From assembly GCA_028275775.1 (NCBI GenBank), contig JAPWTZ010000001.1, positions 1 through 32,000 on the forward strand: DNA of 32,000 nt, read 5' to 3'. Made by a program: the position numbers and the translations under genes. This document shows, one piece after another, positions 1 to 32,000 of the stretch (position 1 is the stretch's first letter; each line of letters begins with the position of its first letter). Source of the stretch: Candidatus Nanopusillus sp. Lineage in GTDB: Archaea; Nanobdellota; Nanobdellia; Nanobdellales; Nanobdellaceae. Under the pieces are notes generated by a model. The model worked only from the letters and a program-made list of their open reading frames with translations, was not told the DNA's origin and searched no databases.

Positions 1-15
1 TTAATATCAATAATA

Positions 16-411
16 TTGTATTTAAATTTCAAAAATAATTCAAACATAATTATATTATTATTAATTTATATAATAGCGAATTTTTTATTATTTTTTAAAT
101 ATCCTTTTATAGTATATAATATTTTATATTCAATTATTTCCTTTTCATATTTTCTAATTTATTATCTAATTTACAAAGATCTATACAAAATTTTATCATT
201 TTTTAAAATTTTAAAATTATATAAAGTATTTAATATATTAAATTTTCTTTATTTTTTAATTAATATATCAAAAATTTTCTTAAGAACTTTTATTATAAGC
301 TCTTTTGAATATATAATCTTCCTTTCAATTTACTCAATAATTTTATTTATTATTTTGTACAAAAATATCTATATTTTAATAAAAAAGTACTTTACTTACC
401 AAGTTTCTTAA
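16..411 (+). CDS. Hypothetical polytopic membrane protein. It may be 5'-partial, because the frame is open back to position 1.
   Basis: 131-codon ORF starting at TTG, very hydrophobic (I/L/F/Y-rich) with several TM-like segments. No competing ORF covers this stretch. No recognisable family. Its last 20 nt overlap the convergent SPFH gene. Confidence 0.3.
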   Translation: MYLNFKNNSNIIILLLIYIIANFLLFFKYPFIVYNILYSIISFSYFLIYYLIYKDLYKILSFFKILKLYKVFNILNFLYFLINISKIFLRTFIISSFEYIIFLSIYSIILFIILYKNIYILIKKYFTYQVS

Positions 412-1237
412 ATAAATTAAATATCTCCGGTGGTACTACAATTATTTTTTCATTCTGACTATTTCTTAATATATCTAAAAACCTTAATACAATACCATAA
501 TCACTTTCAGATAATATTTCTGCAGCTTTCTTAAAGTTCTCTGCAGCTTGTAATTCACCTTGTGATTCAATTACTTTTGCCTGTGCCAATCCTTGAGCTC
601 TTAATATTTCTGCATCTCTTTGTCTTTCAGCAATCGCCCTTTGAGTTAATGCAGATAATATTTCTTGAGGAACAATTATATCCTGTATTTTTATTGCAAT
701 AATATCAACACCCCATTCTCCAATTTCCTTTTGAATTATATCTCTTAATTCTTTTCCAATTTCTTCCTTTTTTTGTAATATATCATTTAAATTGTATTTT
801 CCAAATATATCCCTTAAATTTGTCTGAGCATAATTTAATATTGCTCTATTTAAATCTCTTATATTCATTATAACCTTTCCAGGATCTATTATTCTATAAA
901 ATACAGTACTTCTTACTGTAATATTTACATTATCTGCAGTTAATAATACTTGCTCTGGTAGATCATAATTTATAATCCTCATATCTACTTTAATCAATTT
1001 TTGAAAACCTGGTAAAATATATATTAAACCACCAGAAAGGACTCCCGAATAATATCCTAACGTAAATATTACTGCCTTTTCATAATTATATATTATTCTT
1101 ATTCCAGTCAATGTATATATTAATAGCAATATTCCGAATATTATTCCCAATATTCCAAGAAATTTCATTAACAGAACAGATATTAATAATAGTATAAAAA
1201 ATATTCCCCATTGTCTCATATTACTGTATTCTTCCAT
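392..1237 (-). CDS. SPFH/band-7 family membrane protein (stomatin/prohibitin-like)
   Basis: ATG start. N-terminal TM segments are followed by a typical PHB domain (EKAVIFTLG..., RIINYDLPEQ..LTADNV, VFYRIIDP) and a C-terminal coiled-coil (AIAERQRDAEILRAQGLAQAKVIESQGE). Confidence 0.85.
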   Translation of the reverse strand: MEEYSNMRQWGIFFILLLISVLLMKFLGILGIIFGILLLIYTLTGIRIIYNYEKAVIFTLGYYSGVLSGGLIYILPGFQKLIKVDMRIINYDLPEQVLLTADNVNITVRSTVFYRIIDPGKVIMNIRDLNRAILNYAQTNLRDIFGKYNLNDILQKKEEIGKELRDIIQKEIGEWGVDIIAIKIQDIIVPQEILSALTQRAIAERQRDAEILRAQGLAQAKVIESQGELQAAENFKKAAEILSESDYGIVLRFLDILRNSQNEKIIVVPPEIFNLFKKLGK

Positions 1238-1290
1238 ATTACGAATATTCTAATTTTGCTTAAAAACTTTATCTTGAAAATATTCTAATT

Positions 1291-1545
1291 ATGAATAAAG
1301 ATGATAAAAAATTAAAAGAAATAGAAAAAATATATGAATCGATATTACCATTTTTTACAAAAGAAGCAATTGATAGATTATCAAATATAAAGGTTGTATA
1401 TCCTGAAAAATTCATGCAAGTTGTTTTGATTTTATATCAATATATACAATCTGGTAAAATAAAAAAGATAGATGATGAATTATTAAAAAATATATTATCA
1501 AAGTTATCTGAAAGAAGAGAACCAAAAATAAAGTTTATACATTAA
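1291..1545 (+). CDS. PDCD5/TFAR19-family double-stranded DNA-binding protein
   Basis: 84 aa. The pattern ILPFFTKEAIDRLSNIKVVYPEKFMQV...IQSGKIKKKIDDELLKNILSKLSERR matches the archaeal PDCD5-like (PF01984) consensus recalled from memory. Confidence 0.7.
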   Translation: MNKDDKKLKEIEKIYESILPFFTKEAIDRLSNIKVVYPEKFMQVVLILYQYIQSGKIKKIDDELLKNILSKLSERREPKIKFIH

Positions 1546-2660
1546 CTTAATATTTTTTCAGGATGCTCTAATTTATCTGGTAAATATTTTTCTGCAACGA
1601 ATTCTAATGAATTTGCTGCTAATGCATCCTGTTCAACCTTTATTCCATAATCTAACATTTTTCTAAATTGTCTTTGCCAATCTTCAGATTTTTTAAACCA
1701 TGGATAATTTGCTAGTTCATTTATTCTTTTTATATCCCTTTGATTTAATTTTATTACAGCGCCTTTCTTTCTTAAATCATATTCATCTATATCATCAATT
1801 GTCATTCCTATGAATTTAACATCTGGTGTAGCTAATAATTCAGAAAATTGTGATAGATTCATAGATCCCCTTTTAATTACAGAATATATATAGAATCCCC
1901 ATGGATCTCCATCTGTAAATACATAAACCGGTAAATTTTTTTCTTTTCTTAATCTATGAATTAATCTTCTAACACCTCTTGGGGGTTGGCCTTTACTAGT
2001 AATTAATATTGCACCTTGTTTTTCTGGAAATCTTTCTTCAATTAACCTATCAAACATTGCTTCTTTTTCTACTACTAAAACAAAATCTGCATTTACATCT
2101 CCAATTTCTATATCTTCAATTGTTGATGGAATACTCCAACCTCCTCTTCCCAATTTTGAACAATTCCATTCATCACCTCTTTTTTTATCCCTTAAATATA
2201 TATCTCCATATATTGCACCCCTCCCTTCAGCTTTTATATGAAATTGCTCTCTTATTGCTTTTATTGCTCTTTCTAGATCTTCAATTACAGCATCAGATTC
2301 TTCTTGTTCTTCTATTGTATTTACATTTAATATTGGTATTGTATGTTTCAATTGATAATAAACCTCTCTTAAGCTTGCAGTTTTATCATTTTCTACCAGT
2401 TTTTTTGCTAAAGAAGCAACTAATAATGTTTGCATAAATCTTCTTACATGACCTAAATTAAAGAATTCTCTAGATCCAATTTTTTCTTTTAAAGTAATTA
2501 TATCCCTTTTTTCATCATATTCAATATTTTTTATATTACCCCTTACAGCAAGCTTTATTGATGGATTTCCAGAAGAAAATTCATTATAAATTTCTTCAGC
2601 TAACTTTTTTATTCTATCTAAAACTTCTTCCCTTGATAATTTTTCTATATATTGGACCAT
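1542..2660 (-). CDS. top6A: DNA topoisomerase VI subunit A (Spo11-like)
   Basis: 372 aa. It has a winged-helix region with the catalytic Tyr context (REVYYQLKH) and a Toprim domain (FVLVVEKEAMF, VFTDGDPWGFYIY). It lies directly downstream of top6B on the same strand. Confidence 0.9.
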   Translation of the reverse strand: MVQYIEKLSREEVLDRIKKLAEEIYNEFSSGNPSIKLAVRGNIKNIEYDEKRDIITLKEKIGSREFFNLGHVRRFMQTLLVASLAKKLVENDKTASLREVYYQLKHTIPILNVNTIEEQEESDAVIEDLERAIKAIREQFHIKAEGRGAIYGDIYLRDKKRGDEWNCSKLGRGGWSIPSTIEDIEIGDVNADFVLVVEKEAMFDRLIEERFPEKQGAILITSKGQPPRGVRRLIHRLRKEKNLPVYVFTDGDPWGFYIYSVIKRGSMNLSQFSELLATPDVKFIGMTIDDIDEYDLRKKGAVIKLNQRDIKRINELANYPWFKKSEDWQRQFRKMLDYGIKVEQDALAANSLEFVAEKYLPDKLEHPEKILS

Positions 2661-2676
2661 TTTATTTTATTATAAG

Positions 2677-4419
2677 TTAACTTAATAAGCTCAACTTATT
2701 CTTTTTAACATCATTTATTACTTCTACTATCATATCTTCTAATTCTTTTTCACTTAATAGATTAATCTTTACTGTATCTTTTAACATATTTTTAATTAAT
2801 GCTATTGCTCTATCTTCTTTTCCTTCTTTTAATAAATTTTTTACTTCTCTAACAGATTTTAATATCTCATATATATCATTTACCAATTCCTTCTTTATTC
2901 TTTCCTTTACCCTTTCTTCTACTTTTTCTTTTTCAATATCTAGTATAGAACTTAAAGAATCTATAACTTCTAATCCATATCCATATAAATTTTTATATTT
3001 ATCACCAATTGTTTCTAAAGCCTTCTTTTTCTTAATATATATTGATAATTCTCTTAATGCATTTTTAATACCCAATTCTATTTCTCTTACTATTTCATCA
3101 TATGGCGCAATTGCTTCCTTTGATTCTGAAGTAAACGGTAACCAAACAGATGCAACATGGACTAATATTGCCATTGGATCTTTTGGAAATTCTCCTTCAA
3201 CTTCAAATCCATAATGCTTCCAATTAATTTCTTTTAATGCATGTGTTATTGCATCTTCTCCAGGTTTATATAATAATGGTACTCTATTTGCAAATCTATA
3301 ATATTGAAATTCATTTATTTCTCCACCATATGCAATCCCAACTTCTACTATAAATGGTATTCCTCTATACAATGCTGGCCTTCTTTTTATTGCAGCCATA
3401 TATTCTGGTTTAAGTATATTTTCCATACTTTTTAATATTATATCTCTACCAAGAGTTACAATATATTTTGAAGGAATTGCCCTTAATTTTGCATTTTGTA
3501 ATGCATTATACAATTTTATAATTTGATCATCATTTAAAGTTTTAGGATCTATATTTGGATCTAATTTTGCTTTCTTTAGTACTTCCATTGCAGTATTTTG
3601 TCCTACAGATGAAAATGTTTTAGTTAAAAAGTTTAATAATGTTTTTTCTTTTGTTTCTCTTATTAATCTATCAAAATATCCTAATTCAATCCCATAAGGA
3701 TGTGGTTTTACTTCTTTTAATTCTGGAATCTCATTTATTATTCTTTTATAAACAAATTTCTCTCCATCCGGATTTTTATAAATTATATTTGCATGTGGAT
3801 TTATCAAAGCAGTTAATCTAATATATTCATCAACAGATTGTTTACCCTTTATATATTGACCTACTATTTTTGCTTTTACAATTGTTCCACTCTCTTTTTT
3901 CATTTCAACTTCTTCCTTTTCTAAAATTATTGGAGTATTCGTTTTTACATCAATCTTTATTTTATATTTTATTCCTTTTTCTTTATTTTTCATTTTTGTA
4001 ATAATTTCTACAGGTTCTTTTGTTGTAAGTTGTGAATATAGTGTAACTGCTGAGGCACCAATACCCTGTTTTCCCCTTGTTGATATAAATCTATGAAACT
4101 TTGAACCAAATAGAAAACTACCAAATATTTCTGAAACACTTTCATATGGTATACCTGGTCCATTATCTTCTACAATTACTTTATAAACATCATTTTCTAA
4201 TCTATCTATTTCAACCTTTATATCTGGAAGTATTCTATATTCTTCACATGCATCTAATGAATTATCAACATATTCTTTTACTGCAATTAATAGTGCTTTC
4301 CTAGGACTATCAAATCCCAATAGATGTCTATTTCTTTCAAAAAATTCTGCTACAGATATTCTTTTAAACTTTTTATATAATTCAATTTCCTGAATATTTT
4401 GCTTACTTTTTTCTTTCAT
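2677..4419 (-). CDS. top6B: DNA topoisomerase VI subunit B (GHKL ATPase)
   Basis: 580 aa. Bergerat-fold motifs are present (EYVDNSLDA, EDNGPGIP, GKQGIGAS) along with a transducer domain. The canonical top6B-top6A gene pair is separated by 16 nt. Confidence 0.9.
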   Translation of the reverse strand: MKEKSKQNIQEIELYKKFKRISVAEFFERNRHLLGFDSPRKALLIAVKEYVDNSLDACEEYRILPDIKVEIDRLENDVYKVIVEDNGPGIPYESVSEIFGSFLFGSKFHRFISTRGKQGIGASAVTLYSQLTTKEPVEIITKMKNKEKGIKYKIKIDVKTNTPIILEKEEVEMKKESGTIVKAKIVGQYIKGKQSVDEYIRLTALINPHANIIYKNPDGEKFVYKRIINEIPELKEVKPHPYGIELGYFDRLIRETKEKTLLNFLTKTFSSVGQNTAMEVLKKAKLDPNIDPKTLNDDQIIKLYNALQNAKLRAIPSKYIVTLGRDIILKSMENILKPEYMAAIKRRPALYRGIPFIVEVGIAYGGEINEFQYYRFANRVPLLYKPGEDAITHALKEINWKHYGFEVEGEFPKDPMAILVHVASVWLPFTSESKEAIAPYDEIVREIELGIKNALRELSIYIKKKKALETIGDKYKNLYGYGLEVIDSLSSILDIEKEKVEERVKERIKKELVNDIYEILKSVREVKNLLKEGKEDRAIALIKNMLKDTVKINLLSEKELEDMIVEVINDVKKNKLSLLS

Positions 4420-4451
4420 TTAAAAAATATCTATTTTAATATTTTAAAATG

Positions 4452-4973
4452 TTATTTAATATATCTTGCAAATTCTTTGTCTTTATTCTTTAAATCTTTT
4501 ATATATTTATCCAAATAATTAAATACTGTACTATGTTTCTCCCCCTTTATTATTCTTTTTATTCCTTCATATGCTGATTGTAAAGAAATGCTATCTCCAA
4601 GTATGTATATATATTTATCCTTAATAATTATATCAGCATTTGTCCTTTTCCTCAATTCTTCCAATACTTTTCCTTCTTCTCCAATAATTCTTCCCTTTAT
4701 CCTAATTATATGATTTATTTTCTTTTCAAATACTTGTTTTAAATCAATTTCTAATATATCCCAATCATTATCTAATATATTTAATAATTTTTTAATATCA
4801 AAACCCGCTTTTAATCCCTTTATAAATTTATCAAATTTATATAAGAAATAGAAGTCCTCATAATAGATAATTATTTTATTTTTATTTCTACTATATTTTA
4901 TATTTCTCTCTTTCAATAAATTTTCAAGTTCATTTACTTTTATATCCTTTATATCAAATTCATATGTATACAT
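4452..4973 (-). CDS. KH-domain RNA-binding protein (archaeal Dim2/Pno1/KRR1-like)
   Basis: 173 aa. The C-terminal KH signature is IRIKGRIIGEEGKVLEELRKRTNADIIIKDKYIYILGD...AYEGIKRIIKGEKHSTVFNYL. Confidence 0.55.
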   Translation of the reverse strand: MYTYEFDIKDIKVNELENLLKERNIKYSRNKNKIIIYYEDFYFLYKFDKFIKGLKAGFDIKKLLNILDNDWDILEIDLKQVFEKKINHIIRIKGRIIGEEGKVLEELRKRTNADIIIKDKYIYILGDSISLQSAYEGIKRIIKGEKHSTVFNYLDKYIKDLKNKDKEFARYIK

Positions 4974-4997
4974 AAAAAATATATATTGTAAAAATTT

Positions 4998-5858
4998 TTA
5001 TACAGTTATTTGATTTAAAACATCCAAATTTAATTCTCTATTTATTTTATAAAATGGTTGTACTTTTAATCCTTCATGTAATGTAATTCTAGATCCTTTA
5101 TAAAATATACCAACAGGAATTTTTGCATCTTCTCTCAATGTATAATCGTATTCTAAAGCTTTTTTTAATGCTTCATCAAAATTTGTTGGATCATGTCCTA
5201 CATCTTCTAATTTATACATGCGTGTTTCATAATATTTCCTTGTATCGTGTTGAGCAATACATGGTTGAATTATATCTACAAATGCAAATCCTTTATGTAA
5301 TATTGCTTCCTTCATTATATATTTTAAATGATCTATCCATAATGCATATCCTCTAGCAACAAATGTAGCACCAGATACCAATGCTAATGCAATTGGATTT
5401 AATGGTTTTTCAAATACTTTCATTCCTAAAGATTTTGAATAAAATCCTTCTTCAGTTGTAAATGTATGCTGAGCAGTTGTTAATGCAAATACTTGATTAT
5501 TATGAACAAATAACTTTACATCTGCATTTTCTTTACATGAAGAGACAAGATGATCTATTCCTTCATTATATGTATCCCCATCTCCCTGAAATACTAAAAC
5601 AGTTAATTCAGGATTTCCCATCTTTATTCCAACCCCCAATGGTAATGCTCTTCCATGTAATCCACTAAATGAACTTAAATTTAAATAATTATGTATCTTT
5701 CCTGCACATCCAATTCCCGATGTAAATACAATCTTTCTTCTATCAATTTTTCCTTCAGATTCTAATTCTTTTAAAGTAGAAATTATTGCTGTATATATAC
5801 CAAAGTTTGTACATCCAGGACACCATGTAATTTGATAACCAGTTCTTAGATCCTCCAT
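4998..5858 (-). CDS. 2-oxoacid:ferredoxin oxidoreductase, beta (TPP-binding) subunit
   Basis: 286 aa. Motifs WCPGC, GIGC, LHGRALP, GDGD and QPC give the TPP site and the Cys ligands of the proximal [4Fe-4S] cluster. No alpha subunit gene is adjacent. Confidence 0.85.
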   Translation of the reverse strand: MEDLRTGYQITWCPGCTNFGIYTAIISTLKELESEGKIDRRKIVFTSGIGCAGKIHNYLNLSSFSGLHGRALPLGVGIKMGNPELTVLVFQGDGDTYNEGIDHLVSSCKENADVKLFVHNNQVFALTTAQHTFTTEEGFYSKSLGMKVFEKPLNPIALALVSGATFVARGYALWIDHLKYIMKEAILHKGFAFVDIIQPCIAQHDTRKYYETRMYKLEDVGHDPTNFDEALKKALEYDYTLREDAKIPVGIFYKGSRITLHEGLKVQPFYKINRELNLDVLNQITV

Positions 5859-5915
5859 GATATAGATAATATATACCTAAAAATAAAAGGTTAAAGATTA
5901 ACTAAAAAGTGGAAA

Positions 5916-7331
5916 TTATTTTGTAATTCTTATAATTAATCCATTAGAATATTTAACTCTATCCCAAATTAAATATCTATATCTTAATTCTGCTCTTGGC
6001 AATTCTATATTTTTATATTCTTTTATATCTTTTGCTTCTAATGTATAAGAAATAACTATTTCTTCATTTCTTCTTATATTATCAAATTTCCAGTTTAAAC
6101 TATAATTATTATCTACCTTATAAACTGAAGATGGTTCTACAATTTTATATTCTTTTACTTTTAATGGTCCGTTTACCCTATCTATTAATTTAACCTGATT
6201 TAATGGAAATATACTTTTATTTTTTATATTTATTGTTACATCTATTGTTTCTTTATCCAAATCAATCCTCAATATTTCTTTTGATATTTCTATATTATCT
6301 CTTAAGAATATATAGAATATTATAAATAATATTAGGAGTACTGAAGCTATAATTTCTGCTAATAATAGATAGTTAAAGTTTTCGTATATTATATAAGATT
6401 GTCCTGGTAATAAAAACACATTATATATTGCATATTTAGATCCATTTATATTGCCAGTATAATATTGGTTTGGATAAAATGTAGAAAATATTCCATAATA
6501 ACTTTTTAAATAATATGTATAATTGATTGGATAATTGTATGGATTTGTTATATTTATTATATATTCTAATCCATTTTTAGTTATTTCTATTATTGGGGTT
6601 GTATTTAATTGAAAAACTGTGAAATTTAGATAATATGTATAATTATTTGAATATATTATTAAATGATGTTCTCCTATAGAAACATTATTCGATATAAATA
6701 TTGGAAATTGATATATATTTACTCCCGGACTTAATGTTTCATTATAAAATGCTGAAAAATTAAAATCAGAAGATATATTAATTGATAAATATTGACTGAA
6801 ATTGTTTGGATTATTTATTATTCCTATTAAATATATGAAACTATTTTGAGCTACTGTTGAACTTGATAATTCAAAGTTTATTGATAATGGTAAAATAATA
6901 GTTGAATTTGTTACAATTGGTTGACTATAATATAATACTGGAGTAAATTGGATTATATCCGAATAATATTCTGAGGTAATATTTAGATTATGCAAATATA
7001 CAACTATTTCTGGTATTTGATTAATAAAACCCAGGGGTCTCATATATATTTCTATTTCCTCTAATTGACCAGGATATAAATATCCAGAAACTAATGTATT
7101 ATTTTCTCCTATAATAAAGAACCATTGAGATGATAATGGTGAAATATCATAATAGTATGTATAATTTGTTGGATTATATATATTTATTTCATATATTGCA
7201 TAACTATTTGGATTAGATATATTAATTTGATTATTTATTACTGTTGGATATCCAACTATTGGCTGCTGTGAATAAATTTCTAACATTATTGGTATAATTA
7301 ACATACCCAACAAAATCTTCCTCCAATCCAT
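5916..7331 (-). CDS. Hypothetical signal-peptide membrane glycoprotein (sequon-dense ectodomain, one TM, C-terminal beta-rich domain)
   Basis: 471 aa. There is an N-terminal hydrophobic signal (ILLGMLIIPIMLEIYS), many N-x-S/T sequons, a TM segment (LLLAEIIASVLLILFIIFYIFL), then a ~125-aa domain. No confident family assignment. Confidence 0.6.
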   Translation of the reverse strand: MDWRKILLGMLIIPIMLEIYSQQPIVGYPTVINNQINISNPNSYAIYEINIYNPTNYTYYYDISPLSSQWFFIIGENNTLVSGYLYPGQLEEIEIYMRPLGFINQIPEIVVYLHNLNITSEYYSDIIQFTPVLYYSQPIVTNSTIILPLSINFELSSSTVAQNSFIYLIGIINNPNNFSQYLSINISSDFNFSAFYNETLSPGVNIYQFPIFISNNVSIGEHHLIIYSNNYTYYLNFTVFQLNTTPIIEITKNGLEYIINITNPYNYPINYTYYLKSYYGIFSTFYPNQYYTGNINGSKYAIYNVFLLPGQSYIIYENFNYLLLAEIIASVLLILFIIFYIFLRDNIEISKEILRIDLDKETIDVTINIKNKSIFPLNQVKLIDRVNGPLKVKEYKIVEPSSVYKVDNNYSLNWKFDNIRRNEEIVISYTLEAKDIKEYKNIELPRAELRYRYLIWDRVKYSNGLIIRITK

Positions 7332-7371
7332 GTATAATATGTTTCAATTTAAATATATAAATTATTATATT

Positions 7372-8172
7372 TTAACTATATATTAAACCTATTAGGCTAA
7401 CTATTATTGCTATACTACCAAGTATATAGTCAATATAATATATCTTTTTACTTTTTGCTAATTTCATTAAAATACCAATAGTTAAATAGCCTACAATAAA
7501 TGAAACAATTATTGCAGTTAAAATTCCATAATATCCTATATTAGATGCTACATACATAATATTAGATTTAGAAGTTAATATAGTTAAGAAAAATGCTCCA
7601 AGAGCTGCTGGTACATATAAAATATATGAAAGAGAAAAAGAAAATTTTGGATCATATTCCATTAATAACATAGTAGATATTGTAATTCCAGATCTGCTAA
7701 CACCAGGTAGAGCAGCAAGGCCCTGTGCAATTCCAATAATTATTATATCCCTTAAATTAAGATCCTTTTTATCCTTTATTTTTATTTTATTTCTTGTATA
7801 ATATATATAAATTCCATCTAAAATAAGTATTAATCCCAAAATTATCATTGGTATTGACGTATTATATGTATTTTCCAATAATTTATCAGAAATAATATAT
7901 AAAGGAGCACCAATCAATCCTGTAAAAAATATTGCAATAATTATATAGTATAACATTTTTTTATCCTTTAATATTTGATATATATCTTTTCTAAAGTATA
8001 ATAGAGCAGAAAATACTGTTCCAATTTCCATAAATAATCCGAATGTATATCCAATATATGGACTAATATTTAGTAAATAATTTGAGGCTATTAGAATTTG
8101 TGTTTTACTACTTATTGGCAACCATTCACTTATACCTTGAATTATCCCCAATATTATTGGATATAAATCCAT
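7372..8172 (-). CDS. uppP: Undecaprenyl/polyprenyl-diphosphate phosphatase (BacA/UppP family)
   Basis: 266 aa polytopic membrane protein with the two BacA signature motifs, SEWLPISSKTQ and PGVSRSGITIS. Confidence 0.85.
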   Translation of the reverse strand: MDLYPIILGIIQGISEWLPISSKTQILIASNYLLNISPYIGYTFGLFMEIGTVFSALLYFRKDIYQILKDKKMLYYIIIAIFFTGLIGAPLYIISDKLLENTYNTSIPMIILGLILILDGIYIYYTRNKIKIKDKKDLNLRDIIIIGIAQGLAALPGVSRSGITISTMLLMEYDPKFSFSLSYILYVPAALGAFFLTILTSKSNIMYVASNIGYYGILTAIIVSFIVGYLTIGILMKLAKSKKIYYIDYILGSIAIIVSLIGLIYS

Positions 8173-8224
8173 TTTTCATACTTTATTAAAATACCTTTAA
8201 AAATTTTTATTAAAAAACTAGTTT

Positions 8225-9010
8225 ATGATTAAAAATCATATATTATCATCAGTTTTTTACATAGAATCTTCTATAGCTTTATACTTTTCTTATATATATT
8301 TCTTAGATTTAATAAATAATTTATTATATTCATCAATAAATTATAGTCTTTTATTTATATTATCAATTAGTTTATTATCTTTTTTAATAACATTTTATTT
8401 AGGAACATATTTTTCAAGAGAAATAAAAAATAAAACCTTTTATTTAATTATCGGAATCATATTTTATTCTATTGGTCTTTTATTGTTTAAGAATTTTATA
8501 AACATATATATAACGATTTCATTATTCTTTATATTTAAAATAATAAAAGTAGAATATTCTTTTTTTGCAATGATAATCTACTTTTTATCTATTTTGTTTA
8601 TTGTTCTTAACAATTCAATATTTATTAATATAGTAAATCAATTTATACATAATAAATTAGAAAGTCTTTATATTTCAAACATAAAGGATCTATATCAGAT
8701 ATATGAATATCAATTATTAAATACATATATTGGTGGTTATGAAACAGCAATAAATATTTTAGAAAATGAAGGTGATACAAATGGAGTATATATATTATAT
8801 AACAATTTAACATATGTAAATCAAACATTCTTAAATAGCTTAAATTCAACAATAAATGAATATTTAAATCAATATAATCAAACTATTAATTATAAATTAG
8901 AAAATATTATAAATAGTTTTTCATTTGAAATAAATATATTAATTACCTTATCCTTTATTACCCTATTTGGAATATTTTTAGAAATAAATAAAAGGATAGA
9001 AGGTTTATAA
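8225..9010 (+). CDS. Hypothetical membrane protein
   Basis: 261 aa. It has several N-terminal TM segments, an Asn/Tyr-rich loop with sequons and a final TM. No recognisable family. Confidence 0.5.
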   Translation: MIKNHILSSVFYIESSIALYFSYIYFLDLINNLLYSSINYSLLFILSISLLSFLITFYLGTYFSREIKNKTFYLIIGIIFYSIGLLLFKNFINIYITISLFFIFKIIKVEYSFFAMIIYFLSILFIVLNNSIFINIVNQFIHNKLESLYISNIKDLYQIYEYQLLNTYIGGYETAINILENEGDTNGVYILYNNLTYVNQTFLNSLNSTINEYLNQYNQTINYKLENIINSFSFEINILITLSFITLFGIFLEINKRIEGL

Positions 9011-9036
9011 ATCTTTCTATAAAATAAAATATTTTT

Positions 9037-9351
9037 ATGAAATTTTGTCCAAAATGTGGAAGCTTAATGAAAAAAGAAAATAATTATTTAGTATGTCCAA
9101 ATTGTGGATATAAAGAAAAAATAAAAGATGAAAATTCTTTGTTACTTACAGAAAATATAAATAAATCTTCAGAAATTACAATTATGGAAGAAAATTATAA
9201 TTTATATCCAATTGATAATGAAATTGTATGTCCCAGATGTGGAAATAAGGGAGCATATTTCTGGTCTATTCAAACAAGAGCTGGAGATGAAGGTGAAACA
9301 AAATTTTATAGATGTGTAAAATGCGGATATACATGGAGAGTATATGATTGA
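9037..9351 (+). CDS. tfs: Transcription elongation/cleavage factor TFS (TFIIS/RpoM-type)
   Basis: 104 aa. The N-terminal Zn ribbon is CPKCG...CPNCG. The C-terminal TFIIS-type ribbon is CPRCG...QTRAGDEGET...CVKCGYTW, with the acidic DE hairpin. Confidence 0.9.
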   Translation: MKFCPKCGSLMKKENNYLVCPNCGYKEKIKDENSLLLTENINKSSEITIMEENYNLYPIDNEIVCPRCGNKGAYFWSIQTRAGDEGETKFYRCVKCGYTWRVYD

Positions 9352-9853
9352 AAAAATAAAGAAACTAGTATTAAGAATATTTTTGGGAGATGATTATTTA
9401 AGTGACATATTATTTATAATATTTATATTTATTGTATATTTTATTATTCAAATTGTATATCCACCATTATTTTCAGTAATTGTATCTCCAAGCATGGAGC
9501 ATTATTATTTTAATTTCCAAAGATATGAACAATATAATATTACAAAACAAGAATTTTCTCAATTTCCATATCCAAATGGATTATATGTCGGAGATATAGT
9601 AATAATTTTACCAATTAATACAAAATATTTAAAAATTGGCGATGTAATTTTATATAAAGGAATATCTTTGTATAAAAATGAAGATATTTTTCATAGAATA
9701 GTTGGTTATAATAATAGTAATTTTATAATTATGGGTGACAATAATCCGGGACCAATAATATTTGAAGGAGAAAATAATATGGATCCAAGTAGAATTATTG
9801 GAATTGGGATATTAAGAATACCTTTACTTGGATATATTAAGCTTTTGATTTAA
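9344..9853 (+). CDS. Signal peptidase I, archaeal/Sec11 type (S26B)
   Basis: 169 aa. It has an N-terminal TM, the catalytic Ser box VSPSMEH, the His box IFHRIVGY and a GDNN box. Its start overlaps the tfs stop by 8 nt. Confidence 0.75.
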   Translation: MIEKIKKLVLRIFLGDDYLSDILFIIFIFIVYFIIQIVYPPLFSVIVSPSMEHYYFNFQRYEQYNITKQEFSQFPYPNGLYVGDIVIILPINTKYLKIGDVILYKGISLYKNEDIFHRIVGYNNSNFIIMGDNNPGPIIFEGENNMDPSRIIGIGILRIPLLGYIKLLI

Positions 9854-10924
9854 TTTTCTATATATTTCTTTTATCTCATAATATGAATCTTTCTTTGATA
9901 AATTTCTATTTAATATTCCAAATTTTGCATTATATCCAAAATCCCACTCATAATTATCCATCAAAGACCATATAAAGTATCCTTTTATGTTATACCTTTC
10001 TCTATTTTTTACAAAATAATGTAAATATCTTTTAATAATTCTAACTCTTAAAAATTCATCTTCAGTATTTACTCCATTCTCTGTTATAAATATAGGTTTA
10101 TCCAAGTTCTTTAAGATGTCATCTAATATAGATACACTAAAAGATGGTTTTCTCTCATCTATATCCTTTATATCTTTATATATACCATAATAGTTTATTC
10201 CATAGAAATCTATTTCTTTTGGAAAAATTAAATGAATATTTGAACTTATTATATCTTTTAATAAAAAGTTAAATGGCAATTTTAATAATGATAAACTTTC
10301 TGTATATATTAAATAAACATTAAATTCTTTTGTTATCTTATATAATTCTTTGTTTGCATAAAATATATTATCTAATATCGATATTGCGTTCTTTAAATCT
10401 TCTACTGAATTTACTTTTTTAAATGGAGGCCATTTACCAAAAACGTAAGAAGATAATATATATACCCATGGTTCATTAAATGATATAAAATACTTAACCC
10501 CCAATTTTGAAAATGTATCAATTATAAAATATGAATAATCAATAAAGTATTCTATATTTTCTTTATTTTCCCATCCTCCTAAATTATAAAACCATAAAGG
10601 ATTGACATAATGCCATAAAGTTATAAATGGTTCTATATTATTTTTTATTAATTTATCAGTAAATTCTACATATCTTTTCATACTATAATAATCTATCTTA
10701 TTTTTATTCTGATATATTCTAGCCCAATCTATTGAAAATCTAAAAGCATTTGCATTTAGATCAATTAATATTGGAATTATATCAAAATATCTCTCCCATA
10801 AATTACATGCATTATCTATTTCTGGTAACTTTCCTTTTTTAATAAAATAATACCAATCCTGATTATTATAATTTCCCTCTGTTTGAAATGATGATATTGA
10901 GAATCCTAAATAGAACTTATCCAT
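9824..10924 (-). CDS. Glycoside hydrolase family 1 (beta-glycosidase), unusually short
   Basis: 366 aa. Motifs SSFQTEG and RFSIDWARI are present. The acid/base motif FNEPW and the nucleophile motif ITENG are both intact. Confidence 0.8.
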   Translation of the reverse strand: MDKFYLGFSISSFQTEGNYNNQDWYYFIKKGKLPEIDNACNLWERYFDIIPILIDLNANAFRFSIDWARIYQNKNKIDYYSMKRYVEFTDKLIKNNIEPFITLWHYVNPLWFYNLGGWENKENIEYFIDYSYFIIDTFSKLGVKYFISFNEPWVYILSSYVFGKWPPFKKVNSVEDLKNAISILDNIFYANKELYKITKEFNVYLIYTESLSLLKLPFNFLLKDIISSNIHLIFPKEIDFYGINYYGIYKDIKDIDERKPSFSVSILDDILKNLDKPIFITENGVNTEDEFLRVRIIKRYLHYFVKNRERYNIKGYFIWSLMDNYEWDFGYNAKFGILNRNLSKKDSYYEIKEIYRKLNQKLNISK

Positions 10925-11801
10925 ATATCTTTAATAATTTATTTATACCATTATAAATTACTCTCTCATTATATCCACCTTCTAGTACATATATAATCTT
11001 ATTGAACTTTTTTAAATAATTAAAAACATATTCATATGACTTTAATGTAATATTAAATACTGATAAAGGATCTTTTTTATGCATATCAAATCCTAAAGAT
11101 ACTAATATAATTTCTGGATTTATTTCTTCAATTAAGGGAAATATTTTATTCTTTAATAAATTAATATAATAATTATCATCTATATTAAAATCTAATGGAA
11201 AATTAAAATAATTATTTCCGGATTCTAAACCAGTATTTGGATATATATTTTTTGCATGAGTAGATATATAATAGATATTTTTCTTATTTTCAATTATATC
11301 CTGAGTTCCATTTCCATGATGTAGATCTATGTCAAAAATTAATACATTTTTATATATTTTTCTTGCATACATTCCACCAATTGCAATATTGTTAAATATA
11401 CAAAATCCTAAAGTTTTATCATTATTTAAAGGATTTCTTGGAACATGATGACCTGGAGGTCTTGTAGGTACAAATATATATTTCTCATTTATTTCTATAC
11501 TTTCTAATACACCTTCAACGGATTTAAGGATTGAATAAAAGGATAAAGGAGATATATATGTATCAGAATCTAAATAAATAATTCTATTACTTTTATATGA
11601 ATTTTTCCAAATTCTTTTTATAATTCTAATATATTTCCAACTATGTGCATAATTTATATATCTGTATATATCTTTCCTTATCCTTCCTATTTTCTTATAA
11701 TTATTTTTTATTAATCTTTTTATTGCTAACAATCTTCTATTATTTTCTATATGATTTGGATCATTATGATATAATAAATATTTTGAATATAATATTAACA
11801 T
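10917..11801 (-). CDS. Histone deacetylase/acetoin-utilisation (HDAC, arginase-fold) family Zn-dependent deacetylase
   Basis: 294 aa. Motifs RPPGHH, DIDLHHGNGTQ, GFDMHKKDPL and EGGY mean all Zn-binding and catalytic motifs are present. Its stop overlaps the GH1 start by 8 nt. Confidence 0.85.
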   Translation of the reverse strand: MLILYSKYLLYHNDPNHIENNRRLLAIKRLIKNNYKKIGRIRKDIYRYINYAHSWKYIRIIKRIWKNSYKSNRIIYLDSDTYISPLSFYSILKSVEGVLESIEINEKYIFVPTRPPGHHVPRNPLNNDKTLGFCIFNNIAIGGMYARKIYKNVLIFDIDLHHGNGTQDIIENKKNIYYISTHAKNIYPNTGLESGNNYFNFPLDFNIDDNYYINLLKNKIFPLIEEINPEIILVSLGFDMHKKDPLSVFNITLKSYEYVFNYLKKFNKIIYVLEGGYNERVIYNGINKLLKIYG

Positions 11802-11834
11802 AACATTATAATAATTTCTTATAATAAAAATATT

Positions 11835-13157
11835 ATGTATAATTGTATATTGATTGGTATTGATGAAATATGGACAAAATCTGAAAAAGTAAAGAAAAAA
11901 ATGATAAATATATTAATAAATGATATTAAAAATAGGATAAATTTTGATAAAATAGAAAATAGAAGAGGTAGAATAATAATATGGGGTTATAAAGATGAGT
12001 GGATAAATATATTAAAAAATATTCCTGGAATAAAAAATATATATCCATCTATTTATTTTGAAACATCAATAGAAAATATAAAAAAACAATCTTTAGAATT
12101 TTTTAATAACTTTATTGGAAATATTAGTAGATTTAAAGTATCTACAAAAAGGGTTGATAAAAGCTTTCCCTATAAATCTATAGAAGTTAATAAAATTGTT
12201 GGAGAAGAAATTTTAAATAAATATAAATTAAAAGTTGATTTAAAAAATCCTGAAAAAATATTATATATTGAAATTCATAGAGATTATACATTTATTTATG
12301 ATAAAATAATTAATGGACCTGGAGGATTACCTGAAGGATCTGAAGGAAAAGGAATTTTATTATTTTCTGGTGGATCAGATTCTTCAGTAGCCTCATATAT
12401 TATTTCAAAAAGAGGATTAAAAATTGATTTTTTATTTATTAATATTGCGGGGGATATTTATTTACAATATGTATATAATGTATATAATAAATTAAGAGAG
12501 TATTTTCCAAATTCGAAATTATATGTATATAATTTAGATATAGGATATTTATTTAATGTAAGAGAAGGATATAGACAAATATTATTTAAAGTGATAATGT
12601 ATAAAATTGCAGAAAAGTTTGCAAAGAAAAATTATTATGATTGTATAGTTACCGGAGAATCTTTAGGACAGGTTTCTTCACAAACAATTGAATCATTAAA
12701 AGTATTAGATAATCTTGTAGATATTTTAGTATTAAGACCATTAATTGGATTTAATAAAAGTGAAATATTGGATTTATCAAGGAAAATTGGCATATATGAT
12801 ATAAGAGCACCTGAAATATGTAAAATCGAAAATCATCCAGTAACAAAACCAAAAATTGATATAGTAATTTCTGAACTAAATAAATTAAATATAGATTTTG
12901 ATAAAGAAATTGAAAAAATTAGGGAAATTAATAACATAAATATTGAAGAATTTAATTTAAAAATTCCGGATAAAAAAGATCTAATAATTGTTAGATCTGA
13001 AGAATTTTCTAAATATAATTTTGAAAAAGGTAAGAAATATTTATTAATATGTGAAAAGGGAATATTATCTAGATATTTTGCTAAGAGATTAAGAAATATG
13101 GGGATAGAAGCATATTATATGGATGAAAAAACTGCAAAAATATTGAAGTATATATAA
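11835..13157 (+). CDS. thiI: tRNA 4-thiouridine synthase ThiI (THUMP + PP-loop ATPase + C-terminal rhodanese-like domain)
   Basis: 440 aa. The PP-loop is LFSGGSDSSVASY, with TGESLGQVSSQT downstream. The C-terminal 70 aa carry a rhodanese-type loop, LLICEKGILSRYFAKRLRNMG. Confidence 0.85.
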   Translation: MYNCILIGIDEIWTKSEKVKKKMINILINDIKNRINFDKIENRRGRIIIWGYKDEWINILKNIPGIKNIYPSIYFETSIENIKKQSLEFFNNFIGNISRFKVSTKRVDKSFPYKSIEVNKIVGEEILNKYKLKVDLKNPEKILYIEIHRDYTFIYDKIINGPGGLPEGSEGKGILLFSGGSDSSVASYIISKRGLKIDFLFINIAGDIYLQYVYNVYNKLREYFPNSKLYVYNLDIGYLFNVREGYRQILFKVIMYKIAEKFAKKNYYDCIVTGESLGQVSSQTIESLKVLDNLVDILVLRPLIGFNKSEILDLSRKIGIYDIRAPEICKIENHPVTKPKIDIVISELNKLNIDFDKEIEKIREINNINIEEFNLKIPDKKDLIIVRSEEFSKYNFEKGKKYLLICEKGILSRYFAKRLRNMGIEAYYMDEKTAKILKYI

Positions 13158-13167
13158 CTCTGTTATC

Positions 13168-13175
13168 TTTATATA
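13168..13175 (+). promoter_or_regulatory. Putative archaeal TATA box for the GNAT-SDR(-MBL) gene string
   Basis: tttatata is centred about 28 nt upstream of the ATG at 13200. Confidence 0.3.
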
Positions 13176-13199
13176 CCTTTCCCTTAATATGTAATAATC

Positions 13200-14039
13200 A
13201 TGAGTATAAATGAATATATTAAAAGGGCTGATTATAATGATATAAAGAATATTGTAGAATTTATTAGAAGAAATATTGAAGAAAATAGGTTTTATTTCGA
13301 TTTTGAAGATGAAGGGAAAAATTCATATAAAATTTATGAAGAAAATTATGTAAAAAAATTATTAGACAAAGGAGATATTATTCTTTTATATATAGAAAAT
13401 GGTCAAATAGTTGGATTGTCTCATTGGACATCTATAAATGGAATATGGTATAATTTTTATACTGTTGTGGATAAAAATCACTCTAACAAAGGAATTGCCA
13501 AAAAACTTTATTATTATTTCTTAAAACAAGATATACCTGTAGCTGCAGATTTTGTTATATATTTGCCAACTTCAAGTAAAATATTTAAAATATGGGAAAA
13601 CCATGGGATAAAAATTTCTGGTTTTGCTTCATCTTTTATACATAAAGATAGTAAAAATAATTTATACACAACAATTATCGGATATAGATCAAAAGATAAA
13701 ATATTAAAATTAAAGATACCCAAATATTCTGAAAGGTTTATCAAAAATTTATGTATATTAAATAATCTAGATTGTAAAATTTATACATTTGAATATAAAA
13801 GAAATGAAAATAATGAGAAATATCCAAAATCAATATATACAACAAATATAGAAGAATATGAAGAAAAAGGATACTATTTAACTGGATTTTTATATAATAA
13901 TGGACAGATAATTTATGCATATTCTAGTAAAGTAGATAAAAATGTAAAAGAACCAATTGAAAAATTCTTTAATGATTTAGAAAGAGAGAATATGAAAAAA
14001 GCCATTTTAGAATATATTGATAATTTATTATCACTATGA
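13200..14039 (+). CDS. Hypothetical protein with an N-terminal GNAT-like acetyltransferase domain
   Basis: 279 aa. It has a GNAT-like N-terminus (IKRADYNDIKNIVEFI) and a motif-A-like segment (VVDKNHSNKGIAKKLYYYF). The C-terminal half is unassigned. An ATGA start/stop overlap joins it to the next gene. Confidence 0.45.
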   Translation: MSINEYIKRADYNDIKNIVEFIRRNIEENRFYFDFEDEGKNSYKIYEENYVKKLLDKGDIILLYIENGQIVGLSHWTSINGIWYNFYTVVDKNHSNKGIAKKLYYYFLKQDIPVAADFVIYLPTSSKIFKIWENHGIKISGFASSFIHKDSKNNLYTTIIGYRSKDKILKLKIPKYSERFIKNLCILNNLDCKIYTFEYKRNENNEKYPKSIYTTNIEEYEEKGYYLTGFLYNNGQIIYAYSSKVDKNVKEPIEKFFNDLERENMKKAILEYIDNLLSL

Positions 14040-14860
14040 AGCTTGATGAAATTATGATGAATGAAGAAAAGAAAGAAGTTATAATTTTATTAGGAGCTAC
14101 TGGTGGTGTTGGTAAATTATTAGCTGAAGAACTAAAAAAGAATGGATATATTGTTGTTGGAAATGGAAGAAAAGAAGATGTATTAATTAAAATGAAAAAT
14201 GAAGGAAAAATAGATGACTATGTAGTTGGAGATTTGACAAAGGATGAAGATAGAAAAAAGATAGTAGGAAAAATAAAAGAATATGTAAATAAAGGATATA
14301 AAGTAACAGTATTCTACAATATTGGAATTTTATATGATTATAGAGGAGATATATCAAAATATAACATAGAAGAAATAAGAAAAGCTTGGGAAACAAATGT
14401 AGAATCTATAATAGCAACAGATATTGAACTATTAAGGAATAATCTTATTTTAGATACTATATATATGGTGTCTATTTCTGCATATTATGTAGAGAAAGTG
14501 GATCCCATATATGAAATTACTAAAGCTGCTTTAGATAGATATGTAGCTAGGTTAAAATATGATGACGAAGTAAACAATAGAAAAAGAAGACTTATTGCAC
14601 TATCTCCAGATACTATAAAAACTGGAGAAGAAGGAATGGGAAGCAAATTAAAAGAATATCCAAAGATACCTGGAGAAATATTTGTAAAGAAGGTTGTTGA
14701 AATTATAAATGGAAAATATAAAGAATATTCTGGATTTATATTTGAGATAGGTGAAGATAATAGAATTAGACTATATGGAATGAATCCATCAAAAATTACA
14801 AATGCATTTGAATATCTTGAAAAGGAATTTATTGAAGAAATAGGAGAAGCTGTTTATTAA
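14036..14860 (+). CDS. Short-chain dehydrogenase/reductase (SDR) family NAD(P)-binding oxidoreductase
   Basis: 274 aa. The Rossmann motif is LLGATGGVGKLLAEEL and the catalytic YxxxK is YEITKAAL. Confidence 0.65.
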   Translation: MKLDEIMMNEEKKEVIILLGATGGVGKLLAEELKKNGYIVVGNGRKEDVLIKMKNEGKIDDYVVGDLTKDEDRKKIVGKIKEYVNKGYKVTVFYNIGILYDYRGDISKYNIEEIRKAWETNVESIIATDIELLRNNLILDTIYMVSISAYYVEKVDPIYEITKAALDRYVARLKYDDEVNNRKRRLIALSPDTIKTGEEGMGSKLKEYPKIPGEIFVKKVVEIINGKYKEYSGFIFEIGEDNRIRLYGMNPSKITNAFEYLEKEFIEEIGEAVY

Positions 14861-14881
14861 CTTTTTTATTAATATTTTTTA

Positions 14882-15748
14882 ATGATAATAATACCAGTTG
14901 CATATGATTCATTTTCAACAAGATCTATGGCAACAATTGTTAGAACTGATATTAAGATATTTATAGATCCATCTATTGCAATTGCTCCTTATAGATATAA
15001 TCTAAAACCTCATAGAATTGAATTAGAAGAATTAGAAAATAGGAAAAAAGAAATAATTGAACTATCAAAAGATATTGATTTAATAATTATTACACATTAT
15101 CATTGGGATCATTGCCCAAATCCAAAAGAAGAACATTTCAAGATATTGTATAATAAAAAGTTGATTATAAAGGATTTTAATAATTATATAAATAATTCTC
15201 AAAGAAAAAGGGGAAGAAGAGTATATGAAAAAATAAAAGATAAATCTGAAATAATTATTGGAGATAATAAATCATTTGAATTTAACAATACTTATATAGA
15301 AATATCTCCACCATTATTTCATGGAATAGAAAATTCAAACCTAGGTTATGTAATTGGTGCATATATTGAATACAAAAATAAATCTTTATTTTTTGGATCA
15401 GATATTCAAGGTATTCTAACAGATTCTACATTAAATTATATAATAGAAAAGAATCCAGATTACATTATATTGTCTGGTCCTCCTTTTTATCATAAAAAAT
15501 GGGACATTTCATATAATGAAATATTCTATAAAAATATTGAAAATTTGTTAGAAAACACAAAAGTTAGTAAAATAATAATTGACCATCATATGGCAAGATC
15601 TCTAAATTATATAGAAATCTTAAGAAATTTAAATGAAATTGGAAAAAATTATGGTACAGAGTTTTTATCTGCTGCAGATTATCTAAATATTAAGAATATA
15701 CAACTAGAAGCAAATAGAGAACTATTATATAAATATTATAATGAATAG
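14882..15748 (+). CDS. Metallo-beta-lactamase-fold protein (archaeal UPF0282-like)
   Basis: 288 aa. The HxHxDH motif is ITHYHWDH. The N-terminus (PVAYDSFSTRSMATIV...IDPSIAIAPYRYNLKPH) resembles the UPF0282 family as recalled from memory. Confidence 0.7.
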   Translation: MIIIPVAYDSFSTRSMATIVRTDIKIFIDPSIAIAPYRYNLKPHRIELEELENRKKEIIELSKDIDLIIITHYHWDHCPNPKEEHFKILYNKKLIIKDFNNYINNSQRKRGRRVYEKIKDKSEIIIGDNKSFEFNNTYIEISPPLFHGIENSNLGYVIGAYIEYKNKSLFFGSDIQGILTDSTLNYIIEKNPDYIILSGPPFYHKKWDISYNEIFYKNIENLLENTKVSKIIIDHHMARSLNYIEILRNLNEIGKNYGTEFLSAADYLNIKNIQLEANRELLYKYYNE

Positions 15749-15821
15749 CGCCGCCGGTGGGACTTGAACCCACGACCTGCCGGTTAACAGCCGGCTGCTC
15801 TACCAACTGAGCTACGGCGGC
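15749..15821 (-). tRNA. tRNA-Asn (anticodon GUU)
   Basis: The reverse complement folds as a canonical cloverleaf: GCCGCCG-TA-GCTC-AGTTGGTA-GAGC-A-GCCGG-CTGTTAA-CCGGC-AGGTC-GTGGG-TTCAAGT-CCCAC-CGGCGGC-G. It is 73 nt with no intron and no encoded CCA. It forms a GC-rich island in AT-rich DNA. Confidence 0.9.
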
Positions 15822-15856
15822 ATATATATAGATTACTTAATAAATTTTTAATAATC

Positions 15857-15865
15857 TTTTTATAT
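15857..15865 (+). promoter_or_regulatory. Putative archaeal TATA box for the 15887 ORF
   Basis: tttttatat is centred about 26 nt upstream of the ATG at 15887. Confidence 0.35.
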
Positions 15866-15886
15866 CTCACTTTCTATAAATAGTTT

Positions 15887-16351
15887 ATGGATATATTGGG
15901 TATGGGGTTAAAGTTATCTTTGGAAGAAGGTAAAGTAACAATAAAAAAAGAAAAAGAAAAGATGATATTGGAATATAATAATAAAACAATATCATCATCA
16001 AATTATAAAGATTATAAAAAGAATTGGCAAGCTACATTATTAATAAAAGATAATAAAATAAAATTAATGGAGAGTAATATTAATTTATATATATATAATT
16101 TTAATGATTTAAGTGATAAAAATAAAATTTATGGTCTAAATCAACTAATATATTTAGGATATTTATTAAAAAAATCTGAAGAATTTATATTAGAATATGA
16201 TAAATATTTATTATCCCCAACTGAAAAAATATCTATTGGAAATGGAAAAATTGGATCAGATTTTGATTCAAAATTAATAAATGAGGAAAAAATTGCTAGA
16301 GATATATTATATATTACAGATGGCCTTTTAATTATTAATAATATTATCTAA
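15887..16351 (+). CDS. Hypothetical protein
   Basis: 154-aa ORF with an ATG start and a TATA-like box about 26 nt upstream. No recognisable motifs. Its 3' end overlaps the convergent AGOG gene by 24 nt. Confidence 0.45.
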   Translation: MDILGMGLKLSLEEGKVTIKKEKEKMILEYNNKTISSSNYKDYKKNWQATLLIKDNKIKLMESNINLYIYNFNDLSDKNKIYGLNQLIYLGYLLKKSEEFILEYDKYLLSPTEKISIGNGKIGSDFDSKLINEEKIARDILYITDGLLIINNII

Positions 16352-17038
16352 ATAATTTTTTAATAATTTAATTTTATTTTTAAGCTCTTTATTTTTTATC
16401 CTTTCTATTTTATCATTATCCAATCCCATGGTAATCCATATTAATGAATCTATATGTAATAATGGTATATTTGTTTCTTTTGATAATTTTATCCAATAAT
16501 TTTTATCTTTGCTAATTTTTCCAATTCTATTATCTATTGGTATAAATATTTCAAATGGGAATATTATTTTATATCCAATAATCCTCAATCCATAACCATA
16601 AATTTTTGTTGAAAATACTATCGTCTTATCATAAATATTTTGTCCCATCACTTTTGCAATTTCCGAATTAAATTTAACTAAATCATCTTTATAAATTAAT
16701 AGATCTTTGTCTTTAATCCAATTATAAATTCTATTCAATCTTTTTATTTTTATTTCTTTATATCTTCTATTATATAAATCTATAAAAGATAAAAAATTGT
16801 TATATATATCATCATTATGCTTAGAAAAATATATAGAAAATATTTTCCAGAATTTTTCTCCTTTATATGATAATTGAAATGCTAATAAAGAATTTATTAC
16901 AATAAGCTTCAAAAATAAATCCTGATTTTTTATATTTTTATATAAAAATCTTAAATATTTATATTGTAAATCATAATTTTCTTCAAAATATAATATTTCT
17001 TCAATACTAAATTTAGATAAAATATCTACAAGATCCAT
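16328..17038 (-). CDS. Archaeal 8-oxoguanine DNA glycosylase/AP lyase (AGOG family)
   Basis: 236 aa. Blocks KLIVINSLLAFQLSYKGEKFWKIFSIYFS, KTIVFSTKIYGYGLRI, IPIDNRI and PLLHIDSLIW closely match Pyrococcus/Pyrobaculum AGOG blocks recalled from memory, including the candidate catalytic Lys and Asp. Confidence 0.8.
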   Translation of the reverse strand: MDLVDILSKFSIEEILYFEENYDLQYKYLRFLYKNIKNQDLFLKLIVINSLLAFQLSYKGEKFWKIFSIYFSKHNDDIYNNFLSFIDLYNRRYKEIKIKRLNRIYNWIKDKDLLIYKDDLVKFNSEIAKVMGQNIYDKTIVFSTKIYGYGLRIIGYKIIFPFEIFIPIDNRIGKISKDKNYWIKLSKETNIPLLHIDSLIWITMGLDNDKIERIKNKELKNKIKLLKNYLDNIINN

Positions 17039-17066
17039 TTATTAAAATTTTAAATAAAGTATATAA

Positions 17067-17339
17067 ATGGAAATAAATAAAGAGGAATTCTTTTATTATT
17101 TAGATAGAGAATATAAAAAATTGGAATTAATATTTAAGAATATAAAATTTTTAGATAATAGGTTTGAAGATTTCCTTATATCTTATTATAAAGATTTAAA
17201 ATATTTTTATGAGAAAAAAGATTTTGTAAAAGCATTTGAATTGGAAAATTATATTTGGGGAATTTTAGATACATTAATTAATTTAAGATTAATTGAAGTA
17301 CCCGAAGAATATAAAAAATGGTTTAAGTTATTTATTTAG
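17067..17339 (+). CDS. Small conserved archaeal protein (DUF357-like)
   Basis: 90 aa. The helical segment FVKAFELENYIWGILDTLINLRLIEVP resembles the DUF357 consensus. This is a weak call made by eye. Confidence 0.4.
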   Translation: MEINKEEFFYYLDREYKKLELIFKNIKFLDNRFEDFLISYYKDLKYFYEKKDFVKAFELENYIWGILDTLINLRLIEVPEEYKKWFKLFI

Positions 17340-18503
17340 ACTTTCATATATTCTAATTAGTTCATTTAGTTTTGCAATTCTTTCTCCATTTACAATTCCA
17401 AATTTTACAAATGGAACTTCAAATCCAACCGCCAAATGTGCTAATATATTACTTTCAGTCTCTCCAGATCTATGAGATAATATTGGTATAAGACCATTTT
17501 CTTTACAAAATTTTACAGCTTCATATGCTTTAACAATTGAACCTATTTGATTTGGTTTTATTATAACACCCTTAATTGATTTATATATTAAAGATTTCTT
17601 TATTCTTTCTATATTTGTTACAGTTAAATCATCTCCAACAATTAAACTCTTTGTACTATTATTTATTTCTGCAAATCCTTCAAAATCTTCTTCATATAAT
17701 GGATCTTCAACATAAAATAAATCATATGTATCTATAAGAAACTTTACATATTTTATTTGATCTTCTCTAGAAAATACTTTATTTTTATATCTATAAGAAC
17801 CATCTTTATATAATTGACTTGCAGCAAAATCAATTCCAAGATCAACTTTTATATTATAATCTACTTTAACTTCATCAAATACCATCTTTATTATATTAAA
17901 TACTGTTTCATCTTCAAGTGATGTTGTCCATGCACCCTCATCATTTCTTCCATATAAAAATTTATCATCCAACAATTCCAATCTTTTTCCCAATAATTTA
18001 TGTATATATGATGCAATAAAGATAGATAAAGGTAAATTATCTGTATCAGGAGAAACTAAAAATTCCTGAATATTTGTACTTCTACCTTTTGCATGTGCAC
18101 CACCACCAACAACATTTGCCAATATTCTTATATTTATTTTTGGATTTTTATTAAAAAATTGATAAATTGGTTTTCCTTCATAATTGGACCATGCCCTTAA
18201 TATAGCATATTCTGTAGCAATTAATGTATTACCCCCATATCTTTTTATTCCTCCAATTGATTCAAATTCATTTTCAAATTCTTTTAAATCATCTAAAGAT
18301 GCTATATCAAATGTTTTCAGAAAATCTACTAATTCATTATTAAATAATTCTGCAGCTTTTTTTGGATCTAAATATGTAACTTCTCCAGAACCTTTACTTG
18401 CTCCTTCAGGTGCAGCTTCTGAATAACCATTTATTTCAACTTCTAATGTGGGATCTCCTCTAGAATTTAAAACTACTCTTGCTTTTGCAGATTTAATTTC
18501 CAT
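17328..18503 (-). CDS. eno: Enolase (phosphopyruvate hydratase)
   Basis: 391 aa. Motifs SRGDPTLEVE, VGDDLTVTN, IKPNQIGS and SHRSGETE are present. It is somewhat shorter than typical enolases. Confidence 0.9.
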   Translation of the reverse strand: MEIKSAKARVVLNSRGDPTLEVEINGYSEAAPEGASKGSGEVTYLDPKKAAELFNNELVDFLKTFDIASLDDLKEFENEFESIGGIKRYGGNTLIATEYAILRAWSNYEGKPIYQFFNKNPKINIRILANVVGGGAHAKGRSTNIQEFLVSPDTDNLPLSIFIASYIHKLLGKRLELLDDKFLYGRNDEGAWTTSLEDETVFNIIKMVFDEVKVDYNIKVDLGIDFAASQLYKDGSYRYKNKVFSREDQIKYVKFLIDTYDLFYVEDPLYEEDFEGFAEINNSTKSLIVGDDLTVTNIERIKKSLIYKSIKGVIIKPNQIGSIVKAYEAVKFCKENGLIPILSHRSGETESNILAHLAVGFEVPFVKFGIVNGERIAKLNELIRIYESLNK

Positions 18504-18559
18504 AAATAAAAATATTTATAGAAGTCATTTATTCTTTTAATTAACTACTAAAAAGTAAA

Positions 18560-19060
18560 TCACGATAGTGTATATCCAGTAGATACTGGATTATCATAAT
18601 AATATACATAAATAGTAGAACCACTCAAAGAAGATATTCCAAAACTATTCATATTAACGGTCATATTTATTTGAAATATTGAATTTTGAGGTATTGTACC
18701 ATTTATATATGAATTACCAGATGATGGATTTGTTATATTATATATGTAACATTCTAAATATCCTTGAGCATTTCCGCTTAAAACTACAGGACATTTTTGA
18801 CTATTTCCGTTGATAGAGGAAAATTCTACTAAAAGATTATTTGCAACTAATTGAGTAGATCCTATATTTTGGGCTAAAATTTCTATATTACCGTTTGAGT
18901 TATTATAAGTTACTTGTAATATTTCGACTTGAGCACCTAGATTTGTAACTTGATTACTTACATAACCCTTTGCCCATCCAACTATAATTGCACCTAAAGC
19001 TACTGTTAGAGCAATTAATATAATTGTTGCAATCAAAGGAGATACAGCTTTTATTTTCAT
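18560..19060 (-). CDS. Archaeal type IV pilin-like protein (class III signal peptide)
   Basis: 166 aa. The N-terminus MKIKAVSPLIATIILIALTVALGAIIVGW matches the archaeal pilin N-terminal motif (K-A/G then VSP[VL]IAT plus a hydrophobic helix). A sequon-rich beta domain follows. Confidence 0.75.
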   Translation of the reverse strand: MKIKAVSPLIATIILIALTVALGAIIVGWAKGYVSNQVTNLGAQVEILQVTYNNSNGNIEILAQNIGSTQLVANNLLVEFSSINGNSQKCPVVLSGNAQGYLECYIYNITNPSSGNSYINGTIPQNSIFQINMTVNMNSFGISSLSGSTIYVYYYDNPVSTGYTLS

Positions 19061-19093
19061 AATATATTTAAAATCTTTAGTAATATATAAACC

Positions 19094-19372
19094 TTATACC
19101 TTCTTCTTTATATTTAATTTTAATCTTTCCCATGGTCTTACATTTATTAATTTTCCATCTAAAAAAATTGAATAATCATTAAAATAAAAAATAAATTTTG
19201 ATATACTCTTTGGAACTATATATATTTTATCTTTACTCTTTATATAAAATGTATTTTTTGTTTCATCTATTATCTCTCCATATATACCTTTTAAACTTTT
19301 TATTTTACAATCATATACTTCTACATTTAATCCGATAAATTCATAAGATAAAAAATATTTATTCAATTTCAT
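19094..19372 (-). CDS. rnp1: RNase P protein component 1 (Rpp29/Pop4)
   Basis: 92 aa. LIGLNVEVYDCKIKSLKGIYGEIIDETKNTFYI matches the Rpp29 Sm-like core. It lies downstream of SUI1 and uL29, as in archaeal ribosomal clusters. Confidence 0.8.
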   Translation of the reverse strand: MKLNKYFLSYEFIGLNVEVYDCKIKSLKGIYGEIIDETKNTFYIKSKDKIYIVPKSISKFIFYFNDYSIFLDGKLINVRPWERLKLNIKKKV

Positions 19373-19673
19373 TAGATATTTCTATATTTTCTTCTTTAAA
19401 ACCTAAATCTAATAATAATTTCTTTATTTTTTCTCTATGATCTCCTTGCAATTCTATTAAATTATCTTTATATGTTCCTCCACAACCCAACTTTTGTTTT
19501 AAACTCTTCAATGTTTCTTTTGCAATAGATGGATCTACACCTTCTATAATTGTGACAATTTTTCCATAACTCCTTTTTTCAGCTCTTACAATAATCTTCT
19601 GAAACTCCTTCTCTATTTCCTTTGTTGTATTCTCTAAATCTATTGGAAGACCTGAGAAAAGTTTCTTTTTCAT
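19359..19673 (-). CDS. sui1: Translation initiation factor aIF1 (SUI1)
   Basis: 104 aa. The SUI1 signature is KRSYGKIVTIIEGVD...LKQKLGCGGTYKDNLIELQGDHREKI. Confidence 0.9.
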   Translation of the reverse strand: MKKKLFSGLPIDLENTTKEIEKEFQKIIVRAEKRSYGKIVTIIEGVDPSIAKETLKSLKQKLGCGGTYKDNLIELQGDHREKIKKLLLDLGFKEENIEISNEIE

Positions 19674-19882
19674 CCCACAACAATATTTTCTTTAGCCATT
19701 TTCTTTCTTAGATTTCTTATTGCTTTTGTATTACTTCCCAAATTTTTTCTTCTTGCATTGCTTCTCAATTTTATTAATTCAAGCAAGGTGTTCTGGTCCA
19801 CCATTATATTATAATGATTAGCAATATAATATTTAAATTTTATATTCAATATCTTCAGGCCTCCAATATGGATTAATTCCAT
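19670..19882 (-). CDS. rpl29: Ribosomal protein uL29 (start uncertain)
   Basis: The C-terminal LLELIKLRSNARRKNLGSNTKAIRNLRKKMAKENI fits the uL29 helix-turn-helix pattern (L.EL..LR...G....IR.LRK.IA). Candidate starts are TTG at 19885, ATG at 19882 (overlapping the kae1 3' end by about 50 nt) and ATG at 19804 (only 44 aa). Confidence 0.5.
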   Translation of the reverse strand: MELIHIGGLKILNIKFKYYIANHYNIMVDQNTLLELIKLRSNARRKNLGSNTKAIRNLRKKMAKENIVVG

Positions 19883-21029
19883 CAATTATATTCATATTAT
19901 TTTTATACCATAAAATTCCAGTCCATGCAATCATTGCACCATTATCATTTCCTAAATCTAAAGGAACAGTTCCAAATTTTACATTCCTTTCTTTACACAT
20001 TAAATATAAAATTTCTTGTAACCTTTTATTTACAGCAACTCCACCAGTTAATCCAAATTCTTTTTTATCTAATAAAGACAACCCTCTTTCAGATATTTCT
20101 GCTAACATTGAAAATACATATTCTTGAATAGAATATGATAAATCATTTATATTAATATTTTCTCTTTTTATTAAATTTTTTATATATGTATATATTCCTC
20201 CCAATTGTATATCCATTCCTTTAACAGAATATGGTAATTTTATTAGATTTTTTCCTTTTTTTGATAATTCTTCAATTTTTGGACCAGCAGGAAATCCAAT
20301 ATTTAATAATCTACCAACTTTATCTAAAAAATTTCCTACACCCATATCTAATGTCTCTCCAACAATTCTATATTTATTTCCTTCAAATGATAATAACATT
20401 GTATTCGCTCCTGAAACTAATAAAATTAAAGGATCAGTAAATTTATTATACAATTTTACAATTTCAGCATGTGCTATTAAATGGTTTACCCCAATTAATT
20501 TTGAATTAAATATTTTAGAAAATAATTTGCCACTAAAATATGCCTGAATTAATGTTGGATATAAACCAGGTCCTGCAGAATATGAAACTAAATTTATTTT
20601 TCTTTCAAAACTATTTAAATTATTTATATATAAATTTAAATTATTTTCCAATTCTTTATTATTAGAAACTATTTTATTATTTTCAACCCATATTTTATTA
20701 TCATTATATATTATATACCTTCTTCTATTCCATGGCTCATCATAAAATATTTCTTCAGATCCTTCTAATTTATTTTTTATTTCATATAATGCATCTACAA
20801 TATAAAATTTTTCTTTTAATTTCTTAAAAATAAATCCAGCTTTCCATACAGAATTTTTTAAAATATTAATACTCTCTTTTGAATGTAATTCAGCAGCTTC
20901 TCTTGGATGTATTCCTCCCTTTTCACTTTTATATATTATCCTTTCATTAGAATATATATTTCCATTTTCATCAATAATTCCAATTGAATATGTATGAGCA
21001 GTAGATTCTATTCCTAGAGAAATTATCAT
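19833..21029 (-). CDS. kae1: tRNA N6-adenosine threonylcarbamoyltransferase Kae1 (TsaD/Kae1 family) with a ~75-aa insertion
   Basis: 398 aa. Motifs GIESTAHT, GGIHPREAAELH, GPGL, VNHLIAHAE, GETLDMGVGN and NDNGAMIAW are present. The metal-binding HxxxH and Asp are conserved. An extra segment lies between the HPxEAAxxH block and the GPGL block. Confidence 0.9.
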   Translation of the reverse strand: MIISLGIESTAHTYSIGIIDENGNIYSNERIIYKSEKGGIHPREAAELHSKESINILKNSVWKAGFIFKKLKEKFYIVDALYEIKNKLEGSEEIFYDEPWNRRRYIIYNDNKIWVENNKIVSNNKELENNLNLYINNLNSFERKINLVSYSAGPGLYPTLIQAYFSGKLFSKIFNSKLIGVNHLIAHAEIVKLYNKFTDPLILLVSGANTMLLSFEGNKYRIVGETLDMGVGNFLDKVGRLLNIGFPAGPKIEELSKKGKNLIKLPYSVKGMDIQLGGIYTYIKNLIKRENININDLSYSIQEYVFSMLAEISERGLSLLDKKEFGLTGGVAVNKRLQEILYLMCKERNVKFGTVPLDLGNDNGAMIAWTGILWYKNNMNIIDGINPYWRPEDIEYKI

Positions 21030-21415
21030 TGAGATTTTTGAGATTTAAATTCCTCATATATTTGATTAAAATCTTTATTTCCATATTCTTCTATTTTAGT
21101 ATTTATTTGTACAATTTCTGGAGATATTGTATTTCCCCTAACCAATTTTTTAATCCTTACTTTTTTATTTTTATACCACCATACATATTTTTTACCCATT
21201 CCTTCAACATAATTTACTATTGGAGCACCTTCAAATCCAGAACCACCAGTTATCCTTAATTTATATCCATCTAAATTAATTATTGATCCATCAATTATAT
21301 CCCCAATTTTTTTACCTATTAAAGATTCATCTTTTGTTTGTACTTGAATAGACTTTCCAGTCTTTGGATCTGATACTACAACTTTAAATATAATTTCTTT
21401 TCTCTTGTTTGCCAT
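21026..21415 (-). CDS. rps6e: Ribosomal protein eS6 (S6e)
   Basis: 129 aa. FKVVVSDPKTGKS...GYKLRITGGSGFEGAPI...LVRGNTISPEIVQIN matches archaeal S6e. An ATGA overlap joins it to the kae1 start. Confidence 0.9.
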   Translation of the reverse strand: MANKRKEIIFKVVVSDPKTGKSIQVQTKDESLIGKKIGDIIDGSIINLDGYKLRITGGSGFEGAPIVNYVEGMGKKYVWWYKNKKVRIKKLVRGNTISPEIVQINTKIEEYGNKDFNQIYEEFKSQKSQ

Positions 21416-21458
21416 TTTATATCAATTATGGAAAATATTTTTATTCTTTAATGAAAAA

Positions 21459-21468
21459 TTTTTATATA
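21459..21468 (+). promoter_or_regulatory. Putative archaeal TATA box for the PPase-like gene (leaderless-type spacing)
   Basis: tttttatata is centred about 25 nt upstream of the ATG at 21489, within the 73-nt divergent spacer shared with rps6e. In DNA this AT-rich, such motifs also arise by chance. Confidence 0.35.
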
Positions 21469-21488
21469 ACAAATACTTTAAATTTATT

Positions 21489-21962
21489 ATGAAAGAGCTA
21501 TTACACATTGAACAAGATGACGAATTTCCAAATTTTTTCAATGGGATAATATTAAATTTACCAAATACAAATGCAATAAGTATAATAGATTATGATTTAA
21601 ATATAAATACCTATATGAATTTAAAGGTATCATATCCTTTTTATTTTGGATTTATTCCTAGAACTTATATTGAAAATTATCCATTATTTTTCTCTTTTTT
21701 CTCAGATAAAAAATTTGATATATTTAGTTTACTAAAATTAGAACCACTATACTTTTTTAAAGTCCCAAAAGATATTACAATAAACATAATTTATTCAAAA
21801 TTACCTAGTCAAAATATAAATATAGATAAGGAAAGCATTGAAAATATATTAAAAGATTTCTTTGATGTAGATACTATACCTTCATTATCGAAACCTTCCC
21901 ATATTTTAGAAAATACAAATAGGGAATATAAAAGAAAATTTAGTAAAATTAAAAAATTATAA
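21489..21962 (+). CDS. Inorganic-pyrophosphatase-like (family I PPase fold) protein lacking the catalytic acidic residues
   Basis: The ATG at 21489 is preferred over the TTG at 21405, because a TATA-like box at 21459-21468 lies about 25 nt upstream. YPFYFGFIPRTYIENYPLFF aligns by eye with the PPase signature YPxNYGFIPxTxxxDGDPLD, with DGDPLD replaced by ENYPLF. The assignment is tentative. Confidence 0.45.
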   Translation: MKELLHIEQDDEFPNFFNGIILNLPNTNAISIIDYDLNINTYMNLKVSYPFYFGFIPRTYIENYPLFFSFFSDKKFDIFSLLKLEPLYFFKVPKDITINIIYSKLPSQNINIDKESIENILKDFFDVDTIPSLSKPSHILENTNREYKRKFSKIKKL

Positions 21963-23732
21963 ACCCCAGGCAGGATTTTCTTTTCTCATTATATTTGCTA
22001 TTTCTTTTAATATTTCTTTTTGCTCATCATTTAAAATATCCTTATTTTCTTTAAATTTCCTATAATCATTTTCGGATATAAAAGTATATAATATATCATC
22101 TTCAAATAAATTTCTTCCAACTACTGCATCATCTATAGATATAGCAACTTTATCATTTTTCATAGCTACATCTATATTCTTTTTTTCTTTTTGTATCGCC
22201 AAAATTTTTCCAATTATTTTTCCATCTAAATTAATTAAATATATATCTTTTCTTATTTCCCCTCCTAAAACTTCAATCCCAACAATTGCAGGATTTGATC
22301 TTCTAAATATATTTCCCTTTAATATTTTTATCTTTCCTATTGGTGGCAATTCTCTTAATATCTTTTCTTTATTATATTTTATCTCATTAATATATTTCTC
22401 AATTTTTTCAATTAAATCATATATAACATTTGATATTATTAAATTTATATTTGAAGATTTCACATATTCTTCATCATTCTTATTTATTCCGATATTAAAT
22501 CCAACTATTACAGAATATTGTGGATATTTATCTTTCATAGATAATGCTATATTTACATCTTCCTTATTTATATCCCCTATATCTGCCTTTTTTATTGGAA
22601 TATTTCTATCTCTTAACATTTTTACTAATACTTCCAATGATCCTAAAGTATCTGCTTTAACAATAATACCTTCCTTATCAGTTTGAAATATTATATTTTC
22701 AATATCCTTTTTTAATTTTTCTTCTATTTCCTTTAATTCTTTTTCATCATTATATACATAGATTGTAGAACCTGGTAGAGCATTATCTAATCCATCTGCC
22801 GATATTCTTATACCACATGCTGCATATGCAATATCTATTTCTTTAAATTTATTTCTACTAGCAAATCTAATATCTGTTAAAGGTGCTGGTTTTAATATTA
22901 ATTTCACTTTTGTTGTTTTAATACCATCTTTTGATAAAAAAGCAATTTTATCACCTTTCTTTATTTTACCATCATATAATATTACATCTATTACACTACC
23001 CAAACCTTTTTCTTCTTTTACTTCTAATATTACTCCAATACCATTTCCTTCAACATTTATTTTTAATTTTTCTTCTAAATATCTCTGAGAAAGTCCTGCA
23101 ATTAATAATAATAAATCTGGAATACCTTCTCCAGTTTTTGAAGAAATTGGAACAATTGCAACCTGTCTTCTAAAATCTTTTACTCTATCATATCTATCAG
23201 AATCAAATCCCAATTCATATAATTTAGTTACAATATTATATGTATATTCTTCTAATTTGTTTATTATTTTTTGATCCTGATATTTTATACTTTCTAAAAA
23301 TGGTTTATTTTCATAAGGTTTCCATCCATCTATTTTATCTATTTTATTTAATGCAATTAAAAATGGTACTTTTAATTGTTTACATATTTCTATTGCTTCA
23401 TATGTTTGTTTCTGAAATCCTTCCAATATATCTATTACAATAATTGCTAAATCTGAAACAGATCCACCTCTTTTTCTTAAATTACTAAATACTTCATGAC
23501 CAGGAGTATCAATAAATAATAAAGAAGGAATTTTTAGATCAAATTTAAACATATTTAATAATGGTTTTGATATTTCTTTAATTACATCAATTGATACTTC
23601 TGTAGCTCCTATGTGTTGGGTCATTTCACCAGCCTCTTTTTTTGTATAAGATGTATTTCTAATCTTATCTAATAAAGAAGTTTTACCAGCTCCAACATGA
23701 CCTAAAACAACAATTATTGGAGATCTCATCAT
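21957..23732 (-). CDS. infB: Translation initiation factor aIF5B (IF2-type GTPase)
   Basis: 591 aa. The G1-G4 motifs are GHVGAGKTS, DTPGHE and NKID, followed by beta-barrel domains. Length and architecture are typical of aIF5B. Confidence 0.9.
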   Translation of the reverse strand: MMRSPIIVVLGHVGAGKTSLLDKIRNTSYTKKEAGEMTQHIGATEVSIDVIKEISKPLLNMFKFDLKIPSLLFIDTPGHEVFSNLRKRGGSVSDLAIIVIDILEGFQKQTYEAIEICKQLKVPFLIALNKIDKIDGWKPYENKPFLESIKYQDQKIINKLEEYTYNIVTKLYELGFDSDRYDRVKDFRRQVAIVPISSKTGEGIPDLLLLIAGLSQRYLEEKLKINVEGNGIGVILEVKEEKGLGSVIDVILYDGKIKKGDKIAFLSKDGIKTTKVKLILKPAPLTDIRFASRNKFKEIDIAYAACGIRISADGLDNALPGSTIYVYNDEKELKEIEEKLKKDIENIIFQTDKEGIIVKADTLGSLEVLVKMLRDRNIPIKKADIGDINKEDVNIALSMKDKYPQYSVIVGFNIGINKNDEEYVKSSNINLIISNVIYDLIEKIEKYINEIKYNKEKILRELPPIGKIKILKGNIFRRSNPAIVGIEVLGGEIRKDIYLINLDGKIIGKILAIQKEKKNIDVAMKNDKVAISIDDAVVGRNLFEDDILYTFISENDYRKFKENKDILNDEQKEILKEIANIMRKENPAWGL

Positions 23733-23762
23733 TTAAAAATAATTTATAAGAAAAACTTTTAT

Positions 23763-24557
23763 TTATGGCCATATCCATCTTCTATATAAACCTTTTTCAT
23801 TTGCAAAATTGTTTGCTTTTTGATAAGATTCTATTGTACCAATATCAAACCAATATTCATTATCATCATTATATACATATCCATATAATTTTTCTCCCCT
23901 TTTTATTAAATATTCAAAGAAATTTCCCATAGAATCTTTACTATAATTAGAATTCATATATTCATCTAATAGATATAATTTCTCCTTTGGAATATAATAT
24001 ATTCCAGTAGATATTGTAGTATATAATGGATTTTGAGGCTTTTCATAAAATTCTTTTATTATATTATTTTCTATTTTTACTACTCCATAATTTTTTGCAT
24101 CATCATAATTCTTTATATCATATACTGCCAAAGCTATAGAATTATTTTCATTCCCCAATTTAATTATTTTATTTAAATTAAAGCTAAACAAATTATCTCC
24201 CAATAATATTAATAGATTATTATTTATGCCCATTTCTTTTATTGCATAATGTAAACCTCCAATTGATCCTAGCTTATTTTCTTCAGAATTTGATGGTTCA
24301 ATTACTAATCTTATTTTTCCAATTTGATATGGTTCATAAAAAGAATATAATGCTGCTAGAATATGTCTAAAATGATTTTCATATTTTTTATTTGTTGATA
24401 TAATTATTTCATCTGAACCTGTTTCTAATGCTTTTTCTATTATATAATATATTAAAGGTACACCTCCCACTGGAAACAATGGTTTTGGTACATAATCTGA
24501 TAAAGGTTTAAATCTCTTAGCAAAACCGCCCGCTAATATTAGAGTATCTAAACTCAT
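23763..24557 (-). CDS. Sugar-phosphate nucleotidyltransferase (glucose-1-phosphate thymidylyl/uridylyltransferase-like)
   Basis: 264 aa. The N-terminal signature ILAGGFAKRFKPLSDYVPKPLFPV is the G-x-G-x-R-x(n)-K NTP-transferase motif. LGDNLF follows. It starts 22 nt downstream of the giant surface-protein gene on the same strand. Confidence 0.8.
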   Translation of the reverse strand: MSLDTLILAGGFAKRFKPLSDYVPKPLFPVGGVPLIYYIIEKALETGSDEIIISTNKKYENHFRHILAALYSFYEPYQIGKIRLVIEPSNSEENKLGSIGGLHYAIKEMGINNNLLILLGDNLFSFNLNKIIKLGNENNSIALAVYDIKNYDDAKNYGVVKIENNIIKEFYEKPQNPLYTTISTGIYYIPKEKLYLLDEYMNSNYSKDSMGNFFEYLIKRGEKLYGYVYNDDNEYWFDIGTIESYQKANNFANEKGLYRRWIWP

Positions 24558-24579
24558 AAAGAAAAATTATCAAAAAAAT

Positions 24580-27500
24580 TTATGAATAAAATAGTTCATA
24601 ATTTCCAAATCCTTGGGGTATAAATGTATTATTTGTAGATATTATATTTCCATTACCTCCTACTATCTTTTCCACAATATAACTATTAGCAGGTGGTAGA
24701 TCAATAAATGTAACATTTCCATTTATATTTCCTATTATTGATATTCCTGCATAATAATTATATAATGTGTTATTTACATTTGTACTAGATATTACACTGC
24801 TTAAACTATTTATGAATCCTTGTGAATTATTATAATATACATTTACACTTCCTGTAGATGTTGTTAAATTATCTATATATCCACTTCCATATATTTCTAT
24901 ACCTAATTGTGAATTATATAATGATATGTTTGTTGCATTACCTGTTAAATAATATCCAAATAATCCTCCATTTGTTGTTACATTTATTATATTATTTGGT
25001 TGGGTTATATATAATCCAAATACTTGTCCTACTTTTATATAATCATTTTCTATATTATTTCCTGAAGATGTTAAATATATTCCAAATATATTTGATTGTA
25101 TATTATTATTTATTATATTATTGTTATTTCCATTGTTTATCTTTATTCCAAATATATTAGATATTACATTACTATTTTCTATTATATTATTTATTGCATT
25201 TCCATCAAAATCTATTCCAAATATTTGTCCATTTACATTTGAATTATTTATTATTACATTATATGGATTATCAATATATATTCCCCATACTGATGATTGA
25301 ATATTAGTATTTTCTATTGTTGAATTTTGTATATAACCATATATTCCTCCTATATTTCCATTTATTGTAGAATTATATACATTTATTATTGATGGATTCT
25401 TTATATTTATTCCAAATAATCCTGAATTTATATTATCATTTATTAAATTTAATTCTCCATTTTCTACATTTATTGCAAATAGATTTGTATTAATATTTAT
25501 ATTCTGTATTGTTACATTTGCTGATTCCACATCTATAACAGGCAATCCTGGATTTGCTGGTTCAAATAATGTATTTTGTCCTAATAATGTTATATTATTA
25601 CCTTGTGGATTTATTACTAAGTTTACTAAATATACTCCTGGAGAGAATACTACTACTGGTGTAGAACTATTAATTGCTGAATTTATTATTCCTTGTATTT
25701 GTGTATTACTTAATGTTGGATTTACTACAGATACATTATATGCATTTTGTGATATATATATTACCTGTGGACTTGTATATTGACTTATTCCATAATTATT
25801 ATATGCATATACCCGATACCATATTGAATAATATCCATTACTACCTAATTTTGCATATTGTTGTAATATTCCATTATATAATATATCTGAACATGAATCT
25901 GCTATTGTTATCCATTGATTACTTGTTTGATTTAATAATTGTATTTGACAATAATCCTGACCTAATGTATTATCATATACATTTGCACTAACTTCTAATA
26001 ACCATATATTTTCTTGTGTACCATTTGATGGTGTAGGATATACATATGATACATTAAACGTTGGTGGAGGTAATGTATAAACATATATTCCAGTTGAATT
26101 TGTTTGTCCAAAGGGATTTGATGTTGATAATTCTATTGTTATATTTCCACCATTTGGTATAATATTATATAATCCTGGTAAATTGTATGATGAATTTTCA
26201 TAATTTAATTGGATAATATTATTACCTGGTGTTACACTTATATTATATGTTTGTCCATTTATTGTTACATTTACATTTGGATAATTCGTATAGAATGATA
26301 TATTTAGTTGATAGTAATTTGATACAGAATTATTAGATGGAGAAATAATATATATTTCTGGATTAACTATAGGAATTACTGTAATTGTAGTAGAATTGGT
26401 AGCTCCATTTGATGCAACACCAGTTACTGTTACACTATAAGTACCCGGTTGTATATTACTATTTGCACTTACTGTTAAAGTTACTGATGCATTTGGAGTA
26501 ACCTGAGTACTTGATAGTGAACATTGTAGATTTGAATTATTTGTAGAACAAGAAAGAGTAACAGATGTAGAGGCTCCACCACTTAGCTGAGTAATATTTA
26601 TTATTGTAGAATTCGAAGAACCAGCATTTACATAGATACTGCTTGGTCCTTGTATAGAGAAGGAATATGGTTGTACATTAACTGTAATTGTAGTAGAATT
26701 GGTAGCACCGTTCTGTGCAGTACCTGAAATTGTTACAGAATATGTTCCTGGAGTAATTGAAGACGAAGCAGTAACAGTTAATGTTAATGATGCATTTGGA
26801 GTAACTTGAGTACTTGATAGTGAACATGATAAATAACTACTATTTGTAGAACAGGATAAGCTAACTGGTAATGGAGATCCACTATTTAATTGAGTAATAT
26901 TAATTGTTGCCGAATTAGAAGAACCCACATATGTATTAATACTGCTTGGTCCCTGTATTGTAAATGAATACGGTTGTACATTAACTGTAATTGTAGTAGA
27001 ATTGGTAGCTCCATTTGATGCAACACCAGTTACTGTTACACTATAAGTACCCGGTTGTATATTACTATTTGCACTTACTGTTAAAGTTACTGATGCATTT
27101 GGAGTAACAGTTGTATTAGATAATGAACAAGATAAATAGCTACTATTTGTAGAACAGGATAAAGTTACTGGTATTGGTGACCCATTATTTAGTTGATTTA
27201 CATATATTGTTGTAGAATTACTATAATTTGTATAAACGTATATACTACTTGGTCCTTGTATAGAGAAGGAATATGGTTGTACATTAACTGTAATTGTAGT
27301 AGAATTGGTAGCTCCATTCTGTGCAGTACCTGAAATTGTTACAGAATATGTTCCTGGAGTAATTAAAGACAAAGCAGTAACAGTTAATGTTACTGATGCA
27401 TTTGGAGTAACTTGAGTACTTGATAGTGAACATGTTAGATTTGAATTACTTGTTGAACAAGATAAAGTTACTGGCAAAGCAGTATTTCCAGTTAATTGAT

Positions 27501-28212
27501 TTACATATATTGTTGTAGAATTACTATAATTTGTATAAACATTTATACTACTTGGTCCTGTAATATCAAAAGTAAATACTGGAAATCCTAATACTAATGC
27601 AGAAACATACTCAGTTGATCCCCCACCTGGGGCAACGTTAAATGAAACCTTATAAGTACCTGGAGCTAAATCTTTACATATCGCAGCGTATACACTAGCT
27701 GCAGTTCCAGAAGATGTTAAAAATAATTGAGAACATCCAGTAGGTAATGTTATCCCACCAATATTACCTCCATTCTTCGTTCCTCCCGAGGATATTAATA
27801 TTAATACTGTCTCATTTTGTCCAGAAACAGTATATGAAACTGTTACTGCACTTCCTCTATTATATGTATTTGTAAAAGTAGTTAAAATAACTGGAACAGA
27901 ATAATTATTTAAAGAAACTCCACCAATTACATAACTTGTAGCTGTAGTAGTAAATGAACATGAATTTGTACTAGAATTTCCAATTACTGCATAACCTCCA
28001 TTATTTATCATTACATTAAAGCTTGGAGTAAGAGTTGAACCAGCAGAAGCAGCAACACAATAATATAAATTTGCTGTAGTTAATGTTATGCTCTTAGCCG
28101 CAGCACTATTACTTCCAACAATGTCTGCTCCTACCTGTGAATATATATTAAATGTAGAAATTAACAATAGAAAACTTACTATAGTAAAATATAGTATTTT
28201 CTTTATTCCCAT
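24580..28212 (-). CDS. Giant secreted surface protein: signal peptide, Cys-containing N-domain, 4 Ig-like ~100-aa tandem repeats, 2 further beta-sandwich regions and a right-handed parallel beta-helix (PbH1-type) domain
   Basis: 1210 aa. The N-terminal signal is KKILYFTIVSFLLLISTFNIYS. Repeats span aa 212-612. aa ~835-1112 show a 22-23-aa periodicity, N..I.....(F/W)GI.(I/L). IQGIINSAINSSTPVVVFSPGVYLV resembles a beta-helix N-cap. N-x-S/T sequons are very dense. There is no C-terminal TM. Confidence 0.8.
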   Translation of the reverse strand: MGIKKILYFTIVSFLLLISTFNIYSQVGADIVGSNSAAAKSITLTTANLYYCVAASAGSTLTPSFNVMINNGGYAVIGNSSTNSCSFTTTATSYVIGGVSLNNYSVPVILTTFTNTYNRGSAVTVSYTVSGQNETVLILISSGGTKNGGNIGGITLPTGCSQLFLTSSGTAASVYAAICKDLAPGTYKVSFNVAPGGGSTEYVSALVLGFPVFTFDITGPSSINVYTNYSNSTTIYVNQLTGNTALPVTLSCSTSNSNLTCSLSSTQVTPNASVTLTVTALSLITPGTYSVTISGTAQNGATNSTTITVNVQPYSFSIQGPSSIYVYTNYSNSTTIYVNQLNNGSPIPVTLSCSTNSSYLSCSLSNTTVTPNASVTLTVSANSNIQPGTYSVTVTGVASNGATNSTTITVNVQPYSFTIQGPSSINTYVGSSNSATINITQLNSGSPLPVSLSCSTNSSYLSCSLSSTQVTPNASLTLTVTASSSITPGTYSVTISGTAQNGATNSTTITVNVQPYSFSIQGPSSIYVNAGSSNSTIINITQLSGGASTSVTLSCSTNNSNLQCSLSSTQVTPNASVTLTVSANSNIQPGTYSVTVTGVASNGATNSTTITVIPIVNPEIYIISPSNNSVSNYYQLNISFYTNYPNVNVTINGQTYNISVTPGNNIIQLNYENSSYNLPGLYNIIPNGGNITIELSTSNPFGQTNSTGIYVYTLPPPTFNVSYVYPTPSNGTQENIWLLEVSANVYDNTLGQDYCQIQLLNQTSNQWITIADSCSDILYNGILQQYAKLGSNGYYSIWYRVYAYNNYGISQYTSPQVIYISQNAYNVSVVNPTLSNTQIQGIINSAINSSTPVVVFSPGVYLVNLVINPQGNNITLLGQNTLFEPANPGLPVIDVESANVTIQNININTNLFAINVENGELNLINDNINSGLFGINIKNPSIINVYNSTINGNIGGIYGYIQNSTIENTNIQSSVWGIYIDNPYNVIINNSNVNGQIFGIDFDGNAINNIIENSNVISNIFGIKINNGNNNNIINNNIQSNIFGIYLTSSGNNIENDYIKVGQVFGLYITQPNNIINVTTNGGLFGYYLTGNATNISLYNSQLGIEIYGSGYIDNLTTSTGSVNVYYNNSQGFINSLSSVISSTNVNNTLYNYYAGISIIGNINGNVTFIDLPPANSYIVEKIVGGNGNIISTNNTFIPQGFGNYELFYS
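24877..25710 (-). repeat. Degenerate ~66-69-nt coding periodicity (parallel beta-helix coils)
   Basis: On the + strand, 'tattccaaata'-like strings recur, being the reverse complement of the (I/L)FGI codons. At protein level there are at least 10 coils of the form N-x-x-I-x-x-N/S-x-F/W-G-I. Confidence 0.6.
26377..27579 (-). repeat. In-frame tandem DNA repeat (4 units of ~300-303 nt, with a 606-nt super-period) encoding the Ig-like repeats of the giant surface protein
   Basis: Read directly from the sequence: 26378-26502 is identical over 125 nt to 26984-27108 (offset 606). 26642-26760 is near-identical to 27248-27366 (offset 606). The motif ggttgtacattaactgtaattgtagtagaattggtagc recurs about every 303 nt. 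Confidence 0.9.
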
Positions 28213-28285
28213 AAGATATTAGGAAACATTGTCCAATATAAAATTATGATTGTTAATAAGCTTAATCATTTATGATAATCGAACC

Positions 28286-28359
28286 CGGGCCCGGGGGGAT
28301 TCGAACCCCCGATCTTCGGGTTAAAAGCCCGACGCTTTACCAGACTAAGCTACGGGCCC
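28286..28359 (-). tRNA. tRNA-Lys (anticodon UUU)
   Basis: The reverse complement folds as GGGCCCG-TA-GCTT-AGTCTGGTA-AAGC-G-TCGGG-CTTTTAA-CCCGA-AGATC-GGGGG-TTCGAAT-CCCCC-CGGGCCC-G. It is 74 nt with no intron and no encoded CCA. Confidence 0.9.
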
Positions 28360-28403
28360 AACAATATTTAATTTATATTTATGATTCTTATATAAATTTT
28401 TCA

Positions 28404-29090
28404 TTATCCATATAAAGATATATAGTTTATAGATCCATTGAAATATTGAAAATAATTTAAATATACTGTTGGATAAATGTTCATTAATATGTTTGGAAGA
28501 CCAACAATTTTATCCCCATTATACAAGTATAATACTGTATTATAATTATTTATAATTAAGAATTTTTCATTTGTATTTATATAAATACTAGAATTTCCAA
28601 TTAAATTAAAATAACAATATAAGAAAGTTCTTGTATATACACTAAAAAATGAAGAACTCAAATAATTGTTGCAATTATAATATGCAGAATTGTTTGTTAT
28701 ACTAATATTCTGTGTTGTTCCATAAATATAAACTTGCAAAATTGATGATACATTTATATTAGAGTTCTGTATTATTTCTATATTGTTTGAACCCATATTA
28801 TAAAAAAACTCTATACAATTATTGCAAATATATGGGTTTGTAGATAAAAATATAACATCGGGAGTATAATAATATGAAAAAGAAAAATCTGTATAATTAT
28901 ATACTATTTGAGGATTATAAAATTGAGAAAAATAAAAAGAACTAATATATAATTTTTGATATTCCGATATTTTATATAATCCAGTAGAATATTGAGATAA
29001 TCCATTGACTATATCTTGATACATATAAACTATGATATATAAAAATACAGCAAGTGTAATTAATACCTCAATCCAACTTTGAGATTTCAT
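28404..29090 (-). CDS. Hypothetical pilin/pseudopilin-like exported protein (TadE/Flp-like N-terminus)
   Basis: 228 aa. After a short polar N-terminus comes [24 protein letters not shown], an I-E-x-hydrophobic helix. The rest is Asn/Tyr/Ser-rich with Cys pairs (CNNC, CNN..). An ATGA overlap joins it to the upstream platform gene. The family call is tentative. Confidence 0.45.
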
Positions 29091-30367
29091 ATTGTTACAT
29101 TAATGTTTTGCTTTTGTATATATTTTTTCCCATTATAATTTAATATTGCTTCTATAATATATGTACCAGTGCTATTTAATTCAATAGATTGAGAATAATA
29201 TCCATTCTGTAATATTTGAAAATTCTGATAAACATAATTTCCAGCCGAATTTATTACATATATTGTTAATGGAGCATTTGTTATTGGTTGCGCATCAATA
29301 TATCCATATACTTGTATATTTATTGGAGTATATACATAAGCAGTTGTTGGAAAAACTTGTAAATTAAATGATACAAAAGAAGGTAGAACAAAAATTACTA
29401 TAGATAACAATCCTATTAAATTATTTATTGCTAAATGTTTTACTGAAGATCTCATTTTTCCACTTTCTGCAATACCCATTATAATTGATGCTGAAATTCC
29501 TACCATAATTATTGATAAAGATGTAATAAATTTTAACCATGAATAATTTATTTGAGAAGAAAAGAAATTAAATGTTGTATGAATAGTAGAAACAGAAATT
29601 TGACTTATTATCAATGGTTTAATTGTATTTAATATAGAAATCGATAATCCAATAAATATAATAAATATAGCATATAAAACCAATATTTGTTGTGATATAT
29701 ATGCTCTCTTTAATCCATCCAATTCCTTTATAGATTCTAAATCATTGTATAACCTTTTTAAAACCTTTGAAATATCACCTCCTCCTTTATATGTTTCTAG
29801 TATTACATAATTAATCATTCTTATATTTGGAAGTTCTTCAAAATACATATTAAATAATGTAAATGCCTTTTCAAATGGCATACCCCAAGCAATCCAATTA
29901 TACAATTTTTTAACTAAAAAAGATAAATATCCTAAATCTACTGAAGATAAATATGCAAGGGCATCTAATAATGTCATTCCAGATGATAAACTTTCAGACA
30001 AATAAGATAAAAAATATGTATAATTATTAGAAATATTTTCATATATTTTGCTTTCAATATACTTGTAAAATAGGTATGGAACTCCTCCTACAAGATATAT
30101 AACTATTATTAATATTGAAAATGTTATATAATTTTCATATAATTTAAATATTATCCCAAATATTCCAATAATTGCTGCAAATAAAATAGATATATATAGT
30201 ATAAACCTATCTTCCTTGATATACGAACCAAAAACATTTATTTCTTTATAATGCAATGGATCCTTTACATTAAAAATTTGATCTATAAATCTTTCAATTA
30301 ATCCCCTTTGATTTACTCTTTTATTATATGTATTAACTATCATTATACTTTTAATTTTGGATGTCAA
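29087..30367 (-). CDS. Type IV filament platform protein (single T2SSF domain; TadB/TadC/FlaJ-like) fused to a C-terminal extracellular beta-sandwich domain
   Basis: 426 aa from the TTG at 30367; the first ATG at 30343 gives 418 aa. The T2SSF-like core is FLSYLSESLSSGMTLLDALAYLS...GMPFEKAF...ILETYKGGGDISKVLKRL, flanked by TM helices. The last ~93 aa after the final TM are beta-rich. Confidence 0.7.
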   Translation of the reverse strand: MTSKIKSIMIVNTYNKRVNQRGLIERFIDQIFNVKDPLHYKEINVFGSYIKEDRFILYISILFAAIIGIFGIIFKLYENYITFSILIIVIYLVGGVPYLFYKYIESKIYENISNNYTYFLSYLSESLSSGMTLLDALAYLSSVDLGYLSFLVKKLYNWIAWGMPFEKAFTLFNMYFEELPNIRMINYVILETYKGGGDISKVLKRLYNDLESIKELDGLKRAYISQQILVLYAIFIIFIGLSISILNTIKPLIISQISVSTIHTTFNFFSSQINYSWLKFITSLSIIMVGISASIIMGIAESGKMRSSVKHLAINNLIGLLSIVIFVLPSFVSFNLQVFPTTAYVYTPINIQVYGYIDAQPITNAPLTIYVINSAGNYVYQNFQILQNGYYSQSIELNSTGTYIIEAILNYNGKKYIQKQNINVTI

Positions 30368-31227
30368 TATTTAAATATATGGCTAGTATACTTGATCAAT
30401 TTTTTAGTGGTATAGAAAAAGATTTATTAGCAATTAATTCTAAAGAAGATCCTTCTAAGTATATATATAAAGCTAAAATATATTCAATAGGAATATCTAT
30501 ATCTATATCAATATTAACATTTTTTTCTCTTTTAATATATAATATAAAAGTATATGGATCTTTTAATCCAATTTTTCCATTAATATTTGGAATACTTACT
30601 GGTATCCTAGGACTCTTTGGATCTTTATTTTTATTTAAGAAATATCCATCAATAGAAAAACAGAATAGAGCCAGAAAAATAGATAATTCTCTATATTATG
30701 CAGTGCTATATATGGCTTCTTTAGTTTCTTCTGGTGCAACTCCAAAAGCATTATTTGAATTATTATCAAAATATAGTGAATTTTCAGAAATAAAAAAAGA
30801 AGCATCTGAAATAATATACTTAATAGATACTGTAGGATTATCATTACCATTAGCATTAGAAAGAAAAGCAGAATATTCTCCGTCAAAGAAATGGGCTTCA
30901 ATATTAAATGGAATGAGATCTATAATAGTTGAAGGTGGAAATCTTGAAGAATATTTATATAATGAAGCTGAGAAATTATTTGATGAATATAAAAGAAAAA
31001 TAATAGAATATTCAAATAATATGCAAGTATTTTTAGAAATATATATTACATTAATAATTGTTGGGGTTATATTTGTAATTATATTAACTACATTAATGGG
31101 ATCTATTTCTGGAACAAACTTTCAATATATAGAATTTCTACAACTAATGAGTATATTAATAATATTACCAATGGGTACAGTTATGTTTATTATATTATTA
31201 AAATCGCTTAGCCCATTTGAAACATAG
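30361..31227 (+). CDS. Type IV filament platform protein (single T2SSF domain; TadB/TadC/FlaJ-like)
   Basis: 288 aa. After two TMs comes RARKIDNSLYYAVLYMASLVSSGATPKALFELL...GLSLPLALERKAEYSPSKKWASILNGMRSIIVEGGNLEEYL, followed by C-terminal TMs. This is the typical FlaJ/TadC half-domain pattern. Confidence 0.7.
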   Translation: MSIFKYMASILDQFFSGIEKDLLAINSKEDPSKYIYKAKIYSIGISISISILTFFSLLIYNIKVYGSFNPIFPLIFGILTGILGLFGSLFLFKKYPSIEKQNRARKIDNSLYYAVLYMASLVSSGATPKALFELLSKYSEFSEIKKEASEIIYLIDTVGLSLPLALERKAEYSPSKKWASILNGMRSIIVEGGNLEEYLYNEAEKLFDEYKRKIIEYSNNMQVFLEIYITLIIVGVIFVIILTTLMGSISGTNFQYIEFLQLMSILIILPMGTVMFIILLKSLSPFET

Positions 31228-31233
31228 TTATTT

Positions 31234-31896
31234 TTATTCTATACTAATATTAAGATTGTATATATTTAAAATATTTTGAACTAATTGATTATCATTTATT
31301 ACTTTAATTTCTCCATTTTCTAACCCACTTTTAATTATATCTACAAAATTTCCTTTTTCATATTTTAAATAATTCAAAATTTTCTCTGATATTGAATACG
31401 AAAGATAAATTATCAATGTATTATTTATATTATTTATATATGAAATTGGTATATTTGTAATTCCTTTACTAGTAAATACAAAAGCTCCACAAGAGTTATT
31501 TATACATAATATAAATGAATATTGAGGATACATAATATTTAATTTTGTATAATATAATTCATAATTTTCCATGTATAAAGAATTATTTAATAAATAACTA
31601 TCTACCTTATTAATAAATTCTATAGAAGTATTTGGATTACTAAAATTAAGATTTTTTGGATTAAATACACCATTTATCGACATCTTAATTATATCATAAG
31701 TTGTTAGATTTAGTTCATAATATCCAATTTCAGTCTCATTATCTGAAATATTATAAATATATGGTAATTTAAGAGAATATATTGGATAAAATAGATATCT
31801 ATAGATTATTGATGCAAAGATCATAAAAATTGAAAATATTATCAAAAAAATCAAAATTTTATCTCTAATAGATGACTTCTTCAATATTTCTTTCAT
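31234..31896 (-). CDS. Hypothetical N-terminally membrane-anchored protein
   Basis: 220 aa. The single N-terminal TM is ILIFLIIFSIFMIFASIIY, followed by a sequon-containing ectodomain. No family recognised. It is convergent with the platform gene, with a 6-nt spacer. Confidence 0.45.
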   Translation of the reverse strand: MKEILKKSSIRDKILIFLIIFSIFMIFASIIYRYLFYPIYSLKLPYIYNISDNETEIGYYELNLTTYDIIKMSINGVFNPKNLNFSNPNTSIEFINKVDSYLLNNSLYMENYELYYTKLNIMYPQYSFILCINNSCGAFVFTSKGITNIPISYINNINNTLIIYLSYSISEKILNYLKYEKGNFVDIIKSGLENGEIKVINDNQLVQNILNIYNLNISIE

Positions 31897-32000
31897 AATT
31901 ATATATTTCTTCTGGCCTAAATATTATAGATATCTCTCTTTCTGCATCTTTTTCAGTTTCTGATGCATGAACAACATTTCTTAAAACCATCTTATTCCAA
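31865..32000 (-). CDS. ndk: Nucleoside diphosphate kinase, C-terminal fragment (gene continues beyond the window end)
   Basis: My own translation of the minus strand gives ...WNKMVLRNVVHASETEKDAEREISIIFRPEEIYNYERNIEEVIY*. The N-x-x-H-[GA]-S-[DE]...A-x-R-E-I-x-x-F-F pattern is the NDK active-site His region. The stop at 31865-31867 lies 32 nt inside the downstream gene. Confidence 0.6.
   Translation of the reverse strand, partial: WNKMVLRNVVHASETEKDAEREISIIFRPEEIYNYERNIEEVIY

Follow-up and report, generated by a model that had tools for sequence, protein, structure and literature searches.

The window, i.e. the whole stretch of 32,000 nucleotides analysed here, comes from a species of Nanopusillus, a tiny symbiotic archaeon of hot springs, and contains a region of six ORFs (A–F) and one tRNA-Lys gene, whose positions in the first-pass annotation were all confirmed (Table 1). 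As that annotation also held, ndk is the next gene beyond F; it was read on L001, a 13-kb metagenome contig identical to the window, which adds 8.3 kb beyond it and ends at an assembly break inside the tandem array of B. The rest of the window is not made up of housekeeping genes alone: BacA, a sequon-rich secreted protein and a signal-peptidase-I-like ORF are also present, and envelope genes are spread across the entire window.

Table 1. Positions of the A–F genes, their subfeatures and other envelope-related genes in the window.
Feature	Positions	Strand	Description
Secreted protein	5916-7331		sequon-rich; outside A–F region
BacA	7372-8172		outside A–F region
Signal-peptidase-I-like ORF	9344-9853		outside A–F region
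PilA-like archaeal type IV pilin	18560-19060	-	166 aa; MKIKA/VSPLIATIILIALTVALGA; outside A–F region
A	23763-24557	-	264 aa; sugar-1-phosphate nucleotidyltransferase, catalytic domain only
B	24580-28212	-	1210 aa; N-terminal domain, 4 Ig-like repeats, right-handed beta-helix
Beta-helix region of B	25102-25524	-	aa 897-1037
Tandem array in B	26378-27559	-	3.9 x 303 nt = 4 Ig-like units x 101 aa
tRNA-Lys(UUU)	28285-28360	-	ARAGORN
C	28404-29090	-	pilin-like; class III signal MKS/QSWIE, Glu at +5
D	29087-30343	-	single T2SSF, ~5 TM; platform half resembling C half of FlaJ/PilC
C-terminal extension of D	29090-29410	-	Ig-like beta-sandwich, predicted extracellular
E	30361-31227	+	single T2SSF, ~4 TM; platform half resembling N half of FlaJ/PilC
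F	31234-31896	-	extracytoplasmic, N-terminal anchor, 2 conserved Cys

E and D, which are divergently transcribed, had been proposed to be two platform-like proteins with one T2SSF domain each. Both indeed match the Pfam T2SSF family (1.8e-16 and 6.9e-14, respectively), and they cover complementary halves of the NCBIfam ArlJ models (E: positions 12-248 of 555 in NF004704; D: positions 188-453 of 465 in NF004705). Judged by these matches, a type IV filament platform is split here into an N-half-like protein (E) and a C-half-like protein (D). E has 85 homologues, the nearest being from Nanopusillus, YN1 and Nanobdella, and is 94% identical to its counterpart in Ca. Nanopusillus acidilobi. The gene calls of L001 and several orthologues suggest that D probably starts with the ATG at 30343 (418 aa), the alternative being a TTG at 30367 (ORF 29087-30367). 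The length of D is 418-421 aa in Nanoarchaeota, whereas in other DPANN it is 305-324 aa. The lineage-specific C-terminal extension exhibits weak similarity to the Pfam families DUF3244 (0.0017) and MG2 (0.006) and is retained in distant nanoarchaeal orthologues, with a weak match to Big_3_5 on record for the one from L073.

C overlaps the stop codon of D by 4 nt, is 228 aa long and has a globular part that contains Cys; the Pfam and NCBIfam scan did not assign it to any family. Its N-terminus exhibits the conserved class III (prepilin) motif M[KR][GS]xxW[IY]E, which is unchanged across the C family (orthologues start with MKGQSWIE, MKGVNWIE, MRGISWIE or MRSAIWYE) and is retained down to 32% overall identity. 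The hhalign comparison related C to the pilin-like gene located 3' of D in other DPANN (54% probability, E=1.3e-4), with the likeness to other pilin-like proteins confined to the N-terminal 34 aa, and the C-family HMM matched the gene downstream of D at L013 (8e-4). A low-confidence AF2 model (pLDDT 51) comprises a helix (residues 6-45) followed by strands, and the fold search with this model returned no match. Of the original label "TadE/Flp-like pseudopilin" the pilin-like character with a class III signal is retained, but the TadE/Flp-like part is unsupported, as there is neither a TadE match nor a short Flp-type ORF. The tRNA-Lys gene is always found directly 3' of C or of C-A (at the same position in L002-L012, L068, L069, L073 and L079), and it is missing at L066 and L077, both of which lack E/D/C.

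The expectation that the locus should be conserved in relatives was borne out. The order E(inverted)-D-C-tRNA-Lys is intact in all nanoarchaeal loci that are long enough (L002-L012, L068-L070, L073, L079); L071/L072 and L075/L076 are shorter contigs that stop within or just past E, and in L066 and L077/78 the E/D/C block is missing as a unit and F adjoins aIF5B. Intact ORFs occur in more than 15 genomes at 46-94% identity, and E, D and C evolve under purifying selection, with dN/dS values (E: 0.11-0.17; D: 0.09-0.21; C: 0.08-0.15; overall 0.08-0.21) as in aIF5B and NDK.

F had been counted as a membrane-anchored, unclassified member of the filament module. It is membrane-anchored and the Pfam and NCBIfam scan found no family for it, but it stays with ndk where E/D/C are missing: it is the final gene of an S28e-L24e-ndk string and lies 3' of ndk (of L24e in L079) in every case, with or without E/D/C. 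The F family was found in Nanoarchaeota only (34 close matches; 12 representatives among 1.84 billion proteins), its distant members lack the class III motif, and Foldseek reported no match for a low-confidence AF2 model (pLDDT 62). The membership of F in a pilus module is doubtful, and it would be better assigned to the ribosomal-protein/ndk string.

B was correctly described as a 1210-aa secreted protein with repeats and a beta-helix, followed 22 nt later by A on the same strand. It carries a Sec-type signal and 49 N-x-S/T sequons and matches Wzt_C and Ig-like families in Pfam. The array (TRF score 1209, 76% matches) encodes protein units at aa 213-615, while the C-terminal part scanned alone matched Beta_helix PF13229 (1.8e-5, 24.9 bits, cutoff 25.9) and its beta-helix region reveals a 22-residue period, N-x-I-x-N-x-x-I-...-F-G-I. 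The number of repeat copies differs between loci (4/4/2/1 or 0, or B absent), and B is missing at Nanopusillus L008, Nanobdella, YN1 and L011 (loci listed as L008, L009, L010 and L011). In its architecture alone B resembles the pectin lyase-like surface proteins MJ1_0451, MJ1_0701 and MJ1_0776 of Nanobdella aerobiophila, which have 908-1320 aa, 36-52 sequons, and 1-8 Ig-like folds together with a parallel beta-helix (bioRxiv 10.1101/2023.10.27.564410); unlike these, it occupies a different, variable site by tRNA-Lys, where Nanobdella has no B. B is a strain-variable glycoprotein that probably binds or cuts host-surface glycans. A matches NTP_transferase PF00483 (3.2e-41) and scores below all NCBIfam equivalog cutoffs; it would supply an NDP-sugar for glycosylation, and an AglB/GT4/flippase N-glycosylation cluster lies just outside the window. 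The A orthologue Nps_01895 is present in the N. acidilobi proteome.

Analysis of other DPANN revealed about 50 Aenigmatarchaeota-type loci (L013-L065, e.g. L058, CP070804.1) with a tandem, co-directional pair of genes 30-39% (E) and 23-33% (D) identical to those in the window. Directly upstream of the pair lies an ORF of ~600 aa, which is a T2SSE ATPase in both loci tested (4.5e-30 and 5.7e-32); ahead of the ATPase are two class III-signal ORFs, and D is frequently followed by a pilin-like ORF, the full operon reading pilA–2 pilin-like genes–ATPase–E–D–pilin-like gene. The window shares with this operon the pilin-like gene after D and a homologous PilA-like pilin. The latter matches Pfam Pilin_N PF07790 (2.9e-5, 25.3 bits, cutoff 25.2), and the HMM of its family detected 24 pilin ORFs in ~20 Aenigmatarchaeota-type loci (1e-8 to 1e-4), where the matched ORF heads the operon wherever checked (e.g. 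L058, L013). In contrast to the intact operon with its ATPase beside E, the window has E inverted and the ATPase absent, and no counterparts of the two pilin-like genes U1 and U2 were detected in it. The claim that neither a secretion ATPase nor a prepilin peptidase is encoded in cis was confirmed: there is no match to T2SSE/FlaI ATPases or A24 peptidases among window ORFs of at least 90 aa, and the loci inspected in related nanoarchaea yielded neither function. In two nanoarchaea covered by a published census, no prepilin peptidase was found. Candidate ATPases are encoded elsewhere in the sister genome of N. acidilobi, with several members of the VirB11/FlaI family including the orphan Nps_01175, and Nst1 has three clade-2 ATPases; in the published view, Nanoarchaeota possess an archaellum and two type IV pilus systems.

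An identical gene order, with 89-96% protein identity, is found in Ca. Nanopusillus acidilobi 7A (Nps_01895-Nps_01925, CP010514.1), from which the window differs as another strain or species, and in Nanobsidianus stetteri (Nst1_568-573). The arrangement had been regarded as not previously described; however, the N. acidilobi annotation already names D and E 'Flp pilus assembly protein TadC' (arCOG01808; Wurch et al. 2016, PMC4935971), B an 'uncharacterized secreted protein', A an 'NDP-sugar pyrophosphorylase', and C and F 'uncharacterized'. Since its main parts were already annotated there, the pilus fragment is real yet mostly ordinary, although we found neither the class III signal of C nor the inversion of E nor the comparison with the operon of other DPANN in that annotation. 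PMC4858521 and PMC6142677 treat the type IV pilus systems found in Nanoarchaeota, and 10.64898/2026.04.22.720090 reports systems in DPANN that have two platform genes. Two tadC-like genes characterize the Epd pilus (system 1) found in Methanococcus, the clade-2 systems of euryarchaea and subsystem 4A of some DPANN (PMC4858521; 10.64898/2026.04.22.720090); archaeal systems with two such platform genes gave rise to the bacterial Tad pilus (TadB/TadC; PMC6668835). The window locus shares with them two separate single-T2SSF genes and class III-signal pilin-like proteins and, via the DPANN relatives only, a T2SSE ATPase directly upstream. Unlike them, it has neither the ATPase nor the pilin genes upstream, has E inverted and an additional extracellular Ig-like domain in D, and contains no short Flp pilin and no TadE-domain protein.

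The region is a dispersed form of a known system and no new island. We consider it likely that it is a mosaic, in which E, D, C and tRNA-Lys represent the membrane platform of a type IV pilus system whose genes are dispersed, with the PilA-like protein as its probable filament subunit. E and D together would equal one full-length PilC/FlaJ platform; they may form a heterodimer in the membrane, through which a FlaI/PilB-type ATPase from another part of the genome would be coupled to the extraction of class III-signal pilins and to their polymerisation. C would be one such subunit, probably minor or accessory and translationally coupled to D. The ancestral state was probably a complete operon as in other DPANN, from which Nanoarchaeota would have lost the ATPase as well as the upstream pilin genes, with E inverted and D gaining its Ig-like domain.

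The possibility that E, D and C form a non-adhesive machine (a short pseudopilus, a bindosome-like device for glycoprotein placement, or a system for uptake of DNA or other substrates) appears rather unlikely. There are matches of E to the bindosome platform BasF (1.7e-11) and to UpsF (1e-5), but they fall far under the cutoffs and reflect the common T2SSF domain. C is large and Cys-containing, unlike a typical major pilin, neither an ATPase nor a major pilin is adjacent, and the extracellular domain of D is unusual among pilus platforms; against this, the operon of the relatives is headed by a PilA-like pilin with a homologue in the window. Somewhat less probable still is the first-pass reading of A–F with the tRNA, 8 kb in all, as a single host-contact island around a minimal ATPase-less filament module. 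The six products are all envelope-related or feed glycosylation, A lies directly 3' of C in Nanobdella, YN1, L011 and L079, the N-glycosylation cluster is found on the other side, and the A–F order is kept within Nanopusillus. However, synteny alone carries little weight, because the entire neighborhood of ~40 kb, housekeeping genes included, is collinear throughout the family; moreover, B varies in presence and repeat number, A is not beside C in L068 and L073, F remains with ndk irrespective of E/D/C, and envelope genes are not restricted to this region. It is most improbable that D and E are decaying remnants of a lost pilus operon, with an archaellum FlaJ doing all the work: the sister genome does encode a full-length FlaJ (Nps_02340) and FlaI elsewhere, the operon is visibly broken compared with other DPANN, and C, D, E and F were undetected in the N. 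acidilobi proteome (by methods that recover membrane proteins poorly), but the ORFs are intact, their dN/dS is at the housekeeping level and C shows no variation in its class III motif. For the dispersed type IV pilus system favored here, pilus-mediated attachment to the host would be a candidate role.

The six ORFs and the tRNA-Lys of the first-pass annotation are present as it described them, with ndk after F, the membrane-anchored protein. They had been read as an 8-kb host-contact island around an ATPase-less type IV filament module, in an arrangement not recognised as described; the platform and pilin-like genes prove to be real, whereas the locus is neither a coherent island nor an undescribed system, and what remains is a modest case. 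In the sister genome of Candidatus Nanopusillus acidilobi 7A (CP010514.1), the platform genes D and E are annotated as "Flp pilus assembly protein TadC" (arCOG01808), and the pilin-like gene C and F as uncharacterized (PMC4935971). Nanoarchaeota were reported to possess two T4P systems and an archaellum, with four FlaJ/TadC homologues (Jarett et al.), and two-platform-gene DPANN systems were described in a 2026 preprint (10.64898/2026.04.22.720090).

Features of the locus and associated genes, with dN/dS computed against five Nanopusillus genomes unless noted (positions in the window unless another contig or locus is named)
Feature	Position	Strand	dN/dS
471-aa secreted protein	5916-7331	-	
BacA/UppP	7372-8172		
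169-aa ORF	9344-9853	+	
PilA-like archaeal type IV pilin, 166 aa	18560-19060	-	0.33 (vs L008)
185-aa ORF	21405-21962	+	
A, sugar nucleotidyltransferase	23763-24557	-	
B, 1210-aa repeat and putative beta-helix protein	24580-28212	-	
B, 101-aa repeat	26378-27559		
tRNA-Lys	28285-28360	-	
C, pilin-like protein, 228 aa	28404-29090	-	0.08-0.15
D, platform half	29087-30343	-	0.09-0.21
D, Ig-like C-terminal extension	29090-29410	-	
Interval between the D and E starts	30344-30378		
E, platform half	30361-31227	+	0.11-0.17
F, anchored protein	31234-31896	-	0.20-0.21
N-glycosylation cluster	L001 5736-12055		
Locus without E, D, C	L066 5373-8389		
Locus without E, D, C	L077 5410-8359		
aIF5B (control)			0.08-0.09
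NDK (control)			0.06-0.09
S6e (control)			0.13-0.29

The Pfam scan confirmed the T2SSF homology proposed for the two platform-like ORFs, with one domain per protein (PF00482; D: 6.9e-14; E: 1.8e-16, both above the cutoff). The N-terminal half of the ArlJ/FlaJ models is matched by E and the C-terminal half by D, i.e. they are two separate single-T2SSF platform genes, as in the split platform of Tad/Epd-like pili. Unlike in the archaellum, the scores of the full-length ArlJ equivalogs are not reached (E: 94 bits vs the cutoff of 550; D: 57 bits vs 400), and no ArlI, ArlH, ArlF/G, archaellin or other Arl gene was found in the window. Sequence searches of the PDB returned no homologue of either E or D. 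The E protein is 94% identical to that of N. acidilobi, 90-93% to those of several Nanopusillus MAGs and Nanobsidianus stetteri Nst1, and 64-69% to those of Nanobdella aerobiophila (AP019769.1), YN1 (AP031373.1) and one Nanopusillaceae MAG. At its C-terminus D carries an Ig-like extension of ~100 aa, predicted to be extracellular and kept across Nanoarchaeota, which is missing from the D homologues of other DPANN (305-324 aa); we regard this conserved domain as a small novelty. D and E start divergently with no more than 17-35 nt between them, hence the promoter of each must reach into the coding sequence of the other; E and F converge with a gap of 6 nt. The predicted transcription units are S28e-L24e-ndk-F, E and D-C(-A). 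A scan with bacterial-type promoter and terminator models reported 51 sites vs 45 expected and is uninformative for an archaeon.

C, whose Nanobdella orthologue is MJ1_0432, belongs to a family whose members diverge down to 45% identity with the first ten residues almost invariant (more distant orthologues start with MKGQSWIE, MKGVNWIE, MRGISWIE or MRSAIWYE). The consensus across lineages, M[KR][GS]/xxW[IY]E (the slash marks the predicted cleavage site), comprises a short basic leader, G/S at -1 and Glu at +5, followed by a hydrophobic helix, which identifies C as a subunit with a predicted class III signal peptide, whose removal would leave QSWIEV... as the mature N-terminus. The earlier TadE/Flp-like label is not supported: neither C nor F matched the TadE/TadF-type pseudopilin domain (PF07811) even at E-values up to 1, and among window ORFs of at least 35 aa there was no short Flp/EpdE-type major pilin of the kind that lacks a globular domain and is typical of Tad/Epd-like pili. 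In the same set, class III-like N-termini occur only in C, in a canonical 166-aa pilin and, formally, in F. The 166-aa pilin (Pilin_N: 2.9e-5, at the Pfam cutoff) lies ~9 kb from C, between the genes for enolase and RNase P p29; its N-terminus, MKIKA/VSPLIATIILIALTVALGA (VSPLIATIIL...), is a class III signal with predicted cleavage, and its family matches the PilA-like first gene of complete DPANN pilus operons (~20 loci). The AF2 model of C is poor (pLDDT 51), showing strands after a long N-terminal helix, and a Foldseek search against the PDB returned no match for it at E<0.02, nor for the model of F (pLDDT 62) at E<1; with both families occurring only in Nanoarchaeota, the alignments behind the two models are shallow.

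The absence of an ATPase and a prepilin peptidase in cis is borne out: among window ORFs of at least 90 aa we detected neither a T2SSE/FlaI/PilB-family ATPase nor an A24 prepilin peptidase (PibD/FlaK/EppA). No T2SSE ATPase was found among the genes called on the extension offered by L001 (a 13-kb JGI hot-spring contig 100% identical to window positions 27248-32000 and reaching 8.3 kb further), or in the gene tables of the loci where further Nanoarchaeota carry F homologues. The published census (Makarova et al.) reports no prepilin peptidase in two nanoarchaea, and three clade-2 ATPases, one archaellum ATPase and one clade-4 ATPase in Nst1. Elsewhere in its genome, N. acidilobi encodes archaellins and a separate FlaJ, FlaI and FlaH, two more TadC genes, a pair made up of a 10-TM T2SSF gene and an ATPase, and further VirB11-family ATPases, among them the orphan Nps_01175 (PMC4935971). 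Nps_01175, which has two single-TM genes upstream of it, is a candidate for the ATPase that partners the split platform.

The possibility that these genes are decayed leftovers is contradicted by their dN/dS (0.08-0.21 for C, D, E and F, controls 0.06-0.29): they are not remnants. In the N. acidilobi proteome, A was detected and B to F were not (PMC4935971).

Comparison with other DPANN shows where the locus comes from. Some 50 loci (within L013-L065) of Aenigmatarchaeota and other DPANN have E and D in tandem and in the same direction, downstream of a ~600-aa ORF that in both loci tested (2/2) proved to be a T2SSE ATPase, which also matched PilB3_C weakly; 5' of the ATPase there are two ORFs with class III signals, joined in many loci by a PilA-like pilin, and 3' of D there is often a pilin-like ORF starting with MKGQ...FEF. 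What Nanoarchaeota have is thus this operon in broken form: D-C is kept (4-nt overlap), whereas E is inverted, and the ATPase and upstream pilin genes are gone from the locus. The profile comparison between C and the gene 3' of D in other DPANN was weakly positive, over the first 34 residues only.

In Nanopusillaceae and Nanobdella the order Kae1-S6e-orf-aIF5B-A-[B]-tRNA-C-D-E-F-ndk-L24e-S28e-AglB-GT4-flippase-PfkB is collinear, housekeeping genes included, so synteny alone defines no island. In L066 and L077 both flanks remain collinear, and F abuts aIF5B, with E, D, C and tRNA-Lys all absent from the junction. Since E-D-C-(A)-tRNA-Lys is absent in two lineages while F persists by ndk, the block behaves as one unit. 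tRNA-Lys(UUU) should be indispensable, and for this reason the block in L066 and L077/78 has more likely been moved than lost. Of the conservation expected in relatives, the part concerning E-D-C as a block stands, but B and A are variable and F goes with ndk.

In seven further lineages, including L066 and L077/78, F follows S28e-L24e-ndk; L079, also one of the seven, lacks ndk, and F there comes directly after L24e. Being kept beside ndk with or without E, D and C, it stays outside the E-D-C block, and its membership in the pilus module is not shown. Its distant members have plain signal-anchor N-termini without the class III motif. We rejected the idea that F is a diverged counterpart of U1/U2, the pilin-like genes of the complete operons, as hhalign probabilities were <1%, HMM searches were empty and the distant homologues lack that motif.

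A is a nucleotidyltransferase (NTP_transferase, PF00483: 3e-41, 141.9 bits) that scores far below the cutoffs of all NCBIfam equivalogs. It lies directly 3' of C in Nanobdella, YN1, L011 and L079 and does not occur at that place in L068 and L073; in Nanopusillus the tRNA and B stand between A and C. B combines a Sec-type signal with four units of 101 aa, for which a 303-nt tandem array codes (4, 4, 2 and 1 copies among Nanopusillus genomes), and a C-terminal region with a clear 22-residue periodicity, a candidate parallel beta-helix (Beta_helix, PF13229: 1.8e-5, 24.9 bits, short of the cutoff by 1 bit); this architecture resembles that of the "pectin lyase-like" surface proteins of Nanobdella (10.1101/2023.10.27.564410). 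The copy-number comparison covered the window, L002, L003, L007 and L008. It is missing from L008, Nanobdella, YN1 and L011. The L001 contig breaks within the repeat array of B. Integration of B as an element at the tRNA is unsupported: no integrase was seen, only 22 nt separate B from A, and the order of tRNA-Lys and A varies between genera.

The description of the window (G+C ~23%) as otherwise housekeeping holds only in part, having missed the canonical pilin and scattered envelope genes. A 471-aa sequon-rich secreted protein without a Pfam family, whose C-terminus has a TM helix plus a cytoplasmic tail, is a candidate surface protein, and BacA/UppP adjoins it. A 169-aa ORF with an N-terminal TM helix carries SPSMEH...GDNN motifs resembling type I signal peptidase (no Pfam match at 1e-3). 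A 185-aa ORF without a family, with a TTG start, lies between S6e and aIF5B and shows 48-92% identity in all Nanopusillaceae loci. Past ndk-L24e-S28e, L001 carries an N-glycosylation cluster with an AglB/STT3-like protein (1192 aa, WWDYG at aa 760, no Pfam match at 0.01), a GT4 GlcNAc-1-P transferase-like gene and a Polysacc_synt flippase.

The leading suspects in nanoarchaeal attachment to, and feeding on, the host are surface filaments and giant glycoproteins. The locus provides a split platform and a subunit with a predicted class III signal, under purifying selection, co-inherited as the E-D-C block and descended from a complete operon. We infer that a D+E heterodimer would be the equivalent of full-length PilC, driven by an ATPase encoded in trans; the 166-aa pilin would form the filament and C may be an accessory subunit, both possibly glycosylated by the adjacent AglB cluster, and the filament may serve host attachment. 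It seems rather unlikely that this is a distinct nanoarchaeal sub-type of type IV filament, in which a divergent platform pair, one half of which acquired an extracellular Ig-like domain, forms a position-shifting block with a pilin-like gene and tRNA-Lys, the motor ATPase comes from another locus, shared or borrowed, and no prepilin peptidase is recognisable; such a machine could be specialised for host-cell contact. The analysis raises two questions, namely which of the scattered ATPases powers the split platform and how class III signals are cleaved without a known prepilin peptidase. Of the genes at this locus it leaves E, D and C, a core under selection, together with a distant pilin as candidates, and it traces a concrete evolutionary path from a complete DPANN pilus operon to its fragments in a shrinking genome.

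Follow-up and report, generated by a model that had tools for sequence, protein, structure and literature searches.

Two adjacent genes of Candidatus Nanopusillus, a tiny symbiotic archaeon, each encode a protein with a single T2SSF (platform) domain, and they raise the question of which type IV filament machine such a platform serves. A sequence-only reading of the window (the whole stretch of 32,000 nucleotides that was analysed) had taken the locus for a minimal module of Tad/Epd type. In our analysis, the locus belongs, with a probability of about 0.72, to an archaeal type IV pilus machine of the PilB3/afGspE kind (Makarova "Clade 2"), for which it encodes the inner-membrane platform as two polypeptides that go back to an ancient, DPANN-wide gene fission.

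Organization of the locus

The window derives from Candidatus Nanopusillus; its 426-aa ORF is 96% identical to Nps_01915 of N. acidilobi. The features of the locus are collected in Table 1. The sequence-only reading had placed the ORFs correctly, but the two platform ORFs are divergent, on opposite strands, and the lengths of their products are probably 418 and 282 aa. The starts in the mechanical ORF list were judged too long, since gene callers and relatives back the ATG codons at 30343 (C-half) and 30379 (N-half), which are probably the true starts. The upstream TTG and ATG were unconserved in the YN1, Nanobdella, and KM4331 genomes.

Table 1. Features of the platform locus and of one distant pilin gene (positions in the window)
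Feature	Position	Strand	Description
PilA-type class III signal protein	18560-19060	-	MKIKA↓VSPLIATII...; Pilin_N 25.3 bits, arch_flag_Nterm 31 bits
tRNA-Lys (TTT)	28285-28360	-	ARAGORN; directly downstream of p228, at the end of the C-half/p228 unit
p228 (Nps_01910)	28404-29090	-	228 aa, mechanical ORF list; pilin-like, N-terminal membrane anchor; annotated uncharacterized
ATGA overlap	29087-29090	-	C-half stop/p228 start
Platform C-half, mechanical ORF	29087-30367	-	426 aa, from TTG at 30367
Platform C-half (Nps_01915), probable gene	29087-30343	-	418 aa; TadB equivalent by T2SSF and profile mapping
Divergent-start spacer	30344-30378		35 nt; conserved in an 11-genome alignment
Platform N-half, mechanical ORF	30361-31227	+	288 aa
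Platform N-half (Nps_01920), probable gene	30379-31227	+	282 aa; TadC equivalent by T2SSF and profile mapping
p220 (Nps_01925)	31234-31896	-	220 aa; Nanopusillaceae specific; N-terminal anchor, nine N-glycosylation sequons, two Cys

The genes for p228, the C-half, the N-half, and p220 are all under purifying selection. Their ORFs were intact in 14 genomes at identities down to 45 to 55%, with no internal stops and with dN/dS values of 0.08 to 0.21 across the four genes (0.08 to 0.15 for p228, 0.09 to 0.21 for the C-half, 0.11 to 0.16 for the N-half, and about 0.20 for p220). None of the four products was detected in the N. acidilobi proteome (PMC4935971 Suppl. Data 1). As membrane proteins often escape detection, this absence is weak evidence. 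Together with the lack of an adjacent ATPase and the reduced, scrambled state of nanoarchaeal genomes, it would fit a decaying, nonfunctional remnant of a broken operon. The intact ORFs, the dN/dS values, and the conservation of both the ATGA overlap and the spacer speak against decay, which is strongly disfavoured.

The two genes encode complementary platform halves

The claim that each platform ORF carries one T2SSF domain was borne out by Pfam. The domain scored 52.3 bits in the 426-aa ORF (residues 119 to 245) and 60.7 bits in the 288-aa ORF (residues 116 to 242), above the gathering cut-off of 25.2 bits for PF00482. A hydropathy scan predicted five transmembrane (TM) helices in the C-half and four in the N-half, in agreement with the counts in the published N. 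acidilobi table (PMC4935971 Suppl. Data 1), and in both proteins TM2 and TM3 are joined by a K/R- and D/E-rich loop of about 130 aa, as befits the cytoplasmic helical domain of this superfamily. Among NCBIfam models, the N-half matched the N-terminal halves of ArlJ, UpsF, and BasF, and the C-half matched positions 188 to 453 of the 465 in ArlJ. A fused 588-aa platform (P0047) was covered in the same manner: the N-half profile matched residues 6 to 286 with 148.5 bits, against 5.3 bits in the C-half region, and the C-half profile matched residues 303 to 584 with 107.4 bits, against 0.4 bits in the N-half region. By this profile mapping, the two ORFs are the N-half and the C-half of a two-domain platform.

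The N-half family (about 282 aa) is present across DPANN; the split is therefore, as judged from its distribution, ancient and conserved and not a recent break. Archaea often have their platform encoded by two genes (PMC4858521; PMC6668835), an arrangement also described in a preprint (bioRxiv 10.64898/2026.04.22.720090). The premise that archaeal platforms are usually single two-domain polypeptides thus holds only in part. Likewise, the sequence-only reading had set a Tad-like pair against the N- and C-halves of an ordinary FlaJ. The ORFs do map as the two halves of a two-domain platform, yet so do TadC and TadB (PMC6668835), and the choice was a false one.

The C-half ends in a 92-aa tail predicted to be extracellular. 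The tail recurs in five further DPANN loci (labels Woesearchaeota, Nanoarchaeia, or Nanobdellati), where the C-half is 377 to 388 aa long. In Pfam, the C-half gave weak matches to the beta-sandwich families DUF3244 and MG2.

Several automatic annotations label the two ORFs as the archaellum platform ArlJ/FlaJ, which would here be split; the JGI name is "archaellum biogenesis protein FlaJ." The pair does belong to the same T2SSF superfamily, ArlJ models are its best NCBIfam matches, and both Nanopusillus and Nanobdella are archaellated (PMC4935971; PMC11104419). However, the scores fall far under the NCBIfam equivalog cut-offs (94 versus 550 bits and 56.7 versus 400 bits), and a separate full-length FlaJ (arCOG01809, about 549 aa, 10 TM) is encoded by both N. 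acidilobi (Nps_02340) and Nst1 (PMC4935971; PMC4858521). The gene neighbours differ as well: the DPANN orthologues are accompanied by PilA-type pilins and a PilB3_C ATPase, and no archaellin or ArlF/G gene was seen in these loci, as viewed without a profile search. We consider a split archaellum platform very improbable.

Orthologous DPANN operons encode a probable PilB3/afGspE-type ATPase

About 60 other DPANN loci have the platform genes in tandem on a single strand, in the order pilins, ATPase, N-half, C-half. The upstream pilins carry class III signals, are 140 to 215 aa long, and have globular domains; they are not Flp-like. The ATPase carries T2SSE and PilB3_C domains. It scored 388 bits with A. 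fulgidus GspE, 290 bits with FlaI, and 170 bits with CpaF, and among proteins of solved structure its best relative is afGspE (2OAP). These matches favour the PilB3/afGspE type over the Tad/CpaF type. In the related system L085, a fused 588-aa platform adjoins a PilB3_C ATPase.

In all 14 Nanopusillaceae loci, by comparison, the platform genes are divergent and there is no ATPase within 10 kb. Compared with the roughly 60 other DPANN genomes, only Nanopusillaceae have this inverted, ATPase-free arrangement. As had been claimed, ATPase and peptidase neighbours are missing from the locus. No T2SSE ATPase or prepilin peptidase was found among the ORFs of the 28 kb upstream (translations read; eight window ORFs profile scanned), and none was called in the 9 kb past the window's end, on a metagenome contig with an identical 288-aa protein. 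Nor did the window ORFs or this 9-kb extension contain an EppA/TadV-like peptidase or a TadZ-like ATPase (translations and Pfam labels of the gene calls; eight ORFs profile scanned). MinD-like arCOG00589 genes are present elsewhere in N. acidilobi (PMC4935971 Suppl. Data 1). The description of the locus as a minimal module was not sustained; it is rather a fragment of a larger, dispersed machine, the remaining components of which are encoded at other places in a scrambled genome.

Besides the full-length FlaJ, the published table for N. acidilobi contains five secretion ATPases and six "TadC" genes, with a canonical ATPase/4-TM/5-TM trio (Nps_03260/03255/03250) and an orphan ATPase, Nps_01175 (PMC4935971 Suppl. 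Data 1). Two single-TM genes are kept upstream of Nps_01175, as in the ancestral operon. By elimination only, this orphan is the likely candidate for the partner ATPase.

The orthologous operons also bear on the sequence-only reading, which assigns the pair to the archaeal sister lineage of bacterial Tad pili (Epd/Tad) and p228 to the TadE/Flp-like pseudopilins. There are indeed two genes with one T2SSF domain each, and their N/C mapping is that of TadC/TadB (PMC6668835). DPANN systems that have two platform genes are grouped with Epd, as "System 1," in a 2026 preprint (bioRxiv 10.64898/2026.04.22.720090), and in p228 a Glu occupies position +5 relative to a putative K-[S/G/A] cleavage site, a feature of Flp/TadE and Epd pilins as well. 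The split is not diagnostic, however, since two tadC genes occur in Clade 2 and Clade 4 systems too (Makarova 2016, PMC4858521). By a column-order reading of the supplementary table of Makarova, the Nst1 ATPases apparently include three of Clade 2 but none of Clade 1 (Epd) (PMC4858521). The type of the operon ATPase, the size and globular domains of the operon pilins, the failure of the TadE, Flp, and Class_III signal profiles to match p228, and the lack of EppA/TadV-like peptidase and TadZ genes in the locus also argue against this assignment, which we regard as unlikely. Nothing specifically ties the locus to Epd/Tad, and we do not uphold its description as a divergent relative of the lineage behind bacterial Tad pili. 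What stands of the TadB/TadC-like arrangement is the single domain per protein and the N- and C-halves; the genes are divergent instead of tandem, and no ATPase adjoins them.

p228 resembles a pilin

The platform pair has a lineage-specific companion in p228. In the 14 loci, and likewise in two distant relatives, the p228 gene directly follows a C-half gene. Among 1.84 billion proteins, the family is represented just 15 times, with lengths of about 225 to 250 aa throughout. The N-terminus reads M-[KR]-[S/G/A]-x-x-W-I-E-F-L-I-T-F, or with figures M-[K71/R29]-[S76/G12/N6]-x-x-W-I-E-F-L-I-T-F; the W and E are present in all 17 members with an N-terminus, and Q45, N91, C140, and C159 are invariant in 18 of 18 aligned sequences. 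A first model, from 7 sequences, was poor (pLDDT 52.6). AlphaFold2 with 18 sequences returned a model (pLDDT 89.4, pTM 0.75) in which a helix at residues 2 to 57 is followed by a beta domain of 11 strands.

Searches with p228 yielded no match at an E value of ≤1 to the Pfam pilin, TadE (PF07811), Flp (PF04964), PF04021, and Class_III signal profiles and no match to the NCBIfam pilin models. Comparison with DPANN operon pilins X and Y by hhalign gave a probability below 1%. Foldseek found nothing significant in the PDB (best E = 0.06); the beta domain resembles jelly-roll or C1q-like folds at nonsignificant levels only. The proposed TadE/Flp-like N-terminus fared unevenly: it is conserved, resembles a class III signal in having Glu at +5, and belongs to a protein modelled in the shape of a pilin, but PF07811 and PF04964 do not match. 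An ordinary anchor with no prepilin-peptidase site had been named as the contrary case. With respect to the FlaFind-type consensus, the small residue and Glu +5 fit, and positions -1 (mostly Ser, one Asn, one Asp) and +3 (Trp) depart from it. The motif is a near copy of MKG↓Q..VFEQVLLF, the signal carried by the pilin encoded just ahead of the ATPase gene in DPANN operons. Judging by the model, p228 is probably a previously unrecognized pilin-like protein.

A competing explanation, less probable in our view but one to be taken seriously, accepts the platform and regards p228 as an unprocessed membrane-anchored surface protein. It would be an adhesin, an ArlF/ArlG-like stator of the S-layer or the pilus base, or a chaperone of the C-half tail, and its cotranslation would be incidental. 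The published N. acidilobi table gives p228 one TM helix and no signal-peptide call (PMC4935971 Suppl. Data 1). The departures from the FlaFind-type consensus, the absence of homology to known pilin families or to pilins X and Y, the nonsignificant jelly-roll/C1q-like resemblance, and a length of 228 aa, large for a major pilin, agree with this explanation. Conversely, an invariant W and E at the helix start and the conserved [KR]-[S/G/A] would be unusual for a plain anchor, the motif nearly copies a DPANN pilin signal, and a 56-residue N-terminal helix followed by a beta domain is the shape of a pilin.

A bolder proposal, which we consider doubtful, is that a filament specific to Nanopusillaceae is built by p228 jointly with the split platform, its external Ig-like tail included, and with an ATPase that acts in trans. 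One candidate for this filament is the rough 15-nm "second appendage" that cryo-ET revealed on Nanobdella aerobiophila. In that case p228 would be a new class of archaeal pilin, and its processing signal, MK[S/G]↓Q-x-W-I-E, would be unusually short and would have a Glu +5 in the bacterial style.

Conserved spacer and overlap

When the spacer between the divergent starts was aligned across 11 Nanopusillaceae genomes, 21 of its 35 positions were invariant, versus none of the 21 coding nucleotides before it and 1 of the 19 nucleotides after the ATG. It contains the TATA-like boxes TTTTAATT at 30349-30356 and TTTAAATA at 30370-30377, each about 26 to 30 nt upstream of the opposite gene's ATG. Since this is the usual archaeal distance from TATA box to start, the spacer may act as a compact bidirectional promoter. 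With the genome at 23% GC, such boxes carry little information, which counts against a promoter reading.

The ATGA overlap that had been claimed between the 426-aa ORF and the next gene is real, as the plus-strand tcat reads ATGA on the minus strand. These 4 nt were kept in 14 of 14 Nanopusillaceae loci and also in L087, an arrangement that suggests translational coupling of the C-half and p228.

Neighbouring genes

The p220 gene converges on the N-half gene, a position kept in all Nanopusillaceae loci examined. The protein matched no family in Pfam or NCBIfam. Because the gene lies directly downstream of the S28e, L24e, and NDK genes on the same strand, it possibly closes that cluster; p220 is no more than a tentative member of the pilus system. 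The protein encoded at 18560-19060, annotated as "Flagellar protein G" (Wurch 2016, PMC4935971), matched a profile of the PilA-type pilins of DPANN ATPase-platform operons with an E value of 8.6e-11. It is possibly a filament subunit supplied to the platform from elsewhere, as judged by its signal and this match.

Proposed mechanism

According to our model, the N-half and C-half would associate in the membrane and rebuild a pseudo-twofold platform, on which a hexameric ATPase would drive the insertion of pilin subunits. The ancestral operon of pilins, ATPase, N-half, and C-half would have been broken up in Nanopusillaceae, with the C-half inverted and the ATPase moved elsewhere. Both halves may still be coexpressed, from leaderless transcripts that start in the bidirectional spacer. 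The ATPase would then act in trans, with Nps_01175 as the N. acidilobi candidate. The tail of the C-half is predicted to be Ig-like and to lie outside the cell. The lineage-specific p228, presumably coupled to the C-half in translation, would probably dock its N-terminal helix in the platform. There it would be either a pilin, of the minor or priming sort, or an accessory fixed at the base of the pilus. A likely role of such a machine would be adhesion to, or recognition of, the host cell.

Comparison with known systems

The locus itself has been published. The platform genes of the window correspond, at 94 to 96% identity, to Nps_01915/Nps_01920 and Nst1_571/572, listed as "Flp pilus assembly protein TadC," arCOG01808 (Wurch et al. 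2016, PMC4935971 Suppl. Data 1). That table is silent on the complementary halves, their arrangement, and the partner ATPase, and it lists p228 and p220 as uncharacterized. As the platform genes were already annotated, and split platforms are well described in archaea, the locus is a known kind of system, mostly ordinary, with modest new details.

TadB/TadC of Tad systems and EpdJ/EpdK of the Methanococcus Epd system (Denise et al. 2019, PMC6668835) resemble the Nanopusillus pair in being two genes with one T2SSF domain each, an N-half and a C-half. Unlike those systems, the Nanopusillus locus has no short Flp/EpdE-type pilin, dedicated peptidase, or TadZ, its genes are not in tandem, and the ATPase of the orthologous operons is nearer to afGspE and FlaI than to CpaF. 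The minor pilins and pseudopilins (TadE/TadF) and the pilin-like archaellum proteins ArlF/ArlG share with p228 an N-terminal hydrophobic helix, a beta-rich extracellular domain, and a gene beside assembly genes. p228 differs from them in lacking sequence or profile similarity and in its noncanonical putative signal, with a 3-residue leader and mostly Ser at -1.

Clade 2 systems, such as Haloferax volcanii PilB3/PilC3 and the A. fulgidus GspE type (Makarova, Koonin, and Albers 2016, PMC4858521), share with the DPANN orthologues the T2SSE plus PilB3_C ATPase and the PilA-type pilins, and many of their loci have two tadC-like genes, as here. The Nanopusillus locus departs from them in its divergently transcribed halves, unlinked from ATPase and pilins, and in a C-half that bears an external Ig-like tail and has the lineage-specific p228 attached.

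Two divergent single-domain platform genes

Among the genes of the window (G+C content 23%), inspection of the ORFs identified archaeal housekeeping functions: topoisomerase VI A and B, aIF5B, Kae1, and enolase. The 426-aa ORF shares 96% identity with N. acidilobi Nps_01915 and matches a protein of a Nanopusillus metagenome bin at 100%, which places the window in a Candidatus Nanopusillus genome (Nanoarchaeota, DPANN). This ORF and the 288-aa ORF each contain exactly one T2SSF domain, both well over the Pfam threshold, and the two are divergent, on opposite strands. The sequence-only reading had proposed two single-domain platform ORFs, an ATGA overlap with the 228-aa ORF (p228), and the absence of a nearby ATPase or peptidase. 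These points were borne out by Pfam, by the sequence, and by ORF inspection. No secretion ATPase or prepilin peptidase was seen in the remainder of the window, and none was called in the 9 kb past its end on a metagenome contig encoding an identical 288-aa protein. That extension contains p220 (the 220-aa anchored ORF), NDK, L24e, S28e, a 1192-aa protein, and glycosylation genes. A tRNA-Lys gene comes after p228.

The opposite strands had gone unmentioned in the earlier reading. The longest-ORF starts of both platform genes are probably wrong. Gene callers begin the 426-aa ORF at ATG 30343, giving 418 aa, and in three Nanopusillus genomes the TTG-extended form is missing, the ORF beginning only at the equivalent ATG. 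For the 288-aa ORF, ATG 30361 is missing from the YN1, Nanobdella, and KM4331 genomes and ATG 30379 is invariant; the latter gives 282 aa, the modal family length. With these starts, the divergent genes begin 35 nt apart and do not overlap. We therefore rejected the 7-nt overlap (30361-30367) as an artefact of choosing the first possible start codon. Mechanical ORF calling in this AT-rich window yields such over-long starts, which make divergent genes seem to overlap, and it also calls several short ORFs (59-105 aa) of low complexity on the strand opposite real genes.

Genes and sequence features of the window
Feature	Position	Strand	Remark
471-aa ORF	5916-7331	(-)	
PilA-type class III signal protein	18560-19060	(-)	
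1210-aa secreted protein	24580-28212	(-)	
Antisense artefact ORF	Within 24858-25991	(+)	Low complexity
p228	28404-29090	(-)	ORF call
ATGA overlap	29087-29090		Confirmed in sequence
426-aa ORF (platform C-half)	29087-30367	(-)	ORF call
TATA-like box TTTTAATT	30349-56		~26 nt upstream of N-half ATG
288-aa ORF (platform N-half)	30361-31227	(+)	ORF call
TATA-like box TTTAAATA	30370-77	Other strand	~30 nt upstream of C-half ATG
Antisense artefact ORF	30635-30901	(-)	Low complexity
p220	31234-31896	(-)	ORF call

The two proteins are complementary platform halves

The 288-aa protein aligns with the N-terminal halves of the NCBIfam ArlJ, UpsF, and BasF models, and the 426-aa protein aligns with positions 188-453 of an ArlJ model with 465 positions, with scores far under the family cut-offs in each case. 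We built profiles for both platform families and scored them against a fused 588-aa platform (P0047), whose gene lies directly after a T2SSE/PilB3_C ATPase gene and before pilin genes. The profile of the shorter protein (N-half) scored 148.5 bits on the N-terminal half (residues 6-286) and 5.3 bits on the C-terminal half. Conversely, that of the longer protein (C-half) scored 0.4 bits on the N-terminal half and 107.4 bits on the C-terminal half (residues 303-584). The two profiles are also homologous to each other (hhalign, 88% probability over the cytoplasmic domain). A hydropathy scan placed 4 TM helices in N-half and 5 in C-half, in agreement with published counts (Wurch et al. 2016 Suppl. 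Data 1, PMC4935971), and a cytoplasmic domain of ~130 aa between TM2 and TM3 in each. PDB sequence searches with each half, and a search with a 28-sequence N-half profile, returned no PilC, GspF, or Tad platform.

Past TM5, C-half has a 92-aa tail that, judging from the predicted topology, should lie outside the cell; it gave weak beta-sandwich matches. It aligns with the tails of 377-388-aa C-halves in five more DPANN loci, labelled Woesearchaeota, Nanoarchaeia, or Nanobdellati. The tail is missing in the ~290-317-aa C-halves checked from Aenigmatarchaeota, Undinarchaeota, Micrarchaeota, and two nanohaloarchaeal genomes.

We also weighed whether the genes had been split recently or are pseudogenes. 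We computed dN/dS against five other Nanopusillus genomes and obtained 0.08-0.15 for p228, 0.09-0.21 for C-half, 0.11-0.16 for N-half, and about 0.20 for p220, with zero internal stops in all four genes, which are maintained. Family-wide length conservation and dN/dS of 0.08-0.21 led us to reject both explanations. Together, these comparisons show that a complementary N-half/C-half platform is maintained here with no ATPase beside it. The sequence-only reading had held that it would fail if the ORFs proved to be the N- and C-halves of an ordinary FlaJ. They do match the N- and C-halves of a two-domain platform, yet the same is true of TadC (N-half) and TadB (C-half), a relationship interpreted as gene fission (Denise et al. 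2019, PMC6668835), so this outcome cannot separate the hypotheses.

The divergent arrangement is specific to Nanopusillaceae

A one-genome-per-species scan gave 77 loci, which we annotated with our own profiles. About 60 of them carry ATPase, N-half, and C-half genes in this order on one strand with tiny gaps, including loci of Aenigmatarchaeota, Undinarchaeota, Woesearchaeota, Nanohaloarchaeota, Micrarchaeota, and others; N-half length is very constant across DPANN (~282 aa). Class III signal proteins sit upstream of these operons (slash, putative cut): one or two PilA-type pilins (KG/ITPIIAIIVLL...), a "Y" pilin of ~210 aa (KA/QTQAVTLVL...), and an "X" pilin of ~140 aa (KG/Q..VFEQVLLF...). 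The 14 Nanopusillaceae loci (from the window, N. acidilobi, Nst1, YN1, Nanobdella aerobiophila, and several MAGs) all have C-half in the opposite orientation to N-half. In each, p228 comes after C-half and overlaps it by 4 nt, p220 runs convergently towards N-half, and the platform genes have no ATPase gene within 10 kb. The platform split is thus old and widespread, and the divergent ATPase-less arrangement is lineage-specific to Nanopusillaceae.

Other neighbours were recorded in the same loci. A conserved cytoplasmic protein of ~150 aa, starting ..EEYEVIPTSPIRRLEKR.., lies ahead of the pilin genes in many DPANN operons (L030, L031, L038, L050, L070, and L074-L083), often preceded by a protein of ~550 aa; none turned up in the Nanopusillaceae loci fetched. 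KaiC-like ATPases (PF06745) occur near ATPase-platform operons of Aenigmatarchaeota (L002, 1900-2628; L006, 6185-6913) and in the fused-platform locus (L085, 13196-15503), and none was found near the Nanopusillus platform genes. Such ATPases have already been reported near T4P systems, as regulators (Makarova 2016, PMC4858521). NDK is separated from N-half by p220 in Nanopusillaceae, and L002 and L006 likewise have an NDK gene, on the opposite strand, a few kb downstream of their platform genes (~16.3-17.2 kb). This proximity may be a relic of old synteny, fixing where N-half stayed while C-half moved.

The spacer between the divergent starts is conserved. Across 11 aligned Nanopusillaceae genomes, 21 of its 35 positions are invariant, compared with 0 of 21 and 1 of 19 in the two coding flanks. 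An archaeal TATA box usually lies ~26 nt ahead of the transcript start. Since the two TATA-like boxes lie at about this distance from the ATGs, we infer a compact bidirectional promoter, although AT-rich boxes are cheap in a 23% G+C genome. Such a promoter would give rise to two leaderless or nearly leaderless mRNAs and would keep both platform halves co-expressed. The locus is an example of a conserved operon dismantled in a scrambled genome, with co-expression apparently kept via the shared spacer.

A pilin-like family accompanies the C-half

A word-seeded homology search found no p228 homologues outside Nanopusillaceae, and a profile search of 1.84 billion representatives returned 15 proteins of 197-252 aa. 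Two distant members (28-30% identity) are likewise encoded immediately after a C-half gene whose product has an Ig-like tail, and the neighbouring genes differ around one of them. The N terminus is strikingly conserved: Met, Lys or Arg, position 3 (Ser 76%, Gly 12%, Asn 6%, and Asp in one further relative), two variable residues, an invariant Trp, Ile, an invariant Glu, and then F-L-I-T-F. It can be read as a class III signal with a 3-residue leader and a putative cut after K-(S/G/A); position +1 is then often Gln, and position +5 is Glu. AlphaFold2 with 18 sequences gave a model (pLDDT 89.4, pTM 0.75) with a helix at residues 2-57 followed by a beta domain; a model from 7 sequences was poor. 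Two Cys residues are invariant, and two more are kept in most members.

The sequence-only reading had likened this N terminus to the TadE/Flp signal. The conserved motif with Glu at +5 is consistent with a class III-type start, but p228 does not fit the FlaFind-type consensus, and the TadE (PF07811), Flp (PF04964), and other Pfam/NCBIfam pilin and class III profiles gave zero matches. Foldseek of the model against the PDB gave no significant match. The motif closely resembles short-leader forms of the X pilin (MKG/QNAVFEQVLLF), with one residue fewer before Glu in p228. Descent from the X or Y pilin of the ancestral operon was tested and rejected: hhalign probability against either pilin was <1%, and the likeness is confined to the N-terminal motif. 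When HMMs were built for the X pilin, the Y pilin, and the "EYEVIP" cytoplasmic protein, they matched nothing in any Nanopusillaceae locus. p228 is likely a pilin-like protein working at the platform, and the odds that a prepilin peptidase processes it are roughly even.

Probable secreted or surface proteins elsewhere in the window

The 1210-aa protein (Nps_01900, arCOG06957) has a Sec-type signal, about five tandem Ig-like repeats of ~95 aa each (FTFDITGPSSINVY...TVNVQPYSF), and a C-terminal half of short N/I/G-rich repeats, like beta-helix proteins. G+C is 0.30-0.32 at 26-28 kb, compared with about 0.23 elsewhere in the window. An equivalent is absent at the same position in the distant relative L004, so the protein does not belong to the constant components of the pilus locus. 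The 471-aa ORF, near the topoisomerase VI genes, begins with a signal-like segment, is rich in N-x-S/T sequons, and has a hydrophobic stretch around residue 330. Top6b_C is its sole family match, at a weak E of 0.016. It is probably a glycosylated surface protein.

Pilus genes elsewhere in the genome

Nanopusillus and its relatives are obligate ectosymbionts. Despite their tiny genomes they have retained an archaellum together with several type IV pilus systems, thought to serve in finding and attaching to the host. In N. acidilobi, the platform genes Nps_01915 and Nps_01920 were already known as "Flp pilus assembly protein TadC" (both arCOG01808; 5 and 4 TMD), Nps_01910 (p228; 1 TMD) and Nps_01925 (p220) as uncharacterized, and none of the four was detected in the proteome (Wurch et al. 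2016 Suppl. Data 1, PMC4935971). The table of that study also lists FlaJ (Nps_02340), FlaI with FlaH and FlaD/E (Nps_00925-00940), a T2SSF/ATPase pair (Nps_02245/02250), a canonical ATPase/4-TM/5-TM trio (Nps_03260/03255/03250), an ATPase with a 6-TM TadC (Nps_03100/03105), a lone 4-TM TadC (Nps_02675), and an orphan ATPase with two single-TM genes before it and RPA after it (Nps_01175). Five secretion ATPases and eight platform-type genes are kept in a ~0.6-Mb genome; Nps_01175, Nps_03100, and Nps_03260 are its three pilus ATPases of arCOG01817. The three 4-TM/5-6-TM TadC sets are at differing stages of dispersal, and Nps_01175 and Nps_02675 stand alone.

The separate full-length FlaJ rules out the pair as the archaellum ArlJ, and the two further TadC sets rule it out as the sole T4P platform of the genome. 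By elimination, and because a pair of small anchored proteins is still encoded ahead of the ATPase, we infer that Nps_01175 is a candidate ATPase partner of the orphan platform. The PilA-type protein of the window (MKIKA/VSPLIATIILIALTVALG) matched our profile of DPANN-operon PilA-type pilins (E 8.6e-11) and is annotated in N. acidilobi as "Flagellar protein G" (Nps_01855, arCOG03871; Wurch 2016, PMC4935971). It could serve the archaellum or a pilus. N. aerobiophila has a second, 15-nm appendage, unidentified in the cryo-ET paper. For Nanoarchaeota, Jarett et al. 2018 had already discussed two pilus systems and the presence of multiple FlaJ/TadC homologues. Our analysis adds the N-half/C-half pairing, the inversion and separation from the ATPase in Nanopusillaceae, the conserved spacer, the external C-half tail, and a small new pilin-like family, p228, that stays linked to C-half. 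The platform halves, their likely partner ATPase, and p228 make up a concrete gene set that is testable in cultivable relatives (MJ1_0432 and neighbours in N. aerobiophila; YN1_0020 to YN1_0040 in YN1).

Relation to known pilus systems

In the orthologous DPANN operons the ATPase has T2SSE and PilB3_C domains, and among solved relatives it scored highest against A. fulgidus GspE (2OAP, 388 bits), followed by FlaI (290 bits) and CpaF (170 bits). By these sequence comparisons it fits the "Clade 2" euryarchaeal-type pili of Makarova. Many Clade 2 loci contain two tadC-like genes (Makarova 2016, PMC4858521). The supplementary tables of that study assign three Nst1 ATPases to Clade 2 and, given the column order as interpreted here, put no Nst1 ATPase in the Epd clade (Clade 1). 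A 2026 preprint puts DPANN two-platform loci with "System 1/Epd" instead (bioRxiv 10.64898/2026.04.22.720090), so the system label is unsettled. No measured feature ties the Nanopusillus locus specifically to Tad. From the earlier Tad/Epd-like interpretation, the split TadC/TadB-type halves remain; the PilB3_C ATPase of the orthologous operons, with its preference for GspE over CpaF, argues against the Tad lineage, and membership in a Tad/Epd lineage is not demonstrable. These results leave the picture of the origin of Tad pili unchanged. The locus encodes a split platform that belongs to an already known type of archaeal type IV pilus system.
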